This document shows, piece by piece, positions 1 through 64,000 of a stretch of DNA of 64,000 nt. The translations under genes were made by a program, and so were the position numbers. A model generated the notes under the pieces. That model did no database searches. It saw only the letters and a list, made by a program, of their open reading frames with translations, and had not been told where the DNA came from. Every line of letters begins with the position of its first letter. Position 1 is the first letter of the stretch. The stretch covers positions 1,707 to 65,706 of the forward strand of contig CAUZIZ010000006.1 in the NCBI GenBank assembly GCA_963579905.1, written 5' to 3'. The stretch is from Acidobacteria bacterium UBA6911 (GTDB taxonomy: Bacteria > Acidobacteriota > UBA6911 > RPQK01 > JAJDTT01).

Positions 1-610
1 TGCAACGGCATCGAACCGAGCTCCTCGGCAGCGTTCCCTAGGCGATCCCGGCGAGAACCTGACCCTTTTACTGGAACTAAAGGTCCTCGCGGATGTAGCC
101 CTGATAGGCCTGCCGAATGCCGGCAAATCTACGCTCATTTCGGCTCTCTCGAGCGCCAAGCCAAAAATCGCCGACTATCCCTTCACCACCCTCACACCAA
201 ACCTGGGAGTGGTTTCGTGGACAGACTACAATAGCTTTGTGGTTGCCGATGTTCCGGGCCTGATCAAAGGGGCACACGCGGGCCAGGGGCTGGGCGATCA
301 GTTTCTGAGACACATCGAGCGGTGCCGCCTGCTGGTTCACCTGGTCGATATAAGCGGTGCCCAGGAGAACGATCCAATAGACTCAGTCCATACGATCATG
401 CAGGAACTGAAATTGTACGACGCCACCCTGCTGCAGAAGCCCCAGATCATCGCAGCATCGAAAATGGACGCCGCTGAACCCGAAATGCTGGAACGCCTGC
501 GAGAGTACTGTGTTGACAAGGGTCTGCCCTTCAGCCAAATCTCTGCAGCAACGGGCGAGGGGCTCTCTGACCTCAAGCAGTCAATTGCCAAGCGGCTGGG
601 AGCGCAATAG
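1..610 (+). CDS. obg: GTPase Obg/CgtA, C-terminal part (5' end outside the window)
   Basis: Frame-2 translation from the window edge gives ALIGLPNAGKSTLISALSSAKPKIADYPFTTLTPNLG (P-loop and switch of an OBG-type GTPase). It ends at TAG 608-610. The conserved obg-nadD-rsfS neighbourhood supports the call. Confidence 0.9.
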   Translation, partial: ATASNRAPRQRSLGDPGENLTLLLELKVLADVALIGLPNAGKSTLISALSSAKPKIADYPFTTLTPNLGVVSWTDYNSFVVADVPGLIKGAHAGQGLGDQFLRHIERCRLLVHLVDISGAQENDPIDSVHTIMQELKLYDATLLQKPQIIAASKMDAAEPEMLERLREYCVDKGLPFSQISAATGEGLSDLKQSIAKRLGAQ

Positions 611-612
611 GG

Positions 613-1293
613 GTGAAGCTGGGTATCCTTGGTGGCACCTTCGATCCGATACACCGGGGTCATACCTTCATCGCGCACCGCATTAGGGAGACCTTCGGCC
701 TGGACCAGGTCCTCTTCATGGTGTCCAATCTGTCGCCCCACAAAGAGAAGGTCCACACGACTAGCCCTTTCCACCGCCACGCAATGGTCGTCCTCGAGCT
801 TCTTTACGAGGAGGGACTCTGCGCCTCACTCCTGGAGTTGGAGTACGAGGCCCCCTCCTATACGATCACAACCCTGGAACGCTTGCGAACTGATCATCCC
901 CATGATTACTTCTGTTTTATCGCAGGGAGCGACTCGCTCAAGGAGATCCACCTATGGAAAGATTATGCTACCCTACTGGGCGAGCATTGCTTTGTCTTTG
1001 TCCAACGAGCCCAATCCGAAGCTGATCTTGAACAACTGAAGATCGACGACCCAGCCAGAACAACGATCAAGGTGGTGTCGGCATCAGACAAACTGGACAT
1101 CCAGACGGGTCAGTCTTTTCTCATCAATATAGAGGCCCCTCCGATCAGCTCGACCGGCATCCGGCGAGCAATTGCAGCGGGGCAGGCTCCCGATCCCGAG
1201 AGCGTCTCCGCGCTCGTGCTTCAGTACATCCGAGAGTATCGACTCTATGAACGAAACCAAAGCGGTTCTTTCGAAAATCTGCGGGCTCATTGA
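613..1293 (+). CDS. nadD: Nicotinate-nucleotide adenylyltransferase
   Basis: GTG start 2 nt after the obg stop. GGTFDPIHRGH nucleotidyltransferase motif, 226 aa. Synteny obg-nadD-rsfS. Confidence 0.9.
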   Translation: MKLGILGGTFDPIHRGHTFIAHRIRETFGLDQVLFMVSNLSPHKEKVHTTSPFHRHAMVVLELLYEEGLCASLLELEYEAPSYTITTLERLRTDHPHDYFCFIAGSDSLKEIHLWKDYATLLGEHCFVFVQRAQSEADLEQLKIDDPARTTIKVVSASDKLDIQTGQSFLINIEAPPISSTGIRRAIAAGQAPDPESVSALVLQYIREYRLYERNQSGSFENLRAH

Positions 1294-1606
1294 CGAAAAA
1301 CAAGGGGAAGGCCTGATGCTACTGGATATCTCCGGCCTCTGCTCCTTTAGCGATTTTTTTATCGTCTGCAACGGATTCAATACGAAGCAGAACCAAGCCA
1401 TTTGCGACGAAATACTTACCAGGCTGAAAAAGGAGGATAGCCTCTTGCCCAGCCATGTTGAGGGTTACCCACAAGCTGAGTGGATCCTGATCGACTATCT
1501 CGGGTTCGTCATCCATGTCTTCTCAGTGCGAGCCCGCGAGTTCTACCAGTTGGAGAAACTCTGGAGCGACGGAATCCCGTTAGAACCCACAGCTCTCCAA
1601 GTGTGA
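1247..1606 (+). CDS. rsfS: Ribosomal silencing factor RsfS (Iojap family)
   Basis: Internal ATG (MNETKAVLSKI...) overlaps the nadD 3' end. The ~119-aa Iojap-like sequence DFFIVCNGFNTKQNQAICDEI is followed by a conserved C-terminus. Confidence 0.85.
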   Translation: MNETKAVLSKICGLIDEKQGEGLMLLDISGLCSFSDFFIVCNGFNTKQNQAICDEILTRLKKEDSLLPSHVEGYPQAEWILIDYLGFVIHVFSVRAREFYQLEKLWSDGIPLEPTALQV

Positions 1607-1784
1607 CGCTTGGAACCCCCCAAGACACGAGACACAAGAGAAAAACATACTCCAAATCACAGTTGGAATTTTAAATCAGCCCGTATCTTTGAATTTCGAA
1701 TCACTCGTTTCTTCGGGTAGGATCGTTCTTGCTCACACCGTTATTGTCCCTGCGAAGAAAATTTAGTATAAGGAGTTCTTTTCT

Positions 1785-2252
1785 GTGTGGCTCAAGTTCG
1801 TGTGGATTGGAGAAACCAAGGATCTCAACCTACTCCCTTTGGAGGAACGTTACCTGAAAAGGCTCGAACACTTCTTCCCTTGCAGCCGGTCTTTTGTGCC
1901 TGAGATCAAACGGGTCCGGCACCAGGAGAAAAGGGCGTTCAGGCGCGAGGCACTGTTGCTCGAGGATAAAATATCACCCACTAGCTATCTGCTAGCTCTT
2001 GACGAGATAGGACGCGAATATTCCAGTCCCGATTTCTCCCGACTCTTAGAAGAATTGTTGAATCAGGGAAAAGCCGGGATAACGTTTGTGACGGGCGGCT
2101 CTAGTGGCCTTCCCGAACAGATCAAGAACGGGGCAAACTTGAAGTGGTCGCTGAGCAGCCTGACCCTTCCTCACGAACTAGCCCGAGTTATTCTTCTGGA
2201 ACAAGTATATCGGGCGGTGACCATTGTCAATCGGGTTCCCTACCATAAGTAA
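1785..2252 (+). CDS. rlmH: 23S rRNA (pseudouridine1915-N3)-methyltransferase RlmH (SPOUT)
   Basis: 155 aa with GTG start and an AAGGAG RBS 9 nt upstream. SPOUT-type C-terminus GITFVTGGSSGLP...ELARVILLEQVYRA. Confidence 0.85.
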   Translation: MWLKFVWIGETKDLNLLPLEERYLKRLEHFFPCSRSFVPEIKRVRHQEKRAFRREALLLEDKISPTSYLLALDEIGREYSSPDFSRLLEELLNQGKAGITFVTGGSSGLPEQIKNGANLKWSLSSLTLPHELARVILLEQVYRAVTIVNRVPYHK

Positions 2253-2265
2253 CGGAGGTTTCGGA

Positions 2266-2646
2266 ATGGCGGCGAAGGACTCGGACCATTTCAAGACGAA
2301 GGATCTGGACAATTTCAAGGAAACACTCCTGAAAAAGAAATCGGAGCTGATCCAGCTCCTGCACAAAAATCAGAGCTATGGCCGTGAAATTGACAGTGAG
2401 GGCGAGGCGATGGACATCGTCGACAAAGCTTCCAGCTCCTATACCAAGGAGTTCCTGTTCAGCCGTAGCAACCAAGAGAGACTCTTCCTCCTAGCCATCG
2501 AGGAGGCTCTGGATCGCATAGAAGACGGCTCCTTTGGAGAATGTTCCAATTGCGATGAACCCATTAATCTAAAGCGTATTCAGGCGGTACCCTGGGCCAA
2601 GCTCTGTCTCGCCTGCCAAGAACTTGAAGAGCAGGGAAAACTCTAG
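2266..2646 (+). CDS. DksA/TraR-family C4-type zinc-finger transcription factor
   Basis: GGAGG RBS before MAAKD. C-terminal CSNCDEPI...CLAC four-Cys finger and a coiled-coil N-terminus, ~126 aa. Confidence 0.8.
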   Translation: MAAKDSDHFKTKDLDNFKETLLKKKSELIQLLHKNQSYGREIDSEGEAMDIVDKASSSYTKEFLFSRSNQERLFLLAIEEALDRIEDGSFGECSNCDEPINLKRIQAVPWAKLCLACQELEEQGKL

Positions 2647-2680
2647 AATCGGTCCCGGCTTCATACGTTTATCTTTCAGG

Positions 2681-5101
2681 ATGCCCTCAACTACTCCATC
2701 TGAGCAGGACCTGCTTGCGTTAATGGGATCCGGTGTCACCCTGGACGCCATTCGAGCAGAAGCGGGTTTCTCCGCCACACAGTTCGATACCTGGTGGCAT
2801 CAGCAAATCCAGTCTCGCCTGCCACACCTCACCGGTAGCGCTACTTGTGAAGTCGAAACTGGAGTCGAAATCCTCAGGGACAAGTGGGGAATCCCCCATA
2901 TTTTCGCCGCGTCCGAACACGACCTTTTCTTTGGTTATGGCTACGTCATGAGCCAGGATCGACTGTGGCAGCTCGACTACTTTCGGCGCCAGGCACAGGG
3001 TCGCCTTTCAGAAGTCATGGGACCCGAAGTCCGACCCAGGGCGACCGGCGACGCCATCACCCCTCTCCAGCGCGACACCATCGCACGCACTATTGGCTTC
3101 CGTCGCATAGCCAGATCCAACCTGAAGAAACTTCCTGAAGAGACCTTGAAAAGACTCCAGTCTTTCTCTGACGGCATCAATGCGGCCAGGGTGGCTTTCG
3201 GGGATCGGCTTCCCATCGAATTCTCCCTGCTCGGCTACGAGCCCGAGAAGTGGATCCCCTTGGACTCACTTTGCATCTGGGTTGAGTTCCAATACTACTT
3301 GACCGTGCGTCTTCCGGTGATCGTTCTTCCCGAGATTGCACGTCGGACTCTGGGTGAGGGCCCACTATATGAGGCGTTTCTCACGGTCGAGGCCAGTGAT
3401 GAGAGCATTCTCCCACCCGGCTCCTATGCAGCCGAGAGGTCGGGCGCGGAACGTCCAGGCGATGTCGTCGGAGATCCGGACGGACCGGCGGGAAGTAACA
3501 ACTGGGTGGTCGCCGGTAGACGCTCCGCTTCTGGGACTCCCCTACTGGCCAGCGATCCCCACATCGCGTTCAACGCCGTTTCGTGCTGGTATGAGGCACA
3601 CCTCTCGGGCGCAGGATTCAATCTGGCGGGCGCCGGATACATCGGTGTCCCAGGAGTGATTTTCGGGCGTAATGAGAGAGTAGCCTGGGGAATTACAAAC
3701 AACATATGCTCCCAGCGAGACCTTTACCAGGAGAAAACCGATTCCGCCCATCCCGATCAGTTTCTCTACGATGGCACTTGGGAGCAGAGTCGAGTCACGG
3801 TCGAGCGCATCGCCATCAAGAACGGTGAACCGATCGACCTGCAAGTACGCTTCTCCCGCAACGGACCAATTGTCGATGACATTCTCCCCCCTTTGGGACG
3901 AGGTACTGGCCCGGTTTCGCTCCGCTGGATTGGAGCGACGTTCTGCGACGAAGTTACGAGTTTGCTGGCTGCCAACCGTGCCACGACCTGCGACGAGTTT
4001 CGCGAGGCCATGCGGGGCTGGCACGCCCCCACTCTCAGCTGGGTGTTCGCAGATGCAGACGACCACATAGCCTATCAGTGCGTCGGACACATCCCCGTTC
4101 GGGAGAACTGGAACAGGGGCTACCGTAGAGGTTGGGATCCCGAGGACCAGTGGACGGACCTGATTCCGTTCGACGGCATGCCTACCTTGTCTGATCCCCC
4201 TGAAGGGTGGATTCGTACCGCCAACAACCGTCCAGCGCCGGATGACTATCCTTATCCCCTCTCTGGAACCTGGGCTACCGGCTATCGCGCCCGGCGCATC
4301 CGCGACGTCCTTGAAGAGAAAACGGTTCTTACGCGGGACGACTGCGCACAGTTGCAGATGGATACCTACTCCCACCGAGCAGAGGAGGTCATTCCGCCCC
4401 TCCTCGAACTGCTTGGGACCGCCGAAGACTCGGAGGTCAGGGAAGCCCTCGAGGTGCTTAGGACCTGGAATCGTCGCATGGATCCGAGCGAGCCCGGCGC
4501 CGCCATCTTCGAGATCTTCTTCGCAAATTGGGAACAAGCCGTCTCCCGCCAACGCTTCCAGGGTGAGGCCATCGCACCAATGGCCGGAGCCTCGGCCGGC
4601 CTCTCTGTGCAGCTCCTGGCCGAGGACCGTAGCGGATGGTTTTCCGACGCTGATCGGGACGAGAGTGCCGCCGCAACCCTGAAGGACACACTTCGCGATC
4701 TCAGCGCCCGATTGGGACCAGACATGTCCAGTTGGTCCTGGGGCCGGATTCACACCGTCCACCTGGCCCACTGCCTTTCGAACCTGGGTGATCTGGGAAA
4801 GCTTCTGGACCGGGGAGGCCAACCCGTGGGAGGGGCTGGAACTACCGTCTGCAATACTGGCTATGATCCCACCTACATGGCCGCTATGGGTGCCAACTAT
4901 CGCCTCGTGGTTGAGGTAGGAAGCGACCCCGCGGTGCTCTGGTCTGTCGACGCCACCGGGCAGTCCGGGCATCCCGGTAGTCCCAACTATGCCGACCAAC
5001 TCCCGGAATGGCTGGCCTCGCGCCGGCACGCCATCCCCCTTGATAGCGCCCGTGTCCTAACGGAAGCCCAGACCAAGCTGCTTCTTCAGCCGCCGGTCTA
5101 G
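2681..5101 (+). CDS. Penicillin-amidase (S45, Ntn-hydrolase) family acylase
   Basis: GIPHIFAASEHDLFFGYGYVMSQDRLWQLDYFRR matches the PGA/AHL-acylase alpha-subunit signature. GSNNWVV is the beta-subunit N-terminal Ser nucleophile. ~800 aa. An alternative TTG start at 2624 overlaps the dksA-like gene. No obvious signal peptide. Confidence 0.85.
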   Translation: MPSTTPSEQDLLALMGSGVTLDAIRAEAGFSATQFDTWWHQQIQSRLPHLTGSATCEVETGVEILRDKWGIPHIFAASEHDLFFGYGYVMSQDRLWQLDYFRRQAQGRLSEVMGPEVRPRATGDAITPLQRDTIARTIGFRRIARSNLKKLPEETLKRLQSFSDGINAARVAFGDRLPIEFSLLGYEPEKWIPLDSLCIWVEFQYYLTVRLPVIVLPEIARRTLGEGPLYEAFLTVEASDESILPPGSYAAERSGAERPGDVVGDPDGPAGSNNWVVAGRRSASGTPLLASDPHIAFNAVSCWYEAHLSGAGFNLAGAGYIGVPGVIFGRNERVAWGITNNICSQRDLYQEKTDSAHPDQFLYDGTWEQSRVTVERIAIKNGEPIDLQVRFSRNGPIVDDILPPLGRGTGPVSLRWIGATFCDEVTSLLAANRATTCDEFREAMRGWHAPTLSWVFADADDHIAYQCVGHIPVRENWNRGYRRGWDPEDQWTDLIPFDGMPTLSDPPEGWIRTANNRPAPDDYPYPLSGTWATGYRARRIRDVLEEKTVLTRDDCAQLQMDTYSHRAEEVIPPLLELLGTAEDSEVREALEVLRTWNRRMDPSEPGAAIFEIFFANWEQAVSRQRFQGEAIAPMAGASAGLSVQLLAEDRSGWFSDADRDESAAATLKDTLRDLSARLGPDMSSWSWGRIHTVHLAHCLSNLGDLGKLLDRGGQPVGGAGTTVCNTGYDPTYMAAMGANYRLVVEVGSDPAVLWSVDATGQSGHPGSPNYADQLPEWLASRRHAIPLDSARVLTEAQTKLLLQPPV

Positions 5102-5661
5102 CTTTCACTGGACGTATTGAGTGGGCAGTTCAATTGAGGCACAAGGAAGATTGTGCTGCTGTCCGGTCGCTCCTCGAAACCTCAGACATTAGACGAATCG
5201 TTCAAGTTTCAGCTTAGTGCCCCCCAGGAAGCGCTGGCCCCATTCGAGAAAGAAGCCTCAGTGTCCTACGGTAGCATGGGCATCCCTGCCCGTGATGACC
5301 GATCCGTCGAGCCAAGGGCTCGACAATCACGGCCTGGAAGACCGTGCCACGGTTGGGAATCCTGAACCTGGAACCGAATGAAGTTTCAGCTTAGTCCCGC
5401 CCCCGCTGCGCTGCCCCATTCGAGAAAGAAACTTCCGGCTACTGGAGATTTGTGCTGTTGTCCAGCTCTCTCCTCGGAACTTGGCCTCATGTTGCTAACG
5501 GCTCAAGTCGTTCGCGGCTCTGTCGGACTTGACTTCGTAACGCTGGTAGTTCACCCGTTGGCGGCACCTTCGGAGGGCAGGAGACGTGCGACGTTCAGAC
5601 GAATTCTTGGAGTTCAGGTCGGGCTCCTGCTTCGCCGGGGAGGCTCCAACCTCGCGGATTG
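5102..5661. repeat. Intergenic mosaic repeat island A (two H palindromic units and one T unit: H-spacer-H-T)
   Basis: H copies at ~5204-5256 and ~5379-5436 (GAAGTTTCAGCTTAGT...CCCCATTCGAGAAAGAAACTTCC). T unit at ~5492-5577 (TTGCTAACGGCTCAAGTCGTTCGCGGCTCTGTCGGACTTG...GGCACCTTCGGAGG) with the tail GGAGACGTGCGACGTTCAGACGAATTCTT. The island lies between convergent gene ends. Confidence 0.8.
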
Positions 5662-8448
5662 CTATTCTAGAAGTTTGGCGATCCTCTTTTCGGATTCGGG
5701 GCTCCAACCTGCAAAGACATCGGCGACTCGGCCCTTCTTATCGACCAGAATCGACAGGGGAACGAACGCCTGGTCTCCGCCGTAGACCTTCTCAATGCCT
5801 GCCTCATCGATTCGGTATAAGGGATAGGAAACGCCCAGTTTCCGCGCAAAAACTTCAATCGAAGCCGGCGCTACTTCCTGATCGAGACTGATACCGAGCA
5901 GTTGGATTCCCTTTTTCTGGAAGCGGAGCTTGAGCTTTTCGAGCTCCGGCATCTCCTTACGACACGGTCCGCACCAGGTGGCCCACAAATTCAAGAAGTA
6001 GGCGGTTCCTTTCGGCAGGGCGGCCGGCGGCTCCTTTTCTTGGCCGTTCAAAGAATATAAGTCAAAAGCGGGGAGGACACCACCTTTCTTCAAGCCCAAT
6101 TTGTGCCAGATCAGATCGTCTCTACTGACCGGATCGGGGAGCGACGCAGGGCGATCCGTCAAGATTGTGTAATCTTCTGATGATTCGACGATCTTCAGCG
6201 AGGTACCGGAAGAGATCCTTCCGAAGCGATGCGACTTGCCCGATGGCCAAAGTACCTCCATCCATTCCGCCTCCTCCTTCTGTCCCAGGCCGAAAAGGAG
6301 TCGGGGATCCGGCTGAGCGAGAAAACCATTGCCGCCGGAGCACACCCGGGTCTGAACCCCATGGGCTGTCTTCAAACGCACCACCGCTCCGAAGGCGTCC
6401 CTGCCACTCTCCCTTCCCTCCAGGACAACCCTGATGAAGTTGTTCGCCTGACCTACATTATTCTTGAAGAGAAGGTGCCCTTCGCCTTGGATGGCGGTCA
6501 GAAAGATGTCCAGATCTCCATCGTTGTCGAAATCCGCCAGCACAGCGGCACGACCATCGGATATGGAGTCGATTCCAGACACTCCGGAGATGTCTTGAAA
6601 TCCTTGAGACTCAAGATTCAAGAAGAGCGCATCTCGCTCGAATCCGCTGAAAGAGAGCCCCTCACGGAACAAGAGCTTCATGTGCTCCTGCTGATAGCTC
6701 TGGTTACCCGGGTCCTCCAAGCCCACGCTGGACGCCACCACGTGGCGCCAGAAAAAGCTTCAGGTATCCTTCATGGACTTACCACTGATAAATCCGTTGG
6801 GCGAGTAAAGATCCTCCCAACCATCGTTATCGAAGTCCACGAAGACGCCACCCCAGGCCCAGCCTGCCCCGAAAGGGCCCAAGGAGGCGCTGACATCCCG
6901 GAAATCGCCCTTCGAATTGCCTTGGAACAAGCTGTTGCCTGCCGCCAGCTTTCTTAGAACGCTACGACTCGATGTGCCGCTCGGAAAGAGACGATCCAGA
7001 ATCCGATTTCCCGCAGTGGACGACATATTCGTCACGTAGAGATCCAGATGCCCATCGTTGTTGTAGTCCCCAAACGAGACCCCCATGCCATTTCCGGGAT
7101 CCAGGACACCCGATGAGTCTGCCCGATCCTGGAATCGGTCTCCCAGGTTCACGTAGAGAGCATTCTCTCCGAAGTCGTTCGCAACATAGAGGTCCAGCAG
7201 ACCGTTGCCGTCGATATCGGCGAACTGAGCGGCATAACTCCAGCGCCTGTCCTGGACGCCCCAGGCTTTGGCAGACTCGGTAAAGGTTCCGTCCTTTTGA
7301 TTGAGGAAGAGTAGATTGGGGGTTCCGTTGCTGGCCCGATGCCAGGAGTTGGGCATGACCCTTCCATATCGGTTGTAGGAAGTGACATAAATATCGGTCC
7401 ATCCATCCCTATTGACGTCCGCGGCGGTAGCACTGAAGCCAACAGCTGGCAGCGACACGCCCGCTTCCTGAGAGATATCCCGAAAACTCAACTTGCCATC
7501 CGGAATGAGGCGGTTCTCAAAGAACATCTGCTCCCCGACTGCGGCCACGAAGAGGTCCAGATCTCCATCATTGTCGGCGTCCAGGAACAAAGGCGCCGTT
7601 CCCGACAGGGTCACAGCGACACCAGCATCTTCCGCCGCATCGGAGAAGGTGCTCCCCTGGTTTCGGTAGAGGTAGTTGCGCCCAATCCCAGTGGCGAAGA
7701 CATCTATCAAACCATCTCCATCCACATCTCCTGCAGCGGCCCCGTGGTAGACGAAATCGTTGTTTCCAGGCGAGCCATAGGCAGGAAGGGACACTGAAAC
7801 GCCCGCGGGGAGAGCGACCTGCGAGAACAGGTCGACATCGGTACGGAGGGTCTGGATCCTTTCGATCCTGAAAACAGAAATCAGCCAACTCTCGGTCCCG
7901 GTTCGCTCCGCCTCGATCCGACCATCTCCTCGGACCCACAGCCGCCGGTTGCTCTGATCTCGGCCTACCAGGAAGAACTTGAATCCGCTCTTTCCAATAC
8001 CCCTCTCCGGCTCTCCCGAAAAGCGGGCCTGCTTGACCTTGAAACGAGCGTCCTCGATCTCCGAAAAAAGCGAGAGAAATGCTTCCCACGTATTCTCTAG
8101 CTGCTCCCGCATCAAGGTCGCGCTGGGCACAGGCTGAAGCACACCCAACGAAATCCACTTAATTGTTTTGGTAGAGGGCCCCAGGGACGCAGGCCAGGGC
8201 GTCGCCTGCACAGGATCGTGGAAAAAGCGGACGATTCGCTTCGGTTCTCTCTGCTGGACCGCGCTGGAAAAGTCGATAAGGGCGTTCGCTAGCGACTCCG
8301 ATAGATCCTCTACTTGCCCCAGATCCTCTTTGTCCAGCTGAAACTGACTTGGTTCTACCGATTGAGCCTCAACGAGGCCAATTCTGAGGACAAGCATTAA
8401 CACTAAAGCGTGGCTACAAAACAGATTCACTAGCCCATTATATGCCAC
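5662..8448 (-). pseudogene. CRTAC1-like FG-GAP/VCBS-repeat + ASPIC/UnbV + TlpA-like thioredoxin fusion protein, interrupted by one in-frame TGA
   Basis: ORF 6760..8448 has a signal peptide and repeated DxDxDGxxD FG-GAP motifs. ORF 5662..6741 carries an ASPIC/UnbV-like segment and the C-terminal WCGPCR thioredoxin motif. By my reading the two are in the same frame, separated only by a TGA (~6759-6763) plus 6 codons. A one-base uncertainty in my coordinate indexing around 6741-6763 means the same-frame call should be re-checked on the sequence. Confidence 0.6.
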
Positions 8449-8586
8449 ACAGGCCTCCTCCAGGGGATCAGGGAAGAAGCGTTCAGCCCCCTCCCACCGG
8501 CCGGGACTTGAGGATGTCCAGAGTGTTCACTATTCCGACCAGGTGGCCCTCATGAGTCGAAAAACAGCCGCCGATGCTTCCTCACG

Positions 8587-8616
8587 TTGACATGGGGTCA
8601 AAGATAAGAGTATGAT
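8587..8616 (+). promoter_or_regulatory. Candidate sigma70-type promoter for the RRM protein gene (TTGACA-N18-TATGAT)
   Basis: TTGACA at 8587-8592, an 18-nt spacer, and TATGAT at 8611-8616. This would give a ~200-nt 5' UTR. Sequence match only. Confidence 0.4.
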
Positions 8617-8823
8617 TTCCAGGATCTCTTCAGTACAAGGCCTCCTGAAGCTATCTCAAGAAGAAATATTGAAGGCCTAGTCAGTCTTACCCCTGCGAAA
8701 GATACCCCCATAGGAATCACCGACTGGACCGTGGCCCGCGACCAAGAATCCGACCATGTTCTGTTCCTTTATCTGTCAGCATCTCAGGGTTGGAAGACAA
8801 ACATATTCTCTTAGGAGGAGAAG

Positions 8824-9153
8824 ATGAGCAACAAACTGTATGTAGGCGGTCTACCCTATTCCACAACGGAAGAAGCGCTAGAGCAACTTTTCTCGGAACA
8901 TGGAAATGTCGAATCGGCCAAGGTGATTACGGACAGAGATACTGGTCGATCACGGGGCTTCGGTTTTGTGGAGATGGAATCCGCAGGCGAAGCACAAAAG
9001 GCGATCTCGGCCCTGAACGGCACCGATCTTGACGGACGGACTCTAACCGTCAATGAGGCCAAGCCCCGGGAGAATCGATCCGGTGGTGGTGGTGGTGGTG
9101 GTGGTTACGGCGGTGGAGGCGGAGGTGGAGGCGGAGGTCGCGACCGCTGGTAG
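8824..9153 (+). CDS. RRM-domain RNA-binding protein with a glycine-rich (poly-Gly/Tyr) C-terminal tail
   Basis: AGGAGG RBS. RNP-1/RNP-2 motifs (LYVGGLPY; RGFGFVEM). The tail SGGGGGGGGYGGGGGGGGGGRDRW is encoded by a (GGT)n tract at 9081-9135. Confidence 0.9.
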   Translation: MSNKLYVGGLPYSTTEEALEQLFSEHGNVESAKVITDRDTGRSRGFGFVEMESAGEAQKAISALNGTDLDGRTLTVNEAKPRENRSGGGGGGGGYGGGGGGGGGGRDRW

Positions 9154-9180
9154 CTCCGTAGATTTATAGCACTAACCAAA

Positions 9181-9216
9181 AGAGGGGCGTCCGGGTCGGT
9201 TCGCCCCTCTTTTGCG
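9181..9216 (+). terminator. Rho-independent terminator after the RRM gene
   Basis: AGAGGGGCG / 12-nt loop / CGCCCCTCT, followed by TTTTG. A second hairpin AAGGGCAG...CTGCCCTTTCTT lies at ~9251-9284. Confidence 0.6.
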
Positions 9217-9544
9217 TGTGGGCACCCAACCTCAGCAGCAGTTCCGATCCAAAGGGCAGCGATACTACTTCCCTGCCCTTTCTTGTCAGTGCCCCCCCAG
9301 CGGTGCTGCCCCGTTCGAGAAAAGAAACTTCCGGCTACTGGGGATTTGTGCGGCTCTCTCCTCGAAACCTGGGCTCATTTCGCTAACGGCTCAAGTCGTT
9401 CGCGGCTCTGTCGGACTTGGCTTCGTAACGCTGGTAGTTCACCCGTTGGCGGCACCTTCGGAGGACTGGAGACGTGCGACGAATTCTTGAAGTTTCAGCT
9501 TAGTGCAAACAAGTTCTTCCGAACCCGCTCGCATTTCGTTCTCG
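9217..9544. repeat. Mosaic repeat island B (H variant, T unit, partial H; full composite element ~9280-9505, + orientation)
   Basis: T at ~9380-9462 is near-identical to the island A copy. It ends with GAATTCTTGAAGTTTCAGCTTAGTGC, a direct repeat of the H 5' end. Confidence 0.8.
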
Positions 9545-11851
9545 TCAAGGCTGTATTGGCTCCAGGGGATAGTGGATTCTTGTCTTCGATACGTTCGCCA
9601 CTACGTCCTTGCCATCGACATTGAGTGTGAGACCCTTCTCCTTGCTCCAGCTTACAGAGACTTTGTGTCCCAGCACCTTTAGATTCGAGACCGAAGCTTC
9701 GCGCCACGGGCTGTTGACGTTCACTTCGATGCCCTCCTCGGCTACCCTCAAACCGAAGACGCCTTCGTAGAGCCCCAGCATCAGATTGAAGTTGGCTGGA
9801 TAGTTGAAGGACCTCGCCGCCGGCCGGCATCTCCCTCCGGCAAACATCTCGCCCGTTTCCGCACTGTATGCCTCCGCCATATACCTTGGTCCGAGACCCT
9901 CACTCCACCAGTGCAGCTTGAAGAGCTTCTTCAACATGAAGTGGGCCATCTCGGTTTGTCCCGCCCAATAGAGGCCCCTGACTATCTCCATCTGATAGTG
10001 CCAGACCAATGATAGTGCCAGACCAAACCAACAATCTCGTGGTTGTCGGGATCGTAGAAGGGACTGTCCCAGGCCAGGGATGGCAGCCCGTAGGGTCGGT
10101 TGAAGGCCTTCGATTCGAGGTTCTTGACCAACGCCTTGACCTCATCAGCCAGACCACGCATTCCATTCATGAAGAAGGAGGCCAGGAAGCCGGTGGTGAA
10201 GGAAAATGCATGCTTGTGTACGGTCTGCTGACCATTGGAGTCCACGTCCACGTACATCCCCAGCTCGGAGTTCCACATCAAACGGTTGACTTGCTCAGCT
10301 AGACTCTGCGACTTCTCCGAATACACTTGGGCCTTCTGGGTGCGTCCGATGGCTCCTTCCAGGAAAGCCAGGTCCGACAAGGCCCCTGCCAGGAAGGCAT
10401 TGAGATCGCAGTAGGAGGCACGGCTCCCTCTGTACTTCTCGGCCAGGTCCATCCAGGCGTAATCTCCTCCAATCGTCCAGTAGAGTCCCAACGCCTGGTT
10501 GAACCGGTTGTCGTCGTACCACTTCAATCCCATCTCCAAACGCTCAATCAGAGGAACTCCCTCGATTTCTTGCGTCAGGAAAGCGGTGTCCCCAGCGAAC
10601 TCAACGTACTTCCTGGTGATCTGCGCCAGCGTGCTCGGCCCCCCATCCATCATGAATGGATCCTTCTGCACGCGCCCTTTCCCACTGTCGAAGTAGACGC
10701 CCCTCACCCCCGGGACTTGCCCGTCTTCCCGTTGGGTTGACCACATGATGCGCACAAAGTCCTTTACGGCCTGAGGCATCCAGTAGATGACAGCGGCGGC
10801 GGCCTCCATGTTGTCAATGTTTCCAATCACCTGATCGTGTAGATAACCGCTGTAGTTGGTGCTCCACTGCCCATTCGGGAGGGCATCGTCGTCGATATCC
10901 CATTGGTTGATCCTGAAGTTGGCCCACATCCAGTAGTGGGCCCCCACGAACTGATCGTCCGGGCAGCTGAATTGGGGGATATCTTGCAGGAAATTGTTCC
11001 AGTACGCGGTGGTCTCGGCCAAGCGTGCTGCCGGGTCGGACAGGATGTAGCCGGCGTCTTCCTGCGCCTGCTGAGAATCCTTAGCGATGGATCGGACAAA
11101 AGAAAACTCCTGTGGACTGCCCGGCTCCAGGTTGATGTCATGCTGCTCCAGGATGTTGTAGACATCGCCCGAGAACATTTCTGACAAGGTGAACTTCCCG
11201 TTCTCCAGGGAGCAGCCTGAGGCCATGCCCGTCCCGGGTCGCAGATCACATAGCGCCAGCCCCTTGTCGATCCAGGCCTTCTCTGCCCCGAGGTCTCGCG
11301 GCCTCTTGTCTCCGAAGCCCAGGATCTCCCTGAAAAGACGCAGCTTGAGTCTTCTTGAAGCCTTGATCCTGACGGTGGTGCAGTAGGCAAACCGGCCTGG
11401 CGGTGCAAAGCTGCGGGCTTCCAACTCGAAGTCTTTGAACTTGAGACGCCCAGATATGCTGATCCGGACGGAGCGAGACCCTGGCTTCCTGGGCATACTC
11501 CAGGGACAAGGGATACTTCTCTCCTGTTTCGGCATCGTATACAGCCGAGATTATGTCCCGATCCACCGGTGGCTTGACGCTGGCCCGGATAACGCTGCTG
11601 CACAAGCCACTGACCTCCAGGCGTCTGATATCGCACCGAAACATCACCCGGTTGTTGCCATAGGAAGCAGGTAGATTTCTGACCCTGCCGGGGTCGACTG
11701 AATACTCCAGCCAGGCGCAGGCATCGGTTGCAAGTGAATTCGCTTCAGGTGCGGCCTTCGTTTCGCCAGCACCGCTGGGCGAGACAAACGTTGGGACTGT
11801 CGTACCGACCAGTGACGCGGCCAGCAGTTCTCGTCTAGTCAAGGGGCTCAT
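9545..11851 (-). pseudogene. Tat-exported six-hairpin (alpha/alpha)6 glycoside hydrolase (GH63/GH37-like) disrupted by a 17-bp tandem duplication and an upstream frameshift
   Basis: Three overlapping frames. 11246..11851 has a Tat signal (RRELLAASL) and a beta-sandwich-like N-domain. 9982..11535 is the catalytic barrel. 9545..10009 is the C-terminus. The direct repeat GATAGTGCCAGACCAAT/GATAGTGCCAGACCAAA at 9994-10027 shifts the frame, and removing one copy restores ...HEIVGLVWHYQMEIVRGLYWAGQ... A second frame change lies in the 11246-11535 overlap. Confidence 0.6.
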
Positions 11852-12146
11852 GTTTCATCCTCGTTGTTTGAGGCCGCTTGCGCGGCCCGGAAAGGTATCA
11901 TGACGCTCCTCCTCTCACACTTGTCCCGTCAGATAGAGTCCTTGGGAGGCAAGTGTTATGCGAGTCTATGCCAGCTGGGATTCTGGCATCGGTATACGGA
12001 CAACACAAGCATCGAGGTCCATCAGGGGTTGTGACACACGGCGACCCATGGGAAACTGTGATTCTCGATATGGGCCACAACCCCGTTGGGATTGACCTCA
12101 CTCTTGATGATACCTAACCCACGCTTTCCATAGGGGGTTTCAAAGT

Positions 12147-13835
12147 ATGACAAAACTCATGATAGGGACATTGTTCTTGAGCACTGGTTTGCTCGCGGGA
12201 GGTGTCCGTCAGCCACTGCCTCCGGGCGAAGGCTCTCAAGAACAGGAAGCGCTGGAAGAGAAGAAGTCACCCTTCATCGAGCCCCAGGAACGCTCCAAGA
12301 GAATCCGCCGCAACCCCGGCTCCTGGAATCCCATCGTCGATCTCACGGATATCTTTCCCGGTAACCGGGCTATGAATCGCCACGGCGTATTCGAACTTTA
12401 CGACGCGGCGATCGGCGTCAAGCTCCGCGTCGAGCAGGCCCGCCGGTCGAAACCGCTCCTGGACGCGGTTGCGGAGTGGGAGAAGGGACAATTTATCGGT
12501 CCACTCTTCATCTGGGAAGCCGAAGGCCACTTCCACATGATCTACGAGTGCAGCCGCGCCAGCTCAACCTGCTATGCGAGGAGTTCCGACGGCTACCACT
12601 GGGAGCGGCCAAACCTGGGTGAGGTCGAGTTCGAGGGCTCGGCGAAAAACAACATTCTCCGCAACGGAATCAAGGGAGCTACGGGTGTTTTCATCGATCC
12701 CCATGCCCCCCAGGCAGAGCGCTTCAAAGCCATGGGTGGCGACATGGCCTGGTACGACCCGGCCACCCTGCAGCCGCTGGACGGCGAGGAGGCGATGCGG
12801 CGATGGAACGCTCAGGTCTATGACGAGGACGCCTACAAGGGTCCCCGGGCCGAGATATGGGGCCGCACCCTCGCTTGGATCTCGGCGGACGGCCGTAAAT
12901 GGAAGGAGCTGGAGGAACCGCTGGGCAATCGGCCCGTGAACGGCGGAATTTCCGCCCGCTACGATTCCCACAACGATGAGTACATCGCCTACCAGCAGAT
13001 CATGGGTAACACGGCTGAACTGATGCCAGGCATCGGCACCGCCCGCGTCGAGGAAGAGACGCAGCGCCGCACCATTGGATTCTCACGCACCAAGGATTTT
13101 CGCCGTTGGCCTGCACCCAAGTTGATTCTGGCTCCTGATGCCCAGGATGACCTGGATATCTCCTTCTATGGAGCCAACTACTTTCCCTACCCCGGACGCA
13201 CCGACCTTCACGTCATGATGATCCCCGTCTACCACCAGCTGATCGACCATGTCGACACTCAGATAGCCTTCAGTCGAGATGGCCTCTTCTGGTCTCGGCC
13301 CGAACGCCGCCCTATCCATACGGTGGGGACGCCCGGCAGCGGCGAGGACTCGCAGGTACATACCTGGCGCAATGGACTGGTGGAACTGCCGGACGGTCAG
13401 TGGGCAATGCCGTATACGGGGATGTCGAGCCTGCACAACGCCTACGGGGAAAAGCAACTCTTTCCGCGGGGTCGGCCGATCCAGATCCGCTACGCACTCT
13501 GGGATCCGCACCGCTTCATTGGCATGGAGGCTGACAACGAAGGCCGGTTCACGATACCGACCATCTACCGCCATGGGAATCAGCTGCGCTTGAACTACCG
13601 CTGCGCGGTGGGGGGCTGGATACAGGTGGAGCTCCTGCGCAAGAGTCCCTCCATGAACCACGCTGACCTGGGTCCCGTTAAAGGATTTAGTTTCGCCGAC
13701 TGCGAGCGACTGACGGGTGATGAATCCGCTCGCGTCGTGACCTGGAAAGGCAAGAGCGACCTTTCAGGGATCGGTGACACGGGAGCGATCCGCATCAAGA
13801 TGTTTCAGGCCAAACTCTTTGCCTACAAGTTCTAG
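12147..13835 (+). CDS. Secreted hypothetical protein, possibly a beta-propeller glycosidase-like fold (function unassigned)
   Basis: 562 aa with an N-terminal signal/anchor (LFLSTGLLAGG). No stops. The fold assignment is tentative. Confidence 0.7.
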   Translation: MTKLMIGTLFLSTGLLAGGVRQPLPPGEGSQEQEALEEKKSPFIEPQERSKRIRRNPGSWNPIVDLTDIFPGNRAMNRHGVFELYDAAIGVKLRVEQARRSKPLLDAVAEWEKGQFIGPLFIWEAEGHFHMIYECSRASSTCYARSSDGYHWERPNLGEVEFEGSAKNNILRNGIKGATGVFIDPHAPQAERFKAMGGDMAWYDPATLQPLDGEEAMRRWNAQVYDEDAYKGPRAEIWGRTLAWISADGRKWKELEEPLGNRPVNGGISARYDSHNDEYIAYQQIMGNTAELMPGIGTARVEEETQRRTIGFSRTKDFRRWPAPKLILAPDAQDDLDISFYGANYFPYPGRTDLHVMMIPVYHQLIDHVDTQIAFSRDGLFWSRPERRPIHTVGTPGSGEDSQVHTWRNGLVELPDGQWAMPYTGMSSLHNAYGEKQLFPRGRPIQIRYALWDPHRFIGMEADNEGRFTIPTIYRHGNQLRLNYRCAVGGWIQVELLRKSPSMNHADLGPVKGFSFADCERLTGDESARVVTWKGKSDLSGIGDTGAIRIKMFQAKLFAYKF

Positions 13836-13876
13836 GAGAATCAGTGGACGCCCCGGTTCAGACGTTCAGAAGAATT

Positions 13877-14647
13877 CTAAAACGTGAAGCCGTCGGAGCT
13901 GTCCTGCGGCTTGTATCCCAACACCTCTTGCGCGTGAGTGGTGTCCCGGATGGCCCACTTGTTGTTGGAAACAGTGTCGAAGATATCAAATCGCAACGAC
14001 TCGGGAGCGCTCAGACACAGATCTATCATCTGGACGCAGTCTCCATGGCTGAGCCAGCCCGACACATGACGCTGGATCTCCGGACGGTTGCTCTTCAACA
14101 GGGCGCCGATCCTCAGACAGATGATCGACATGTTCCACTCAGCGGAGTACATCCGGCCCAATACCTCGCCAAAGGCCTTGGTAACCCCATAGAGATCATA
14201 GGGCCAGTAGGACGAGTTCTGGTCCAACATGTCCCATTTCTCAGGAACCTTGTCGTATTCGCCCGCGACAATTTCCTTATAGGGCGAGTGATGGTACTGG
14301 GGGCCTAACGTGACGGCGCCACTGCTGGCATAGATGACGCGCTTCACGCCCTGAATTCGCGCCGCCTCGTAGACGTTGCGGCAACCCTTGATGTTGATCT
14401 CCAGATTGCCCTCCCAGCTGTGGACATTCCGGTTCTCGGCTGAAAGATGAAGCACCATATCCATTCCCTCGAAGGCCGGTAGAATGGCCTCGAAGTTAGC
14501 GATGCTGGCCCTCGTATTGGGGATCCCATCCACGTCACTCCGATTGAGTCCGCTGAAATCGTACTTGTGTCCCAGATTCCTCCAGGTAAGACCACCTATG
14601 TCTCCGCTAGCACCCGTGATGAGGACTTTCTTTTTTGGATCTGCCAT
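13877..14647 (-). CDS. NAD-dependent epimerase/dehydratase (extended SDR) family protein
   Basis: N-terminal KKVLITGASGDIGG Rossmann motif. The YxxxK region (YGVTKAFGE) is present. 256 aa. Confidence 0.85.
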   Translation of the reverse strand: MADPKKKVLITGASGDIGGLTWRNLGHKYDFSGLNRSDVDGIPNTRASIANFEAILPAFEGMDMVLHLSAENRNVHSWEGNLEINIKGCRNVYEAARIQGVKRVIYASSGAVTLGPQYHHSPYKEIVAGEYDKVPEKWDMLDQNSSYWPYDLYGVTKAFGEVLGRMYSAEWNMSIICLRIGALLKSNRPEIQRHVSGWLSHGDCVQMIDLCLSAPESLRFDIFDTVSNNKWAIRDTTHAQEVLGYKPQDSSDGFTF

Positions 14648-15111
14648 TTTTGTTACTCCCTAGGGTTGAGGGCAACCGCCGCTAACCAGAAGGGGCGGCA
14701 CGGACTGAATCAGTCCAGCCCGAAAGTGTATTCCAAGGTACCCGACAAGGTGCGAGTGAACGGGCAGCAAAAGCATCCACAAAAGGATCGTGAAAATAGG
14801 AGTACAGTGGACATGAGCACTCTGCAGAGAAGGACTCTGTATTGACAGAAAATGCATTATATGCCCGCCTGGAGACGCGGTCAAGACGGTCCTATTGTCC
14901 TCTTTTTTCCTTTGCCCTTGCCCCGGCCTAAGACCTCGAAAAATCCCAAGATACAAGATACAGACAAATTCCAAATCACAGGCACCAAGCTCCAAACGAT
15001 CAACTCTCATCCCCAACCAGAGTTTCTTCCTGAATAATCCCATCGCAGGTTTGACCCCTCGATCGTCAGCCCCTACACTCCCCGAAGCAATCTCGATCGA
15101 GCAGCGAAGAA

Positions 15112-19668
<4,557 letters not shown>

Positions 19669-20072
19669 CTGGCATTTCACTCCCGACGGCGAGCCCAATC
19701 TGATCGATGCCATCGAACAGGATCGCCCACCATCAACCCTCGGCGATCCAACAGAGCCGCGAACGACTTGAGCCGTTAGCAAAATGAGCCCAGGTTCCGA
19801 GGAGAGAGCCGGACAACTCTTCCCCACGCAGTGGCGCACAAATCCCCAGTAGCCGGAACTTTCTTTCCCGAATGGGGCCAGGGCTTCCTGGGGGCGGGAC
19901 TTACCTGAAACTTCATTGGCAAACGTAGCTTTGGCCTCCAGACCGAAGTATTCCTTCGAGCCTTTGGCTCGGACGGCGGCCTGGAGACCGCCGCCACGGC
20001 CGGGACTCCAAGTTTCCTTCTCGAATGGGGCAGCGCAGCGGGGGGGGCACTAACTTGAAGCTCGGTAGCGGT
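19669..20072. repeat. Mosaic repeat island C (truncated T and two H units, minus orientation)
   Basis: T fragment at 19751-19783 (reverse complement of TTGCTAACGGCTCAAGTCGTTCGCGGCTCTGT). H copies at ~19853-19913 and ~20008-20064. Between convergent genes. Confidence 0.75.
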
Positions 20073-20897
20073 TCAGCCTTGGCGGCTGCGTCTCGAGGGA
20101 CCGGGATCGGGGGAAGCGGAGGCAGCCGTTTCCAACTCTCGAAGCCACTGCCCGATAAGGGGTTGAAATTCCACCACTCGCCCGACCACGAGTAGAGCTG
20201 GAGACTGGATCCCAATCCGTTCGGTCTCCCTGACGATGGAGCGAAGGGTTCCTATGGCCTCTCGCTGACCTTCCAGAGTTCCCGCCTCGAGCAAGGCAGC
20301 CGGTGTGTCCAGCGGGCGTCCGTGAAGCACCAGCTTGGAAACGATGCCTCGAAGGTTTCCCAAGGGCATCAGTACGACCAGGGTATCGGTAGCTGTCGCT
20401 AACTTCTCCCATTCAATAGGCTGTTCTGTATCGGTGCCCTGATGACCCGTGATAATGGCAATCGAGGAGGAGACGTCTCGATGCGTGACGGGAATGCCTG
20501 CCGCCGCCGGTACAGCCAGGGCTGAGCTCACGCCCGGAACAATCTCAAAGGGGATCTTGCTTTCGGCCAGGAAAGTAGCCTCCTCTCCTCCTCTGCCGAA
20601 GACGAAGGGATCTCCTCCCTTGAGACGCACGACCTGTTTTCCCTCCTGAGCCTTGGAGGCTAGCAACTCGTTGATTTTCTCCTGAGGGAAGCTATAGTGT
20701 CCACCCTTCTTGCCGACGAGAATCCTCTCGGCTGAAGCTGGCGACAAGTTCAGTACTCGTGAATCAACCAGCCGGTCGTAGACGACAACGTCAGCCCGAT
20801 TGAGACAGCGCAGGCCTTTGAGAGTGAGCAATTCAGGGTCACCGGGCCCGGAGCCCACCAGGAAGACTCTGCCTACTCGGGAGGAAAGGCCCCTCAC
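20073..20897 (-). CDS. cobA: Uroporphyrinogen-III C-methyltransferase (SUMT; CysG C-domain-like)
   Basis: VFLVGSGPGDPELLTLKG ... VVRLKGGDPFVFGRGGEE. Probable GTG start at 20895-20897 with a GGAGGAGAGG RBS, 2 nt after the sirC stop. Confidence 0.85.
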   Translation of the reverse strand: MRGLSSRVGRVFLVGSGPGDPELLTLKGLRCLNRADVVVYDRLVDSRVLNLSPASAERILVGKKGGHYSFPQEKINELLASKAQEGKQVVRLKGGDPFVFGRGGEEATFLAESKIPFEIVPGVSSALAVPAAAGIPVTHRDVSSSIAIITGHQGTDTEQPIEWEKLATATDTLVVLMPLGNLRGIVSKLVLHGRPLDTPAALLEAGTLEGQREAIGTLRSIVRETERIGIQSPALLVVGRVVEFQPLIGQWLRELETAASASPDPGPSRRSRQG

Positions 20898-20898
20898 T

Positions 20899-21480
20899 TC
20901 ACCTCTCCTCCAGAGCCCGCTCGATGCGCGCCCGCACCTCTGATGGACCTTGGCGGCGGGTTGCTTCAAGCAGATCCAAGTCTTCCACCAGGTGGGAAAA
21001 AAAGCCTTTGCGGTCATCGAAGGAAGAGAAACGTTCCTTCACCCGAGGGCGGATCTCCCCCAAGGCCTGGAGCAGGTCTCCGTATTCCGGTCCAAACTGG
21101 GACTCCAGTTGCCGACGTATCCGTTTGGCAAGAGCGGGACTGCTACCCGAGGTAGAGATGGCGATCACAAGGTCCCCTCGGTGGACCAGTGCAGGAGCGA
21201 TGAAGTTGCAGTACTCTGTCTGATCGACGACGTTGACCAGGATCCGATGCTCTTCGGCGAAGTCCTTGATTCTTTTGGCGATCGCCGTGTCTTCCACGAT
21301 GGCCACGATAAGGAAGACATCCCTGGCCTCGTCGGGCACGAATTCGCTTGACCGCCGAACGCGGCCCCCCGCCCGATCCAAAGCTTTCGCTTTTTCCTCG
21401 GCAAGATCGCCGTCTCCGACTACCAGGCAAAGGCGTCCCTTCAGATCGAGAAACACTGGGAAGTAGCTCATTTCGGCCAT
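20899..21480 (-). CDS. sirC: Precorrin-2 dehydrogenase / sirohydrochlorin ferrochelatase (siroheme synthase N-domain, SirC/Met8-like)
   Basis: FPVFLDLKGRLCLVVGDGDLAEEKAKAL Rossmann motif. 193 aa. Directly upstream of cobA. Confidence 0.8.
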   Translation of the reverse strand: MAEMSYFPVFLDLKGRLCLVVGDGDLAEEKAKALDRAGGRVRRSSEFVPDEARDVFLIVAIVEDTAIAKRIKDFAEEHRILVNVVDQTEYCNFIAPALVHRGDLVIAISTSGSSPALAKRIRRQLESQFGPEYGDLLQALGEIRPRVKERFSSFDDRKGFFSHLVEDLDLLEATRRQGPSEVRARIERALEER

Positions 21481-21597
21481 CGTAAAATTCCGATTAATCT
21501 AGGCAAACAATAGCGTAGGGCCGGCGTTCATGTAAAGCCGGGAGGCTCCGGTAGAAGGTCCTAAATCTGGAGGCCGCGCGCCTCATGTCGGACGTAA

Positions 21598-22008
21598 ATG
21601 CAACTCCTGCACTCTTTCGCCATCTGGATAAGCCTAATGCTAGCGAAACGATTCTTACAAACAGTATTGATAGTGGGTATGACCTGGTCCGGCGGGATAA
21701 TGTTCGGAGCGGAAGATAAGATCGCACCCGACAATCCTGGTGATCTGAACGCCAAGAGCAAGTATAAGGGAGCGGTTTCCATGGTTGACCTTACTTGGCT
21801 GGATCAGTCTGGCAACGAGCTGGGATTCGAGATTCTCCGGTCCGACAATGCCGAAGAATTTCGGCTTGTCGGCATGGTTGGGGCTAATACAACTCGCTTC
21901 ACCGACGAGGTCGGAAAATATATCACCGGTGCTTTCACTTATAAGGTGCGAGCCTTCAACCAGTTCGGGAAGAGCTCGGATTCCAACGTAGCCTCGGTCT
22001 GGTTCTAG
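21598..22008 (+). CDS. Small secreted fibronectin-III-like protein (hypothetical)
   Basis: 136 aa, N-terminal hydrophobic signal, Fn3-like beta-strand pattern. Sits immediately upstream of the radical SAM gene. Confidence 0.5.
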   Translation: MQLLHSFAIWISLMLAKRFLQTVLIVGMTWSGGIMFGAEDKIAPDNPGDLNAKSKYKGAVSMVDLTWLDQSGNELGFEILRSDNAEEFRLVGMVGANTTRFTDEVGKYITGAFTYKVRAFNQFGKSSDSNVASVWF

Positions 22009-22086
22009 CCAGTTCTTCTTGAGTCCCTGTCCACTCTCCCTACGGCCGACCGTTTCTGGTCGAGCAGACTCCCGCCGCGAGCAGGT

Positions 22087-23133
22087 GTGGGCGCTTCTGT
22101 TATCATTGACCTGTACTGGATGATTCAAGTGCAGGACAACACGCTTTCCTTCAATCTCGAGCCTACTTTCCGTTGTAATCTGGGTTGTGAGATGTGCCCC
22201 CGCTTTTCCAGCGAGGACCCTCATCTCGACATGTCGATGGATACCTACTCGCGGATCAATGAGGCGATGGGCTACGCCCACACGGTGGACTTCACGGGAT
22301 GGGGTGAGCCGATGCTCCACTCTCAAATCTACCACATGATCCGAGCCGCCAAAGACAAGGGATGTGTCATCAGCATGACGTCGAATGGCACCGTTTTGAA
22401 CCGGAGGAACGGTCTTGCGCTGATCTCAGCGGGCATGGATCGTCTGACTGTTTCTGTAGATGGGATGCGTCCCCAGACCTTCGATGCCATTCGCCTGGGC
22501 GCCTCTTTCGAGCAGATCACCAAGAATCTGAAGGAGCTGAGCCAGCTGATCCAGGAGGCCGGCAGTTCTTTGGAACTGGCGGTTGCCTTCACCATTCAGC
22601 AGGCCAACGCGTCTGATCTGCCCTTGATCGTTCCCTGGATGAATATGGTGGGAACACGTGTGCTGCACTTGAAGCAACTCAACGTTCTTTCCCACTTCGA
22701 TGATTGGGAGCGGAGTTTCCTGAAGCATGGCCTGGCGTCAGGAAATCAGGACCGTGGTCCCATGGAACGTCTGGAGAAGCAGATTGAGGGCGTGTTGGTG
22801 CAGGCCAACGAGTCTGGGATCGAGGTGCGGATACATTCTGAGCTTCCCATGACTGGGGAGATGAAGGGTCGTCATTGCCTGGCCACCCCACTGGAATCAG
22901 TCTACTTTTCCTACGAAGGGAGAGTGGCCCCTTGCTGCCATTTTGGTCATCATGTCAGCCGATACTTCGAGTCTGAGTTCTACCCGCCCTCTGCATTGTT
23001 CTTTGGCGACATCCGGGAACAGACATTCCGCGAAGTCTGGGAAGATGATTCCTTTCAGACCTTTCGTCGGGGATTCGTGACCCAGGATTTCCCCGATGCC
23101 TGCAAGACCTGCTACCTGCTCTATGGGAAATAG
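22087..23133 (+). CDS. Radical SAM enzyme with a C-terminal SPASM/twitch-like Cys cluster
   Basis: CNLGCEMC (CxxxCxxC) near the N-terminus. The C-terminus carries PCCHFGHH ... CKTCYLL. 348 aa. An alternative ATG start lies at 22120. Confidence 0.85.
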   Translation: MGASVIIDLYWMIQVQDNTLSFNLEPTFRCNLGCEMCPRFSSEDPHLDMSMDTYSRINEAMGYAHTVDFTGWGEPMLHSQIYHMIRAAKDKGCVISMTSNGTVLNRRNGLALISAGMDRLTVSVDGMRPQTFDAIRLGASFEQITKNLKELSQLIQEAGSSLELAVAFTIQQANASDLPLIVPWMNMVGTRVLHLKQLNVLSHFDDWERSFLKHGLASGNQDRGPMERLEKQIEGVLVQANESGIEVRIHSELPMTGEMKGRHCLATPLESVYFSYEGRVAPCCHFGHHVSRYFESEFYPPSALFFGDIREQTFREVWEDDSFQTFRRGFVTQDFPDACKTCYLLYGK

Positions 23134-23193
23134 GCAAGGACGCCGGATTCCAGGTCGACCTACCGAATTTTGAAACAACACTAGGAGGAGCCG

Positions 23194-24108
23194 GTGAAAA
23201 GAAGAGAATTTCTCACGTCTTCAGCGGGCGCGGGGCTTTCCTTATTAGGTGCAGGCAAGCTTGCCCAGGCAGTGTCTGCGGAAAGGGGAGAAAGAGGAAA
23301 AGAAGGACTGCATTTCAAATACGCTCCTCGGCTCGGGTTCCTGGCCGATGAGCTGAGTATCCCCCAACGTCTGGAGAAATTCTCCCAGCACGGCTTCTTC
23401 GCGATCGAGTACAACGGATTGATGAGCCATCCGAGAGCCGAGGTCGGTGAGATGCGTAAGAAACTCGACTCTCTAGGGATCGAAATGGGTATCTTCGTTG
23501 CGAATCCGAACGGGTGGGAAACAGCCGGTCTTTGCGATCCGGCAGAGCGTGCCAACTTCCTTACCGATCTCCGCAAAGCGGTCGAGTACCATCGGATCAT
23601 CGGAAATAACTTTTGCACGGTGATCACCGGTCCTGAAAAACCAGCGATTCCACGCAACCAGCAGAAGCAGAATGTGATTGATGGCCTGAAGGCGGCCGCC
23701 GAGATTTTGGAACCCACTGAGTTGACAATCGTAGTGGAACCGTTGAACGTGCTGGTGAACCACGCCGGCTATTTCCTGGTGTACTCCGAAGAAGCAGCCG
23801 AGATCATGGAGGCCGTCGGAAGCCCCAAGGTCAAGATCCTTTTCGACATCTACCATCAGCAGATTTCGGAAGGAAATCTGATCAACAACATCAGGAAGCA
23901 CCTGCCCTACATCGGGTACTTCCAGGTGGGCGATGTACCCGGCCGAAAGGAACCCGGGACCGGAGAGGTCAACTGGCAGAACGTGTTCAAGGCGATTTAC
24001 GATACTGGGTATCGGGGCATCCTGGGCATGGAGCACGGCCTTTCCGTCCCAGGCGAAAAGGGACTGCTCAAATGCTTTGCCGAGTACCGACGAGCGGATA
24101 ATTGGTAG
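23194..24108 (+). CDS. Tat-signal sugar phosphate isomerase/epimerase (xylose-isomerase-like TIM barrel; Hyi-like)
   Basis: MKRREFLTSSAGAGLSLLG is a twin-arginine signal. TIM-barrel Hyi-like body. 304 aa. Confidence 0.85.
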   Translation: MKRREFLTSSAGAGLSLLGAGKLAQAVSAERGERGKEGLHFKYAPRLGFLADELSIPQRLEKFSQHGFFAIEYNGLMSHPRAEVGEMRKKLDSLGIEMGIFVANPNGWETAGLCDPAERANFLTDLRKAVEYHRIIGNNFCTVITGPEKPAIPRNQQKQNVIDGLKAAAEILEPTELTIVVEPLNVLVNHAGYFLVYSEEAAEIMEAVGSPKVKILFDIYHQQISEGNLINNIRKHLPYIGYFQVGDVPGRKEPGTGEVNWQNVFKAIYDTGYRGILGMEHGLSVPGEKGLLKCFAEYRRADNW

Positions 24109-24349
24109 GGTCTCTGGCGGCGCTGGATCATTCGAGAAGAAACTCCTGTGCAAACCGGTCCCGGTCCTTCGATATTCTGCGGTTCATCATTCATCGGTTG
24201 CCTCCTCCGAAGTAAGAAAGGCCAAATCACAAACCGCAGAACGCCGAACAGCGAACGCCAAAGTTTCTTGCGTCTACGCATTGTCCGGTGGGACCCTCGC
24301 CGGTCGATGTTCCGAGCAGAGACGTGCGACGTTCAGACGTTCAGACGAA

Positions 24350-26131
24350 TCAGGTGTGTTGTCCGCGGAAGGATATTTCTCCCACGAACTTCCGAATCCC
24401 CCTTCGCAGCAAAGACCAGGCGTAGAGGAAAGCCAGGCAGATGAGACAGAGCAACTCCAGCAGAGAGGCCGACTCGACAGTCCTGCCGCTCAAGGTCACG
24501 CTCTCAAACTGGGGGAGCAAGGCGTTAGTGAGGTAGCCCAGGCCCGCAGATAAAAGAACGATGCTTAGACTGAATTTCAAGGCGATTCTTCTCGAATGCA
24601 GTTTTCCCAGCACACCGAAGGTGGTCACGTTAGTGGCGGGTCCCGTTAGCAGAAACGCCAAGGCTGCTCCCGGTGAGACTCCCTTGGCGAGTAGCACCGC
24701 AACGAAGGGTGTGGCACTGGAGGCACAGACGTACGTCGGCAGGCCCAAGAGGGTAAAGAGAATTACTTCGAAGGAGGAAGGCAGCGCACTCAGCCGCCCT
24801 GGTTGGAGGAAGGATTCTGCAATCGCCGCCAGAGTCAATCCCAATAGGATCCAGGGGCCCGTATGGTCGACTATCTCCCCCAGCCCCACCTTCAGTGCCT
24901 GGCTGACTTTTTGGCCGCAGGTCTTCCCCTCGTCCACGGGCAGACGTTCCTGACTCTCGGACTCGAGGTTCGAGGAACGAGTCATCGGCCCTCCGACGAT
25001 CCAGCCAACGGCAAAGGCAACCACTGCCGCTGCTAAGACTCTCGCCACCGTCATCTGTGTTCCCAGTAAGGGGATGGACATGAGTACGGCGTCCAAGCCC
25101 AGTTCCGGAGTGGAAATCAGGAAGGCCATGGCGGCGGTAGCTGGAGCTCCTCGCTGAATCAGGGTGCGGTAAAGCGGTACCACTCCACAGGAGCAGATAG
25201 GAAAGGGCAAGCCCAGGCTCATTCCGCGCAGAGCCTGGGTCCAGTTTGCTCCCTTGTTCATCCATCGGATTGAGGATTGAGAAAGAAAAGAGCTCATGAA
25301 GCCGGCTACGAGATAGGCCAGAAGTAGGGCGGGTGCACTGCGTAAGGCGAGTCCCAGAAAGGTTCTAAATATGGGAAGGTTGATCGAACCGTGGATGGAT
25401 TCTTCCCCACTCAGAAAGACTGCCATGAGCCCAATTCCCAACAAGGCTCCGGTGCCTTCGTACCAACCGGTTTTCTTGACAGATCCTGCCTGTGCAATGA
25501 GTTGAGATTTCATTCCGGGTTGGTGCAAGACCACGTGTGCCAGGGAGCCCGCCACCAAGGCCTGGAACCAGGTCATGGCCTCACTCGATAGGCTTACAAG
25601 TAGTTGGGGACCCAATCCGAACCCCAGGGTGGTGCTGATGATGACAAGCGCGAAAACCACCAGCCCGATCCGGATGCCGAAAATGGGGCGTACCAGCCAC
25701 CAGATGGTGAGTCCGACTGGCAAGCGATGCAGGATTACTGCAAACGGAAGCAGGTGCTGGCTTTGGTCTGGCGAGAGGTGTGAAGCGGTCAGAGCGGCAC
25801 CGTCGGCCGCGGCATGGGTGCAGAGTCCAATCAGACCCAGAACGAGAGCCGTCGAGTGGGCTCGATCGGCCCCCTTCTTGAAGATCTTCTCTGTGAAGGT
25901 TGGACCGAACATTCCTATAAAGGCGAATAGCAGCGACCACCAGTGACCTCGGGCCAGGATCGCGGGAAGGATGCTGAGTGCAACGAGTCCGGTGATGCAG
26001 ACGAAGATGAAGCCGTCCAGGAGCGAGAGCATTGGGAGTCGATTGCGCGAGATTCGGTAGATCAGAGGGCCCAGAGAGAGCGAGATGAAGCTAGCGAAGA
26101 GCAGCTCGATTTCCTCTAGTCTGAATTCCAC
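24350..26131 (-). CDS. Polytopic membrane permease (COG0701/DUF318 ArsP-like C-domain with CSC motif, fused to an N-terminal TM domain)
   Basis: 593 aa with many TM helices. LGLPFPICSCGVVPLY resembles the permease TPFCSC motif. Confidence 0.75.
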   Translation of the reverse strand: MEFRLEEIELLFASFISLSLGPLIYRISRNRLPMLSLLDGFIFVCITGLVALSILPAILARGHWWSLLFAFIGMFGPTFTEKIFKKGADRAHSTALVLGLIGLCTHAAADGAALTASHLSPDQSQHLLPFAVILHRLPVGLTIWWLVRPIFGIRIGLVVFALVIISTTLGFGLGPQLLVSLSSEAMTWFQALVAGSLAHVVLHQPGMKSQLIAQAGSVKKTGWYEGTGALLGIGLMAVFLSGEESIHGSINLPIFRTFLGLALRSAPALLLAYLVAGFMSSFLSQSSIRWMNKGANWTQALRGMSLGLPFPICSCGVVPLYRTLIQRGAPATAAMAFLISTPELGLDAVLMSIPLLGTQMTVARVLAAAVVAFAVGWIVGGPMTRSSNLESESQERLPVDEGKTCGQKVSQALKVGLGEIVDHTGPWILLGLTLAAIAESFLQPGRLSALPSSFEVILFTLLGLPTYVCASSATPFVAVLLAKGVSPGAALAFLLTGPATNVTTFGVLGKLHSRRIALKFSLSIVLLSAGLGYLTNALLPQFESVTLSGRTVESASLLELLCLICLAFLYAWSLLRRGIRKFVGEISFRGQHT

Positions 26132-26192
26132 GAGAGTTCAGCCTTCCCGAGCCGGAAGCCGGCGTTCGTGAGTATGGTAAACTATCGCCCGC

Positions 26193-27041
26193 ATGCAAAT
26201 CGATCTCCTTGCCTTTCGGAGCTTGGGCAAAGGAGCATTCTGGATCGGTATCTGGTCCGATATCAACGAGTATGACTTCTGGGGGATGGCTGCCCAGGTC
26301 AGTTATTATTTCTTGCTGGCCTTCTTTCCTTTTCTCTTGTTTCTGAGCGCGCTGATCGGTTTCATTCCGGTTGATCCCAACCTATGGGGCAAGTTTCTGG
26401 GCGAGCTCAACGCCTTCCTGCCGCAGAGCACCTACGAGAACGTGGTGACGGAGATCGTTCTCCCTCTGGCCCGCTCCCAGAACACCGGAATTCTGTCAGT
26501 TGGGCTGTTTCTTACCCTCTTGATTGCCTCTCTGGCTTTCAGTGGAACCATCCGACCTCTCAGCCGTGTCTTCGGAGTAGAAGACAGTCGCTCCTACCTG
26601 CAAAAATTTTTCCTCTCGGTCGGAGTGACGATACTGGTCTCCCTGTTCATCATCCTATCGGCCTTTCTCCTGGTCTGGGGTGATTGGTTGATTACGCTCA
26701 TGGTCGAAAGTGCCCCGATAAGAGCACTCTATACGGCGATTCGCTGGATACTTCTTTTCGTGCTCTTGAACATTGGAATACATACTGTCTACTACGCTCT
26801 TCCCCAGCCCCAGGTTTACTGGAGGATCTTCTCTCCTGGAAGCGTTGTTGCCACACTGGGGTGGATCTTCGGATCTCTAGGCTTTCGCCTTTATGTGAAC
26901 AGCTTTGGCATGTATCAGATGTTCTACGGAAGCCTGGGGGCGGTCATCGTTCTGATTGTCTGGTTCTATCTCTCGAGTCTGGCTCTCTTGGTTGGGGGCA
27001 GGATCGACTCCAGGATCTACGGACTTCAGAAGCAGGCATGA
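26193..27041 (+). CDS. YihY/BrkB-family membrane protein
   Basis: 282 aa, 6 predicted TM helices, conserved YihY-like N-terminus (MAAQVSYYFLLAFFPFLLFL). Confidence 0.8.
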   Translation: MQIDLLAFRSLGKGAFWIGIWSDINEYDFWGMAAQVSYYFLLAFFPFLLFLSALIGFIPVDPNLWGKFLGELNAFLPQSTYENVVTEIVLPLARSQNTGILSVGLFLTLLIASLAFSGTIRPLSRVFGVEDSRSYLQKFFLSVGVTILVSLFIILSAFLLVWGDWLITLMVESAPIRALYTAIRWILLFVLLNIGIHTVYYALPQPQVYWRIFSPGSVVATLGWIFGSLGFRLYVNSFGMYQMFYGSLGAVIVLIVWFYLSSLALLVGGRIDSRIYGLQKQA

Positions 27042-27068
27042 CCACGAGATGAGCTTTACTGCAGTCGA

Positions 27069-28548
27069 TTGGTAATCGTTTCCCTCTACGTTCTGTCCGC
27101 CTTCGGCATCGGTTTCATCGTTTGTAAGTACGTCTCCAGCGTCGCCGATTTCCTGGTCGCAGGACGTCAACCCCGAGTGCACCTGGGGATCGCCTCCCCG
27201 GTGGGGACGGAACTGGGTCTGGTGACGATGATGTACTTTGCCTAACAGGGCTATCGGCACGGATTCTCGGTTTTCATCGTCGACATTGTTTGGTCGGCGG
27301 CTTATGTGGTGGTGGGCCAGACGGGCTTCGTGATCGACCACATCCGTCGCCTGCGCGTCCTCACGGTTACCGAGTTTTTCGAAAGGCGATACAGTCGCGG
27401 TGTCCGTGTCCTGGCCGCTTCGCTGCTGCTGATCGCGGGCCTGTTGAACATGGGAGTGTTCCTCAAGCTCGGGGCCGTTTTCCTGGTACACGCCACCAAC
27501 ATTCCGCCTTCCTACCTCAATCTCACCATGACGGTCCTGGTGATCGTGGTCCTGGTGTACACGGTGTTGGGAGGGATGGCTTCGGTTGTAATTACCGACT
27601 ACATCCAGTTCTTGGTTCTTTCGATCGCACTTCTTCTGGCTACTTTCCTGGTGTTTCGAGAGAACGGCTTCGTGGGGACGTTTGACCGGGTGGCCGAGCA
27701 TTTTGGTGAGCGCGGCTTCGATCCGTTTTCGAATCCGGACCTGGGTTGGTGGTTTATCGGCTACTGGGCCGTTCTGGCGGTCTGTGGAACCTTTCTGTGG
27801 CAGCCGGTAGCACAAAGGGCGTTGGCGGCCCGGAGCCCAGCCGTGAATTGAACCGTCTATACCTACACCGGGCTGGCTTTTCTGGGGCGCGCCTTTTTGC
27901 CAATGTCGTGGGGTGTCTGCGCGGCGATCTACTTCGTCGGGAAAGAGGGTCCGGAGTCTCCTTTGACGGCGATGCCCGAGCTCCTGGCTGTCGTCCTTCC
28001 CATGGGTGTCATCGGGCTCTTTACAGCCGGAATGTGCCGCCCTGATGTCGACTCATGACTCCTACCTGCTGGCTTGGAGCGGCATCATCGTGCAGGACCT
28101 GATTGCTCCCTTGATCGGACGTGAACTGACGGATCGAGCGCGCATCCGTTTGATTCGGATCGGTGTCATGTTGATTGGCTTGCTTCTGCTGGTGTTTGGC
28201 GTGTGGTACGAGCTGAAAGATGCCGCCTTTCGATACCTGGTGCAGACCACCACGATCTACTATGCAGGGGCGCTCGCCGTTCTGGTGGGCGGACTGTACT
28301 GGAAGCGAGCGACTGCCGCTGGGGCGTACCTCGGTTTTACCCTGGGGGCGGCGTTACCCCTGACCCAGTTCGGTATTGGATGGGCAGGCACCCTCGTAGA
28401 GTTCTTCCCATCGATCGGAAAGCGCGGCCTCTATAGCTTTGCACTCGGATTCGTCGGTATCGGGATAGGATCCATGCTTCCCTTTTCCAAGCCGAAACCC
28501 CTACACTATCCGGACGAACAGTCGTCCGTCGAGGCCCCTGTGGAATGA
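27069..28548 (+). pseudogene. Sodium:solute symporter (SSF) family transporter carrying in-frame TAA and TGA plus a 1-bp frameshift
   Basis: TTG start gives MVIVSLYVLSAFGIGFIVCKYVSSVADFLVAGRQ (SSF N-terminus). In-frame TAA at 27243-27245 (MMYFA*QGY). In-frame TGA at 27849-27851 (SPAVN*TVYTY). The frame changes at ~28037-28042 (LFTAGM|AALMSTHDSYLL). Confidence 0.65.
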
Positions 28549-28798
28549 GTTGGCAAATTGTCTGGGAGATCGTCCTCTGCGCAGGCATTGGAGTGTTCAC
28601 TCTGGCGTCTCTGGTCGTTGCCATCAAGGGCTATGGAAATATTCGCAATCTGCTGAATGACCTGGGGAAGGGTGGCAGCGGAGGACGAGCGGGGCAGCGA
28701 ACGTCGAGCACGGATCAAAGCGGAAGCGATCTCGGTAATTGAGATATTTTGTCGGGTCGATAGGAGGTAAGAGTTTGCGCGATAGCGGGTGAGGAGCG

Positions 28799-31635
28799 AT
28801 GATGCGATTGAACGACCGTCTCCAGTGTGCCCCTTTGATTCTCGTCCTTTTAGGCTTGGCGGAGTGCAAGCCTCCCTCAGAGAATCTGTCCCCAGCTTCA
28901 GATGCTGTGCAGATTCCAGTTCCGAGTGCGTCCTTCCGGATAACCTTTGGATTGAGGGATCGGGAGCCGCAGGCCTGGAATGGTCGGCTCCTGCTGAAGG
29001 AAGGGCAAGTTATCCAAGTGGAACCCGACCTGCTCCGGGAGCACAACTACCAGGCATCAGAGGAACCCAAGTTTCCCAACGACTACGTTCGCGATGGTCT
29101 TTCCTGGGTGTGCAGCACTCGGCCCGCCTGGATGCGAGATCCAAGCGACTTCGAGCTCGAACTTCCCAGCCTCCTGCTTCAGGTCTGGCGTAATCCTGGC
29201 AACGTTCCTCTCCAGCTGGAGATGGAAAAGGGGGCACTCCAGTTCCGTCCTGGGGATATCAAGCCGTTTCAGCCGGCGCTTTTCCTGGATGGAGCGGTCC
29301 GCATCGAAGTCGTTCCCTCCGTTTTCTCGCCGGTCCAGGTGCCGACAGGTCAGCAGGATTATCCCGCGGTGTTGGCGAGGGGAGGCGGAGAGTTGTGGAT
29401 GGCGTGGCAGGAATACGCTGAGGAAGCCGATTCGGTCTATGCCCGAAGGCGGATAGACGAGCAGTGGGGGGATCCCATCAGACTCGTGGAAGGAGTCGAT
29501 GTGTTTCGGACAGCTCTGGGAGAGGATGCTTCCGGAAGAGTCTGGGCCATCTGGTCGATGCAAGTTGAAGGTAATTGGGACCTGTACGGGCGGGCCTTCG
29601 ATGGAAATAGCTGGACATCCCGTGAGAGATTGACCCAGAGCAAAGGGCCGGACATCTATCACCGGGTCGTGCGTGACTCGGCGGATCGGCTGTGGCTGAT
29701 ATGGCAGACGATGTTTGACGGGTTCAGTCAGATTGCAGGCAAACACTTCAACGGCTCGGGGTGGTCGCAGCGGGTTCACATAAGTGACGGTCCCGCAGGA
29801 GCAGGGAACAACTGGTGGCCGACCGCGGCAGCTGGAAGGGACGGCTCAGTCGCGGTGGGTTGGGATGGCTATGCGAGCGGCAGCTACGATGTCTACGTCA
29901 GGAGGATGGATTCCGGTAAATGGGGTCCAGTGCGGGGGCTGGCTTCTACCCAACGCTTCGAGGCCAACCCGTCCCTGTCTTTCGATCAGAAGAATCGGCT
30001 CTGGGTAGCTTGGCAGGAGTCTTCTGTGGAATGGGGAAAAGACACCGGCAAGCTCGCAACGCGCGTGGGGACACAGCTACACGAATCCAGGTGGCTGCAG
30101 GTCGTCTGTCTCGACGGAGAGAAAATCCTTCGCCCGGTAGGCTCCTTATCGGAGGTGCTGCCTGGAGACCAGTGGGAACTCCCACATTTCGAGGTCGGTC
30201 CCGGAGGTCAGCCTTGGCTCTTCGTTCGGAAGATGACCCTCCGGCAGCCTGATACCCGGGAGGTCAGAGGGAAGTTGGGACCCTCCTATTTTCCCCGCTG
30301 GGATATCTATGCGACCCGATATCAGGGCTCTGACTGGACTGAGCCTATGTATCTACCTCGCAGTAGCGGCCGAAACGACATGATGCCGCAGTCCTCACTC
30401 GACCCCGAGGGCGGTTTCTGGCTGGCTTGGGCAACCGACAGCCGGAACACGAAATCCTACATGCAGCAGCACAATCAGGTGATGATGGCTAAGTTCGAGG
30501 TTGGAGCCGTAGCAGATCAGCTCAAGCTAGAGGCTTACACACCTGAGCCGGTCCCCAGCTTCGATCCGATTCATGAAAACGAGATCGAGCAAACCAGACA
30601 GATTCAGTCTTATCGGATTCAAAGTGGGGGCAAGACCTTTTCCATCTATCGAGGGGATCTTCATCGGCACACCGATATCTCAGTGGATGGTGGCGGGGAC
30701 GGATCCCTGCTCGACGCCTACCGCTACGCTCGGGATGCCGCCCAACTGGATTTTCTGGGAATCACGGATCACACCGACCACGTGGCCGAGTCCTATACTT
30801 GGTGGCGCAGCCAGAAGTTTGCCGATCTGCTACAGCAGGATAAGTTTGTTGCCTTCTATAGCTACGAGAGATCTGCCCTGTTCCCCAATGGGCACCGCAA
30901 CATCATTTTCGTGGAACGGGGACGACCGATACTACCCATTCTAGGACAGGAGAATAAAGGACTGGAGGGGGCAGAAAGGCTCTTCTGGTATCTGCGCCGC
31001 TACGATGGGACTTCGATTCCCCACACTTCAGTGGGGGGCGGTGGGACCGATTGGCGGGACAACGATCCACAGGTAGAGCATCTGGTTGAGATCTATCAGG
31101 GACTCAGGGACACCTATGAGCATCCGGGAGCCCCCCGTCCCAAGACACTCGAGCCAGCGCCAGAGGGATGGAAGCCGGGCCATGTCTGGAACGCCCTTCG
31201 AAAGGGTTACAGGCTAGGCTTCATTGCCTCTTCCGACCATTTTTCGACGCACATGAGCTACGCCTGCCTGCTGGCGGAGAGCCTTACTCGAGAGAGCCTC
31301 ATGGAGGCGATTCGGGCACGTCGAGCTTACGCGGCGACCGACAACATCATCATGGATGTCCGTTATCTCGGCTCCGATGGGGAGCATCTGATGGGCGAGG
31401 AATTCGTGAGCTCGGCTCCCCTGCGTATCAAGGCTACGATCGTGGGCACCGACACGATTGCGAGGATCGACGTTATCAAGGACGAGAAGATCGTTTATCA
31501 GGTCTCGCAGCAGCAGGAACGTGTCGATTTTGAATTTCTCGAGGGTGCCGATGTCGGGAGCGAGACCAGTTATTACTATCTACGAGTCCTGCAGGAGAAT
31601 GGCGAACTGGCCTGGGCTTCCCCAGTCTGGGTTGA

Positions 31636-31654
<19 letters not shown>
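28799..31654 (+). CDS. Secreted ~950-aa protein with a C-terminal PHP-like metal-dependent phosphoesterase region (DUF3604-like)
   Basis: Signal peptide. C-terminal GDLHRHTDISVDGGGDG and GITDHTDH (HxH) motifs. N-terminal repeats rich in W. Confidence 0.75.
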
Positions 31655-33258
<1,604 letters not shown>

Positions 33259-33720
33259 CCACGAACCTCCATACAGACAATAGTCTGGGAGCCAAGCGAA
33301 TCCTATCAGCTAGCGACGGCCAATCCTATGGGTATGATGCTGCGACCTTCGACGATCAACCCAAGCTGAAACTTCAAGAATACGTCGCACGTCTCCTGTC
33401 CTTCGAAGGTGCACCAACGGGTGAACTACCAGCGTTACGAAGCCAAGTCCGACAGAGCCGCGAACGACTTGAGCCGTTAGCAAAATGAGCCCAGGTTCCG
33501 AGGAGAGAGCCGGACAACTCTTCCCCACGCAGTGACGCACAAATCCCCAGTAGCCGGAAGTTTCTTTCTCGAATGGGGCAGCACCGCTGGGGAGCCACTA
33601 AGCTGAAGCTTCATTGGGCAGGAGATCATCCAAGGGTCGCCAATGACAGAGCCGTGACTGCGAAGGAGCGGTCCCGGCATACGGATGCCGGAAACAACGA
33701 ACCAAACGGACGGTGGCTGA
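33259..33720. repeat. Mosaic repeat island D: complete T+H composite element (minus, ~33362-33612) plus the left arm of an S element (~33620-33720)
   Basis: Reverse complement of H-T-tail. It ends CATTGGGCAGGAGATCATCCAAGGGTCGCCAATGACAGAGCCGTGACTGCGAAGGAGCGGTCCCGGCATACGGATGCCGG. Confidence 0.8.
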
Positions 33721-33808
33721 CTGGACCTCCATTTTCGGCATCTCCCGCAGGAAGGCTCAAGTTGCTCCAACCGATGCCTATAAGCCAGGAGGAGGGAGTT
33801 ATCATCAG

Positions 33809-35344
33809 GTGAATTCTGAGCTGTTGAAGAGGCTCGGTGAGTGCCAACAGCTGCCTACTTTTCCTGGAGTCGTCTTTCAGCTACTGGGGCTGTGTCAACA
33901 GGAAGACGCCTGCCTGCGGGAAGCTGGCGACCTGATCAGCCGTGATCCGGCTCTGGCGGCCAGGATTCTTCAGGTAGTGAACTCACCCTTCTGCGGACTG
34001 CGTCGCGAAGTGACCAGTCTCAGGCAGGCATGTTCGTTGCTAGGGGTCTGGTCGCTTTGCAGTCTCGCCCTGAGCTTTAGTCTTACCTGCAATCTGAGAA
34101 GATCCAATTCCGGCCCTTTCGATTACAAAATCTACTGGCAGCGTTCGTTACTGAGTGCAGTTGCCGCTCGAACCACGGCTCGGTGGATGAAGCTTTCCAA
34201 TAGTGAAACCCTGTTCCTGGTTGCTTTGCTTCAGGATATTGGAATGTTGGCTCTGGACACGCTTTACCCGCACGAATATGGGAAGTTGTTTGTTGAATCT
34301 AATCGAGATCACCAGCGGTTGGAAAAGCTGGAAAGACAGCATCTGGACTCGACACACGTAGAGTTGGGCCGATTTCTTGCGGCCAAATGGAACTTTCCCG
34401 AGCTGTTCGGCCGTGCCTTTGAATTCAGTCACGAGCAAGACCAAACTATCTTGCAGGGCCTGGAGACGGAGGTCCGGTGTGTGTCGCTCTCGGGCCACAT
34501 CGCCGATACCTGGTTGAGAGAAGATCACCAGGAAGCGTCCTCCAAAGCCGCCCGAATAGCTGAGGCCTCGTTGGGTATGAAGCCGGAAGTGCTGCAAGGG
34601 ATCCTGGCCGAGATAGCCGAGGTCTTGCCGGATGTTTCCGTTGCTTTTGAGATCAACATGGGGACACTGGAAACGACGACCTATGTTCTCGAGCAGACCC
34701 GCCAGGTTCTGGTGGATCGTCCTGTCGAGTCTGTCCCCGAGTTCATGAAGTCCCCCGACCTTATCGAATCCGAGAACCGGGCGCTCAGAGAGCAGATCCA
34801 CACGGACCCTCTTACCGGTCTCTATTATCGGCGATATCTGGACGTGGCGCTTCCCCGCGAGCTGCAGAAGGCCTCACAGAAAAACCAGCCGCTGAGCCTG
34901 GTTTTTCTCGATATCGACAGCTTCAAAGCTATCAACGACACCTACGGGAACGCCACCGGAGATCTGGTGGTCAGCGGCGTGGCCAGGGTAGTCCAGGAGG
35001 GACTCCGGCATACCGATTTTTCCATCCGCTACGGCGGAGAGAAATTTATCGCGCTCCTGCCTGTCACCGAAGCCAACGGGGCAGAGGCGATCAGTGGACG
35101 GATCGTGAATCTGGTACCCTCTCAATCCTTTTCCGGACCGGCAGAAATTCCGGTTGTGGTTACAATTTCAGCGGGCCACGCCACCTGTCTCGAGGCAGAT
35201 GAGTGCACTCCGGAGTCACTTTTTCGAGTCGCGGATGAGTTCCTCTACGTGGCGAAGGAGAGGGGTGGGAACCAAGTCTTCCAGGTGATCCAGGGAAACC
35301 TGATTGGTTCCAGCCCCAGTGTGCGTTCTGGGAGAATCCACTGA
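33809..35344 (+). CDS. HDOD domain + GGDEF (diguanylate cyclase) protein
   Basis: GGAGGAGGGAG RBS 10 nt before GTG. HDOD-like N-terminus. The C-terminus has the GGDEF variant RYGGEKFIALL. Confidence 0.85.
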   Translation: MNSELLKRLGECQQLPTFPGVVFQLLGLCQQEDACLREAGDLISRDPALAARILQVVNSPFCGLRREVTSLRQACSLLGVWSLCSLALSFSLTCNLRRSNSGPFDYKIYWQRSLLSAVAARTTARWMKLSNSETLFLVALLQDIGMLALDTLYPHEYGKLFVESNRDHQRLEKLERQHLDSTHVELGRFLAAKWNFPELFGRAFEFSHEQDQTILQGLETEVRCVSLSGHIADTWLREDHQEASSKAARIAEASLGMKPEVLQGILAEIAEVLPDVSVAFEINMGTLETTTYVLEQTRQVLVDRPVESVPEFMKSPDLIESENRALREQIHTDPLTGLYYRRYLDVALPRELQKASQKNQPLSLVFLDIDSFKAINDTYGNATGDLVVSGVARVVQEGLRHTDFSIRYGGEKFIALLPVTEANGAEAISGRIVNLVPSQSFSGPAEIPVVVTISAGHATCLEADECTPESLFRVADEFLYVAKERGGNQVFQVIQGNLIGSSPSVRSGRIH

Positions 35345-35356
35345 ATCGGGTCGTTC

Positions 35357-35440
35357 GAAGATGGTATGAAGATGAGATGCCAAAATGCCAAGGTATTTTG
35401 CGCAGACCCTCAGCTATAGTACTCTGAAACTGAGGAACGG
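35357..35440 (+). promoter_or_regulatory. Conserved leader motif (copy 1 of 2): AT-stem hairpin with a conserved loop, then a Shine-Dalgarno-sequestering hairpin
   Basis: GAAGATGGTATGAAGATGAGATGCCAAAATGCCAAGGTATTTTGCGCAGACCCT is ~87% identical to 46860-46916. CAAAAT/ATTTTG stem. CCTCAG...CTGAGG stem overlaps the GAGGAA SD 5 nt before the ATG. Confidence 0.45.
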
Positions 35441-36454
35441 ATGCCAAAGCGACTCGTGATTCGCGGCCCCCGCCAGGCCGAGTTTGAAGAAGTGCCCGTG
35501 CCGGAGTGCACCTCTGATGGAATTCTGGTACGCGCCCGGACTACCGCTATTAGCACGGGAACCGAGTTGAGGGTCTACCGCGGAATTCCGGTGGATCCCG
35601 AGGGACGATTCATTTTTCCCAACCAGCGCCTTGAGTTCCCAATCGAGAATGGCTACTCCATGGTTGGTGATGTGATCCAGGTCGGATCGCGCGTCAGCGA
35701 TCTGGCAAGAGGCGATCGTGTTTTCGTGCCCGAACCTCATAAGCAGGTGGCAGCCTGTCCGGCCATCCAGGCGACACGGCTTCCCGAGGGCCTTCCGGAT
35801 GAGGTAGGACCGTTCCTCCACATCCTGGAGGTGGCTCATATTGCACTACGTCGTGGGCAACCCTCGCCCGGCGAGAATGTGGCCATCTTTGGTGCCGGGC
35901 TGATTGGATTATCCGCCCTGGCATACGCCAAGGCCTTTGGACTGAGAACGGCGGTGGTGGACCTCGACCCGAGTCGGTTGGCAGTTGCGGCGTCCATGGG
36001 AGCCGATTGGACGGGCAGTCCGAAGGATGTCGGTTTTGAGGAGCAGGCAGTAGACTTCTTCGACGGCGACGGAGCCGATCTGGTATTAGAGGCTGCCTCG
36101 ACCTGGGCTGCAATCGAGGCCGGTCTTCGCATCGCACGACCCGAGGCAAGGGTGGTTGTGGTCGCTCGGCATACCGACCAGCCGGCCTTCAGCGCAGTCG
36201 GCTATCCCTACTTGGCCAAGAATCTATCCATTCGCACCTCGTACGGGCATCTGGCCCCGGGGACACGCTGGGACCGGAGACGGTCGCAGGCTCTGACACT
36301 CGATCTACTGGTTCGGGGACGCCTGAACGTTGGCCCCATCATCACTCATCGGTTCGACTGGCAAGAGCTTCCAGACGTCTATCGAAGAATGGATGCCTCA
36401 GCGCCGGAGATGATTGGTGTCGCCATCGACTGGTCCGGAAATAGTGCGCAGTGA
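35441..36454 (+). CDS. Zinc-binding alcohol dehydrogenase (MDR) family oxidoreductase
   Basis: 337 aa with a GAGLIGLSALAYAKAFG Rossmann motif. Confidence 0.85.
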   Translation: MPKRLVIRGPRQAEFEEVPVPECTSDGILVRARTTAISTGTELRVYRGIPVDPEGRFIFPNQRLEFPIENGYSMVGDVIQVGSRVSDLARGDRVFVPEPHKQVAACPAIQATRLPEGLPDEVGPFLHILEVAHIALRRGQPSPGENVAIFGAGLIGLSALAYAKAFGLRTAVVDLDPSRLAVAASMGADWTGSPKDVGFEEQAVDFFDGDGADLVLEAASTWAAIEAGLRIARPEARVVVVARHTDQPAFSAVGYPYLAKNLSIRTSYGHLAPGTRWDRRRSQALTLDLLVRGRLNVGPIITHRFDWQELPDVYRRMDASAPEMIGVAIDWSGNSAQ

Positions 36455-36627
36455 GCAGTAGTGGAGTGAGCAGTGGCCTGTACCGGAAACAGCTGCAGCC
36501 AACAGTCGGGAGCGACTCGACTTTGTTTACATTATGAGTCCACGTTCCGAGGAGCGACCGGTCACAGCACAATCTCCCCCAGTATTCAGTCAAGGTTTCT
36601 CCCTGAACGATTGAGTGCGGCTGGTGG

Positions 36628-37258
36628 CTAGTCAGAGGTTTCGAAGATCAGGAACTTCTGTCTGGGGAGGAAGTCGAACTCCCTTTTCAGGTGGTCGCCT
36701 GCTTCCGTCATCCCTAGCAGAATCTGATCCCTTGCGACCCAATGTCCCAGCAGCTGCAAAATCCAGTGCAAATTGTCAAAGTCGACGATTGCCACGCTCC
36801 CGCCGGGCCTCAGATGACGGCGAGCCCTGGAAAAATACTGTGCTCGGTTCTGGATGTGGTGGTAGGTATTAGAGCTGAAGATCAAGTCAATGCCCGCTTC
36901 AGGAAGTAGCGGATCCTCCGGTTTTGCGGTAATTACCTGCACATTGTCGAGACCCCGAACCAGGGCCTCCTGCCTGACGTAATCATTCAGTCCCTCATCT
37001 AGATCGACTGCGAAGACGCGTACCTCCGGGACTAACCGATTTTTCCAGGCGGAAAGTGAAGTAGCCGCCTCCGGAGCCAATATCGGCGATCTGGCCTCCC
37101 TTCTGAATGCCGAGAGACTCCACAACTTGTTGAGGATGCTGCCATTCATCTCGATTCCAGCCTTCATAGTCCAGAACCTTTAACGTGGTACAGGCCGCTC
37201 CTCCGCTCAGCAGTAGAACAACCAGGTAAAACGGCCAGAGAGCTTTCATTTTGTTCAT
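36628..37258 (-). pseudogene. Class I SAM-dependent methyltransferase with a signal/lipoprotein-like N-terminus, frameshifted in an A5/T5 homopolymer
   Basis: Motif I ADIGSGGGYFTFRL is in one frame and the continuation VPEVRVFAVDLDEG...GGSVAIVDF in another. The switch is at the T5 run 37040-37044; with T4 the ORF reads through. Confidence 0.6.
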
Positions 37259-37319
37259 TGCTTCTCCTCTATCTCCGAGGGCCTTGACCTGAGCCCTTTG
37301 GACAACTAGCGTTAGAAAT

Positions 37320-38414
37320 ATGGTAAAGGAAAAGGCGTCCAGGAGACCAGATCGGAGAACCTTTCTTCTGGCACCGCTGGTTGCGCCGCTTGTCGGCATG
37401 AGTAGAAATTCTCTTTTCGGTGGGCCCGCAGCTGCACAGGAAGAGCCCCGGATCCCCGAGGATACGCAACCCGTCTATCCCGAATATCTCGCTCCCGAGA
37501 AGACCCGAGAAAAGCTGCTCGAACTCCTAGGAGTCGAGCTTCCCCCTGAAAGGGTCGAATTTGAAGCGGGACCCCGCGAAACCACCAGCGATGGCCTGCA
37601 GATCACTCGGCTGCGGTATCGGAACTCGCTGGGGGAGGAGGTCCCAGGTGCCTTGCTGCTTCCAATCGATGCCCCAGTGCGGTCGCTGCCTGGAATTGTT
37701 TGCATGTCGGGAACCAGAGGGGACACGGAGAGGCTGATTGAGCCAGGTTTCAAACGGGATCAACCTGGTCAGGGCCCGCTGAGAGGTTGGGCCAGGGAGT
37801 TGGCGCGCCGAGGTTTCGCCACACTCTCAATCACCCTACGGGGAACCGCTGCTCGGCGTACCAGTGTGAGCCATTGGGAGAGACATATTCGATTCCTGAT
37901 TCCCTATGGTCGCACGATTATGGGCGTCATGGTCGATGAGGCCCTCAGTGCGGCCAGGATTCTGGCCGCAAACCCCGCGGTGGAGGCGAATCGAATCGGC
38001 CTGACCGGTATGTCCCTGGGAGGCAATATCAGCTGGTACGGGATGGCCTGCGATCCAGCGATTCGGGCTGCGGTTCCAGTGGCGGGGTCAGTCGCAAGTC
38101 TGGCCGCCCTCATCCATGAGGGTGACACCAACCGACACAGCTCCTATATCTATATCCCACACCTGCTCCGTTACTTCGACCACCCCCAGATTGTTGCGCG
38201 TTGTATTTGTCCGCGGCCGTTCATGATCATCGCTCCCACCCGTGACGAGGATATGCCCCGTCGCGGTGTCGATGAAATGGTTCAGGTAGTGCGTGCGGCT
38301 TATGATGCCGCGGGTCACCCGGGGCGTTTCAAGGTGTATCAGCCCGATTCCAAGCACGTTTACAAGCGACAGTACTTCGAATGGATGACGGACTGGTTCA
38401 AGAAATATTGCTGA
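37320..38414 (+). CDS. Tat-signal alpha/beta-hydrolase (dienelactone hydrolase/acetyl-xylan-esterase-like)
   Basis: RRTFLLAPLVAPL Tat signal. GMSLGG nucleophile elbow. 364 aa. Confidence 0.8.
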   Translation: MVKEKASRRPDRRTFLLAPLVAPLVGMSRNSLFGGPAAAQEEPRIPEDTQPVYPEYLAPEKTREKLLELLGVELPPERVEFEAGPRETTSDGLQITRLRYRNSLGEEVPGALLLPIDAPVRSLPGIVCMSGTRGDTERLIEPGFKRDQPGQGPLRGWARELARRGFATLSITLRGTAARRTSVSHWERHIRFLIPYGRTIMGVMVDEALSAARILAANPAVEANRIGLTGMSLGGNISWYGMACDPAIRAAVPVAGSVASLAALIHEGDTNRHSSYIYIPHLLRYFDHPQIVARCICPRPFMIIAPTRDEDMPRRGVDEMVQVVRAAYDAAGHPGRFKVYQPDSKHVYKRQYFEWMTDWFKKYC

Positions 38415-38500
38415 GGGGGCCGGCCTCTGCCCAGGCACGCCCTTAGTGTACTGAGCCCTGGAAGTCCCGGGGATGTCCCCATCGATCCGGAGAAGAGAAC

Positions 38501-39688
38501 ATGCAGATTACCGAGGTCGAGTCCTTCGTTGTAGATGCTGGCTGGAGGCCTTGGGTCTTCGTAAAAGTCCAGACCAACACGGGTTTGGTGGGATACGGAG
38601 AATGCAGCGACGGCAAGAATCCCTGGGCTGTGGCAGGTGTGATCCAGGACCTCAAACCACTGCTTCTAGGGCAGGACCCGCGGCCCTACGAGATGCGCTT
38701 CTGGGAAATGATCCTGGGTTCACGGCAGAGTCCGGGTGGGATCGCTGCCAAAGGTATTGCTGGGATGGAGTTGGCACTATTGGACGTCAAGGCCAAGGCT
38801 CTGGGGATATCCGTGGTGGAGCTCTTCGGGGGACCGACGCGCGAGAAGGTTCGCCTCTACTGGTCCCACTGCGGTACCTCACGGGCCGAGCACAACCAGT
38901 ATCTGCAGGCACCGCCCCTCCGCAGTATGGAAGACATCTCGCTCCTGGGCAGGGAGGTCGTGGAGCGCGGCTTCACGGCGCTCAAGACCAACATCGTGTT
39001 CCCAGGAGAGCCGTCTTCCGTCTATATGCCGGGGTTCGGCACCGGTCCAGGTGTCACCGACCAGGTTGTCACTCCCGATCTCCTGGAGCATATCGAGACC
39101 CTGATCTCGACCTTCCGGGAAGCCGTGGGACCTGGGGTCGATATCAATCTCGATCTGAATTTCAACTTCAAACCCGAATCCTGTAAGAGGATTTCCAAAC
39201 TGCTGGAGCCCTACGATCTGCTCTGGCTCGAGATCGATATGTTCGATCACAAGGCGATACTGGAGATAAAGGAGTCCACCTCAACCCGCATTTGTACGGG
39301 AGAGAATCTCTACTACATGCGTGATTTCATTCCCTATTTCGAGAGTAGAGCGGCCGATGTGTTCATGGTTGATGTTCCTTGGAACGGCTTTTCCCAATCG
39401 AAGAAGGTGGGGGACCTGGCAAGTGTATACGAGCTGAACATAGCGCCCCACAACTACTACAGTCACCTGGCCTCTTTCGTGAGCGCAAGCCTCTGCGGCG
39501 TATTGCCGAATGTTCGCATCATGGAAATTGACGTAGACGATGTTCCTTGGAAAGACGACCTTGTCACCGCGCTACCTCAGATTGAGGATGGACACATGAG
39601 AATACCCGATGGACTCGGATGGGGTACCGACCTCGATGAAGATGAGCTCAGAAAACACCCTTGGGGAAGCAAACGATCGGCCTGGTAG
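38501..39688 (+). CDS. Enolase-superfamily (mandelate racemase/muconate lactonizing enzyme-like) sugar-acid dehydratase
   Basis: MR/MLE N- and C-domains. Metal-ligand-like region DINLDLNF...LEID...TGENL. 395 aa. Confidence 0.85.
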   Translation: MQITEVESFVVDAGWRPWVFVKVQTNTGLVGYGECSDGKNPWAVAGVIQDLKPLLLGQDPRPYEMRFWEMILGSRQSPGGIAAKGIAGMELALLDVKAKALGISVVELFGGPTREKVRLYWSHCGTSRAEHNQYLQAPPLRSMEDISLLGREVVERGFTALKTNIVFPGEPSSVYMPGFGTGPGVTDQVVTPDLLEHIETLISTFREAVGPGVDINLDLNFNFKPESCKRISKLLEPYDLLWLEIDMFDHKAILEIKESTSTRICTGENLYYMRDFIPYFESRAADVFMVDVPWNGFSQSKKVGDLASVYELNIAPHNYYSHLASFVSASLCGVLPNVRIMEIDVDDVPWKDDLVTALPQIEDGHMRIPDGLGWGTDLDEDELRKHPWGSKRSAW

Positions 39689-39701
39689 AGTGGCTGGTTC
39701 G

Positions 39702-41735
39702 TCAGCGGGCCCTGTCCTCACCCATTAGATGGTCCCAGTGCCGTCGGGCCTGGGTCAGGATCTGAGGCAGGTCTTCACTCAGCACATAGCCCTCAGCTGC
39801 CAGTCCTAGAGCGGCGTTGGTCACCAGGCCGACATACTCGGCGCGGCTCTGGTAGCGTGACGCGATTGAAGCACGCGGATCCCCTAGCCGCTTCCGCTCC
39901 TGCTCGGTCCGCGGAAAGGGTATGTAGCAGCCTTGAAAGCTCGACAGTCTGTTCGTTGGTCCAGAGGAGTCGTTGAAGAGATTCCATCCCGTGTACGTCG
40001 CCAACGGCACTGCCAAGTCCGGGAGGCGGATCCCGTCGATTTCGTTTCCGTCTTCGTCGACTGCCGGGACCAGAATTGGGAAGGCCCCTCCGACCTGGGG
40101 CGGTTGCAGCGTCACGATCCCCTCGCCTCGAAACCTCGGGCCGAAGTCGATCCGGTAGGCCTTGTGGATACGTTCGGGGAAGCTGATGCCCGGTAGTTGG
40201 GGGAAGGTCAAGTTCTCAAACCGGAGCAGCGTCTTTCGATCCAGGCGGGGATAGCGGCTGGCAGGCGGTGCTGTGTCTGACACGACCCAGTTGTCCAGAG
40301 CCCTCAAGAGCGCTCTCATCGACCAACGGAAATCCATTGGATTGCTGGGCTCTTGCCCCCTAGAGATAGCGGGTGGAAATGGTCCTGGGCCGTGTTGGCT
40401 TCCTGCAAAGTGATACATGCGGACGTTGTCCAGCATGGGTACGTCGCGCTGCCCGTCGATGGTCGTATGGGTTAGTGAGGCAGCTCGACCGAAGTACTCA
40501 TAGGAAGAATTTGTGTAGAAGATTTTGGGTCGGAATCGAGCTTCGGGAGAATGTGTGAGCAATCCATCCGTGATCCCGGTTTCGGGATCGGTCTGCTCCA
40601 CATCGGTGAAGGGGAAGATGTCGGTGGGGTAGAAGAAGTTTGCGTAGGGTTGAGCATCCCTCGAAGGCTGTGCAAAACGATGATTGAAGCTACCTCGACC
40701 AGCACCCGCCACGTGGGGGATGATGCCGTCGAAGGCGGGTCTCCCCTCCTCATCCTGGTTGAGACCGTGGTAGAGGAACGTTCTCAGAAAGCGTCCGCTC
40801 TGGGAGCTGCCAAACCCGAATGCCCGAGCGATAGTCCCTCGGAACATGGATAAGGCCTCGGAGCTACGGTTCTTCAAGTGGGAAATCATATCTCTGACAG
40901 CAACCATCCCCAGCCCGACGACTGGGGGATTCTCGGAGACGTAGACGACTTCGTAGATCTTGCCCGGCTCGAATCCACCCTGGAGAGAAACGTAGGCAAC
41001 ATCGGGCCTCAGCTGGCCATTTCGGAAGCGTGCGAACTTCCATTGTGAGCGCGGTATCTCGTGGCGTGCGGCCTCCACGTCGTCCCTGACAGTCAGCACG
41101 TTCTCCGAAGCCGCAGGATCGGCTGTGGGGTAGGGGATGTGGTTTCGATCGGAGAGGATATGATCCCGGGCTGTTTTCTTCACGACGAAATCACATCGCA
41201 CCAGACCTCGAATCGGTCGATTCCCATGGCGAGCGACTGGGGGATAGAGTCGAAGCCTACCCTTGATCGGTGGGGTGTCGAACTGCCAGCCCAGCCAGAG
41301 CACGGTGTATCCATGACGCATCAGGAATCCGTCTCCGAGCTCCGCTGCATTCTCAAAGTTAGAGCTCCTGCTGGCCCGATTGAAGTAGAGCAACAGAGCC
41401 TTTCCGCCGCGATTCGAGACTTCGAAGAACACAGCCCGGTTACCTCGCCGAATCTGTTTCGGCTTCAGTAGGAAAAAATCAGCCGAGAACTCGACCTCAC
41501 CGTCCGGATTCGTGGGGGCGTTATCGATATCCGTGATGCGTCGATTAGCTGGATGGGCCGGATCGATTGCATAGAGGATTCTGCCGCTGATCTTCTCATA
41601 GGGACCCGCTAGCCCGAACGACTTCCCGCCGATCAGATCCTCACGAGAACTGATCTCGAAACCGGTGACCCGGGCGAAGAGAGGGGAAGAGATCAAGAAG
41701 AACACCAGCCAGGAAGAAACGGATCGTAACCACAT
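39702..41735 (-). CDS. Secreted hypothetical protein, possibly alpha/beta-hydrolase-like
   Basis: 677 aa with a signal peptide and a GSSQSG elbow-like motif. No stops. Confidence 0.7.
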   Translation of the reverse strand: MWLRSVSSWLVFFLISSPLFARVTGFEISSREDLIGGKSFGLAGPYEKISGRILYAIDPAHPANRRITDIDNAPTNPDGEVEFSADFFLLKPKQIRRGNRAVFFEVSNRGGKALLLYFNRASRSSNFENAAELGDGFLMRHGYTVLWLGWQFDTPPIKGRLRLYPPVARHGNRPIRGLVRCDFVVKKTARDHILSDRNHIPYPTADPAASENVLTVRDDVEAARHEIPRSQWKFARFRNGQLRPDVAYVSLQGGFEPGKIYEVVYVSENPPVVGLGMVAVRDMISHLKNRSSEALSMFRGTIARAFGFGSSQSGRFLRTFLYHGLNQDEEGRPAFDGIIPHVAGAGRGSFNHRFAQPSRDAQPYANFFYPTDIFPFTDVEQTDPETGITDGLLTHSPEARFRPKIFYTNSSYEYFGRAASLTHTTIDGQRDVPMLDNVRMYHFAGSQHGPGPFPPAISRGQEPSNPMDFRWSMRALLRALDNWVVSDTAPPASRYPRLDRKTLLRFENLTFPQLPGISFPERIHKAYRIDFGPRFRGEGIVTLQPPQVGGAFPILVPAVDEDGNEIDGIRLPDLAVPLATYTGWNLFNDSSGPTNRLSSFQGCYIPFPRTEQERKRLGDPRASIASRYQSRAEYVGLVTNAALGLAAEGYVLSEDLPQILTQARRHWDHLMGEDRAR

Positions 41736-41770
41736 CTGCTAATTAGAGCGCCGGAATGATGGGAGAATCA

Positions 41771-41938
41771 AGTGGTGGCGTGAGCAGTGGTGGAGTAGTG
41801 TAGTGGTGCAGTAGTGTAGTGAGCAATGATCAGTCGATCGGTGCCCAGACAACAGCTACGGCTTGCAACTAATTCCTACGGATCACTCCACTACTCCACC
41901 ACTCCACTACTGCTCACTCCACTACTGCACCACTACAC
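41771..41938 (+). repeat. Heptad-arm inverted-repeat element (copy 1): AGTGAGC/AGTAGTG-type arms flanking a conserved ~45-nt core
   Basis: Arm1 GTGAGCAGTGGTGGAGTAGTGTAGTGGTGCAGTAGTGTAGTGAGCA. Core GATCAGTCGATCGGTGCCCAGACAACAGCTACGGCTTGCAAC. Arm2 CACTCCACTACTCCACCACTCCACTACTGCTCACTCCACTACTGCACCAC is roughly complementary to arm1. It fills the divergent intergenic region and ends at the cytochrome RBS. Confidence 0.75.
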
Positions 41939-41954
41939 CAAGGAGTATCAGTCC

Positions 41955-42602
41955 GTGATTCGCATCCCTATCCCTGCCGTGCTCTTGGTGCTTTTCTTCT
42001 CGGCCATCCTCTTGCGTGGCGAGCAGAAATTCTCACATCCCGTTCATTTGAAAAGGGGAGACCTTGAATGTAACGACTGCCATGGATCTGTTTCCGATAG
42101 CAAGGTTTCAGGCGACGATAACTTCCCCCAGGTCGAGACCTGTGTTCAGTGTCATGATGGCACCCGAGCGGTGGCGCTCGACCCCGCTGAATTCCGCTGG
42201 AAGCCGGTCGAAAGGACCTTCCGCTTCGACCACCAGTTCCACCTAAGGCTGGGAAATCTGGCACCCCTGCTGGCAAGCGCTATTGATTCGGGGAGGTACC
42301 TGGGACGGGTGGGCGGTATCCGAAAACATTTGGCGACGGAGAACCAGTGTGAAGCGTGCCATAGGGGCTTGGCCGAGAGAGACGACCACGGCATGCCCCA
42401 GATGTCCGACTGTCTCGTCTGCCATTCAGAGATCGACAACCCGTTCAGCTGTGAGACCTGCCATTTAGAGGGCATTCAGCTTCGCCCTGAGAATCACACC
42501 ATGGAATTCTTCGACGGCCACGCCTCGAAGGAGTTCGAGTACGATAAGACGACCTGTCTTCCCTGCCACGGGACCAATTTTTCTTGTCGAGGGTGCCACT
42601 AG
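41955..42602 (+). CDS. Multiheme c-type cytochrome (7 CxxCH motifs)
   Basis: AAGGAG RBS, GTG start, signal/anchor. Heme motifs CNDCH, CVQCH, CEACH, CLVCH, CETCH, CLPCH and CRGCH within ~215 aa. Confidence 0.85.
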   Translation: MIRIPIPAVLLVLFFSAILLRGEQKFSHPVHLKRGDLECNDCHGSVSDSKVSGDDNFPQVETCVQCHDGTRAVALDPAEFRWKPVERTFRFDHQFHLRLGNLAPLLASAIDSGRYLGRVGGIRKHLATENQCEACHRGLAERDDHGMPQMSDCLVCHSEIDNPFSCETCHLEGIQLRPENHTMEFFDGHASKEFEYDKTTCLPCHGTNFSCRGCH

Positions 42603-42944
42603 TCTTAAATATGTTTCACTTTATGTGATTGCTGTCACAAGAAGTGGCAAAGAAGGACGCTAGTATCCCGAAGTGCGGCCGGTTCGAAAGCGCTCTTCCA
42701 CGGAAGGGCGCAGCGAGAGTTGAGTATGCTAAAAGATTGCGAAAAAGCACAGCGTTCCTCCCAATACTCCCTTCCAAGAGATCCAGTGTGTAGCGCTGTG
42801 CTTGACCAGAATTCGAATCTGAACGACTGCTTGCCCTCGACCGAATCGGTCGCGCGACCCTTGCCTTCCTGATTGCGAAGCGGCAGAAGAAGAAGTAGGC
42901 GGATTCTCAGAGGCGGAAGCTGAGCGTCTCAGGCGTTGGGCCTG

Positions 42945-43313
42945 TCAGTCTTCCAGGTTGGTGGGAGTGGACTCTTCCTTGAATCGGTCCAAGGCGTCGT
43001 CCTCGCTCTCGTAGACATCCAGAAGAGGTAAAAGCTGGCTGAGCGAGAGCACGTGCTTTACCCTGTCACCCACCCGCAGAAGTTTCACCGAACAGTTGAA
43101 TCGTTTAGCCAGCTTGATGCCGGCTACCAACTCACCGATCCCGGCGCTGTCGATCCAGGAAACTCCTGAAAGATTTATGAGTACCTTTTGCCAGCCTTCA
43201 GCGAGAAGCTCATTCATGATGTCTCTGAGCAGCTGCTCCCCGACTCCCACGACCAAGCGACCCTCGAGGTCGACAATGACAACATCACCAGATTTTCGAA
43301 CATCGACATGCAT
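42945..43313 (-). CDS. STAS-domain anti-sigma-factor antagonist (SpoIIAA-like)
   Basis: 122 aa; VIVDLEGRL...SWIDSAGIGELV STAS signature. Confidence 0.85.
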   Translation of the reverse strand: MHVDVRKSGDVVIVDLEGRLVVGVGEQLLRDIMNELLAEGWQKVLINLSGVSWIDSAGIGELVAGIKLAKRFNCSVKLLRVGDRVKHVLSLSQLLPLLDVYESEDDALDRFKEESTPTNLED

Positions 43314-43462
43314 CGCTGTCTCTCCTACGAAAACAAAACTGCGAGCCAGGGCGTCTCACTAGACAGGCTAGTCGGGTACGAGCCGGGAAAAGTATAGCAC
43401 GGCAATAACCTGACGTCCCGCCAACTCCAGGGGTGTCGAAGTTCTGACCGAAAATCGGGAGG

Positions 43463-43729
43463 CTAACGGCAATCGAGACTCTTAGGCGGAGTACGCGAGC
43501 AGGCCATGCCCCCGGTCCTGGTAGAGGCCAACAAGGCACAGGCAACGTCGGTAGCGGTACGTTGGGCCTCTTCTCGTGTGGCTCCAGAGGCGGTGCGGCA
43601 AAGAGTATTACCCTTGAATTCGATGCACACGTCACAGCTGAAAACGTCCAGACTCATCGTCGAATAGAGAAGATACCCCACGAAGGCTAATGTTCCCACA
43701 ATAGCTAAGACCTTGTTCTGCGTTGCCAT
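43463..43729 (-). CDS. Small membrane protein, hypothetical
   Basis: 88 aa, N-terminal TM helix, Cys-rich. Possibly a real gene. Confidence 0.35.
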   Translation of the reverse strand: MATQNKVLAIVGTLAFVGYLLYSTMSLDVFSCDVCIEFKGNTLCRTASGATREEAQRTATDVACALLASTRTGGMACSRTPPKSLDCR

Positions 43730-43874
43730 AGTTCTCTATTGTACCAATCACCGGAACAGGTATTGGAGCCTTTTCCGGTTACGGCAGAAGTCCACCAGCT
43801 TCCGGGATTGACATCAGGGGGGCTAAGTGATCCAATTTCGATTCGAAATCCAACAACTTTTTGAGGTGGACTGA

Positions 43875-44729
43875 ATGCAAGTAGGCTATGGCGAGTATAG
43901 GTACGAGGCAGTATCGGACTGGGCGAAATTACCTTCTGGCTGGACCTTCGGCTGGATTCCAGGTGTGGCGGTGGACAGCCAGGATCGCGTTTACGTGTAC
44001 AGCAGAAGTGAGCATCCAATGGTGGTTTTTGATCCGGATGGGAACTTCTTGACGTCGTGGGGTGACGATGTCCTGGTGAGCGCCCACGGAATCTTCATCG
44101 ACAGTGCCGACAATATCTACTGTACAGAGTGGAGTTCTCATTGCGTTCACAAGTTCAACTCTGAGGGACAGCTCCAATGGACTTTGGGAACCCCCGGTGT
44201 TCCCAGACCACCAGGGCTTCCCTTCAATCTCCCGACCGACCTGGCAATAGCCCCTGATGGCTGTTTCTTCGTCAGCGACGGATACGTGAACTCGAAAGTG
44301 CACAAATACTCCGCAGAGGGAGTCCTACTCTTCAGCTGGGGCGAACCCGGGACTGGTCCTGGACAGTTCAACCTCGTCCACAGCGTTTGGGTCGATTCCG
44401 ACTATCAGGTCTACATCTGTGACCGCGCGAACAACCGAATCCAGATTTTCGACGGAGACGGCCGATTCTTGCGGGAGTGGACCGGATTCCTTCAACCTGA
44501 CAAGTTGTGGTTCGATGAAAGCGAAACCATCTTCATGGCAGAGATTCGTCATCGGGTGACGATTCTCGATCGTCAGGGAGAAATTCTGTCGCAGTGGGGT
44601 GAGGCGGGTGACCAGCCCCATCAATTTCGCACCTACCCTCATGGCATTTGGGGGGACAGCAAAGGAGACCTCTACGTCAGCGAGGTGGCCTCAGACGCGC
44701 AGCTGAAGAAGTTTGTTCGGCAGCGTTAG
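43875..44729 (+). CDS. NHL-repeat beta-propeller protein
   Basis: Repeated VYVxD/IYxTE NHL-like blades. 284 aa. Confidence 0.8.
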   Translation: MQVGYGEYRYEAVSDWAKLPSGWTFGWIPGVAVDSQDRVYVYSRSEHPMVVFDPDGNFLTSWGDDVLVSAHGIFIDSADNIYCTEWSSHCVHKFNSEGQLQWTLGTPGVPRPPGLPFNLPTDLAIAPDGCFFVSDGYVNSKVHKYSAEGVLLFSWGEPGTGPGQFNLVHSVWVDSDYQVYICDRANNRIQIFDGDGRFLREWTGFLQPDKLWFDESETIFMAEIRHRVTILDRQGEILSQWGEAGDQPHQFRTYPHGIWGDSKGDLYVSEVASDAQLKKFVRQR

Positions 44730-44771
44730 GATGGATGTCTAGTGCTTTCAGGTCACCGAGGAGACTGAGCT

Positions 44772-45578
44772 GTGATGGGCTCAGCTGGAGGTAAGACCAT
44801 GTATCGAAGATCCCATTTAACCGTAGTTCAGATTGTTGTCCTCTGTCTGTTTCTGGCCTCAGTGCAGTATTGCCGGGACCACGAGCAGGAGATGGCCGAC
44901 AAAGACTTCGAAGCGGCGCTTAAGGAAGACACCTCGGCAGCAAATGCCTTGACGTCCGAGGAGCGAGCTGAAGGGTGGGAATTGCTCTTCGATGGTACCA
45001 GTCTCGACCATTGGCGTGGCTTCAAACAGCAAGGTATTCCCATAGGCTGGGTGATCAGGGGCGGCGCCATTCATTTTTCGGGAGGGGAACAGGGCGGAGA
45101 CATCATCAGCAGGGAGCAGTACCAGGACTTTGAGCTGAAGGTGGAGTGGCGGGTCTCTGAGGGTGGCAATAGCGGAATCTTTTTTCATGTGAGTGAGGAC
45201 TTCGATCGCGCCTGGGAATCCGGGCCGGAAATGCAGGTGTTGGACAATGACCGTCACCGAGATGGCTCCAAGCCGGAGACTCGAGCGGGCACGAACTACG
45301 CGCTCCATCCAGCTTCCCAGGAGGTGGTTAAACCAGCAGGAGAGTGGAATCAGTTCGGACTCATAGTCAACGGAGCTCACGTCGAGCACTGGGTGAATGG
45401 CAAGGAAATCGTGGGATACGAATTGTGGAGCGAGGACTGGAAGGAAAGGGTGGCCAAGAGCAAGTTCGCCGCGATGCCGGCCTACGGCCAGAGCAAGACC
45501 GGCCACATTGCACTACAGGATCATGGAGATCCCGTCTGGTTCCGGGCAATCAAGATCCGCCGTCTCAACTCGGAATGA
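44772..45578 (+). CDS. DUF1080 (3-keto-disaccharide hydrolase/LamG-like) family protein
   Basis: WELLFDGTSLDHWRG ... GNSGIFFHV ... GHIALQDHGDPVWFRAIKIRRL are classic DUF1080 blocks. Signal peptide. A possible later start lies at 44799. Confidence 0.85.
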   Translation: MMGSAGGKTMYRRSHLTVVQIVVLCLFLASVQYCRDHEQEMADKDFEAALKEDTSAANALTSEERAEGWELLFDGTSLDHWRGFKQQGIPIGWVIRGGAIHFSGGEQGGDIISREQYQDFELKVEWRVSEGGNSGIFFHVSEDFDRAWESGPEMQVLDNDRHRDGSKPETRAGTNYALHPASQEVVKPAGEWNQFGLIVNGAHVEHWVNGKEIVGYELWSEDWKERVAKSKFAAMPAYGQSKTGHIALQDHGDPVWFRAIKIRRLNSE

Positions 45579-46297
45579 AGTCTCCTCGGTGGAAGCTAGC
45601 CTAAAACTTGAACGATTCGTCGGAACGTCGGCACGTCTGGACGTCGCACGTCTCTTCTCCCGGGAAAGTGCGGCGAACGGTTCCGACGGAAGCTTCGAAT
45701 GGCGAGGTGATCATGAAGAATCGCCAGATGTCAGAGCCGTGCCCTTCAGGGTTCGGCCCCTGATCGGGGGCCGAACCTGGCAGCTCCGCCTTGGAAGTTT
45801 CCTCCTGAATGATCCAGCTGGGGCGGGACTAAGCTGAAACTTCATTTGGTAGGAGATCATCCAAGAGTCGCCAATGACAGAGCCGTGACTGCGAAGGAGC
45901 GGTCCCGGTATACCGGTGCCGGAAACAACCGACCAAACAGACGGTGACCGATCACATCCCCTTTTGCGGCATGTCCCGATCGGTGATCGGGACCGCTCCT
46001 TTGCAGTCACGGCTCCGTCATTGGCGGTAGCGACAATCACGGCAGACGTAACCGAAGTTTCGTTCTCGAATGGGGCAGCACCGCTGGGGCGGGACTGCCC
46101 TGAAACTTGAGCAGTGAGCAGCGCCGCAAACCGGTGAACTAGCAGTATTACGAAACCAAGTCCAACAGAGCCGCGAACGACTTGAGCCGCTGGCAATTTG
46201 AAGCCAGCTTTCGTGGAAAGAGCCGGACGACAGCAAAATCTCTTCCGCTCTACCGGCTGACATTTCCGCCTTCCAGTTTCCCTTCGCCACACTGAAC
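45579..46297. repeat. Mosaic repeat island E: tail fragment, H, complete S element, H, T, and a diverged copy
   Basis: H(-) at 45794-45843, S at 45871-46024, H(-) at 46050-46108, T(-) at 46128-46196. Between convergent genes. Confidence 0.8.
45871..46024. mobile_element. S element: MITE-like ~154-bp unit with ~37-bp terminal inverted repeats and two internal hairpins
   Basis: Left arm CCAATGACAGAGCCGTGACTGCGAAGGAGCGGTCCCGG. Right arm CGGGACCGCTCCTTTGCAGTCACGGCTCCGTCATTGG, 34/36 complementary. Internal hairpins CCGGTATACCGG and GTCCCGATC-GGT-GATCGGGAC. No ORF. Confidence 0.6.
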
Positions 46298-46642
46298 TCA
46301 GCGAATCGCCTCCGACTTTCTCAGGTGATTGCTGCGATCAAGACACCAGTTCGACGGGGATCCTCCGCGCCGTTCTGAACAAATGGGCGTCTCTGGACTT
46401 CCAGGCTTCGTAGACAAGATCCCAGCATGGTCTGCAGTCATCCAGAGGTGGACCAGGAAGGTCAGTTCGTCGTCCAGACTCAACTCACCTTCCATGAAGA
46501 GTTGGAGAAATTCTCGGTCGCAGTGGCGCTCTCGGGCTTTCGTTTGTTCTATCATCGCTTCTGCTGTATCGACTAACGCGCTTCTCCACTGTGTGCGGTC
46601 GATCACGGAATCCCAGGGTTCATCGGGCTGGGCGCGCCCCAC
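46298..46642 (-). CDS. Hypothetical small protein
   Basis: 114-aa ORF next to island E with no recognisable domain. Low confidence. Confidence 0.3.
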   Translation of the reverse strand: MGRAQPDEPWDSVIDRTQWRSALVDTAEAMIEQTKARERHCDREFLQLFMEGELSLDDELTFLVHLWMTADHAGILSTKPGSPETPICSERRGGSPSNWCLDRSNHLRKSEAIR

Positions 46643-46859
46643 AACTCGTAATCACCAGCCTCTTCCTTTTCACCTGTAACCGCCAATTTAGAGTGGTAAG
46701 ATGCTCCGTCTGGGATCTGCGGTCTTTTCTAAGGGTCTGCGCAAGAATAACTTGGTAGAATTGGCGCTCAGATTTGCGCCAGATTTGGCCGCAAACGATT
46801 GAGCGAAACCACAGGCGTAGCCGGGTCTACGTTGAGGATTTCGCGATTGAGGAGCGGCC

Positions 46860-46938
46860 GAAGATGGTGGGAAGATGAGATGCCAAAATACCAAGTTATT
46901 TTTGCGCAGACCCTAAACAGGCGTTAGGAGTTTCAACC
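46860..46938 (+). promoter_or_regulatory. Conserved leader motif (copy 2 of 2) upstream of the NRAMP gene
   Basis: GAAGATGGTGGGAAGATGAGATGCCAAAATACCAAGTTATTTTTGCGCAGACCCTAA. The CCTAA...TTAGG hairpin overlaps the TTAGGAG SD. Confidence 0.45.
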
Positions 46939-48600
46939 ATGACCGAAGGCAGCCACAAAGCCGGAAAAGCTTCAGGTGTAGACGATTCTGCAAACGCATC
47001 TTCAGGCCTTTCAGAGCCCGAGGCTGGCCAGACCGGACAGTTTGAGGCCCCTTACCCTGGCTCCAGGGAGATGCCTCGCTGGGAGACGGGAGAACTGATT
47101 GATGCTCCTCGGTTCACTTGGAGAAATTGGTTCGCGCTATTGGGCCCTGGATTGGTTTTGGGTGGTGGAGCCATCGGAGGTGGAGAGTGGCTGATGGGAC
47201 CAGCCGTGACCGCCAAGTACGGTGGCACTCTGATGTGGCTGGCCACTCTCAGTATCGTCGGTCAGGTCTTCTATAACATCGAGATCAGCCGCTATACGCT
47301 CTACACCGGAGAGCCGATTTTCACCGGCAAGTTCCGTATTCTTCCCGGCCCCAAGTTCTGGGTTTGCGCCTATCTACTCCTGGATTTCGGAGCGGTATTC
47401 CCCTACCTGGCGGCCAATGCGGCCACACCACTCGCATCTGTCCTGCTGGGCGGCGTGATCCCCGACCCAATGAACAACGACATGCACTGGTGGCTGATGC
47501 GGCTCCTCGCCTACCTGATCTTTCTGCTAGCGATGGTGCCCATGGTCGTGGGGGGGAAAATCTACAACTCTCTGAAAGTGCTCATGAGTTTCAAGATCGT
47601 CGTGGTCCTTGGATTTCTCTCGGTTGTTGCGATTTTCCACTCCAGTGCTTCAACCTGGTACGAGATCTTCGGAGGGTTCCTTTGCTTCGGGTCACTCCCT
47701 ACGGGTCCTAGCGAAACCACAAACCTGTTTGTGTCCGTCTTCAACGGACAAGGTGTTCCTGAGATCGACTTCAGCACCATTGCGCTGCTGGCCGCCTTCG
47801 CCGCAATTGCGGGCAGTGGTGGCCTTTCCAATGCTCCCATCAGCAACTACACCCGAGATCAGGGGTGGGGGATGGGGCACCATGTCGGCGCCATTCCAAG
47901 TGTGGTCGGCGGGCGTAACATCTCCCTCTCCCATGTGGGGAAGGTGTTCGAGGTAACCGCAGAGTCTCTTCCCCGGTGGCGCAGGTGGTACCGGCATGTG
48001 GTGCGGGATCAGGTAGCGGTCTGGATGCCAGCTTGCTTCCTGGGGGTTGCGCTGCCGAGCATGCTCTCGGTTGAGTTCCTGCCTCGTGGAACCGAGGCGA
48101 GTAGCTGGGTGGCGGCCGGCATGACCGCGGAGGGTGTGAGGCAGCATGTCGGAGCTGCCTGGGGATCCTCTTCGGGTCACATTTTCTGGTACATGACGAT
48201 GCTCTGTGGCTTCCTGGTCCTGGCCCCGTCGATGGCAACCAGTGCAGATGGAGTTGTTCGACGTTGGGTCGACGTCTTCTGGACATCGAGTGCTCGTCTC
48301 AGAAAGCTGGATCCCGGCAAGATTCGCGGGGTCTACTTCGGTGTGCTCATCTGCTACGCGGTCTTCGGCATGATCGTTCTCTCTATCGCTCCTCCCCTGG
48401 ACCTGTTGAAGATTGCAGCCAACATCTTCAACTACGCTCTTGGTGTCAGTTGTCTTCATACGCTCGTGGTCAACGTGACGCTGCTCCCGCCTGGCTTGAA
48501 GCCAGGCTGGTTCATGCGGATAGGCCTCTTTTGTGGTGGACTCTTCTTCCTCCTGTTGGCGGTCATCACCACACTGAATCTGGTCGGGTTGCTCTCCTGA
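46939..48600 (+). CDS. NRAMP-family divalent metal (Mn/Fe) transporter
   Basis: GPGLVLGGGAIGGGEWLMGP matches the Nramp N-terminal motif. ~11 TM helices. 553 aa. Confidence 0.8.
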   Translation: MTEGSHKAGKASGVDDSANASSGLSEPEAGQTGQFEAPYPGSREMPRWETGELIDAPRFTWRNWFALLGPGLVLGGGAIGGGEWLMGPAVTAKYGGTLMWLATLSIVGQVFYNIEISRYTLYTGEPIFTGKFRILPGPKFWVCAYLLLDFGAVFPYLAANAATPLASVLLGGVIPDPMNNDMHWWLMRLLAYLIFLLAMVPMVVGGKIYNSLKVLMSFKIVVVLGFLSVVAIFHSSASTWYEIFGGFLCFGSLPTGPSETTNLFVSVFNGQGVPEIDFSTIALLAAFAAIAGSGGLSNAPISNYTRDQGWGMGHHVGAIPSVVGGRNISLSHVGKVFEVTAESLPRWRRWYRHVVRDQVAVWMPACFLGVALPSMLSVEFLPRGTEASSWVAAGMTAEGVRQHVGAAWGSSSGHIFWYMTMLCGFLVLAPSMATSADGVVRRWVDVFWTSSARLRKLDPGKIRGVYFGVLICYAVFGMIVLSIAPPLDLLKIAANIFNYALGVSCLHTLVVNVTLLPPGLKPGWFMRIGLFCGGLFFLLLAVITTLNLVGLLS

Positions 48601-48650
48601 AAAGGAGCCTGAGATCTGGCTTTCTGAAAACTTGGCCCAAGGTTTTGGCA

Positions 48651-49646
48651 TTGAACAAACGGCACGCACGGGGAACAAGGAAGCCCAACCGCCGAGAGTT
48701 CGGGGCTGCGATCGCAACGGGATTTTTCGCTGAGTCGATCGGTAGGACTGGAATCAGCGCCGCAAGTCCGGGTTCCAGGATGAATCTTTGCGTTTTCTCG
48801 AAGCACCTGCAGTGGCTCGACTATGAAGAGATGGCAGCAACGGCAGTCGAGCTAGGCTTCGACGGAGTCGATCTGACCGTGCGACCCGGAGGGCATGTCG
48901 AGCCAGACCGGGTCAAAAGGGACCTTCCCCGGGCGATCAAGGCAATTCGAGCTGCCGGTCTGGAGATCCCGATGATCACCACGGCGATTACGGATGCGAC
49001 AAGTCCTGCGTCTGTTGCCGTTCTGGAAGCCGCTGCTCAACAGGGGATCGGTCACTATCGAATGGGGTATTTTCGGTACGAGCCGGCGCAGAGTATTTCC
49101 GAAACCCTGGACCTGGCAAGGAAGAAGTTGGAGAAACTGGAGGTGCTCAACCGACGCCTCGGTATATGCGGTGACTACCAGAACCATGCCGGCAGCCGCT
49201 ATGTTGGAGCCTCGGTGTGGGATCTGCGGGAGCTTCTTGGTGGTCTGGATCCGCGCTGGCTGGGATGCCAATTCGATATTCGACATGCGACTGTCGAGGG
49301 TGGGCTGAGCTGGTCCACGGATTTTAAGGCCGTCACGGCCCGAACGCATACTCTGGTGCTGAAAGATTTCAGGTGGCAGCTGGTTGGGGAAGACTGGAGT
49401 GTTGAGAATTGCCCTATCGGGTCGGGGATGGTTCGCTTCAAAGAGTTTTTCGAGCTTTTGAAGGCGTCAGGGTTTTTGGGACCGGTTTCCCTTCACTTCG
49501 AGTATGCTCTGGGCGGCGCAGATCATGGTGCTCGCCAGCTTGAGTCTGATGCGGAAACAGTGCTCAGGGCGATGCGCGGAGATGTTGCTGCCGTGAGGCA
49601 GCTTCTCACACCAGACTCATCCCCTTTGCGAAACCCATTCGACTGA
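48651..49646 (+). CDS. Tat-signal sugar phosphate isomerase/epimerase (xylose-isomerase-like TIM barrel)
   Basis: TTG start gives ...RREFGAAIATGFFAESIG (Tat). TIM-barrel body. The upstream part of track ORF 48264 overlaps the NRAMP gene and was discarded. Confidence 0.75.
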   Translation: MNKRHARGTRKPNRREFGAAIATGFFAESIGRTGISAASPGSRMNLCVFSKHLQWLDYEEMAATAVELGFDGVDLTVRPGGHVEPDRVKRDLPRAIKAIRAAGLEIPMITTAITDATSPASVAVLEAAAQQGIGHYRMGYFRYEPAQSISETLDLARKKLEKLEVLNRRLGICGDYQNHAGSRYVGASVWDLRELLGGLDPRWLGCQFDIRHATVEGGLSWSTDFKAVTARTHTLVLKDFRWQLVGEDWSVENCPIGSGMVRFKEFFELLKASGFLGPVSLHFEYALGGADHGARQLESDAETVLRAMRGDVAAVRQLLTPDSSPLRNPFD

Positions 49647-49732
49647 AGTACGTGAAATAGGAGTGACGGCCGGGAAAAATATTCCTTTTGGGCTAGCAGT
49701 CACTGCTCCTGAAGGTGTGAAGGAATGAAGAA

Positions 49733-50722
49733 ATGAGTATCGATATCGAAGCAGTTCACAGAAAGATCGAACAGGAAAGTGTGTTCGTTGCAACCCTGAC
49801 TGCAGAAGTTGGAAAGGTCATCGTCGGTCAAGACTACATGGTGCAGCGGCTGCTCATTGGACTCTTGTCGAATGGACATGTTCTTCTGGAGGGAGTTCCG
49901 GGGCTGGCCAAGACGCTCACCGTGCGCACTCTCTCCGAGGCCATCCAGACCCGGTTTCAGCGTATCCAGTTTACCCCTGATCTGCTTCCAGCCGACCTAC
50001 TGGGGACCCTGATCTACGATCAGAAGGAGGGGACCTTCAAGACCAAGAAGGGTCCGATTTTTTCCAACCTGATCCTGGCAGACGAGATCAATCGAGCTCC
50101 TGCCAAGGTGCAGTCTGCACTCCTGGAAGCAATGCAGGAGCGGACCGTTACCCTTGGTGAGACCACCTTCCCTCTAGACGATCCTTTTCTGGTTCTGGCC
50201 ACCCAGAATCCCATTGAGCAAGAGGGTACCTACCCCCTACCCGAGGCCCAGATCGACCGTTTCATGCTCAAGCTCGTGGTGGGATATCCGTCCCAGGAGG
50301 AAGAGTTGGAGATCGTGCGTCGGATGACGGGAGGAGCGACACCTGAGCCCGACGCCGTGGTCAAGCCGGAGGACATCATCAGGGCAAGGAGTACGGTTGA
50401 GGAAGTCTACATCGATCCCAAGGTGCAGCAATACATCATCGATATCGTTTTCGCCACGCGACAACCCAAAGACTACGGCTTGGCGGAGCTAGAAGACCTG
50501 GTCTCCTATGGCGCATCCCCGCGCGCCTCCATCTTTCTGGCTAAGGCGTCCAAGGCACACGCTTTCTTGAAACGCCGCGGCTATGTGACGCCAGAGGACG
50601 TACGAGCCATCGGTCTGGACATCTTGCGACACCGAGTCATCATAACCTACGAAGCCGAGGCGGAAGAAGTGACGTCCGAGGAGGTAGTGCAGAAGGTATT
50701 GGACACGGTCGAAGTGCCGTAG
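49733..50722 (+). CDS. MoxR-family AAA+ ATPase
   Basis: Walker A GVPGLAKT, Walker B LILADEINRAP, MoxR signature. 329 aa. Confidence 0.9.
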   Translation: MSIDIEAVHRKIEQESVFVATLTAEVGKVIVGQDYMVQRLLIGLLSNGHVLLEGVPGLAKTLTVRTLSEAIQTRFQRIQFTPDLLPADLLGTLIYDQKEGTFKTKKGPIFSNLILADEINRAPAKVQSALLEAMQERTVTLGETTFPLDDPFLVLATQNPIEQEGTYPLPEAQIDRFMLKLVVGYPSQEEELEIVRRMTGGATPEPDAVVKPEDIIRARSTVEEVYIDPKVQQYIIDIVFATRQPKDYGLAELEDLVSYGASPRASIFLAKASKAHAFLKRRGYVTPEDVRAIGLDILRHRVIITYEAEAEEVTSEEVVQKVLDTVEVP

Positions 50723-50872
50723 TAATCGAGTAGTGGAGTAGTGAGCAGTGAGCAGTGAGCAGTGAGCAGTAAGCAGTACGCAGTAAGCAGTGATCAGGTC
50801 TGTCGGTGCTCAGATAACAGCCACAGCTTGCAACCCACTGCTCACTTCACTACTCCTCACTGCTCACTGAAG
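50723..50872 (+). repeat. Heptad-arm inverted-repeat element (copy 2) between moxR and the DUF58 gene
   Basis: (AGTGAGC)4-like arm AGTGAGCAGTGAGCAGTGAGCAGTGAGCAGTAAGCAGTACGCAGTAAGCAGTGATCAG. Core GTCTGTCGGTGCTCAGATAACAGCCACAGCTTGCAAC is ~80% identical to the core of copy 1. Arm2 CACTGCTCACTTCACTACTCCTCACTGCTCACTG. Confidence 0.75.
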
Positions 50873-50875
50873 CCC

Positions 50876-51754
50876 ATGATACCCACAGAGATCCTTAAGA
50901 AAGTACGTCGCCTTGAGATCACGACCCGGGGGCTGGTTAATGAGGTCTTCTCGGGTGAGTACCACTCTGTCTTCAAGGGTCGCGGAATGAACTTTTCGGA
51001 AGTGCGGGAGTATCAGTTTGGTGATGACGTCAGGAGTATCGACTGGAATGTCACAGCCCGGATGGGGCATCCCTTCGTCAAGGTGTTCGAGGAGGAAAGA
51101 GAGCTCACGGTAATGTTGCTCGTCGACGCCAGCTCCTCCGGGGAGTTTGGTTCGGGCGAGAGAATGAAGGGCGAAATTGCAGTCGAGATCTGTGCCCTCC
51201 TGGGATTTTCAGCCATTAAGAACAATGACAAGGTCGGGCTTATCATCTTCACCGATCAAGTTGAGAAGTTCGTGCCTCCCCGCAAGGGACGGGCTCACGT
51301 TCTTCGGGTCCTTAGAGAGCTCTTGTACTTCCAGCCAGGACACAAATCGACCGACATCGGAATGGCGCTGGAATACTTGACCCACGTGATTAGACGAAGA
51401 AGCGTGGTTTTTCTTGTCTCTGACTTCTTGTCCAAGAGTTTCGAACGGGCACTTCGAGTCGCCAGCCGCAGGCATGACCTGGTAGCCATTCAAGTCAGTG
51501 ACCCTCGGGAGTTGGAACTTCCCAACGTGGGATACATCGAGTTTGAGGATGCCGAGACGGGTGAGCGCCTCATCATGGATACGAGGGATACCCAAGTGCG
51601 CGAAGACTTCGCCGCCAGGGTACGCGAGGAGCTTGCGAAGCGAGAGAAATTCTTCAAATCGATTGGTGTCGACAGTATCAACATAAGCACCGATCTGCCC
51701 TACGTTCAAACTCTGATCCATTTCTTTCGTCTCAGAGTACGGAGGTTCCGATGA
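50876..51754 (+). CDS. DUF58 (vWA-like) protein, MoxR partner
   Basis: DUF58 sequence VFKGRGMNFSEVREYQFGDDVRSIDWNVTAR. Start set at the ATG after the repeat element. Confidence 0.85.
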   Translation: MIPTEILKKVRRLEITTRGLVNEVFSGEYHSVFKGRGMNFSEVREYQFGDDVRSIDWNVTARMGHPFVKVFEEERELTVMLLVDASSSGEFGSGERMKGEIAVEICALLGFSAIKNNDKVGLIIFTDQVEKFVPPRKGRAHVLRVLRELLYFQPGHKSTDIGMALEYLTHVIRRRSVVFLVSDFLSKSFERALRVASRRHDLVAIQVSDPRELELPNVGYIEFEDAETGERLIMDTRDTQVREDFAARVREELAKREKFFKSIGVDSINISTDLPYVQTLIHFFRLRVRRFR

Positions 51755-52785
51755 AGCCGGGATCTCTACTTCTCCTCTTGAGAGGGGGGCTGTACGGCTT
51801 CTTTCTGGTGTCTACCCTGACTGCTGCTCAGCCAGAGCCGACTGTTTCGGCGAAGGTAGACCGATCGCGAATCACCGTGGGCGACGTGATTCGCTACACC
51901 GTGACCGTGACCACAGACGATGGGATTCAGGTAGACCTTCCCCAGGAAACGGACGAGATCGGAGACTTCGAGGTCAGGAGCTACCAAGCCACGGGACCTG
52001 CCGTAAAGGACGGGAAAAGCGTTTGGACTCTCGAGTACTCGCTTTCCATCTTCTCGACCGGGGAGTTCAAGTTACCTCCCTTCAAATTGACTTACCATAC
52101 TGGGGATGAGACCCAGAAGAGCGAGCTCTTTTCCGAGGCTATTGAACTCGTCGTAGAAAGTGTCAAACCTGCTGATGCAGAGGACATCCTCGACATCAAG
52201 TCGCCGGTTGCCATACCCAGGAGCTGGTGGTCCTTGTGGCCCTGGTTTGCGATAGCCGCTGGATTGATTGTTCTTGGGGTGCTCGGCTTCCTCTGGTACC
52301 GCCGACGAGACACGAGCGAGGAGGCGATCGCTGCTCCGAAGAAGGTGCAGCTCTCGCCCCATGAGGAGGCCTATCGAGCTCTTCGCCAACTACGAGATGC
52401 GGGTTTTCTCGAGCAGCAGATGATCAAGTTGTACTACATCAAGATCTCCGAGATCATACGGCGCTACATCGGGCGTCGGTTCCAGGTTGAGGCGATGGAG
52501 CTCACCTCGACCGAGGTTCTGGCGCGTCTCCGAGGGGAGAAGCTAGAAGCCGATGCCTATCGACTCTTTCAGGAGTTCTTCAGTCTGTGCGACTTGGTCA
52601 AGTTTGCGAAATACAGGCCCTCAGAGGCGCAACACGGACAGGTGATGCAGGGGGCAACCGAGATTGTCGATGTGACGAAGAAATCCGCTGAACCCATTGA
52701 GGAAGAAAAACTTCAGGGGCCCGTGTCGGCCAAGACCGAGCCGAGTGTCCCGGCTGCTAAAGAGTTCACAAGCCAAGTCACGTGA
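51751..52785 (+). CDS. Bat-operon-associated membrane protein (signal + central TM; DUF4381-like)
   Basis: 344 aa. The stop overlaps the BatA start. Confidence 0.7.
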   Translation: MKPGSLLLLLRGGLYGFFLVSTLTAAQPEPTVSAKVDRSRITVGDVIRYTVTVTTDDGIQVDLPQETDEIGDFEVRSYQATGPAVKDGKSVWTLEYSLSIFSTGEFKLPPFKLTYHTGDETQKSELFSEAIELVVESVKPADAEDILDIKSPVAIPRSWWSLWPWFAIAAGLIVLGVLGFLWYRRRDTSEEAIAAPKKVQLSPHEEAYRALRQLRDAGFLEQQMIKLYYIKISEIIRRYIGRRFQVEAMELTSTEVLARLRGEKLEADAYRLFQEFFSLCDLVKFAKYRPSEAQHGQVMQGATEIVDVTKKSAEPIEEEKLQGPVSAKTEPSVPAAKEFTSQVT

Positions 52786-52786
52786 G

Positions 52787-53779
52787 ATGTTCCTTCGATT
52801 TGCTGATCCCCACTATCTCTGGCTTTTCCTCCTGCTTCCGCTGTTGTATCTCTGGTACATCAAGCGGCATGCCCTGGGAGCGCCCGCGGCGCGCTTTCCA
52901 CATATTGGCTCGCTCAAGGCCGTGTACAGGCCTTCGGCAGTACGCGCCAGGCATATTTCATTTGCGCTGCGCCTGCTGGTTCTCGCTGCCCTGATCGTCG
53001 TTTCGGCTCGACCTCAGTCAGGGGCTGCCCAGGAAGAGCTCCTGACGGAGGGCATCGACATAATTCTGGCGCTGGATCTGTCGAGCTCAATGTTGGCTGA
53101 GGATATCGAGCCGAATCGAGTCGAGGCATCCAAGCAGGTAGCCGCCGACTTCATCAAGCAGCGTAAGAACGATCGAATTGGCCTGGTTGTGTTTGCCGCA
53201 CGCGGGTACACCCAGTGTCCGCTGACCCTGGATTATGGCGTGCTCCTCAACTTTCTCGAAGAGATTCGAGTGGGAGTCATCGACGACGGAACCGCTATCG
53301 GCATGGGTGTGGCGGCGGGCGTCAGCCGTTTGCGGGATAGCGAGGCGAAGTCGAAGGTGATGATTCTGTTGACCGATGGACGCAACAATAGGGGCGAGAT
53401 CGATCCCATCACTGCAGCCCAGATGGCTGAGGCTCTGGGAATTCGCATCTACGCGATCGGCGCCGGTGCCAAGGGGGTAGCTCGCTACCCAGTCCAGGAT
53501 CCACTCCTGGGTAAGAGGTACGCTCAGATCCGAGTGGATATCGACGAAGATACCCTGGAAAAGGTTGCCGACCTGACCGGTGGACGTTACTTCAGAGCCA
53601 CCGATAGGCAGAGCCTCGAAGAGACATACGCCGAGATAGATCGGTTGGAGAAGACCGAAATTGAGGTCAAGGAGTACACGCGCTACGGGGAGTTGTTTGG
53701 TTACCCTCTAGTCCTGGCAGCCGTGCTCCTGCTGAGTGAGATCGGACTAGCCAATACGAGGTTTCGAAAGATCCCATAA
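52787..53779 (+). CDS. batA: BatA-like vWA-domain membrane protein
   Basis: N-terminal TM helices, vWA DxSxS (ALDLSSSM) and MIDAS motifs. Confidence 0.85.
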   Translation: MFLRFADPHYLWLFLLLPLLYLWYIKRHALGAPAARFPHIGSLKAVYRPSAVRARHISFALRLLVLAALIVVSARPQSGAAQEELLTEGIDIILALDLSSSMLAEDIEPNRVEASKQVAADFIKQRKNDRIGLVVFAARGYTQCPLTLDYGVLLNFLEEIRVGVIDDGTAIGMGVAAGVSRLRDSEAKSKVMILLTDGRNNRGEIDPITAAQMAEALGIRIYAIGAGAKGVARYPVQDPLLGKRYAQIRVDIDEDTLEKVADLTGGRYFRATDRQSLEETYAEIDRLEKTEIEVKEYTRYGELFGYPLVLAAVLLLSEIGLANTRFRKIP

Positions 53780-53860
53780 TCTCCTTCAATATTTGAGATT
53801 TGGGACTTGTGTGGGAATTGGTGCCTTGGGACTTGGCACCTGGAAAAACAGGGGGACAGG

Positions 53861-54892
53861 TTGCTCCGATTTTCAGAAGTAGAATTCCTCTACCTGCTGG
53901 GCCTGATGCCGATTCTCTTCCTGTTTTTCCTCTGGTCTTTTCGCCAGAAGCGAAGTGCCCTGATGAGGTTCGGCGGCACCAAACTAACGGAAAGATTGAC
54001 GGGGGAAGCCAGCCGGCGCCGGCAGTGGTGGAAAGCGACGCTGCTGCTATTGGGAGTGGCCCTGCTTGTAGCAGCCCTGGCCCGGCCTCAGTTCGGCGCA
54101 AAGGTGGAGACCATCGAGCGTGAAGGACAGGATATTGTGATTGCCCTGGATGTCTCACTCTCAATGCTGGCCCGCGACATCCAACCCAATCGCCTGCAGA
54201 AGGCCAAACACGCAATGAGCTCCCTGATAGACCTGTCAGAGGGGGACCGAATAGGTTTGATCGCCTTCGCTGGGGAGGCCTTTGTTCAGTGTCCGCTGAC
54301 TCTCGACAAGCGCGCTGCCACAATGCTCCTGAACACGATGGGGCCCGACCTGATCCCAGTTCCCGGGACCGCTTTGACGTCTGCGATGCGGAAATCTCTG
54401 ACGCTGTTTCCTGAAAAGGAACAGAAACATAAGGTGCTCATTCTTATGACCGATGGAGAGGGTCACACTGGGGAACCGCTGGAGGCGGCGAAGGAGGCGG
54501 CGGACCAGGGAGTCCGAATCTACACGGTAGGCATCGGATCTACCCAGGGGACCCCTATTCCTCTCCTGGGACCCAAGGAGAGACAGAAGGGATTCAAGAA
54601 GGACGGTGAAGGTGAAGTCGTAATGACCCGGCTGGACGAGATCACTCTCCGGGAGGTCGCCGAACTCACCGGGGGGAAGTACTATCGTGCTTCTCCGGGG
54701 GTGAGCGAACTCGAAGATCTCTATGCTGATATAGCTGGGATGGACAAGAAGACGCTCTCTTCAGTCCAGGTAACTCAGTTCGAAGAACGCTTTCAGATTC
54801 TCGTCCTGATAGCTCTCTTCCTGCTTGTCGTGGAACTCATTCTGGCAGAGAGAAGGAAGGTAAAAGCAGTCTGGCAGGGTAGATTCCAATGA
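53861..54892 (+). CDS. batB: BatB-like vWA-domain membrane protein
   Basis: TTG start after GGGGGA. ALDVSLSM vWA motif. Paralogous to BatA. Confidence 0.8.
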   Translation: MLRFSEVEFLYLLGLMPILFLFFLWSFRQKRSALMRFGGTKLTERLTGEASRRRQWWKATLLLLGVALLVAALARPQFGAKVETIEREGQDIVIALDVSLSMLARDIQPNRLQKAKHAMSSLIDLSEGDRIGLIAFAGEAFVQCPLTLDKRAATMLLNTMGPDLIPVPGTALTSAMRKSLTLFPEKEQKHKVLILMTDGEGHTGEPLEAAKEAADQGVRIYTVGIGSTQGTPIPLLGPKERQKGFKKDGEGEVVMTRLDEITLREVAELTGGKYYRASPGVSELEDLYADIAGMDKKTLSSVQVTQFEERFQILVLIALFLLVVELILAERRKVKAVWQGRFQ

Positions 54893-55740
54893 TCAATTCG
54901 ACGTTTCTCGCTATTCTTCGATCGGTACGCCTCCGGCCGCTGTTCTGCGGATGGACGATCAGCTTCTGGCTGTTGGCTGAGTTCGGGATGGGTCAGGCAG
55001 GCCGTGACAAAGTCCTGGAAGGGAACAGTCTGTTTACCGAGGGCCGATTCGAGGAAGCCCACGAAAAGTATCAGCAGGCACTTGAGGAAGATCCCTCTTC
55101 GGAAGTGATCCGCTACAACCTGGGGGATGCGGAATACAAGAAGAATCTATACGAAGAAGCGATTGAAGCCTTTTCCCAGGCTTCGCAGACGGAAGAGCCT
55201 GAGCTTCAGGCCAGAGCCTCTTACAATCTTGGAAATGCGCTCTATCGGCTGGGCAAGTTGGAGGACAGTATTCAAGCCTACAAGGAGGCGCTGAGAATCG
55301 ATCCGGGTGATACAGATTCCAAGCACAATCTGGAGTTCGTCAACAGCAAGCTCGCGGAACAAGAGCAGCAGAAGCAGCAAGATAAGCAGGAGAAACAGGA
55401 GGATAAGAAGGATCAGGACCAACAAGACCAGGAGAACCAGGATAAATCCCAGAATGAGCAGGGAAATCAGGATCAGAAACAGGATGGGGAGCAAGGACAG
55501 AATACTCCTGAGGAACAAGACTCCGATCAGAATCAGCCAGAACAGCAGAAGGATCAGGGCAAAGAGCAGGCCGAACAGCAGCAGGATTCAGGTTCGGAAC
55601 AGGCAGACTCTCAGGCGACTCCAAAGATGTCCAGGGAAGAAGCGGAACGGCTGTTGGAGGCGTTGAGCGAAAGCAACAATGAGTTGAAGACAAAGAAGCT
55701 CGAAACGAAGGGAAGAGTCCCAGTGGAGAAGGACTGGTAG
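54889..55740 (+). CDS. batC: BatC-like TPR-repeat protein with a Q/E/K/D-rich low-complexity tail
   Basis: TPR repeats in the N-terminal half. EQQKQQDKQEKQEDKKDQDQQ... low-complexity tail. Confidence 0.8.
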   Translation: MINSTFLAILRSVRLRPLFCGWTISFWLLAEFGMGQAGRDKVLEGNSLFTEGRFEEAHEKYQQALEEDPSSEVIRYNLGDAEYKKNLYEEAIEAFSQASQTEEPELQARASYNLGNALYRLGKLEDSIQAYKEALRIDPGDTDSKHNLEFVNSKLAEQEQQKQQDKQEKQEDKKDQDQQDQENQDKSQNEQGNQDQKQDGEQGQNTPEEQDSDQNQPEQQKDQGKEQAEQQQDSGSEQADSQATPKMSREEAERLLEALSESNNELKTKKLETKGRVPVEKDW

Positions 55741-55751
55741 GTCCGGATCGA

Positions 55752-57587
55752 ATGCATAGAGCAAGATTGTTCTCAGCCCACACGATTCCCAAGTTCTTCT
55801 TGCTTGCACTGATCGCTGGGACAGCGGCTGTTCCGCTTGCTGCCCAGGATCTGACGGTTAAAGCCTATTTGGATAGGACATCGGTCCGGTTGGGAGAGCG
55901 GTTCACTCTTTCCGTCGAGATTGCCGGTGGCGGATCCCGTTCTGCTGGGAACCCTGAGCTGCCCGAGATGAAAGGTTTTGCTACCTTCCTGGGCAGCGGA
56001 AGCTCACAGCAGATTCAACTTATCAATGGTCGAATGTCGTCGTCCAAGACGGTCAACTTCACTTTTCAGGCCACTCAGGTCGGCGATTTTGAGATCGGAG
56101 CGATCAAGGTGAAGACAAGCGGCCAACTTTACCAGACCAGTCCGCTGAAGATTCAGGTCACCCAGGTTTCGCAGCGCCAGGCTCCCACCTCAGGCCGGTC
56201 CGATCAAGACGCGTTTCTCCCGGAAGGGGATTTGTTTGTCCGAGCTGAGGTCAACAAGGAACGTGCCTATCAGGGCGAGGCTATTGTTCTGAGCTACAAA
56301 ATCTATACACGAGTCAACGTTTCCTCCTTCAGCATCTCGAAGCAGCCCGGCACCGCTGGGTTCTGGGTGGAAGAGGAAGCCCAACAAAAACAGCCCACGG
56401 CGTCTGCCCAGGTAATCGGTGGGAAGCAGTACACCGTAGCCGAGATCAGGAAGATGATCCTCTTCCCGACCAGTTCCGGTACCAAGACCATCAGCCCTCT
56501 AGTCCTCGAATGTGAGGTGAAGATTCCTCGTCGTTCTCGAGATCCCTTCAGGGGTTTTTTCAGCGACAGTTTATTTGGTGAGGTCAGGAGGAAGTTGGTT
56601 TCTTCCCAGGAGTTGAAGGTAGACATCCTCCCTTTTCCGGAGAGGGGAAAACCCGTCGACTTCAAGGGAGCCGTCGGTACGTTTTCGGTGAAGAGCTGGA
56701 TTGACAAGTCTGACGTCAAGGCACACGACGCCGTGACGCTGAAGGTCCAGGTTTCCGGAGCAGGCAATTTTTCCACCCTGAGCCAGCCTGAAGTCCCGAT
56801 TCCCGCAACCTTCGAGACCTACCCTCCCAAGTTAAGTCAGAAGTTGAAACGAACGGCACAGGGGCTGTCCGGGGAGAAGGTGTTCGAGTACGTGTTGATC
56901 CCTCGATCTGTGGGGTCTCAGCGGATCGGCCCGGTTAAGTTCTCCTACTTCGATCCCTCCTCCGCCAAATACAATCTAGCCCGTGCGGATGAGATCGTCA
57001 TCGATGTTGCTCCGGGGGAAGAGTCCCTTTCGGCGAGTCCAGGTATGTCCAAACAGGAATTGAAGCTGATTGGACAGGATATTCGCTTCATCAAGGGTGA
57101 TCCCGCTACCCTTCGCAAGGTCGGAGCTTCAATCTTCCAGCGCTCCACTTTCTGGCTTCCGTTGTTTTTCCCCTTGGTCTGTCTGATGGGCGCGGTAGGT
57201 TACAGAAGACATCTGGACCGCTTGAGTGGAGATGTGGCCTATGCGCGCGATCGACGGGCGGTGCGACTAGCTCGAAAGCGGCTTGGCGCCGCGCGCTCCT
57301 ACATCGGCGAGACAACGCAGCGAGAGTTCTTCGGAGAGGTAGGGAAGGCTCTGATGGGTTTTCTGGGCGACAAGCTCAACATTGCAGAAGCGGGAATGGT
57401 GAGTGACGAGGTCGGGAGAATGCTACGTCAGCGGGCGCTCCCCGAGGAGATCGTCGAGCGCTACTTCGAGTGCATGAGGACTTGTGATCTAAAGCGCTTT
57501 GCTCCATCTGACGCCAGCACCTTCGAGATGAAGGATCTCCTCGACAAGGCGGAAGCTGCGATGCTCGAAGTCGATAAATGCCTTTGA
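55752..57587 (+). CDS. batD: BatD-like (oxygen tolerance) protein
   Basis: 611 aa with a signal peptide and a C-terminal TM helix. Operon position. Confidence 0.8.
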   Translation: MHRARLFSAHTIPKFFLLALIAGTAAVPLAAQDLTVKAYLDRTSVRLGERFTLSVEIAGGGSRSAGNPELPEMKGFATFLGSGSSQQIQLINGRMSSSKTVNFTFQATQVGDFEIGAIKVKTSGQLYQTSPLKIQVTQVSQRQAPTSGRSDQDAFLPEGDLFVRAEVNKERAYQGEAIVLSYKIYTRVNVSSFSISKQPGTAGFWVEEEAQQKQPTASAQVIGGKQYTVAEIRKMILFPTSSGTKTISPLVLECEVKIPRRSRDPFRGFFSDSLFGEVRRKLVSSQELKVDILPFPERGKPVDFKGAVGTFSVKSWIDKSDVKAHDAVTLKVQVSGAGNFSTLSQPEVPIPATFETYPPKLSQKLKRTAQGLSGEKVFEYVLIPRSVGSQRIGPVKFSYFDPSSAKYNLARADEIVIDVAPGEESLSASPGMSKQELKLIGQDIRFIKGDPATLRKVGASIFQRSTFWLPLFFPLVCLMGAVGYRRHLDRLSGDVAYARDRRAVRLARKRLGAARSYIGETTQREFFGEVGKALMGFLGDKLNIAEAGMVSDEVGRMLRQRALPEEIVERYFECMRTCDLKRFAPSDASTFEMKDLLDKAEAAMLEVDKCL

Positions 57588-58447
57588 GTCAAGATCGAGC
57601 AGTGAGCATGGGGTGTCCGAATACGGCAACGAGCAGGCTGTTGCGGGCTCATGGTGGTCGGGTTTTGAGGGCTCCAGCTAGTTGGTTGGTCCGAGCTGGC
57701 CTACAAGGGCTGGTACTGGTAATCCTGCTGCTGGGAACGGCTCTGGGGCAGGACCAGCATCAGCTATTCGGGCAGGCGAACCGTTTCTACGAGGAGGGAG
57801 CTTTTGATCGGGCCCTCAGTGGCTACCGGGAAATCGTGGCGCAGGACTATGAGAGCGGACCCCTCTACTTCAATATCGGGAACTGCTATTACAAGTTAGG
57901 CCAGATCGGTGAGGCGGTGCTCTTCTACGAGCGTGCTCGTCGATTGATCCCGGGCGACGAGGATCTAGAGGCCAATCTGGCCCTGGCCAATCTGAGGGTG
58001 GTTGACAAGATTCCGGAGCTTCCCGAGTTCTGGCCAATCAAGGTCGCTAATGCTCTCAGCAACTTTCTTCCGAGACCGGTGCTGATCGGTGTCACCCTTT
58101 CTCTCTACTTTATCTTCATCGCTTCGGTCATTCTGAGGACTTTGGCCCGAAGAAGTGCTGTGCGGTCGGTGGGTGGCAGATCAATGATTCTGAGCGGAGC
58201 TTTGCTGCTTCTATTCGGTCTGTTTCTGGTGGCCCAGATCCGGCAGGCGCAAGAGCACAACCACTCAGTTATCATGGTTCCAACAGTCCACGTGATGAGT
58301 GCTCCGGGAGCCGAGGGAGTGGAGGTCTTCACCCTACACGAAGGTACCAGAGTCAGGATCGATCAGACTTCGGGGCTGTGGGTTGAGATTGTCCTGTCCG
58401 ACGGAAACGTAGGGTGGCTCAAAGCTGAGACGTTGGAAGTCATTTGA
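57578..58447 (+). CDS. batE: BatE-like TPR + C-terminal SH3b protein
   Basis: TPR at the N-terminus, TM helices, and an SH3-like end (VEIVLSDGNVGWLKAETLEVI). Confidence 0.75.
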   Translation: MPLSQDRAVSMGCPNTATSRLLRAHGGRVLRAPASWLVRAGLQGLVLVILLLGTALGQDQHQLFGQANRFYEEGAFDRALSGYREIVAQDYESGPLYFNIGNCYYKLGQIGEAVLFYERARRLIPGDEDLEANLALANLRVVDKIPELPEFWPIKVANALSNFLPRPVLIGVTLSLYFIFIASVILRTLARRSAVRSVGGRSMILSGALLLLFGLFLVAQIRQAQEHNHSVIMVPTVHVMSAPGAEGVEVFTLHEGTRVRIDQTSGLWVEIVLSDGNVGWLKAETLEVI

Positions 58448-59030
58448 GTATCTTGATAGTGGATGGACGCACAATTCGCGCTCTCCCGACCCTGAAATTT
58501 CATGGGATAGGAAATCATGCAGAAGCAGCCGTTTGACAGAGCCGTGACTGCGAAGGAGTGGTACCGGCATACCGATGCCGGAAGGCAGTGACCCGTGGAC
58601 CTTCTTCCTATGGACTCACCACATGTCCCGATCGATGATCGGGTCCCGCTCCCTCACGGTCACGGCTCTGTATGCACGCCGAAGCAACCGCGCGGCGGGA
58701 TCTTAACCCTTCAAAGCTCCAAGGGCTTTTGCGACACGCTCTATTGTGGATCATTCGAAGTTTTCTTATCGAATTGGGCCAGCGTTTCCTGGAGGCGGGA
58801 CTAACCTGAACCTTCAACCACGAGGAAGCGAAGCAACATTCGCTAGTTGACAGAGCCGTGACTGTCAGGGAGCGGGGCCCGACGGGGCCCATACCCCCCG
58901 ACGCTTCCAGGTTGCAGGGGGTTGCTAGCAATGATCATGGCAGAGACGGTACAAGTTTCTTTCTTAAATGGGGCCAGTACTTCCTGGGGGCCTTACTAAC
59001 CTGAAATTTCGACGTGAATGATCCGAAACG
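58448..59030. repeat. Mosaic repeat island F: S copy (58535-58671), H(-) 58757-58815, diverged S-like 58849-58949, H(-) 58951-59011
   Basis: Same modules as islands D and E. The arms of the S copy pair with two T-G (G-U) wobble positions. Confidence 0.8.
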
Positions 59031-59308
59031 CGTGCTCTTGCCCTTCGCTTGGGCTTACAATAGGCAACGAGCTACCCTGGGTTCCGTGTGCAACCCCGAC
59101 GTGATTGAGGTGGTACCTAGGAGTGTGGAAGCATTCCATGTTGTACCTTTTTCGGGGCGAAGAACCTGCTTCCGATTCACACCAGAGTAGCTCGTTACGG
59201 TAGCAGCGGACCCTGGAAGCTCAGAGAACGTGAGGGGGAACCGGGGAGATGGTTCTTATCCCCCGCGATCTCTGGCTTCCTGGTTCGCTACTCAGCTATG
59301 TCTGCCCA

Positions 59309-59830
59309 TCAGACGCCGCCACCATCATCGACTACATCCGGTTCTGGCGTGTCGGTAGGCGTGTGCAGCAGTCCCAGCGCCGAGAAGGCGTGGATGACGG
59401 GACGAAGTTTAGCCGCAGCCTGAAGTCGCTCCATTTTTGCGAGCTGGTCGTCATCCAGCATGTCGCAAAACGCCTGTTGGTAAGCCGCGTGGCATCTGCG
59501 GACCTCCTGCTTGACACCGTGGATCTCGATCACCAGGTCGCCGACGAGTTCACTCGAGGGCGGATCCTGGGACAGCGCTTCCTTGAGTGCCGCTTTGAGT
59601 CTCTTCAAGAGTTCGTGTCTCGGTGCAACGCACTCCCGCAGGTCCTGCCTCAGTTCGATGAAGCGAGCCACTTGATCGGGCGACATATCCAGGTAACGCA
59701 CCATGATGCGTACGGGCTTCGGAATGTCGGTTCCATCCTCAGGGGGCTCGGTCTGGCCAAGCAGAGACAGGCTCATCATGCAGATTGCCGCCCATCCGAT
59801 TGTCGAATCACGAAAGAATTGCTTATTCAT
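59309..59830 (-). CDS. Periplasmic Spy/CpxP-like (LTXXQ-variant) protein, paralog 2
   Basis: Signal peptide; helical; MSPDQ / LDDDQ motifs. Confidence 0.6.
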   Translation of the reverse strand: MNKQFFRDSTIGWAAICMMSLSLLGQTEPPEDGTDIPKPVRIMVRYLDMSPDQVARFIELRQDLRECVAPRHELLKRLKAALKEALSQDPPSSELVGDLVIEIHGVKQEVRRCHAAYQQAFCDMLDDDQLAKMERLQAAAKLRPVIHAFSALGLLHTPTDTPEPDVVDDGGGV

Positions 59831-59874
59831 TGAAATGATCTCCTTGTATTCTTGATTTCACCGTTTAGTAACAC

Positions 59875-60342
59875 TCACGGACGACGGTCAGTCGGGGGCT
59901 GGAAACGTCGTCGGTTCTGATCGCGACTAGTCTGCTGTCGCCTTCGCAGGCGCTCCAACCTGACGATCTGCTCCTTCGTGAGCTTCCTCTTGATTCGGAC
60001 CGCGAGAATCAGTTGCGCGCGCTTGATCTTCCTCTCTAGGTCCAGAACCTGATCCAACTGAGCGAGTAGCTCGTCATCGTTGGTCTCAGGTTCTCTCATC
60101 AGGGTGGCCAGTTTTTCCACTGTTCCCTGAAGTTTCCACCGCAACGACGTGAACTCGGATTGGGCGCGTTGTGCTTCCCCAATCATGTATTCCCTTTGTT
60201 CCTCCGTCAGTTGCAGGGCTCGCTGGTGACGCATGATCAGGTCCGGCCGTACCAGAAAGCGCTCCAGCAAATCGGGAGTAGGATCTTGTGCCAAGACCCC
60301 ACCCAACTGAAGAATGATAATTATTGCGACTAGTTTCCTCAT
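59875..60342 (-). CDS. Periplasmic LTXXQ-motif (Spy/CpxP/ZraP-family) protein
   Basis: Signal peptide; LQLTEEQREYM and KLTKEQIVRLERL LTXXQ motifs. Confidence 0.7.
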   Translation of the reverse strand: MRKLVAIIIILQLGGVLAQDPTPDLLERFLVRPDLIMRHQRALQLTEEQREYMIGEAQRAQSEFTSLRWKLQGTVEKLATLMREPETNDDELLAQLDQVLDLERKIKRAQLILAVRIKRKLTKEQIVRLERLRRRQQTSRDQNRRRFQPPTDRRP

Positions 60343-60394
60343 TTCCCCCCCCCTTGGTTCCCCGCCGCTGACGTCTGCATACTCCTAAGCCCTC

Positions 60395-60763
60395 CTACCA
60401 TGTGCTCTCTCCAATCCAGACGGTGGCTCCGGTTACGAGCTTGGGAAGTGTCGTCACCAGTTGGTCATCTGGAACGTCCAACAGGAAGGTAGTAGGGGAC
60501 TGCCAATCGTACAGTGCAGCCGTGGACTCCAGTGGCAGCGCAGCCGGCGGACGCGTAAATTCCAGCAGGAGCGGTGCGCTGGCCACCAGAAGTAAGACCA
60601 GTGCAACTGCAGCCGAGTAACGAAACACGGGGAGCATGTATTGCCAGCGAGAAGCACGAGGAGCATTCAACACCTCATGGAAGGAAGGAGTCTGAATCTC
60701 GTCCTCTTCCCGGAGCTGCTTGAACAATTGCTCGATTTCGGTGTCGTCCCACTTAGTGGTCAT
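60395..60763 (-). CDS. Membrane-anchored anti-sigma factor (putative)
   Basis: Overlaps the sigma-gene stop by 11 nt. Single TM helix. 122 aa. Confidence 0.6.
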   Translation of the reverse strand: MTTKWDDTEIEQLFKQLREEDEIQTPSFHEVLNAPRASRWQYMLPVFRYSAAVALVLLLVASAPLLLEFTRPPAALPLESTAALYDWQSPTTFLLDVPDDQLVTTLPKLVTGATVWIGESTW

Positions 60764-61271
60764 GGTGTAGTCCTGATTTCTCGATTTCTTCCTTCAGCCT
60801 GTTCTTACCGCGATGGTAGTGCGTTCGCGCGGATCCCACCGAAACTCCCATCACCCCTGCTGCTGCTTCTACGGTGAGGTCGTGGTAGAAGACGAGCTCT
60901 AGTACCTGCCGCTGCCGTTGTGACAGATCGGAGAGGATCTGCTGCAGACGCGTTCGCAACTGAGATCGATAGATACTCTCTACAGAGGCCGGTCTGACCG
61001 TCGGCAGCTCGGTGGGGGCTACCTGTAGGTGTCGCAAGCTTCGAAGGAGCTTCCGCTTCGCCTTACTGGCAGTGTTGCGAACGGCTGAAAACAGCCAGGT
61101 CTTGAAAATGGATCGCTCCTCGAAGGAAGCACTTCTCTCCAAAACGTTGAGATAGACGGTCTGAAGCACGTCCTCCGCTTCGTACCGGTCTCCGTCGCAA
61201 CAGAAGATAGCCCAACGGTATGCCGACGTATGATGATTTTCTAGTAGCATTTTGAGCTTAGCCTGCTCCAT
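60753..61271 (-). CDS. ECF-subfamily RNA polymerase sigma-70 factor
   Basis: Sigma region 2 (YRWAIFCCDGDRYEAEDVLQTVYLNV) and region 4 HTH (LTVEAAAGVMGVSVGSARTHYHRGKNRL). Confidence 0.9.
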   Translation of the reverse strand: MEQAKLKMLLENHHTSAYRWAIFCCDGDRYEAEDVLQTVYLNVLERSASFEERSIFKTWLFSAVRNTASKAKRKLLRSLRHLQVAPTELPTVRPASVESIYRSQLRTRLQQILSDLSQRQRQVLELVFYHDLTVEAAAGVMGVSVGSARTHYHRGKNRLKEEIEKSGLHHDH

Positions 61272-61482
61272 TACTTTCAGAAATTACTCGACATCCACTG
61301 TCAACAGCATTAGTCCCATCAGCAAAGGTTTTATATGACACGTCTCCTTCAAATATATAGTGGTGGCTACACTTTCGGAGTCTAACCAGAGCCGCGATCG
61401 GGAACGCGATTCAATTGGCTAGTCCGGGGAATCGGTTTGAATTTGGACCGGCATAGGCCGACCAAGGTCCCACGCCCTACCG

Positions 61483-61560
61483 CGTGATCTTCGTAGGGTG
61501 GGCACTCCTGCCCGTCGTTTTAAACGACGGGCAGGAGTGCCCACCCTACGAAGATCACGA
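61483..61560. repeat. Perfect 78-bp palindrome (39-bp arms)
   Basis: CGTGATCTTCGTAGGGTGGGCACTCCTGCCCGTCGTTTT|AAAACGACGGGCAGGAGTGCCCACCCTACGAAGATCACG. The two arms are exact reverse complements of each other. Confidence 0.9.
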
Positions 61561-61596
61561 CTGATTAAGACATGATCCGCGTCCAATTCGGATAAA

Positions 61597-64000
61597 CTAG
61601 AGCGCTGAACCTCTTTCCAGGAAGGCAAACAAATCGACCAGATCGGTGAGGCCCATTGTGTCGAGCAGGTCCTCGGGCATGATGGAGATCTGAGAAACTC
61701 GCTTCTCGAGGATATCTTTCTTGTCCAGCTTGATCCGCTCTCCGTTGGCGGTGATCAGGATAAGGCTGATTTCGGATTCACCTGCGACCATGCCGGTCAC
61801 GGTCTCATTTTTCTTCAAATCCACCACGACACCAGTGTATTGATCGGAGATCACGCGGGAGGGATACATGATGGATTCCAGGATCTCGCCCCGTCGGAAC
61901 CTCTTGACCGCCGTCGACAGGTCGGGTCCACCCCCTCGCCCCTCATTCCCGAAGACGTGACAGTTGGCGCATTTGGCCCGGCGAAAGACGATGCGTCCCC
62001 TGTCCACGTCACCATCCTCGTAGCTCATCGGACTGAATTCAAAATAACCGTTGAGTTCCTCGAAACTCATCTGTGACAAAGGATTATGCTCTTCTACTTT
62101 CTCACTATTCACCTCTGCCATGAGCTCCCGAGCCCGTTGAGCCTGTTCCGCTAGATAGCGTTCCTTCCCATCCTCCGCCCGCCTGCGCTCGTCTGGCTCC
62201 AGAAGTGCGAGCGTGTCCTGCCACAGATTCTCGATGAAGCCTACCATGCTGGCCGCGCCCGCTATTTCTCGTCCCCGCTCGAACCAATCCACCAATCGCT
62301 CACGCAACTGGGGGTTCCAACCATTGCGGATCTCACGGAGGGCGTAGACCGTGCTGATCTCGTCTTCCTGGGAGCGCCCGGGCTGAAGCTGATCGAGCAG
62401 GGCTTGGATCGATCCTTCAGGCTGCATATAGGCCAGGAGGAACTCCAACTCGCGGTCGAGCAAATGCTTCTTCGAGGGATAACGGTTCAGCAACCGAGGT
62501 CCTACCTTAGAGATGAACGGGACACGGTGGTCTTTGCCCACCGCGGGATCGCGGACCAAGGCCAATTGGCATACCCGGAGATAGCTGTGAAGCAAAGCAT
62601 CGTCTGGCAGGGAATCGCTGTACTCAAGCAGCTTCCCGAAAATGGAGTCCGCGTCGTCGCGGGTGGTCTGAGTATGGACCAGTGCCAGCAGTCCTTCCAA
62701 GGCGCGATGGGGATGTTGCTTGATGCTGTCACCGAGCACCATGGAAGCCCAGGAATCCCGGGGCAAGCGCTGAAGGGCCAGTCGAGCCGCGTAGCGGACG
62801 AAGCGGTCCGGCTGGTCCAGCAGAGCGAACAACCGCGTCAGAAGCAGGTCCTCCTGCTCGATCTGGGTATCGTTGCGGAGGCCGCTTCGGAGCAAGGCCT
62901 CGCAGGCCCTTCTGAGCACCAATGGATCTCCGTCCTGGAGGCTCTGCAGCAGGATCGAATAAGTGTGTTTCAGGGCATGGGTTCCCAGCAGCAGCACCGA
63001 AGCAGCCCGCGCCTCCGGGGACTCGTCCGTTGCCAAGGAGCGCAAGAGCTCCACATCGGGCCGTGGTCCCATGACTTGCAGCAGTTCCAGGGCCCGGAGC
63101 CTGGTTCGAGGGGCGGCCTGTTTGTCGCTCACGACTTTGAGGAGCTCTGTCCCCCAGGCTGCGCCCAGTTTTTCGCGCACACCTGAGATTCGGTGGCGCC
63201 CCCAGGCCGAGCGGTGCATGGGTTGCTCCAGGGCTGCCGCAAGGCCCGTTGTCTTGTCTCTGGGGCTGTTCCGATCCGTCCCTTTCCAGGTAACCCGGTA
63301 GAGTCCGCCAGTCGTGGACCTTCCTCCAGTCGCGAAGTAGAGAAAACCGTCTGGGCCGATGTCCAGATCGGTCACATTGAGGGGGTGCCCCTGAACAAAA
63401 TCGATGCTGGAACTACTGAAAGAAGCCCCCTTCTCTTTGGGGAAACTCACCAGGATTCGGCCCCGGGACCAATCGCCCAGGAAGAGCGCTCCTCGGTACT
63501 TCTCCGGATAAGTGTTGTGGTGGTAGAAGGCGATACCGACCGGGGAGCCTCGCCCCAGACTTTCAATTCCGGGGAGAGTGTCAGGGTAGGATTCGGGGAA
63601 CTTTCCCGACCCTGTTCGCCAGCCATAGTCGGCTCCGGGCGTGCAGTGGAGAACGCGGATGGGGCGATACCAGGGCAGCCCGAAGTCCCACTCCATGTCC
63701 GAATCGAAGGTGAAAATCTCGCCTTGCTCGTCGATGTCAAAATCGAAGGCATTGCGAAAACCGCCGTTGACCTGGCTCCATTGGTTCTGGTCCAGCTCCA
63801 GACGGTTCAGGGTGCCAGCAGGTGCCCAGACGGTATTGGCGTGTCCCCTGGGGTCCAGGTACCGGTCCAGGAGATGGTCTTCCTGGAGCCCCCGGGAGGG
63901 TGAGAGGGGATCGATGGAGACGTCGGGGAAGGAATGATTCCCATACATGACATAGAGGCTTCCGTCGATGCCTGTCCGAATGGCGTGCGGGCCATGTTCG
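61597..64000 (-). CDS. PVC-type membrane-bound dehydrogenase-domain + HEAT-repeat + C-terminal heme-binding (CxxCH) protein; N-terminus beyond the window
   Basis: C-terminal KCANCHVFGNEGRGGGPDLS cytochrome c motif. The dehydrogenase-like propeller region resembles the 15112..19668 protein. Confidence 0.85.
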   Translation of the reverse strand, partial: EHGPHAIRTGIDGSLYVMYGNHSFPDVSIDPLSPSRGLQEDHLLDRYLDPRGHANTVWAPAGTLNRLELDQNQWSQVNGGFRNAFDFDIDEQGEIFTFDSDMEWDFGLPWYRPIRVLHCTPGADYGWRTGSGKFPESYPDTLPGIESLGRGSPVGIAFYHHNTYPEKYRGALFLGDWSRGRILVSFPKEKGASFSSSSIDFVQGHPLNVTDLDIGPDGFLYFATGGRSTTGGLYRVTWKGTDRNSPRDKTTGLAAALEQPMHRSAWGRHRISGVREKLGAAWGTELLKVVSDKQAAPRTRLRALELLQVMGPRPDVELLRSLATDESPEARAASVLLLGTHALKHTYSILLQSLQDGDPLVLRRACEALLRSGLRNDTQIEQEDLLLTRLFALLDQPDRFVRYAARLALQRLPRDSWASMVLGDSIKQHPHRALEGLLALVHTQTTRDDADSIFGKLLEYSDSLPDDALLHSYLRVCQLALVRDPAVGKDHRVPFISKVGPRLLNRYPSKKHLLDRELEFLLAYMQPEGSIQALLDQLQPGRSQEDEISTVYALREIRNGWNPQLRERLVDWFERGREIAGAASMVGFIENLWQDTLALLEPDERRRAEDGKERYLAEQAQRARELMAEVNSEKVEEHNPLSQMSFEELNGYFEFSPMSYEDGDVDRGRIVFRRAKCANCHVFGNEGRGGGPDLSTAVKRFRRGEILESIMYPSRVISDQYTGVVVDLKKNETVTGMVAGESEISLILITANGERIKLDKKDILEKRVSQISIMPEDLLDTMGLTDLVDLFAFLERGSAL

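Follow-up and report, generated by a model that had tools for sequence, protein, structure and literature searches.

The window, i.e., the whole 64-kb stretch of DNA that was analysed, contains two elements of one architecture, here called A and B. Each is built from two opposed arrays of 7/8-nt units (AGTGAGC/AGTAGTG/AGTGGTG on one side, their complements on the other) around a common core of ~60 nt. With somewhat less than even confidence, we read these elements as heptamer (7-nt) tandem repeats of the kind known from intergenic DNA of bacteria and phages, in a variant that forms hairpins and probably acts on mRNA.

A preliminary description of this DNA had named two full heptad-armed copies with a shared core, and we find both, at 41771-41938 (A) and 50729-50869 (B). 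The 32-nt core pattern occurs exactly twice in the window, where 0 occurrences are expected. The large stem-loops proposed at that stage are borne out as well: both copies are self-contained long inverted repeats, and their predicted folds are long hairpins of -82.8 kcal/mol (z = -4.7) for element A and -66.2 kcal/mol (z = -3.5) for element B, in which RBS and start codon are unpaired. TRF reports period-7/8/16 arrays in element A and, in left arm B, an array of period 7 with 8.9 copies. All features are listed in Table 1.

Table 1. Parts of the heptad-armed elements and the genes next to them (positions in the window).
Feature	Position	Strand	Remarks
Site C, left-arm-type heptad array only	36443-36476	+	overlaps ADH stop
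Abhydrolase_10 gene	39702..41735	-	divergent from cytochrome gene
Element A, left arm	41771-41826	.	7/8-nt units AGTGGTG / AGTAGTG(T) / AGTGAGC
Element A, core (TGATCAG...GGATCA)	41827-41885	+	central block 41839-41869
Element A, most conserved 19-mer AACAGCTACGGCTTGCAAC	41851-41869		within central block of core A
Element A, right arm	41884-41938	.	complementary units CACTCCA / CTACTCC / CTGCTCA
Seven-CxxCH cytochrome (Cytochrome_C7) gene	41955..42602	+	downstream of element A
moxR (AAA_3) gene	49733..50722	+	upstream of element B
Element B, left arm	50729-50793	.	(AGTGAGC)4, then AGTAAGC/AGTACGC units
Element B, core	50791-50835 (start approximate)	+	
Element B, central 31-nt block of core CGGTGCTCAGATAACAGCCACAGCTTGCAAC	50804-50834		
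Element B, right arm	50836-50869	.	CACTGCT / CACTTCA / CTACTCC units
DUF58 gene	50876..51754	+	downstream of element B

Both elements reach from a stop codon or a divergent promoter to the next RBS or start codon. Element A begins 35 nt upstream of the Abhydrolase_10 start codon; its right arm ends 1 nt before the RBS AAGGAG (41940-41945) and 16 nt before the GTG start (41955) of the cytochrome gene, with the RBS in between. Left arm B begins 6 nt past the moxR stop codon (50720-50722), and right arm B ends 6 nt ahead of the DUF58 ATG (50876). This is in good agreement with the earlier remark that the copies abut the downstream RBS or start. Given these positions, the elements would sit in the cytochrome leader and in the moxR-DUF58 intercistronic RNA.

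The reverse complementarity ascribed to the arms holds only in part. The arrays are indeed opposed, but both repeat one heptad consensus, each in its own orientation, and are not element-specific mirror copies. When right arms are reverse-complemented and compared with left arms, 9-mer sharing amounts to 0.17 within elements and 0.12 between elements, a signal too weak to speak for element-specific co-variation of the arms. Since the complementarity comes mostly from the common consensus, the hairpin may simply follow from having two motif arrays that face each other.

Several other functions were considered for the elements. Coding was rejected: core A and core B do not share a reading frame with respect to the genes that follow them, and every frame of perfect left-arm heptads has a TGA. 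Attenuation, one of the roles first proposed, or termination is not supported because a U-tract is missing, and zero terminator-like sites were found in A or B. The promoter scan, which covers the sigma70-like type, detected none within either element. No Rfam model matched the elements at the gathering score, and the sub-threshold generic miRNA-hairpin models that appear at permissive thresholds were dismissed as noise. Mimicry of Shine-Dalgarno or anti-Shine-Dalgarno sequences by the arms was rejected, too: in pairing with the 3' tail of 16S, AGUGAGC has no advantage over permuted heptads (45th percentile). The variant AGUGAUC reaches the top 3% in a post hoc comparison.

Site C had been described as a third, arm-only fragment following the ADH stop. 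The left arm is real (36443-36476), but it overlaps the stop: the ADH stop codon (TGA 36452-36454) is part of the array itself, and from ~36500 onwards we find a truncated copy of another repeat family that occupies intergenic DNA in this genome. A short AACAGCTGCAGC match by site C may or may not be a core remnant. The genome is rich in other mosaic intergenic repeats. The short runs once listed at 46109-46124 and 57597-57610 do not exceed chance; they are two-unit matches with 2 mismatches, of which ~7 are expected, and the run at 57.6 kb falls in coding sequence.

For comparison, we used the syntenic loci of seven related lineages, in which sites A and B range from absence of the element through short and long versions to inversion, half-deletion and decay. 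Compared with a strain of ~99% identity (L007), the window has only two multi-nucleotide indels in 12.6 kb. They measure 8 nt and 15 nt, and both affect element A, the former as a unit indel in the left arm, the latter in the right arm. Element B shows three indels of 14-16 nt among same-species contigs, while 45 nt of its core are identical; left arm B differs from that of the same-species contig L014 by a 14-nt indel. In the P0013 group the unit GCTCACT is present two, three or five times, and CTGTTCA occurs four times in L012 versus five times in L013. The arms are VNTRs, and their unit-sized length change is consistent with replication slippage.

The core is found in both orientations. At the orthologous site A of L008-L010 and L018-L022 it is reverse-complemented; the L008 core, with inner arm units included, aligns to the reverse complement of window core A with a score of 75, against a null maximum of 20. 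Likewise, the site-B core is inverted in L026-L033. At both sites the breakpoints fall inside the arms, and the innermost arm units are flipped along with the core. Though inverted, the 31-nt block of core B is identical at 31/31 positions in L026-L033, where the neutral reference, i.e., 4-fold sites of moxR, is 65% identical (P ~ 1.6e-6 for such a block). In the 19-mer, 17/19 columns are invariant in the six copies compared. Thus, a core block of 19-31 nt is far better conserved than neutral sites. Every species group carries one orientation only (~8 contigs of the window species, 8 of the L008/L018 group and 8 of the P0013 group, from many samples), and in this contig-level comparison both orientations are found only between species. 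The uniform orientation in all contigs of a group implies that flips occur on speciation timescales.

An element resembles its counterpart at the same site in another species more than A and B of one genome resemble each other. The element has been vertically inherited at sites A and B since before the split of these species, and the core, first noticed in two copies, recurs at the orthologous sites of other species. Losses are seen alongside: core B is half-deleted in L037, other lineages have the element lost, halved or degraded, and in the outgroup L039 it is absent at all three sites (A, B and C). Where relatives have no core at site B, their spacers cannot be aligned to the window spacer. 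As several lineages live without the element, any function must be dispensable. At site A, comparison with relatives without the element reveals that it stands in place of ~90 nt rather than being inserted. The ancestral sigma70-like promoter region, with TTGACT-17-TAACAT, was replaced in this way, so that a promoter must now lie in or near element A. An origin from that region was considered, and no similarity between it and element A was found.

The stems of relatives are stronger than those of shuffled sequences in L026 (z = -12) and L012 (z = -6), while the short-armed L008 version is no better than shuffles (z = -1.1). A sense-strand G.U advantage gave a mixed result in the window lineage and is not seen in 14 phage hairpins (p = 0.5). 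Without such an advantage, the pairing looks DNA-symmetric and not selected in one RNA strand.

Searches for further core copies were run on collections that exclude the source genome itself. The core pattern has four chance matches only in GTDB representative genomes, in JGI metagenomes nothing but the same locus in a sister strain, and in IMG/VR chance matches in coding sequence only. An nhmmer profile of the core found no copies outside sites A and B in ~0.7 Mb of related loci, and a protein-word query from the open-frame translations of the core returned nothing among called proteins.

The arms, by contrast with the core, have counterparts far beyond this locus. In many phage contigs of IMG/VR, an arrangement [stop]-(AGTGAGC)n-loop-(GCTCACT)n-[RBS-ATG] fills the intercistronic gaps, also those of structural operons. 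Three successive AGTGAGC units occur in 45 IMG/VR stretches versus 5 and 2 for two composition-matched control heptads, i.e., 9-22 times more commonly. The loci comprise 14 L-loop-R pairs versus 2 R-loop-L pairs. In most cases the stop codon lies 0-12 nt before the left arm and the ATG 14-27 nt after the right arm, and the distance of IMG/VR arrays to the start codon peaks at 10-29 nt. One contig, L042, is a genuine phage in which heptad hairpins recur at many gene junctions. Elements within one phage have unrelated cores. As for cultured relatives of a heptad-bearing phage, no portal match exceeds 46% identity. Right arms of phage elements mix TCACTGA, TTACTGA and TAACTGA units; judged by these unit sequences, the AGTGAGC type grades into the published start-codon-proximal heptamer TAACTGA.

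Among the long simple-sequence repeats of bacteria, heptamers are the most over-represented and are clustered at gene starts. To our knowledge, no mechanism has been established for them. A match to a known minisatellite, raised together with the preliminary description, is given to some extent: the arms fit the intergenic heptamer repeats adjoining start codons, but unit and inverted layout differ. TAACTGA direct repeats were described just upstream of start codons in Beggiatoaceae, Cyanobacteria and Bacteroidetes (MacGregor 2015, PMC4679880), with variable copy number, unknown function and a proposed post-transcriptional role (PMC4679880). Like our elements, they are tandem intergenic 7-nt units with a forward array ending a few nucleotides before the start codon, and a NACTG core is common to TAACTGA, TCACTGA and TCACTGC. 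This core is all that TAACTGA has in common with AGTGAGC/GCTCACT and variants. Furthermore, TAACTGA repeats are almost always direct, with 1 inverted set in 170 (PMC4679880) and 2 L-R pairs among 131 arrays at the TAACTGA loci of IMG/VR, whereas the opposed arrays of our elements make up a long hairpin that encloses a conserved core. The forward TAACTGA unit also has stop codons, while GCTCACT, the array on the start-codon side here, has none.

Other heptamer families show similar traits. The cyanobacterial STRR, the GGGNATC repeats of Xanthomonas and Nostoc (Rehm 2015, PMC4692102) and further Nostoc repeats (bioRxiv 10.1101/2022.06.06.494920) are heptameric and intergenic, occupy the same site in related genomes near promoters or start codons, and vary in length and sequence in close relatives. 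For Xanthomonas, such differences of intergenic heptamer patterns among close relatives were reported and the heptamer excess was ascribed to polymerase slippage (PMC4692102); in Nostoc, an effect on reporter expression was found for heptamer repeats close to start codons (bioRxiv 10.1101/2022.06.06.494920). These families differ from the elements in their unit sequences, some of which form G4, and they have no inverted arrays, conserved core or reported inversion.

REP sequences in operons are classically tied to mRNA stabilisation. The related REPINs/BIMEs (PMC3116915) resemble the elements as intergenic inverted-repeat doublets with a spacer and a predicted hairpin in ssDNA or mRNA. However, REPINs have highly conserved 16-mer arms, a less conserved spacer, hundreds of copies and an association with the RAYT transposase (PMC3116915), whereas the elements have hypervariable tandem-repeat arms, a conserved core and an apparently low copy number, and no RAYT (Y1 transposase) was seen in the window. 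One faint Y1_Tnp match occurs in a distant locus, L030. Invertons such as fimS and those of Bacteroides share with the elements a segment flanked by inverted repeats beside a gene start that exists in both orientations. In our case the flips are found only between species, a stretch of ~60 nt is invertible, long imperfect tandem arrays take the place of the inverted repeats, and neither recombinase nor promoter was detected.

Phage T7 and T3 mRNAs carry intercistronic RNase III processing hairpins. Like the elements, these are long stem-loops between cistrons, repeated at many phage gene junctions (cf. L042); unlike them, T7 sites are neither built from tandem repeats nor hypervariable, and RNase III cleavage is putative in our case. 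In plastid non-coding DNA, small hairpin-loop (flip-flop) inversions flanked by inverted repeats are recurrent and need no recombinase. There, too, related lineages carry the loop of the hairpin in opposite orientation, and the breakpoints fall in the stem. Still, this is a different biological system, and the plastid loops usually have few to tens of nucleotides and are not conserved.

Implementing these facts, we propose that unit slippage and inverted-repeat recombination would shape the element. The inversions would arise by recombination or template switching between the inverted arms and not by a dedicated switch. As it is placed within transcription units, in the cytochrome leader and in the gap between moxR and DUF58, the element would be transcribed as a stem-loop of 35-100 bp. 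Stems of ~35-100 bp between co-directional genes exceed the RNase III minimum of ~20 bp, transcription being taken from the operon context, and by their length would be expected substrates of this enzyme. By analogy with the intercistronic hairpins of phage T7, processed stems would uncouple or differentially stabilise the flanking cistrons, and the effect would be tuned by array length. That the core is usable in either orientation argues against a function of its RNA sequence.

A more far-reaching interpretation seems unlikely to us. It regards the heptad-armed hairpins as an undescribed, functionally selected intercistronic/leader class of PVC-type marine bacteria and many uncultured phages, in which the arrays would be a length-tunable zipper for a trans-acting factor (RNase III or a heptad-binding protein) and the core a ligand site, its orientation switched by arm-mediated inversion as a slow genetic switch. 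We grant somewhat better, though still low, chances to the opposite view that the elements are non-functional (neutral or selfish) palindromic minisatellite DNA with incidental effects on expression. Slippage and inverted duplication would then spread the arrays, template switching would homogenise the arms and flip the loop, and palindrome instability would delete the element. This is in line with arms behaving as VNTRs, with loss, half-deletion or decay in several lineages, with DNA-symmetric pairing that has no G.U bias, with a genome full of other mosaic intergenic repeats, and with polymerase slippage being blamed for the heptamer excess (PMC4692102). Against it, the 31/31 block needs constraint when neutral identity is 65%, the strong 14:2 polarity of L-loop-R and, in compact phage genomes, a position fixed between stop codon and RBS are unexpected for junk, and the 9- to 22-fold excess of AGTGAGC over control heptads must be accounted for. 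Alternatively, the heptad arrays could be operator-like DNA arrays for a heptad-binding protein that bracket a regulatory core, the hairpin potential being a side effect. The omega repressor of pSM19035, for instance, binds WATCACW heptads in direct or inverted orientation. A 7-nt periodicity, a common consensus instead of element-specific mirror copies, the convergent arrangement around a conserved or AT-rich core, and a heptad recurring across many phage genomes as if it were a recognised motif would all suit such operators, and a core that is independent of orientation fits binding of double-stranded DNA. Nevertheless, unit sequence and number are hypervariable even within species, operators are not expected in the intercistronic gaps of structural operons in which the arrays are located, and no candidate binding protein was identified, which leaves this reading decidedly doubtful.

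Two mobile or switching devices are disfavoured, namely a fast phase switch and a MITE. We give little credit to a mini-inverton, a programmed phase switch with the arms as inverted repeats and the core as an orientation-dependent signal (promoter, operator or RNA motif) for the adjacent gene, even though the conserved core is flipped at two independent loci, the element lies directly upstream of gene starts, and at site A it has taken the place of the ancestral sigma70-like promoter. Orientation is uniform across the contigs of each species group, the invertible part has merely ~60 nt, half of the core is deleted in some lineages, site B lies inside an operon, the elements hold no sigma70-like promoter, and by Pfam no recombinase or transposase is encoded among the 30 ORFs of the window. 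Least of all do we expect a MITE with heptad terminal inverted repeats, as had been suggested for this DNA at first, or a REPIN-like non-autonomous element mobilised in trans. Such an element would explain the inverted arrays at the ends, presence and absence at orthologous sites, two or three sites within 15 kb, and it could draw on the transposases that are abundant in relatives. Yet no direct repeat flanks the elements as a target-site duplication, element A is a ~90-nt replacement, variable arms with a conserved core are the reverse of the REPIN pattern (PMC3116915), orthologous copies are closer than paralogous ones, elements in one phage have unrelated cores, and the window encodes no transposase. 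Further core copies are also missing in the ~0.7 Mb of related loci, in JGI data apart from the same locus, in GTDB representatives and among called proteins.

Returning to hairpin-forming heptamer repeats as the preferred reading, this locus is a tractable comparative series. It shows array evolution by unit slippage and arm-mediated loop inversion, constraint on part of the enclosed core, and a hairpin architecture between stop codon and RBS that is also widespread among phages. Should the hairpins serve as signals for processing or stability, operons of environmental bacteria and their phages would have a level of regulation that is tunable and hypermutable. In practical terms, the elements break short-read assemblies and cause false N-terminal extensions by gene callers. 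The long ORFs 41826-42602 and 50762-51754 were rejected as gene-caller over-extensions, the former of the cytochrome gene and the latter of DUF58, which gene callers sometimes start inside element B, at GTG 50762. The Logan contig L006 breaks within left arm B. As side observations on the source organism, Tara Oceans metatranscriptomes contain the species, and membership in the PVC superphylum is suggested by the PVC-type marker protein TIGR02604, which scored above its own cutoff.

The heptad-armed feature is real, and it has more structure than a reading of the sequence alone could reveal. Elements A and B, its two full copies, bear out the sequence account of the preliminary description: TRF resolves period-7/8/16 arrays in the arms, and the 32-nt pattern shared by the cores occurs twice against 0 expected. 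Element A separates two divergent genes, while in element B only 6 nt lie between the moxR stop codon and the left arm, and another 6 nt between the right arm and the DUF58 ATG. Fold prediction gives a single long hairpin for each region (A, -82.8 kcal/mol, z -4.7; B, -66.2 kcal/mol, z -3.5), with RBS and start codon unpaired in both. A third, arm-only fragment had been proposed at the end of the ADH gene (site C). The left-arm array there is genuine, but the DNA after it is a truncated copy of a different repeat family that is abundant in the genome. The short heptad runs reported at 46.1 and 57.6 kb show no excess over chance. The elements also disturb annotation and assembly, since gene callers push ORFs into them, with false N-terminal extensions of 38-43 aa, and the Logan contig L006 breaks off within heptads.

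Features in the window and, where a locus is named, in related contigs
Feature	Position	Strand	Remarks
Element A	41771-41938		between divergent Abhydrolase_10 and cytochrome genes
Left arm of A	41771-41826		units AGTGGTG, AGTAGTG, AGTGAGC
Core of A	41827-41885		TGATCAG at one end, GGATCA at the other
Right arm of A	41884-41938		RBS AAGGAG begins one base after arm end
Abhydrolase_10 gene	39702-41735	minus	left neighbour of A
Seven-CxxCH cytochrome gene	41955 (GTG start)		right neighbour of A
Conserved block	41736-41770		left of A
Element B	50729-50869		occupies whole moxR-DUF58 gap
DUF58 gene	50876 (ATG)
Site C array	36443-36476		left arm; provides ADH stop codon
Over-called ORFs	50762-51754; 41826-42602; L008 1413-3563		DUF58; cytochrome; abhydrolase
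IS1595-type insertion	L034 11200-11655		also in L035, L036
Phage hairpins (examples)	L042 1456-1661, 4516-4625, 8721-8800, 11883-11975
Heptad satellite	L050 100-500		400 nt
Segment missing from L007	31846-33649		~1.8 kb
PEPCK_ATP gene	31636-33258	minus
Repeat cluster	33363-33650
Mosaic repeat families	5200-5600, 9280-9530, 19715-20063, 33363-33750, 45634-46238, 58534-59010	both
Members of one mosaic family	36500-36600, 46129-46231		first is site C tail
Perfect palindrome	61483-61559		38+38 nt, 1-nt spacer

Metagenomic contigs matching the window come from ENA, Logan, JGI and one Tara Oceans sample. A core scan of the GTDB representative genomes, which do not include the source genome and its relatives, gave chance matches only, and the sole return from JGI metagenomes was the same locus in the ~99% identical strain L007. 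Syntenic 20-kb loci from seven lineages, found via MoxR homologues at 89-99% identity, served for comparison; their identity to the window at moxR 4-fold sites ranges from 0.98 down to 0.65.

State of sites A and B in the syntenic loci
Loci	Site A	Site B
Window species (window, L005, L007, L014, L015, L017, L205, L206)	window orientation (seen in window, L007, L205, L206)	window orientation (seen in window, L005, L014, L015, L017)
L008-L010, L018-L025	same core reverse-complemented, short arms (covered in L008-L010, L018-L022 only)	32-nt spacer, two heptads
L012/L013	absent	long heptad arms, core badly diverged
L034-L036	absent	long heptad arms, core badly diverged (weak minus-strand match), IS1595-fragment insertion
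L037/L038	absent	window orientation, right half of core deleted
L026-L033	not covered	inverted core, 100-nt arms
L011	absent	177 nt, unrelated
L039/L040 (outgroup)	absent	absent

The reversed site-A core scores 75 against a null maximum of 20. Element-less lineages carry at site A ~90 nt with TTGACT-17-TAACAT or TATGAT in place of the element, which is a replacement of sequence and not an insertion; a derivation of the core from this ancestral promoter region was rejected. The site C array is absent from the outgroup. To the left of element A, 35-37 nt are conserved in all lineages; their minus strand reads TTGATT-17-TCTAAT, 7 nt short of the abhydrolase ATG, and might serve as the promoter of a leaderless mRNA, a call the promoter scan does not make. 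L034-L036 carry, between heptad element and DUF58 start codon, a ~450-nt insertion that encodes a DDE_Tnp_IS1595 fragment and is bounded by the terminal inverted repeats GGGGTATCCATTTAACCGG / CCGGTTAAATGGATACCCC. One long-read contig (ena:ERZ28763718:ctg124605) holds the whole ~15-kb moxR-bat region twice, at ~0.57 and ~1.56 Mb (L026 and L027), each copy adjoining genes for IS66-family transposase and DruA; either a large duplication or an assembly artefact would account for the repetition.

The arms are VNTRs, as close relatives differ by unit-type indels and copy number. The 12.6-kb alignment of the window with L007 contains just two multi-base indels, of 8 and 15 nt, both in the arms of element A, and element B varies within the window species by three indels of 14-16 nt, with 45 nt of core identical. 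GCTCACT is present two, three or five times in one species group, CTGTTCA four or five times in another; the length variation is of slippage type. At site A the innermost arm units are inverted along with the core, which places the breakpoints inside the arms, and the core inversion was probably arm-mediated. All contigs of a given species group share one orientation, so inversion is probably rare and not a fast switch.

The alignments argue strongly that part of the core is under constraint. Its central 31-nt block, CGGTGCTCAGATAACAGCCACAGCTTGCAAC, is identical at 31/31 positions between the window and the inverted copy of the P0013 group (L026-L033) at a neutral identity of only 65% (P ~ 1.6e-6), and the 19-mer AACAGCYACRGCTTGCAAC has 17 of 19 columns invariant in all six copies. 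On either side of the block, divergence is close to the neutral rate, and in several lineages the core has decayed or been deleted. Same-site copies of different species are closer to each other than element A is to element B in the window, which points to vertical inheritance and not to recent transposition. By this evidence the element was inherited at fixed sites and lost repeatedly.

Neither a MITE, REPIN, inverton or terminator nor a known RNA was adopted as its identity. Rfam yielded no family match, scans of elements A and B detected no sigma70-like promoter and no intrinsic terminator, and no conserved reading frame was found in them. With no terminator found, the earlier suggestion of attenuation is not supported. 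That of a MITE is disfavoured by the replacement at site A, by the lack of a TSD and of any transposase gene in the 64-kb window, and by the finding of no further core copies in ~0.7 Mb of related loci or by protein-word search. The window also encodes no recombinase. As Shine-Dalgarno or anti-Shine-Dalgarno mimics, the arms do no better than permuted heptads.

Similar hairpins occur in phage contigs. Three perfect AGTGAGC units are found in 45 IMG/VR stretches (GC 0.46-0.73), compared with 5 and 2 for two composition-matched control heptads and 107 for the published TAACTGA heptamer. Multiple arrays, with both strands represented, occur in many of these contigs. Opposed arrays at most 300 nt apart show the order left arm, loop, right arm (L-loop-R) in 14 cases and the opposite order in 2, with loops of 10-155 nt. 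In at least 11 of 15 cases examined the element lies between co-directional genes; the upstream stop codon is 0-12 nt before the L arm, and the ATG of a long ORF follows 14-27 nt past the R arm with an RBS between. Of 15 elements inspected in IMG/VR contigs, 12 have a loop that is A-rich on the sense strand. L042 (IMGVR_UViG_3300033405_000065), by its terminase, portal and connector genes a genuine phage, bears heptad-armed hairpins at almost all structural-gene junctions, their loops being themselves AAAGGCA/AAAAGCA heptads. In L050 (IMGVR_UViG_3300006524_000082) the same family of heptads forms a far longer array, a satellite of GCTCACT/GTTCACT/GACCTCT units with higher-order repeats.

TAACTGA direct repeats have been described in Beggiatoaceae, Cyanobacteria and Bacteroidetes, where they closely precede start codons (PMC4679880), and the mixture of TCACTGA, TTACTGA and TAACTGA units within phage R arms links the AGTGAGC arrays to them. 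In contrast to those direct repeats, AGTGAGC-type arrays are opposed and hairpin-forming; with only 2 pairs among 131 TAACTGA arrays in IMG/VR, the hairpin organisation is specific to the AGTGAGC type. Heptamers are in excess among bacterial simple-sequence repeats, their intergenic patterns differing among close relatives (PMC4692102), and in Nostoc heptamer repeats near start codons altered reporter expression (bioRxiv 10.1101/2022.06.06.494920). In the literature searched, tandem AGTGAGC does not appear in a bacterial context. The element is best classed among these known, unexplained heptamer intergenic repeats, as a new kind that forms hairpins.

Element anatomy, stop-to-RBS placement and L-loop-R polarity are established. 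With element B located within the moxR-batA operon and the phage copies within structural operons, the elements are probably co-transcribed with their neighbours. An mRNA stem of 35-100 bp would be expected to serve as an RNase III substrate or to stabilise 3' ends, in the manner of T7 mRNAs and REP-containing operons. For this reason the most likely role would be a post-transcriptional uncoupling or tuning of adjacent cistrons, in which heptad number would act as the tuning parameter. However, the 14 phage hairpins fold as stably in sense as in antisense (the comparison is mixed in the window lineage), and arm complementarity stems largely from the common heptad consensus. A role at the DNA level, through a heptad-reading protein on the arrays or a cruciform, is therefore possible, as is no role at all; conservation of the core block in either orientation suits recognition of double-stranded DNA better than an RNA motif.

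The other mosaic intergenic repeat families of the window have copies of up to 107 nt that are 96% identical, and their modules combine differently from site to site, BIME-like. The segment missing from L007 spans most of the PEPCK_ATP gene and part of a repeat cluster; its flanks are directly joined there with a 6-nt overlap, either because that strain has deleted pckA or because the assembly was joined at repeats. One protein passes the NCBIfam cutoff as a PVC-type heme-binding protein, and the genes present would fit a marine bacterium of the PVC superphylum. Upstream of an ECF sigma-factor operon is a 325-nt region that contains the perfect palindrome.

Follow-up and report, generated by a model that had tools for sequence, protein, structure and literature searches.

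An extragenic palindromic repeat family of Acidobacteriota, arranged in modular arrays, whose arm mismatches do not point to selection for RNA structure

The window analyzed here is a stretch of 64,000 nucleotides from contig CAUZIZ010000006.1 of Acidobacteria bacterium UBA6911, and a long hairpin at its 58.5-kb position raises the question of whether such an inverted repeat is maintained as RNA or as DNA. The first-pass annotation described this hairpin as one of three copies of a MITE-like element, here called S, and took two T·G pairs between its arms as a sign that a plus-strand transcript is under selection for its structure. Our comparison of the copies leads to a different answer. S is probably a non-autonomous palindromic DNA repeat of the REPIN or long-TIR MITE kind, which spreads as DNA and is not an RNA gene. 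The features of the window to which the text refers are listed below, and L numbers label the sequences used for comparison.

58535-58671, plus strand: S hairpin of subfamily S2, consisting of left arm, hairpin 1 (CCGGCAT-ACCG-ATGCCGG), spacer, hairpin 2 (TCCCGATC-GAT-GATCGGGT) and right arm.
58494-58756, plus strand: whole S2 module, consisting of the 8-mer GAAATTTC (58494-58501), a leader with GGAAATCATG (58502-58534), the hairpin and a trailer (58672-58756).
58757-58815, plus strand: linker h, with GAAGTTTT, a G-rich core, ACTAACCT and GAACCTTC.
58816-58952, plus strand: S4 module, with a left arm of a different arm type (58848-58875, CTGTCAGGG) and a small GC hairpin, lacking a right arm.
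58953-59010, plus strand: second linker h, ending in GAAATTTC, the right edge of a block missing from L122.
45829-46053, plus strand: complete S1 module, with left end CTAAGCTGAAACTTCA (45829-45844), leader, hairpin (45871-46024) and trailer.
46054-46108, plus strand: linker h on the 3' side of the S1 module.
33640-33747, plus strand: partial S1 copy with left arm, hairpin 1 and interior, lacking the right arm.
33557-33612, plus strand: linker h on the 5' side of the partial S1 copy.
45697-45793, plus strand: short relative S3, with a leader of the same kind (GGTGATCATG ... TCAGAGCCGTG) followed by one 11-bp hairpin.

The three copies were recovered at 45869-46026, 58536-58671 and 33640-33747 (left arm and interior), and the two internal hairpins read as the first-pass annotation gave them. 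The 45.8-kb copy has arms of 39 nt (45869-45907 and 45988-46026) with a complementarity of 95%, in agreement with the near-perfect inverted arms described for it, and the 58.5-kb copy has arms of 41 nt (58536-58576 and 58631-58671) with a complementarity of 76%. The 33.6-kb copy is 84% identical to the full copy over positions 1-108. The list of three was correct as far as it went and missed the left-arm-only copy at 58848-58875 and the short relative S3. The 16-mer of the S left arm, searched with up to three mismatches, occurs at 9 sites in the window compared with 0.77 expected, and 0 of 100 shuffled sequences reached 9; the copies are real and far above chance. Compared with shuffled sequence, the two full copies fold with z = -7.6 and -10.8, the latter for the 45.8-kb copy. 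S is small, has long inverted arms and contains no ORF. A meaning for the 12-13 kb spacing of the three copies was also considered; the genes flanking the copies are unrelated, so the spacing was set aside as a coincidence.

Alignment of the copies together with their flanks shows that the S hairpin is not free-standing. It is embedded in a module of ~220-320 nt composed of a left end, a Shine-Dalgarno-like leader, the hairpin and a trailer. Bounding the element by its hairpin, as had been done, is right for the hairpin itself and leaves out the conserved sequence beyond it, which at 58.5 kb comprises the module at 58494-58756 and the linker at 58757-58815. The scaffold reads as a left end CT[AG]A[CG]CTGAAACTTCA, a leader TAGGAGATCAT[C/G]C...CGCCAATG, the hairpin, and a trailer ending in GAAGTTTC. 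The linker h is G-rich, ~55 nt long and of the form GAAGTTTC..TTCTCGAATGGGGC..GGGGGC..ACTAAGCT GAAACTTC. It joins the modules head to tail into co-oriented arrays, with 10 copies in the window and 89 across all the sequence collected. The S2-type unit of ~320 nt is also found, with 81-84% identity, in L094, L098, L103, L104, L109 and L112. The scaffold is common to other module types, namely A (with CAGAGCCGCGAACG), B (with a long GGTCTCCAGGCC hairpin), a GTAG-tagged REP doublet, and the short S3 and S4, and S would thus be one of several hairpin "cargo" types carried on it. In the window, the REP doublet with the GTAG tag lies at 61483-61559 and forms a perfect palindrome with 38-nt arms, each of which consists of GTAG and then the small hairpin GGGCA-CTCC-TGCCC; this type also follows the common leader in L045, L053, L074 and L084. 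Two other identities were tried and rejected. The linker h is not an integron attC site, since the core sites RYYYAAC and GTTRRRY are missing on inspection, and the ATG of the leader is not a coding start, since the start codon is not kept and indels disrupt the frame.

The window contains six arrays, located after or between ordinary genes, and five of them are co-oriented with the upstream gene. As a separate observation, linker h is on the minus strand in its three copies at 5.2-9.3 kb (5204-9331) and on the plus strand in the other seven, at 19.9 kb and beyond (19856-59010), and the GC skew of the window changes sign at ~17-21 kb. The orientation of h may track the direction of replication rather than that of the genes, as far as one short window can indicate.

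To read the arm pairing, we aligned 41 distinct S copies, each oriented by its leader. The 58.5-kb copy has 24 Watson-Crick pairs at its 31 arm positions, and the other seven are two T·G, two A·C or C·A and three transversion mismatches. The earlier statement that most arm changes keep pairing therefore fails, since only two of the seven are wobbles. The A·C and C·A pairs of the plus strand would be the wobbles of the minus strand. The T·G at arm position 15, the C·A at 17 and the A·C at 20 are common to all of the ~10 members of the subfamily and to the copies in the CBDCMS genome, and the T·G at position 25 is private to the 58.5-kb copy. The arm types of the family differ at four positions of the 9-mer C[TC]G[CT]NA[AG]GG, and five types are perfectly matched on both arms. 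The 58.5-kb subfamily has a left arm of type 1 and a right arm of type 5, and this combination accounts for three of the four transition mismatches in that copy. Over the whole alignment, G·T mispairs fill 43 cells and A·C mispairs 45, from 12 and 13 distinct position/state combinations, respectively (p = 1.0), a symmetry that rests on ~25 distinct states and would be compatible with a mild bias. Thus, both T·G pairs exist as reported, but they do not point to plus-strand RNA, since A·C is equally common across the family and one of the two T·G pairs is inherited by the whole subfamily. Nor is G·T specific to RNA, since it is also the least destabilizing mismatch in DNA hairpins. Finding a few such pairs in a single copy is no evidence for RNA selection.

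The arms nevertheless co-evolve. Between subfamilies there are 39 doubly changed cells compared with 14.9 ± 3.6 in shuffles, and 0 of 500 shuffles reached this number, in a control that ignores kinship. The covariation that the first-pass annotation had proposed to look for is therefore present. Together with the high stability of the hairpin, it speaks for the alternative that S is a structured ncRNA, or a MITE with a processed plus-strand transcript, whose arms are selected for RNA pairing. This alternative also draws on the co-orientation of most arrays with the upstream gene, which probably makes the plus strand part of a transcribed 3' UTR, and the same case has been made for REPs from their G-T pairing (PMC3733652). 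Against it stand the equal numbers of G·T and A·C and the behavior of the other strand. The minus strand folds as RNA equally well or better than the plus strand (-77.9 vs -76.3 and -95.4 vs -91.8 kcal/mol for two copies), and when folded as DNA the two strands of S are likewise similar. In addition, a search of Rfam at gathering and permissive thresholds returned only generic long-hairpin miRNA models, far under their thresholds, and a consensus scan near the 58.5-kb copy found no promoter or terminator, including no T-run terminator. Three arm mismatches fixed in the 58.5-kb subfamily have not prevented its spread to ten or more loci.

Comparison between strains also speaks against selection on RNA pairing. 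Between the window and a strain that is 98.6% identical, the S hairpin differs at 3 of 154 positions, the array at 9 of 662 and coding sequence at 4 of 1181; these are small numbers, which correspond to 1.95% divergence for S and 0.34% for coding sequence. Two of the three changes in S disrupt arm pairs and are uncompensated. The rate of change in S is about that of other non-coding DNA between the strains, and S shows no sign of purifying selection relative to it. The idea of selection on the RNA structure of S is thus not supported: the arm mismatches give no sign of it, and we consider an RNA gene or a processed transcript improbable as the explanation of S. The mirror test, which counts A·C pairs and folds the other strand, was cheap and decided the RNA question here.

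The complementarity of the arms would instead be kept at the DNA level and not by plus-strand RNA pairing. Three processes could do this. The hairpin may form in single-stranded DNA during transposition, both arms may have to fit one protein, or the palindrome may be corrected by template switching.

A role in transcripts could still be secondary to spread as DNA. In this alternative, which is compatible with the preferred explanation of S as a DNA repeat, S spreads as DNA and many copies are co-opted in 3' UTRs or between cistrons as mRNA stabilizers, RNase III sites or attenuators, roles that REP and Correia elements also play. Since most arrays follow co-oriented genes, S hairpins should often lie in 3' UTRs; arrays begin at stop codons and in some cases occupy the whole interval up to the next start codon. 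The orientation of S is biased ~2:1 toward that of the upstream gene, but about one third of the copies are upstream of divergent genes. An S module is also retained between a DUF1553 and a DUF1501 gene in two more distant genomes. At this site, identity is 81% in the S hairpin and 84-87% in the flanking genes; the left arm and hairpin 1 show almost no change and the right arm differs. This conservation of the left arm could equally be explained by gene conversion among copies, and the strand symmetry of the mismatches and the lack of a T-run terminator likewise weigh against a function in RNA. Co-option of many copies is therefore an unlikely addition, although the orientation bias and the near-perfect left arm at the orthologous site leave room for a secondary role of S in transcripts; nothing demands it.

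Regarding mobility, comparison of filled and empty sites shows that S modules are gained or lost as DNA, in one orientation and without target duplication. For example, the gap between the convergent genes qor and rumA is 315 nt in L039 and L123 and consists entirely of an S module and h, whereas in three related genomes that have no S at this site the gap is 9 nt (L125), 40 nt (L124) and 50 nt (L126). The left junction falls on the stop codon of qor, which reads TCC TAG tgg in the empty site and TCC TAA GCTGAAACTTCA in the filled site, and the length of the Qor protein is the same in both. A CTAA/CTAG pair at this locus was considered as a target duplication and rejected because it belongs to the end motif of the element itself. 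At the batE locus, a block of 509 nt (58502-59010), containing the S2 module, h, the S4 module and h, is present in the window and missing in L122, whose BatE is 84% identical to that of the window. The block is bordered by the direct repeat CCTGAAATTTC, and gain and loss are both possible. In a third genome, a type A module lies immediately 3' of the native TGA of this locus. The T[AG]A of the left end also serves as the stop codon of an ORF of 100 codons or more at a minimum of 11 loci. The arrays of modules occupy the space after genes and often start at the stop codon itself.

The first-pass annotation had also suggested searching for target-site duplications beside S; none was found at the ends of the S hairpin, at the ends of the module or at the two filled/empty locus pairs. 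Its MITE-like reading holds in broad terms. The dispersed and identical copies, the filled and empty sites, the long inverted arms and the missing ORF agree with it, but neither a target-site duplication nor, in ~1 Mb of related sequence, a matching transposase was found, and what is repeated is a larger module that occurs in arrays. An HUH/Y1-type or site-specific mechanism may be suspected from three features: no target site is duplicated, the orientation is fixed, and insertion takes place in tandem beside resident ends.

We looked for the enzyme in ~1 Mb of related sequence and found no transposase flanked by S arms. Where inverted S arms are spaced 250-4000 nt from each other, the sequence between them is an IS256 insertion or consists of ordinary genes. 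That insertion, in L024 (~4790-6160), is the only IS found between S arms and belongs to the IS256 family, with a transposase of 414 aa (PF00872, E = 1.3e-56); it has its own unrelated, imperfect inverted repeats of ~28 nt and is inserted in hairpin 2 of S with an 8-bp duplication (ATCACCGA). A search with tblastn, using Y1 transposase sequences as probes, gave one real Y1 gene confirmed by Pfam (PF01797, E = 8.9e-21); a weak RAYT-like match in L087 was rejected, having no Pfam support. The Y1 (IS200-like) gene and three homologues are flanked by TIRs of 58-142 nt made of several small hairpins and unrelated to the S arms, and neither S nor h is present at the four Y1 loci examined. Pairs of these TIRs that lack the gene occur elsewhere in related genomes. 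The transposase genes and TIR pairs lie at L025 395-1190, in L127, L128 and L129, and at L106 3565-3907 and L125 1130-1390. The repeats flanking Y1 are a second long-TIR family, unrelated to S.

These results also bear on the reading of S as a classical MITE, in which a DDE transposase binds both terminal inverted repeats. The inverted arms of 37-39 nt, the small size and the missing ORF would suit such an element, as would the blocks CAGAGCCGTGAC and GGAGCGG, which are invariant in both arms. However, target-site duplications are absent at the hairpin and module boundaries, the conserved sequence extends beyond the arms, and the sole IS between S arms is the IS256 insertion with repeats of its own. 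Moreover, four arm positions vary between subfamilies yet remain matched. We therefore hold mobilization by a DDE transposase to be quite improbable.

The occurrence of S is consistent with its spread as a DNA repeat. When one genome per species was scanned, S was present in the Acidobacteriota MAGs CBDCUP01 (~20 loci), CBDCMS01, CBDCOR01 and JAKZYH01; lone 16-mer matches in unrelated taxa in the same scan are at the chance level for a 16-mer. A search with a two-arm pattern added 28 metagenome contigs with S, and viral contigs and plasmids gave no match. In CBDCUP01, seven copies of S are identical and several more are one or two bases apart, at unrelated loci, which indicates recent spread. 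The S arm motif was found in the literature only as unrelated primers. As a further observation, the sequences L085 (6858-7332) and L046 (1459-1558) seem to hold an S copy that is interrupted, between model positions 85 and 100, by ~310 nt of inserted sequence.

The arrays also affect assembly. The window matches ENA and JGI metagenome contigs at 99.99% identity. Compared with window positions 33390-33582, the independent metagenome contigs L087-L090, which come from the same genome, stop within the array upstream of the PEPCK gene, and L087 passes into different sequence from inside a linker. S arrays break or chimerize short-read assemblies, and they account for the metagenome assembly breaks at these sites.

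We compared S with known systems. The closest likeness is to REPINs, which are REP doublets that form hairpins and are mobilized by RAYT tyrosine transposases (Bertels & Rainey 2011, PMC3116915). For REPINs, compensatory changes, singlets and ordered clusters are described, with single-stranded DNA as the presumed setting of hairpin formation (PMC3116915). Like a REPIN, S consists of two inverted conserved repeats around a less conserved spacer, forms a long hairpin and shows compensatory changes across it; it leaves single-arm remnants (33640-33747 and 58848-58875), occurs in ordered clusters that include flanking sequence, is extragenic and makes no target-site duplication. Unlike REPINs, it has arms of 27-31 nt that are not self-palindromic and carry no GTAG or CGTC tag, with small palindromes merely adjoining the arm. 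It is also embedded in the larger scaffold of leader, trailer and linker, and no RAYT is flanked by S arms in ~1 Mb of host sequence. Acidobacteria are among the taxa with long-TIR families linked to tyrosine transposases, termed TIRtrons or TIRYTs (Di Nocera et al. 2013, PMC3733652). S resembles these in its phylum and in having long inverted arms instead of short REPs, and TIRtron-like Y1 transposases with their TIRs and gene-less TIR pairs are present in related genomes, as described above; however, no sequence is common to those TIRs and the S arms.

In architecture only, S resembles enterobacterial BIMEs as they are generally known, which are extragenic arrays after genes with palindromic units alternating with a few conserved linkers. 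Its sequence appears unrelated to theirs, and it differs in having several types of modules of 100-250 nt in one orientation, anchored on the stop codon. By analogy, the arrays might be binding platforms for chromosome proteins, with the hairpins incidental, as proposed for BIMEs. The mosaic of palindromic units and conserved linkers and the invariant blocks in the arms would fit this proposal, but the presence of the arrays varies between close relatives and their sequence changes fast, so that a role as binding platforms seems highly improbable. Correia elements (CREE/NEMIS) of Neisseria are abundant intergenic elements of 100-155 bp with inverted ends that form long hairpins in transcripts; their insertion duplicates a TA target, and RNase III cleaves them. 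S is similarly small, intergenic and hairpin-forming with inverted ends, but lacks the target duplication. The MIRUs of mycobacteria, which are simple tandem repeats, lie directly after genes in one orientation with an end that overlaps the stop codon. GTAG REPs can also supply the stop codon of a flanking ORF (PMC3733652). S modules share with both the position directly 3' of genes, the single orientation and the end that overlaps the stop codon, but in S the stop codon comes from the T[AG]A in the 16-nt motif at the left end of a much larger module. S is a previously undescribed family; its kind of element, covariation between arms and ends that supply a stop codon are already known from other repeats.

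A more specific idea is that the modules are cassettes belonging to a site-specific insertion system of Acidobacteriota that has yet to be described, which would place them in a single orientation, beside an already resident CT[AG]A[CG]CTGAAAYTTC end or onto a stop codon. We think this doubtful, though it deserves mention. If such a system existed, arrays would be built after genes without target duplication, and the hairpins might serve in 3' UTRs. Read as a DNA repeat, S adds a long-armed palindromic repeat family and stop-codon-anchored modular arrays to a poorly studied phylum, and its point of interest is the insertion mechanism and these arrays rather than the RNA idea.

Lastly, the window contains other features. 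The conserved non-coding block at 59011-59308, between convergent genes, is 84-88% identical in four related loci (L119-L122). Its consensus fold has a long closing helix (AACGAGCTACCCTGG / CCAGAGTAGCTCGTT) and an energy of ~-87 kcal/mol, and on the plus strand most one-sided changes stay G-U. The block gave no match in Rfam, and from its predicted fold it is a candidate unannotated structured RNA. Two repeats are unrelated to S, namely a tandem 31-mer at 41876-41937 and an inverted pair of CACTCC/GAGTG-rich repeats at 36443-36476 and 50835-50868. Finally, a 44-nt motif at 35356-35399 and 46859-46902, with copies that are 91% identical, lies just upstream of unrelated genes starting at 35441 and 46939 and is possibly a shared regulatory or leader sequence.

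Follow-up and report, generated by a model that had tools for sequence, protein, structure and literature searches.

A perfect 77-bp palindrome upstream of an ECF sigma operon, probably a head-to-head doublet of a GTAG-tagged REP unit

The window (the whole 64-kb stretch of DNA that was analysed) ends within a minus-strand gene for a PVC-type "membrane-bound dehydrogenase-like" protein. Its 3′ part (61597..64000) is present before the window end cuts it off; the domains are 3keto-disac_hyd, DUF7133, HEAT_2, and cytochrome c, and full-length copies are 1152 aa long. The neighboring gene, also on the minus strand, encodes an ECF sigma factor of 172 aa (60753..61271) and is the first of an operon in which genes for proteins of 122 aa and 155 aa follow. 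Between them lies an intergenic region of 325 nt that holds a palindrome, which is extragenic and downstream of an ORF. The palindrome starts 37 nt past the stop codon (61597-61599) of the dehydrogenase-like gene and lies 212 nt upstream of the sigma start at 61271, so the position given in an earlier note on this DNA (3′ of the minus-strand gene ending at 61597 and ∼210 bp upstream of the ECF sigma gene) is correct for the gene and close to the measured distance. The genes on both sides are chromosomal and of housekeeping type.

Two parts of the intergenic region can be distinguished, both read on the minus strand. The block directly before the sigma gene (61272..61375) is kept in relatives that do not have the palindrome and is presumably the promoter or leader of the ECF-sigma operon itself. 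The remainder (61376..61596) is a lineage-specific spacer around the palindrome, and relatives at 74-88% protein identity have nothing homologous to it at the nucleotide level.

By a repeat search of the window, positions 61483-61559 form a perfect inverted repeat of 77 bp. The left arm (61483..61520, plus strand, 38 nt) is 100% complementary to 61522-61559; the right arm (61522..61559, plus strand, 38 nt) is its exact reverse complement; and one unpaired base, a T on the plus strand at 61521, marks the center of symmetry. Read from its outer end, the left arm consists of a 10-nt outer extension (CGTGATCTTC), a 24-nt REP unit, and a 4-nt inner GTTT. The palindrome had been described as perfect, 78 bp long, with 39-bp arms and no spacer: The perfection stands, and the length has to be corrected to 77 bp, with arms of 38 nt and a 1-nt center. 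The boundary position 61560 is polymorphic. In the window it is an A, which does not pair with G61482 and leaves the arms at 38 nt, whereas in three other assemblies (L001, L014, and L024; see below) it is a C that pairs with G61482, giving arms of 39 nt and a palindrome of 79 bp. By parsimony, the C in all three suggests that, in the window, the outermost pair of the palindrome was lost.

The 77-mer folds with −79.8 kcal/mol as RNA (z = −17.9) and with −52.0 kcal/mol as DNA (z = −17.8). The core of the arm, 26 nt long, matches the window twice, both times at the arms themselves, and has no match in 100 shuffles, which excludes a palindrome arisen by chance. Apart from the two arms, the 64-kb window holds no further copy of arm or core with up to three mismatches, and no other inverted repeat of at least 20 nt at 100% complementarity is found in it. 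Rfam searches gave only sub-threshold matches of the palindrome to generic miRNA-precursor hairpin models (52.7 bits, with 77 required) and, over the whole window, no family at the gathering score. A spurious 69-aa ORF that crosses the palindrome has no match among 5.8 billion proteins.

A second and much more abundant repeat is also present in the window: A unit of 58-75 nt occurs ten times, in pairs that enclose variable hairpin "cargo." As for a possible framing of the palindrome by this unit, no copy lies within 400 nt, and between 61,000 and 61,700 there is only a negative-scoring match of 16 nt (61027-61042, E = 43).

No T or U run follows the hairpin on the sense strand, where the sequence is CGGTAGGGCG. 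A scan for promoters and terminators returned no sigma-70-like promoter and no sense-strand terminator; the only terminator-like sites it reported are at the inner hairpins, on the antisense (plus) strand. What we find is thus a perfect and very stable palindrome with no U-tract, in agreement with the view expressed previously that it is not a canonical intrinsic terminator.

The palindrome is spanned, with collinear unique flanks, in three other metagenome assemblies: ENA ERZ27247690 k141_666586 (L001), with three differences from the window in 13,248 nt; ENA ERZ27247695 k141_1248428 (L024), which is 99.63% identical to the window; and JGI 3300032278 Ga0310345_10000663 (L014/L023), with 28 differences in 3,618 nt. 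These haplotypes have diverged by 0.02-0.77% in the flanks, and all of them carry a perfect palindrome. At a divergence of 0.77%, the chance of seeing no change at all in 76 arm positions is about 0.56, and the shared perfection by itself therefore says little. More telling are the changes within the arms. Those of L014, a single assembly, differ from the window only at 61504 (A>G) and 61538 (T>C), two positions placed exactly symmetrically around 61521; under independent mutation, a mirrored complementary pair of this kind has a probability of about 4-8e-4. The change converts an A-T pair of the small within-unit hairpin into a weaker G:T pair and leaves the long hairpin intact, so it is the long hairpin that is being conserved or copied.

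Going by these sequence comparisons, the palindrome is not recent relative to the divergence of the population, and its arms appear to evolve in concert. The earlier note had offered recent origin or active maintenance as explanations of the perfection. The first does not fit a palindrome common to haplotypes that differ by up to 0.77% in their flanks, and the second gains support from the mirror-image substitutions in the diverged haplotype. Template switching at inverted repeats is known to turn quasipalindromes into perfect ones and to homogenize their arms (PMC7202029, PMC8604942). From the one polymorphism, in one assembly, we infer that hairpin-templated correction would be the simplest mechanism for the symmetry.

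A scan for GTAG-tagged hairpins shows that both arms contain GTAGGGTGGGCACTCCTGCCCGTC. The REP unit of 24 nt consists of the GTAG tag, a stem (GGTGGGCA), a 4-nt loop (CTCC), and the returning stem (TGCCCGTC); two of the eight stem pairs are wobbles, one G:T and one T:G. Unit 1 (61493..61516) is on the plus strand, and unit 2 (61526..61549), identical to it and inverted, is on the minus strand with its GTAG outside. The two units, 9 nt apart, constitute a head-to-head (HH) homodimer. Abutting the left arm is a candidate for a decayed third unit (GTAGGGCGTGGG..., 61446..61480, minus strand), a weak match with a local alignment score of 19, which ∼3.5% of random window segments equal (p about 0.035). 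Another unit of the same family, GTAGCATGGGCATCCCTGCCCGTG, is located at 5271-5294, which gives two family loci in the 64-kb window (61493/61549 and 5271-5294). By a generic scan, the window has three GTAG-tagged hairpins compared with about 1.2 in shuffles, a number barely above expectation. A REP of this class is a unit of 20-40 bp with the GTAG unpaired at one end. GTAG-tagged REPs are described as having a terminal GTAG, stems of 6-9 bp, short loops, and frequent G:T pairs (PMC3733652, a paper that distinguishes 24 families), and they are reported from Planctomycetes and the PVC group, including Rhodopirellula baltica and Planctomyces spp.

The unit also recurs in other genomes. In a scan of one GTDB genome per species, the exact 21-mer GTAGGGTGGGCACTCCTGCCC is found in 10 genomes or loci, with a chance expectation that we estimate at about 0.3 (a stated 596 Gb, both strands, divided by 4^21). 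Most of the hosts are Planctomycetota. Four are Schlesneria MAGs and two are Acidobacteria; Planctomyces, Pirellulales, "Planctomycetota," and a Neisseriaceae MAG contribute one each. A few further loci with the unit come from the JGI metagenome collection and IMG/VR. Counting matches to GTAGGRYGGGCRCTCYTGCCCGTC with up to four substitutions, the family comprises 29 units in 17 loci, several of them within 8 kb in Schlesneria (L010, L011, and L013). The loci where the unit itself or a variant within the same limit is found are unrelated to one another and belong to MAGs of Schlesneria, Planctomyces, and Pirellulales and to a near relative. For these other members, a crude stop-to-stop ORF check of extragenic position gave noisy results. 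All nine close pairs in the family are HH, with GTAG outside and gaps of 9-71 nt. One of them is in L015, the nearest relative examined (an 88% orthologue), where an HH doublet folding with −68.1 kcal/mol lies at an unrelated place and has the same 9-nt gap. A literature search with 12-mer motifs of the unit matched only unrelated primer sequences, and no peptides encoded by the unit were found in the supplements of PMC3733652. That the sequence might be a common repeated terminator in this genome had been named as a possible refutation. A common repeat it is at the level of the family, with members in other planctomycete genomes and at 5271-5294 of the window, but identical copies are not numerous in its vicinity.

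We compared the locus with those of orthologues of the upstream gene, together with their flanks, at 88, 88, 87, 80, 80, and 74% protein identity. In blastn, the homology breaks off at the stop codon and picks up again where the sigma promoter block starts (query positions 325-362): at ∼61376 in L018, at 61354-61356 in L016, L017, and L019, and at 61339 in L020. The promoter block is 81-92% identical to that of L016-L020. The 220-240 nt that include the palindrome have no counterpart in the relatives, none of which has the palindrome. The contents of their spacers vary widely: a PhdYeFM/PIN toxin-antitoxin pair in L017; a DDE transposase in L019, with another GTAG...CTAC hairpin element directly past the stop codon; a group II intron reverse transcriptase and a RAYT-like Y1 transposase in L015; an unknown ORF in L016; and a long imperfect hairpin in L020. 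The spacer of L018 is only 105 nt long and has no inserted gene. The palindrome therefore lies within an insertion hotspot of this clade. It is present in all haplotypes at 99% identity or above and missing in relatives at 88% protein identity or below; the divergence of the spacer in the six orthologous loci is too great for a precise empty site to be reconstructed.

By tblastn, no Y1/RAYT transposase gene was found in the window or in any of the REP-bearing loci fetched. On NF047646 ("REP-associated tyrosine transposase"), the Y1 gene in the L015 spacer reaches 74.5 bits, which is below the NCBIfam cut-off of 80, and the GTAG hairpin that flanks this RAYT-like gene is a different one, GTAGCAGAGCCCGCTTCAGCGGGCT.

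REPINs are inverted doublets of REP units that form a hairpin and in which compensatory changes are common (PMC3116915). We regard it as probable that the palindrome is an HH homodimer of a GTAG-tagged REP unit, a REPIN-like doublet from a family spread through Planctomycetota, situated in a hypervariable, insertion-prone spacer. Four observations lead to this reading: the anatomy of the unit, the recurrence of HH doublets elsewhere, the absence of the palindrome from the orthologous spacer of relatives, and its persistence in perfect form across haplotypes up to 0.77% diverged, with one mirrored pair of substitutions in one of them. Of the roles proposed before, a hairpin-type recombination or transposition site comes closest, in view of the GTAG-tagged REP arms and the head-to-head REPIN architecture.

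The palindrome would then have arrived as a REP or REPIN insertion, or descend from one, its single-stranded DNA hairpin being handled by a RAYT-type Y1 (HUH) transposase. The identity of the arms may since have been kept by hairpin-templated correction, that is, by template switching within the molecule, or "quasipalindrome" conversion, as the DNA is replicated: A base changed in one arm would be copied to the other, and the symmetry could have spread 10-11 nt past the REP units in the same manner. Transcription of the upstream gene would yield an RNA hairpin of 37-38 bp, probably either a 3′-end barrier that blocks 3′ exonucleases or a processing site and substrate for a double-strand-specific RNase. 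Such a hairpin might partly insulate or uncouple the sigma operon, as a by-product and not as the reason for the existence of the palindrome. Any role at the RNA level is something we purely infer.

Another possibility, to which we give a low chance, is local palindromization, in which one REP unit, together with the unique sequence beside it, gave rise to an inverted copy in place, by fold-back or template-switch replication and with no transposase involved. The arms themselves have features that agree with such an origin. The symmetry continues past the GTAG tags for another 10-11 nt (GCGTGATCTTC) and for 4 nt inside the units, and neither stretch is found in any other family member; given that the mirrored outer 10-11 nt are unshared, a mobile unit as long as the full 38-nt arm is not demonstrable. 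Elsewhere in the family, the doublets are heterodimers with imperfect pairing, typically of one unit with a CTCC loop and one with a CTCT loop, and their flanks do not pair. In addition, the exact 24-mer is a single locus in the JGI metagenome that carries the organism of the window. On the other hand, all close pairs, in eight independent loci, are HH, and the doublet of L015 has the identical 9-nt gap; geometry so constant indicates that the doublet is a recurrent architecture of the family and not a one-off accident. Template switching is, moreover, already the maintenance step in the REPIN-like explanation, and local palindromization differs from that explanation only on the origin of the doublet.

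A more ambitious claim, which we consider rather doubtful, concerns what keeps the arms identical and what the homodimer is. The arms may be identical through ongoing hairpin-templated conversion or through selection for a fully Watson-Crick 38-bp duplex, as a cruciform or a dsRNA processing site, and the homodimer might be a "master" REPIN, at present able to transpose, that belongs to a planctomycete REP/RAYT system not yet described. Were ongoing conversion or duplex selection true, the locus would be a natural, population-level record of concerted evolution in a bacterial palindrome.

An RNA hairpin under host selection is plausible as a side-effect of the palindrome but unlikely as its explanation. 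The proposal would be that pairing is selected in a U-tract-independent terminator, an mRNA 3′ stabilizer, an RNase III site, or an insulator. In its favor, the hairpin is extremely stable (−79.8 kcal/mol) and lies on the transcribed strand, 37 nt past a stop codon; the mirrored substitution retains pairing; and REPs are mostly downstream of ORFs and have been proposed to be RNA elements (PMC3733652). Unrelated strong hairpins follow the same stop codon in three relatives (z = −4.7 in L020, −2.7 in L019, and −3.3 in L015), but the other three have no significant structure there (z = −0.2 in L018, +0.7 in L017, and −1.9 in L016), and a hairpin is thus not required at this position. The lack of a U-tract also counts against this proposal, as does the pairing itself: Selection on RNA structure would tolerate G:U pairs or mismatches and does not predict 38 Watson-Crick pairs out of 38.

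It is very improbable that the palindrome is a protein-binding operator or a cruciform site that regulates the ECF-sigma operon, although it is palindromic and located upstream of a regulator operon. It lies >100 nt upstream of the conserved promoter block, and its sequence belongs to a dispersed repeat family found beside unrelated genes. Every relative that keeps the promoter block and the operon lacks the palindrome and has unrelated DNA in its place; the palindrome therefore does not belong to the conserved regulatory parts of the sigma operon, and the operator role suggested in the earlier note does not hold. Known operators are far shorter than 77 bp.

Finally, we give practically no credence to an assembly or sequencing artefact, such as a chimeric or fold-back read, a concern that had been raised at the outset: The palindrome is spanned with unique, collinear flanks and natural SNP variation around it in four independent assemblies from differing samples and pipelines, among them k141 MEGAHIT contigs built with k-mers that exceed the length of the whole palindrome. 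What could be taken as signs of an artefact are the breaks seen elsewhere. Two Logan contigs assembled at k=31 (L002 and L003) begin exactly 10 nt from the center of the palindrome; this is the first k-mer not common to both 39-nt arms, and a break at exactly that point is predicted for a true palindrome at k=31. One JGI contig (L025) ends inside the left arm and continues as poly-G junk, a sign that the hairpin disturbs sequencing and not proof of an artefact. In practical terms, the palindrome breaks k=31 assemblies and derails Illumina reads, and this matters for the quality of MAGs.

A phage or plasmid hairpin site (telomere resolution, cos, or ori) was likewise considered and rejected, as the palindrome has no blastn match among 50,697 phage records and 72,556 plasmid records and its neighbors are chromosomal.

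On the REPIN-like reading, the palindrome would be small selfish or structural DNA of an ordinary kind, though unusually pristine, and notable only as a perfect homodimer that evolves symmetrically. If that reading is right, the locus is a tidy example and not a discovery, and it adds an uncultured marine mesopelagic lineage, which we take as a planctomycete, to the hosts of GTAG-tagged REP doublets; one cluster member bears a TARA_112_MES name. That natural haplotypes have diverged and yet retain a perfect palindrome of 77-79 bp, with symmetric changes in it, bears on how REPIN hairpins are maintained and on the tolerance of bacteria for short perfect palindromes.

Several known systems resemble the palindrome in part. 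Like a Rho-independent terminator, it is a GC-rich hairpin just past a stop codon; unlike one, it has no U-tract, its stem is ∼4× longer than those usually seen, and it is a member of a family of dispersed repeats. Quasipalindrome template-switch mutagenesis (PMC7202029, PMC8604942) fits the mirrored changes at 61504 and 61538 and the passage from imperfect to perfect repeats. It is, however, a mutational process and not a family of elements, and one natural polymorphism is what suggests it here.

The REPINs of Pseudomonas fluorescens SBW25 (Bertels & Rainey 2011, PMC3116915) share with the palindrome the inverted REP doublet, the prediction of one long hairpin in single-stranded DNA or RNA, and compensatory or mirrored change between the two sides, which for the palindrome amounts to one pair in L014, a single assembly. 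They differ in being about 100 bp long with a spacer of roughly 40-70 nt, compared with a gap of 9 nt between the units here, and in having hundreds of copies and a flanking cognate RAYT, whereas the palindrome has no cognate RAYT in the sequence examined.

The closest resemblance is to the HH dimers of GTAG-tagged REPs (Di Nocera, De Gregorio & Rocco 2013, PMC3733652). HH is given there as the commonest arrangement of these REPs, in some cases with spacers of 1-2 bp, as in GTAG-17 of Opitutus terrae. The units of such dimers and those of the palindrome are alike in their GTAG, GC-rich stem, short loop, and G:T pairs; in both, the units are inverted, with GTAG outside, and lie very close together; and both are extragenic, downstream of an ORF, among unidirectional genes, and in a host of the PVC group. 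In most families of that account heterodimers predominate, which has been suggested to protect them from hairpin-cleaving enzymes. The palindrome differs from the dimers described there in being a perfect homodimer, in which pairing continues beyond the units to give arms of 38-39 nt.

The palindrome lies in an intergenic spacer (window 61272-61596) that separates the dehydrogenase-like gene from the ECF-sigma operon and is a hotspot for insertions within this clade. In the orthologous spacers of four relatives (L015:13474-17300, L016:13444-14580, L017:12999-14153, and L019:13456-15424) we find, respectively, a RAYT-like (REP-associated tyrosine transposase) Y1 transposase together with a group II intron RT; an unknown 99-aa ORF; a PhdYeFM/PIN toxin-antitoxin pair; and a DDE transposase with a hairpin element directly 3′ of the stop codon. 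The sigma operon is missing from the 10 kb downstream in L015. The same dehydrogenase-like stop codon in a further relative, L020 (74% identity), is directly followed by another, distinct hairpin, a long and imperfect one (CCCTTGTCCTTGCCC / GGGCAAGGACAAGGG; L020:13451-13600; -65.7 kcal/mol, z = -4.7).

The RAYT-like gene of L015 (15833-16567, plus strand) was called at 228 aa, and its start seems to have been placed too late. Read from an upstream ATG, the protein has 244 aa and the N-terminus MARQLRIEYPGATYHV, and it scores 74.5 bits rather than 66.9 against the REP-associated tyrosine transposase model NF047646, whose cut-off is 80. A different hairpin, AGCCCGC-TTCA-GCGGGCT, occurs twice in inverted orientation approximately 150-340 nt 5′ of this gene, and one of the copies is adjoined by a GTAG tag.

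The window also contains a second, abundant intergenic repeat, whose conserved unit of ~58-75 nt (CCCCAGTAGCCGGAAGTTTCTTTCTCGAATGGGGC..CTGGGGGCGGGACTAAGCTGAAACTTCATTGG) is closed by the 8-bp inverted repeat GAAGTTTC/GAAACTTC. Units are found on the minus strand at 5196-5269, 5370-5445, and 9274-9342 and on the plus strand at 19845-19923, 20003-20072, 33546-33623, 45788-45855, 46046-46120, 58751-58826, and 58943-59020; outside the window, they occur in two relatives (L015:99-169 and L018:16150-16217) and in a JGI haplotype of the palindrome locus (L014:1334-1401). The units are mostly paired, each pair flanking 100-240 nt of variable "cargo": a REP doublet (L015:157-331 and window 5241-5387), a long GTAG...CTAC hairpin (window 19907-20027), a hairpin with arms of ~45 nt (window 45836-46072), or conserved non-hairpin sequence (window 9312-9496 and 33368-33575). 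The repeat matches nothing in Rfam, and its range is limited to the source lineage and close relatives.

One such bracketed cargo segment houses the window's second unit of the palindrome's own REP family, GTAGCATGGGCATCCCTGCCCGTG (5271-5294, plus strand). A decayed partner in inverted orientation seems to lie ~22 nt from this unit, with a small hairpin between the two.

Assemblies break at the palindrome. A contig from JGI 3300032820 (Ga0310342_100003515; L025:6380-6490) gives way to poly-G junk inside the left arm, and two Logan k=31 contigs (L002 and L003) have their position 1 exactly 10 nt from the palindrome center, a practical caution for MAG assembly near REP doublets. The palindrome is also crossed by a 69-aa TTG-start ORF (window 61419-61628, minus strand; RDLRRVGTPARRLKRRAGVPTLRRSR) that could be misannotated as a gene but is almost certainly not one. 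Pfam gave no match to this ORF, and 5.8 billion proteins included no homolog.

As for the source organism, one of the proteins that cluster at 90% identity with the upstream dehydrogenase-like protein is named TARA_112_MES_0.22-3, which suggests a marine mesopelagic planctomycete.

The exact REP 21-mer GTAGGGTGGGCACTCCTGCCC is also present in two Acidobacteria genomes and one Neisseriaceae MAG (L004:747-770, L006:1974-1997, and L008:3943-3966). One of the two Acidobacteria loci is on an 882-kb contig, and the Neisseriaceae copy is embedded in an AT-rich tandem repeat. These occurrences could reflect an old REP type shared among the lineages, convergence, or horizontal transfer.
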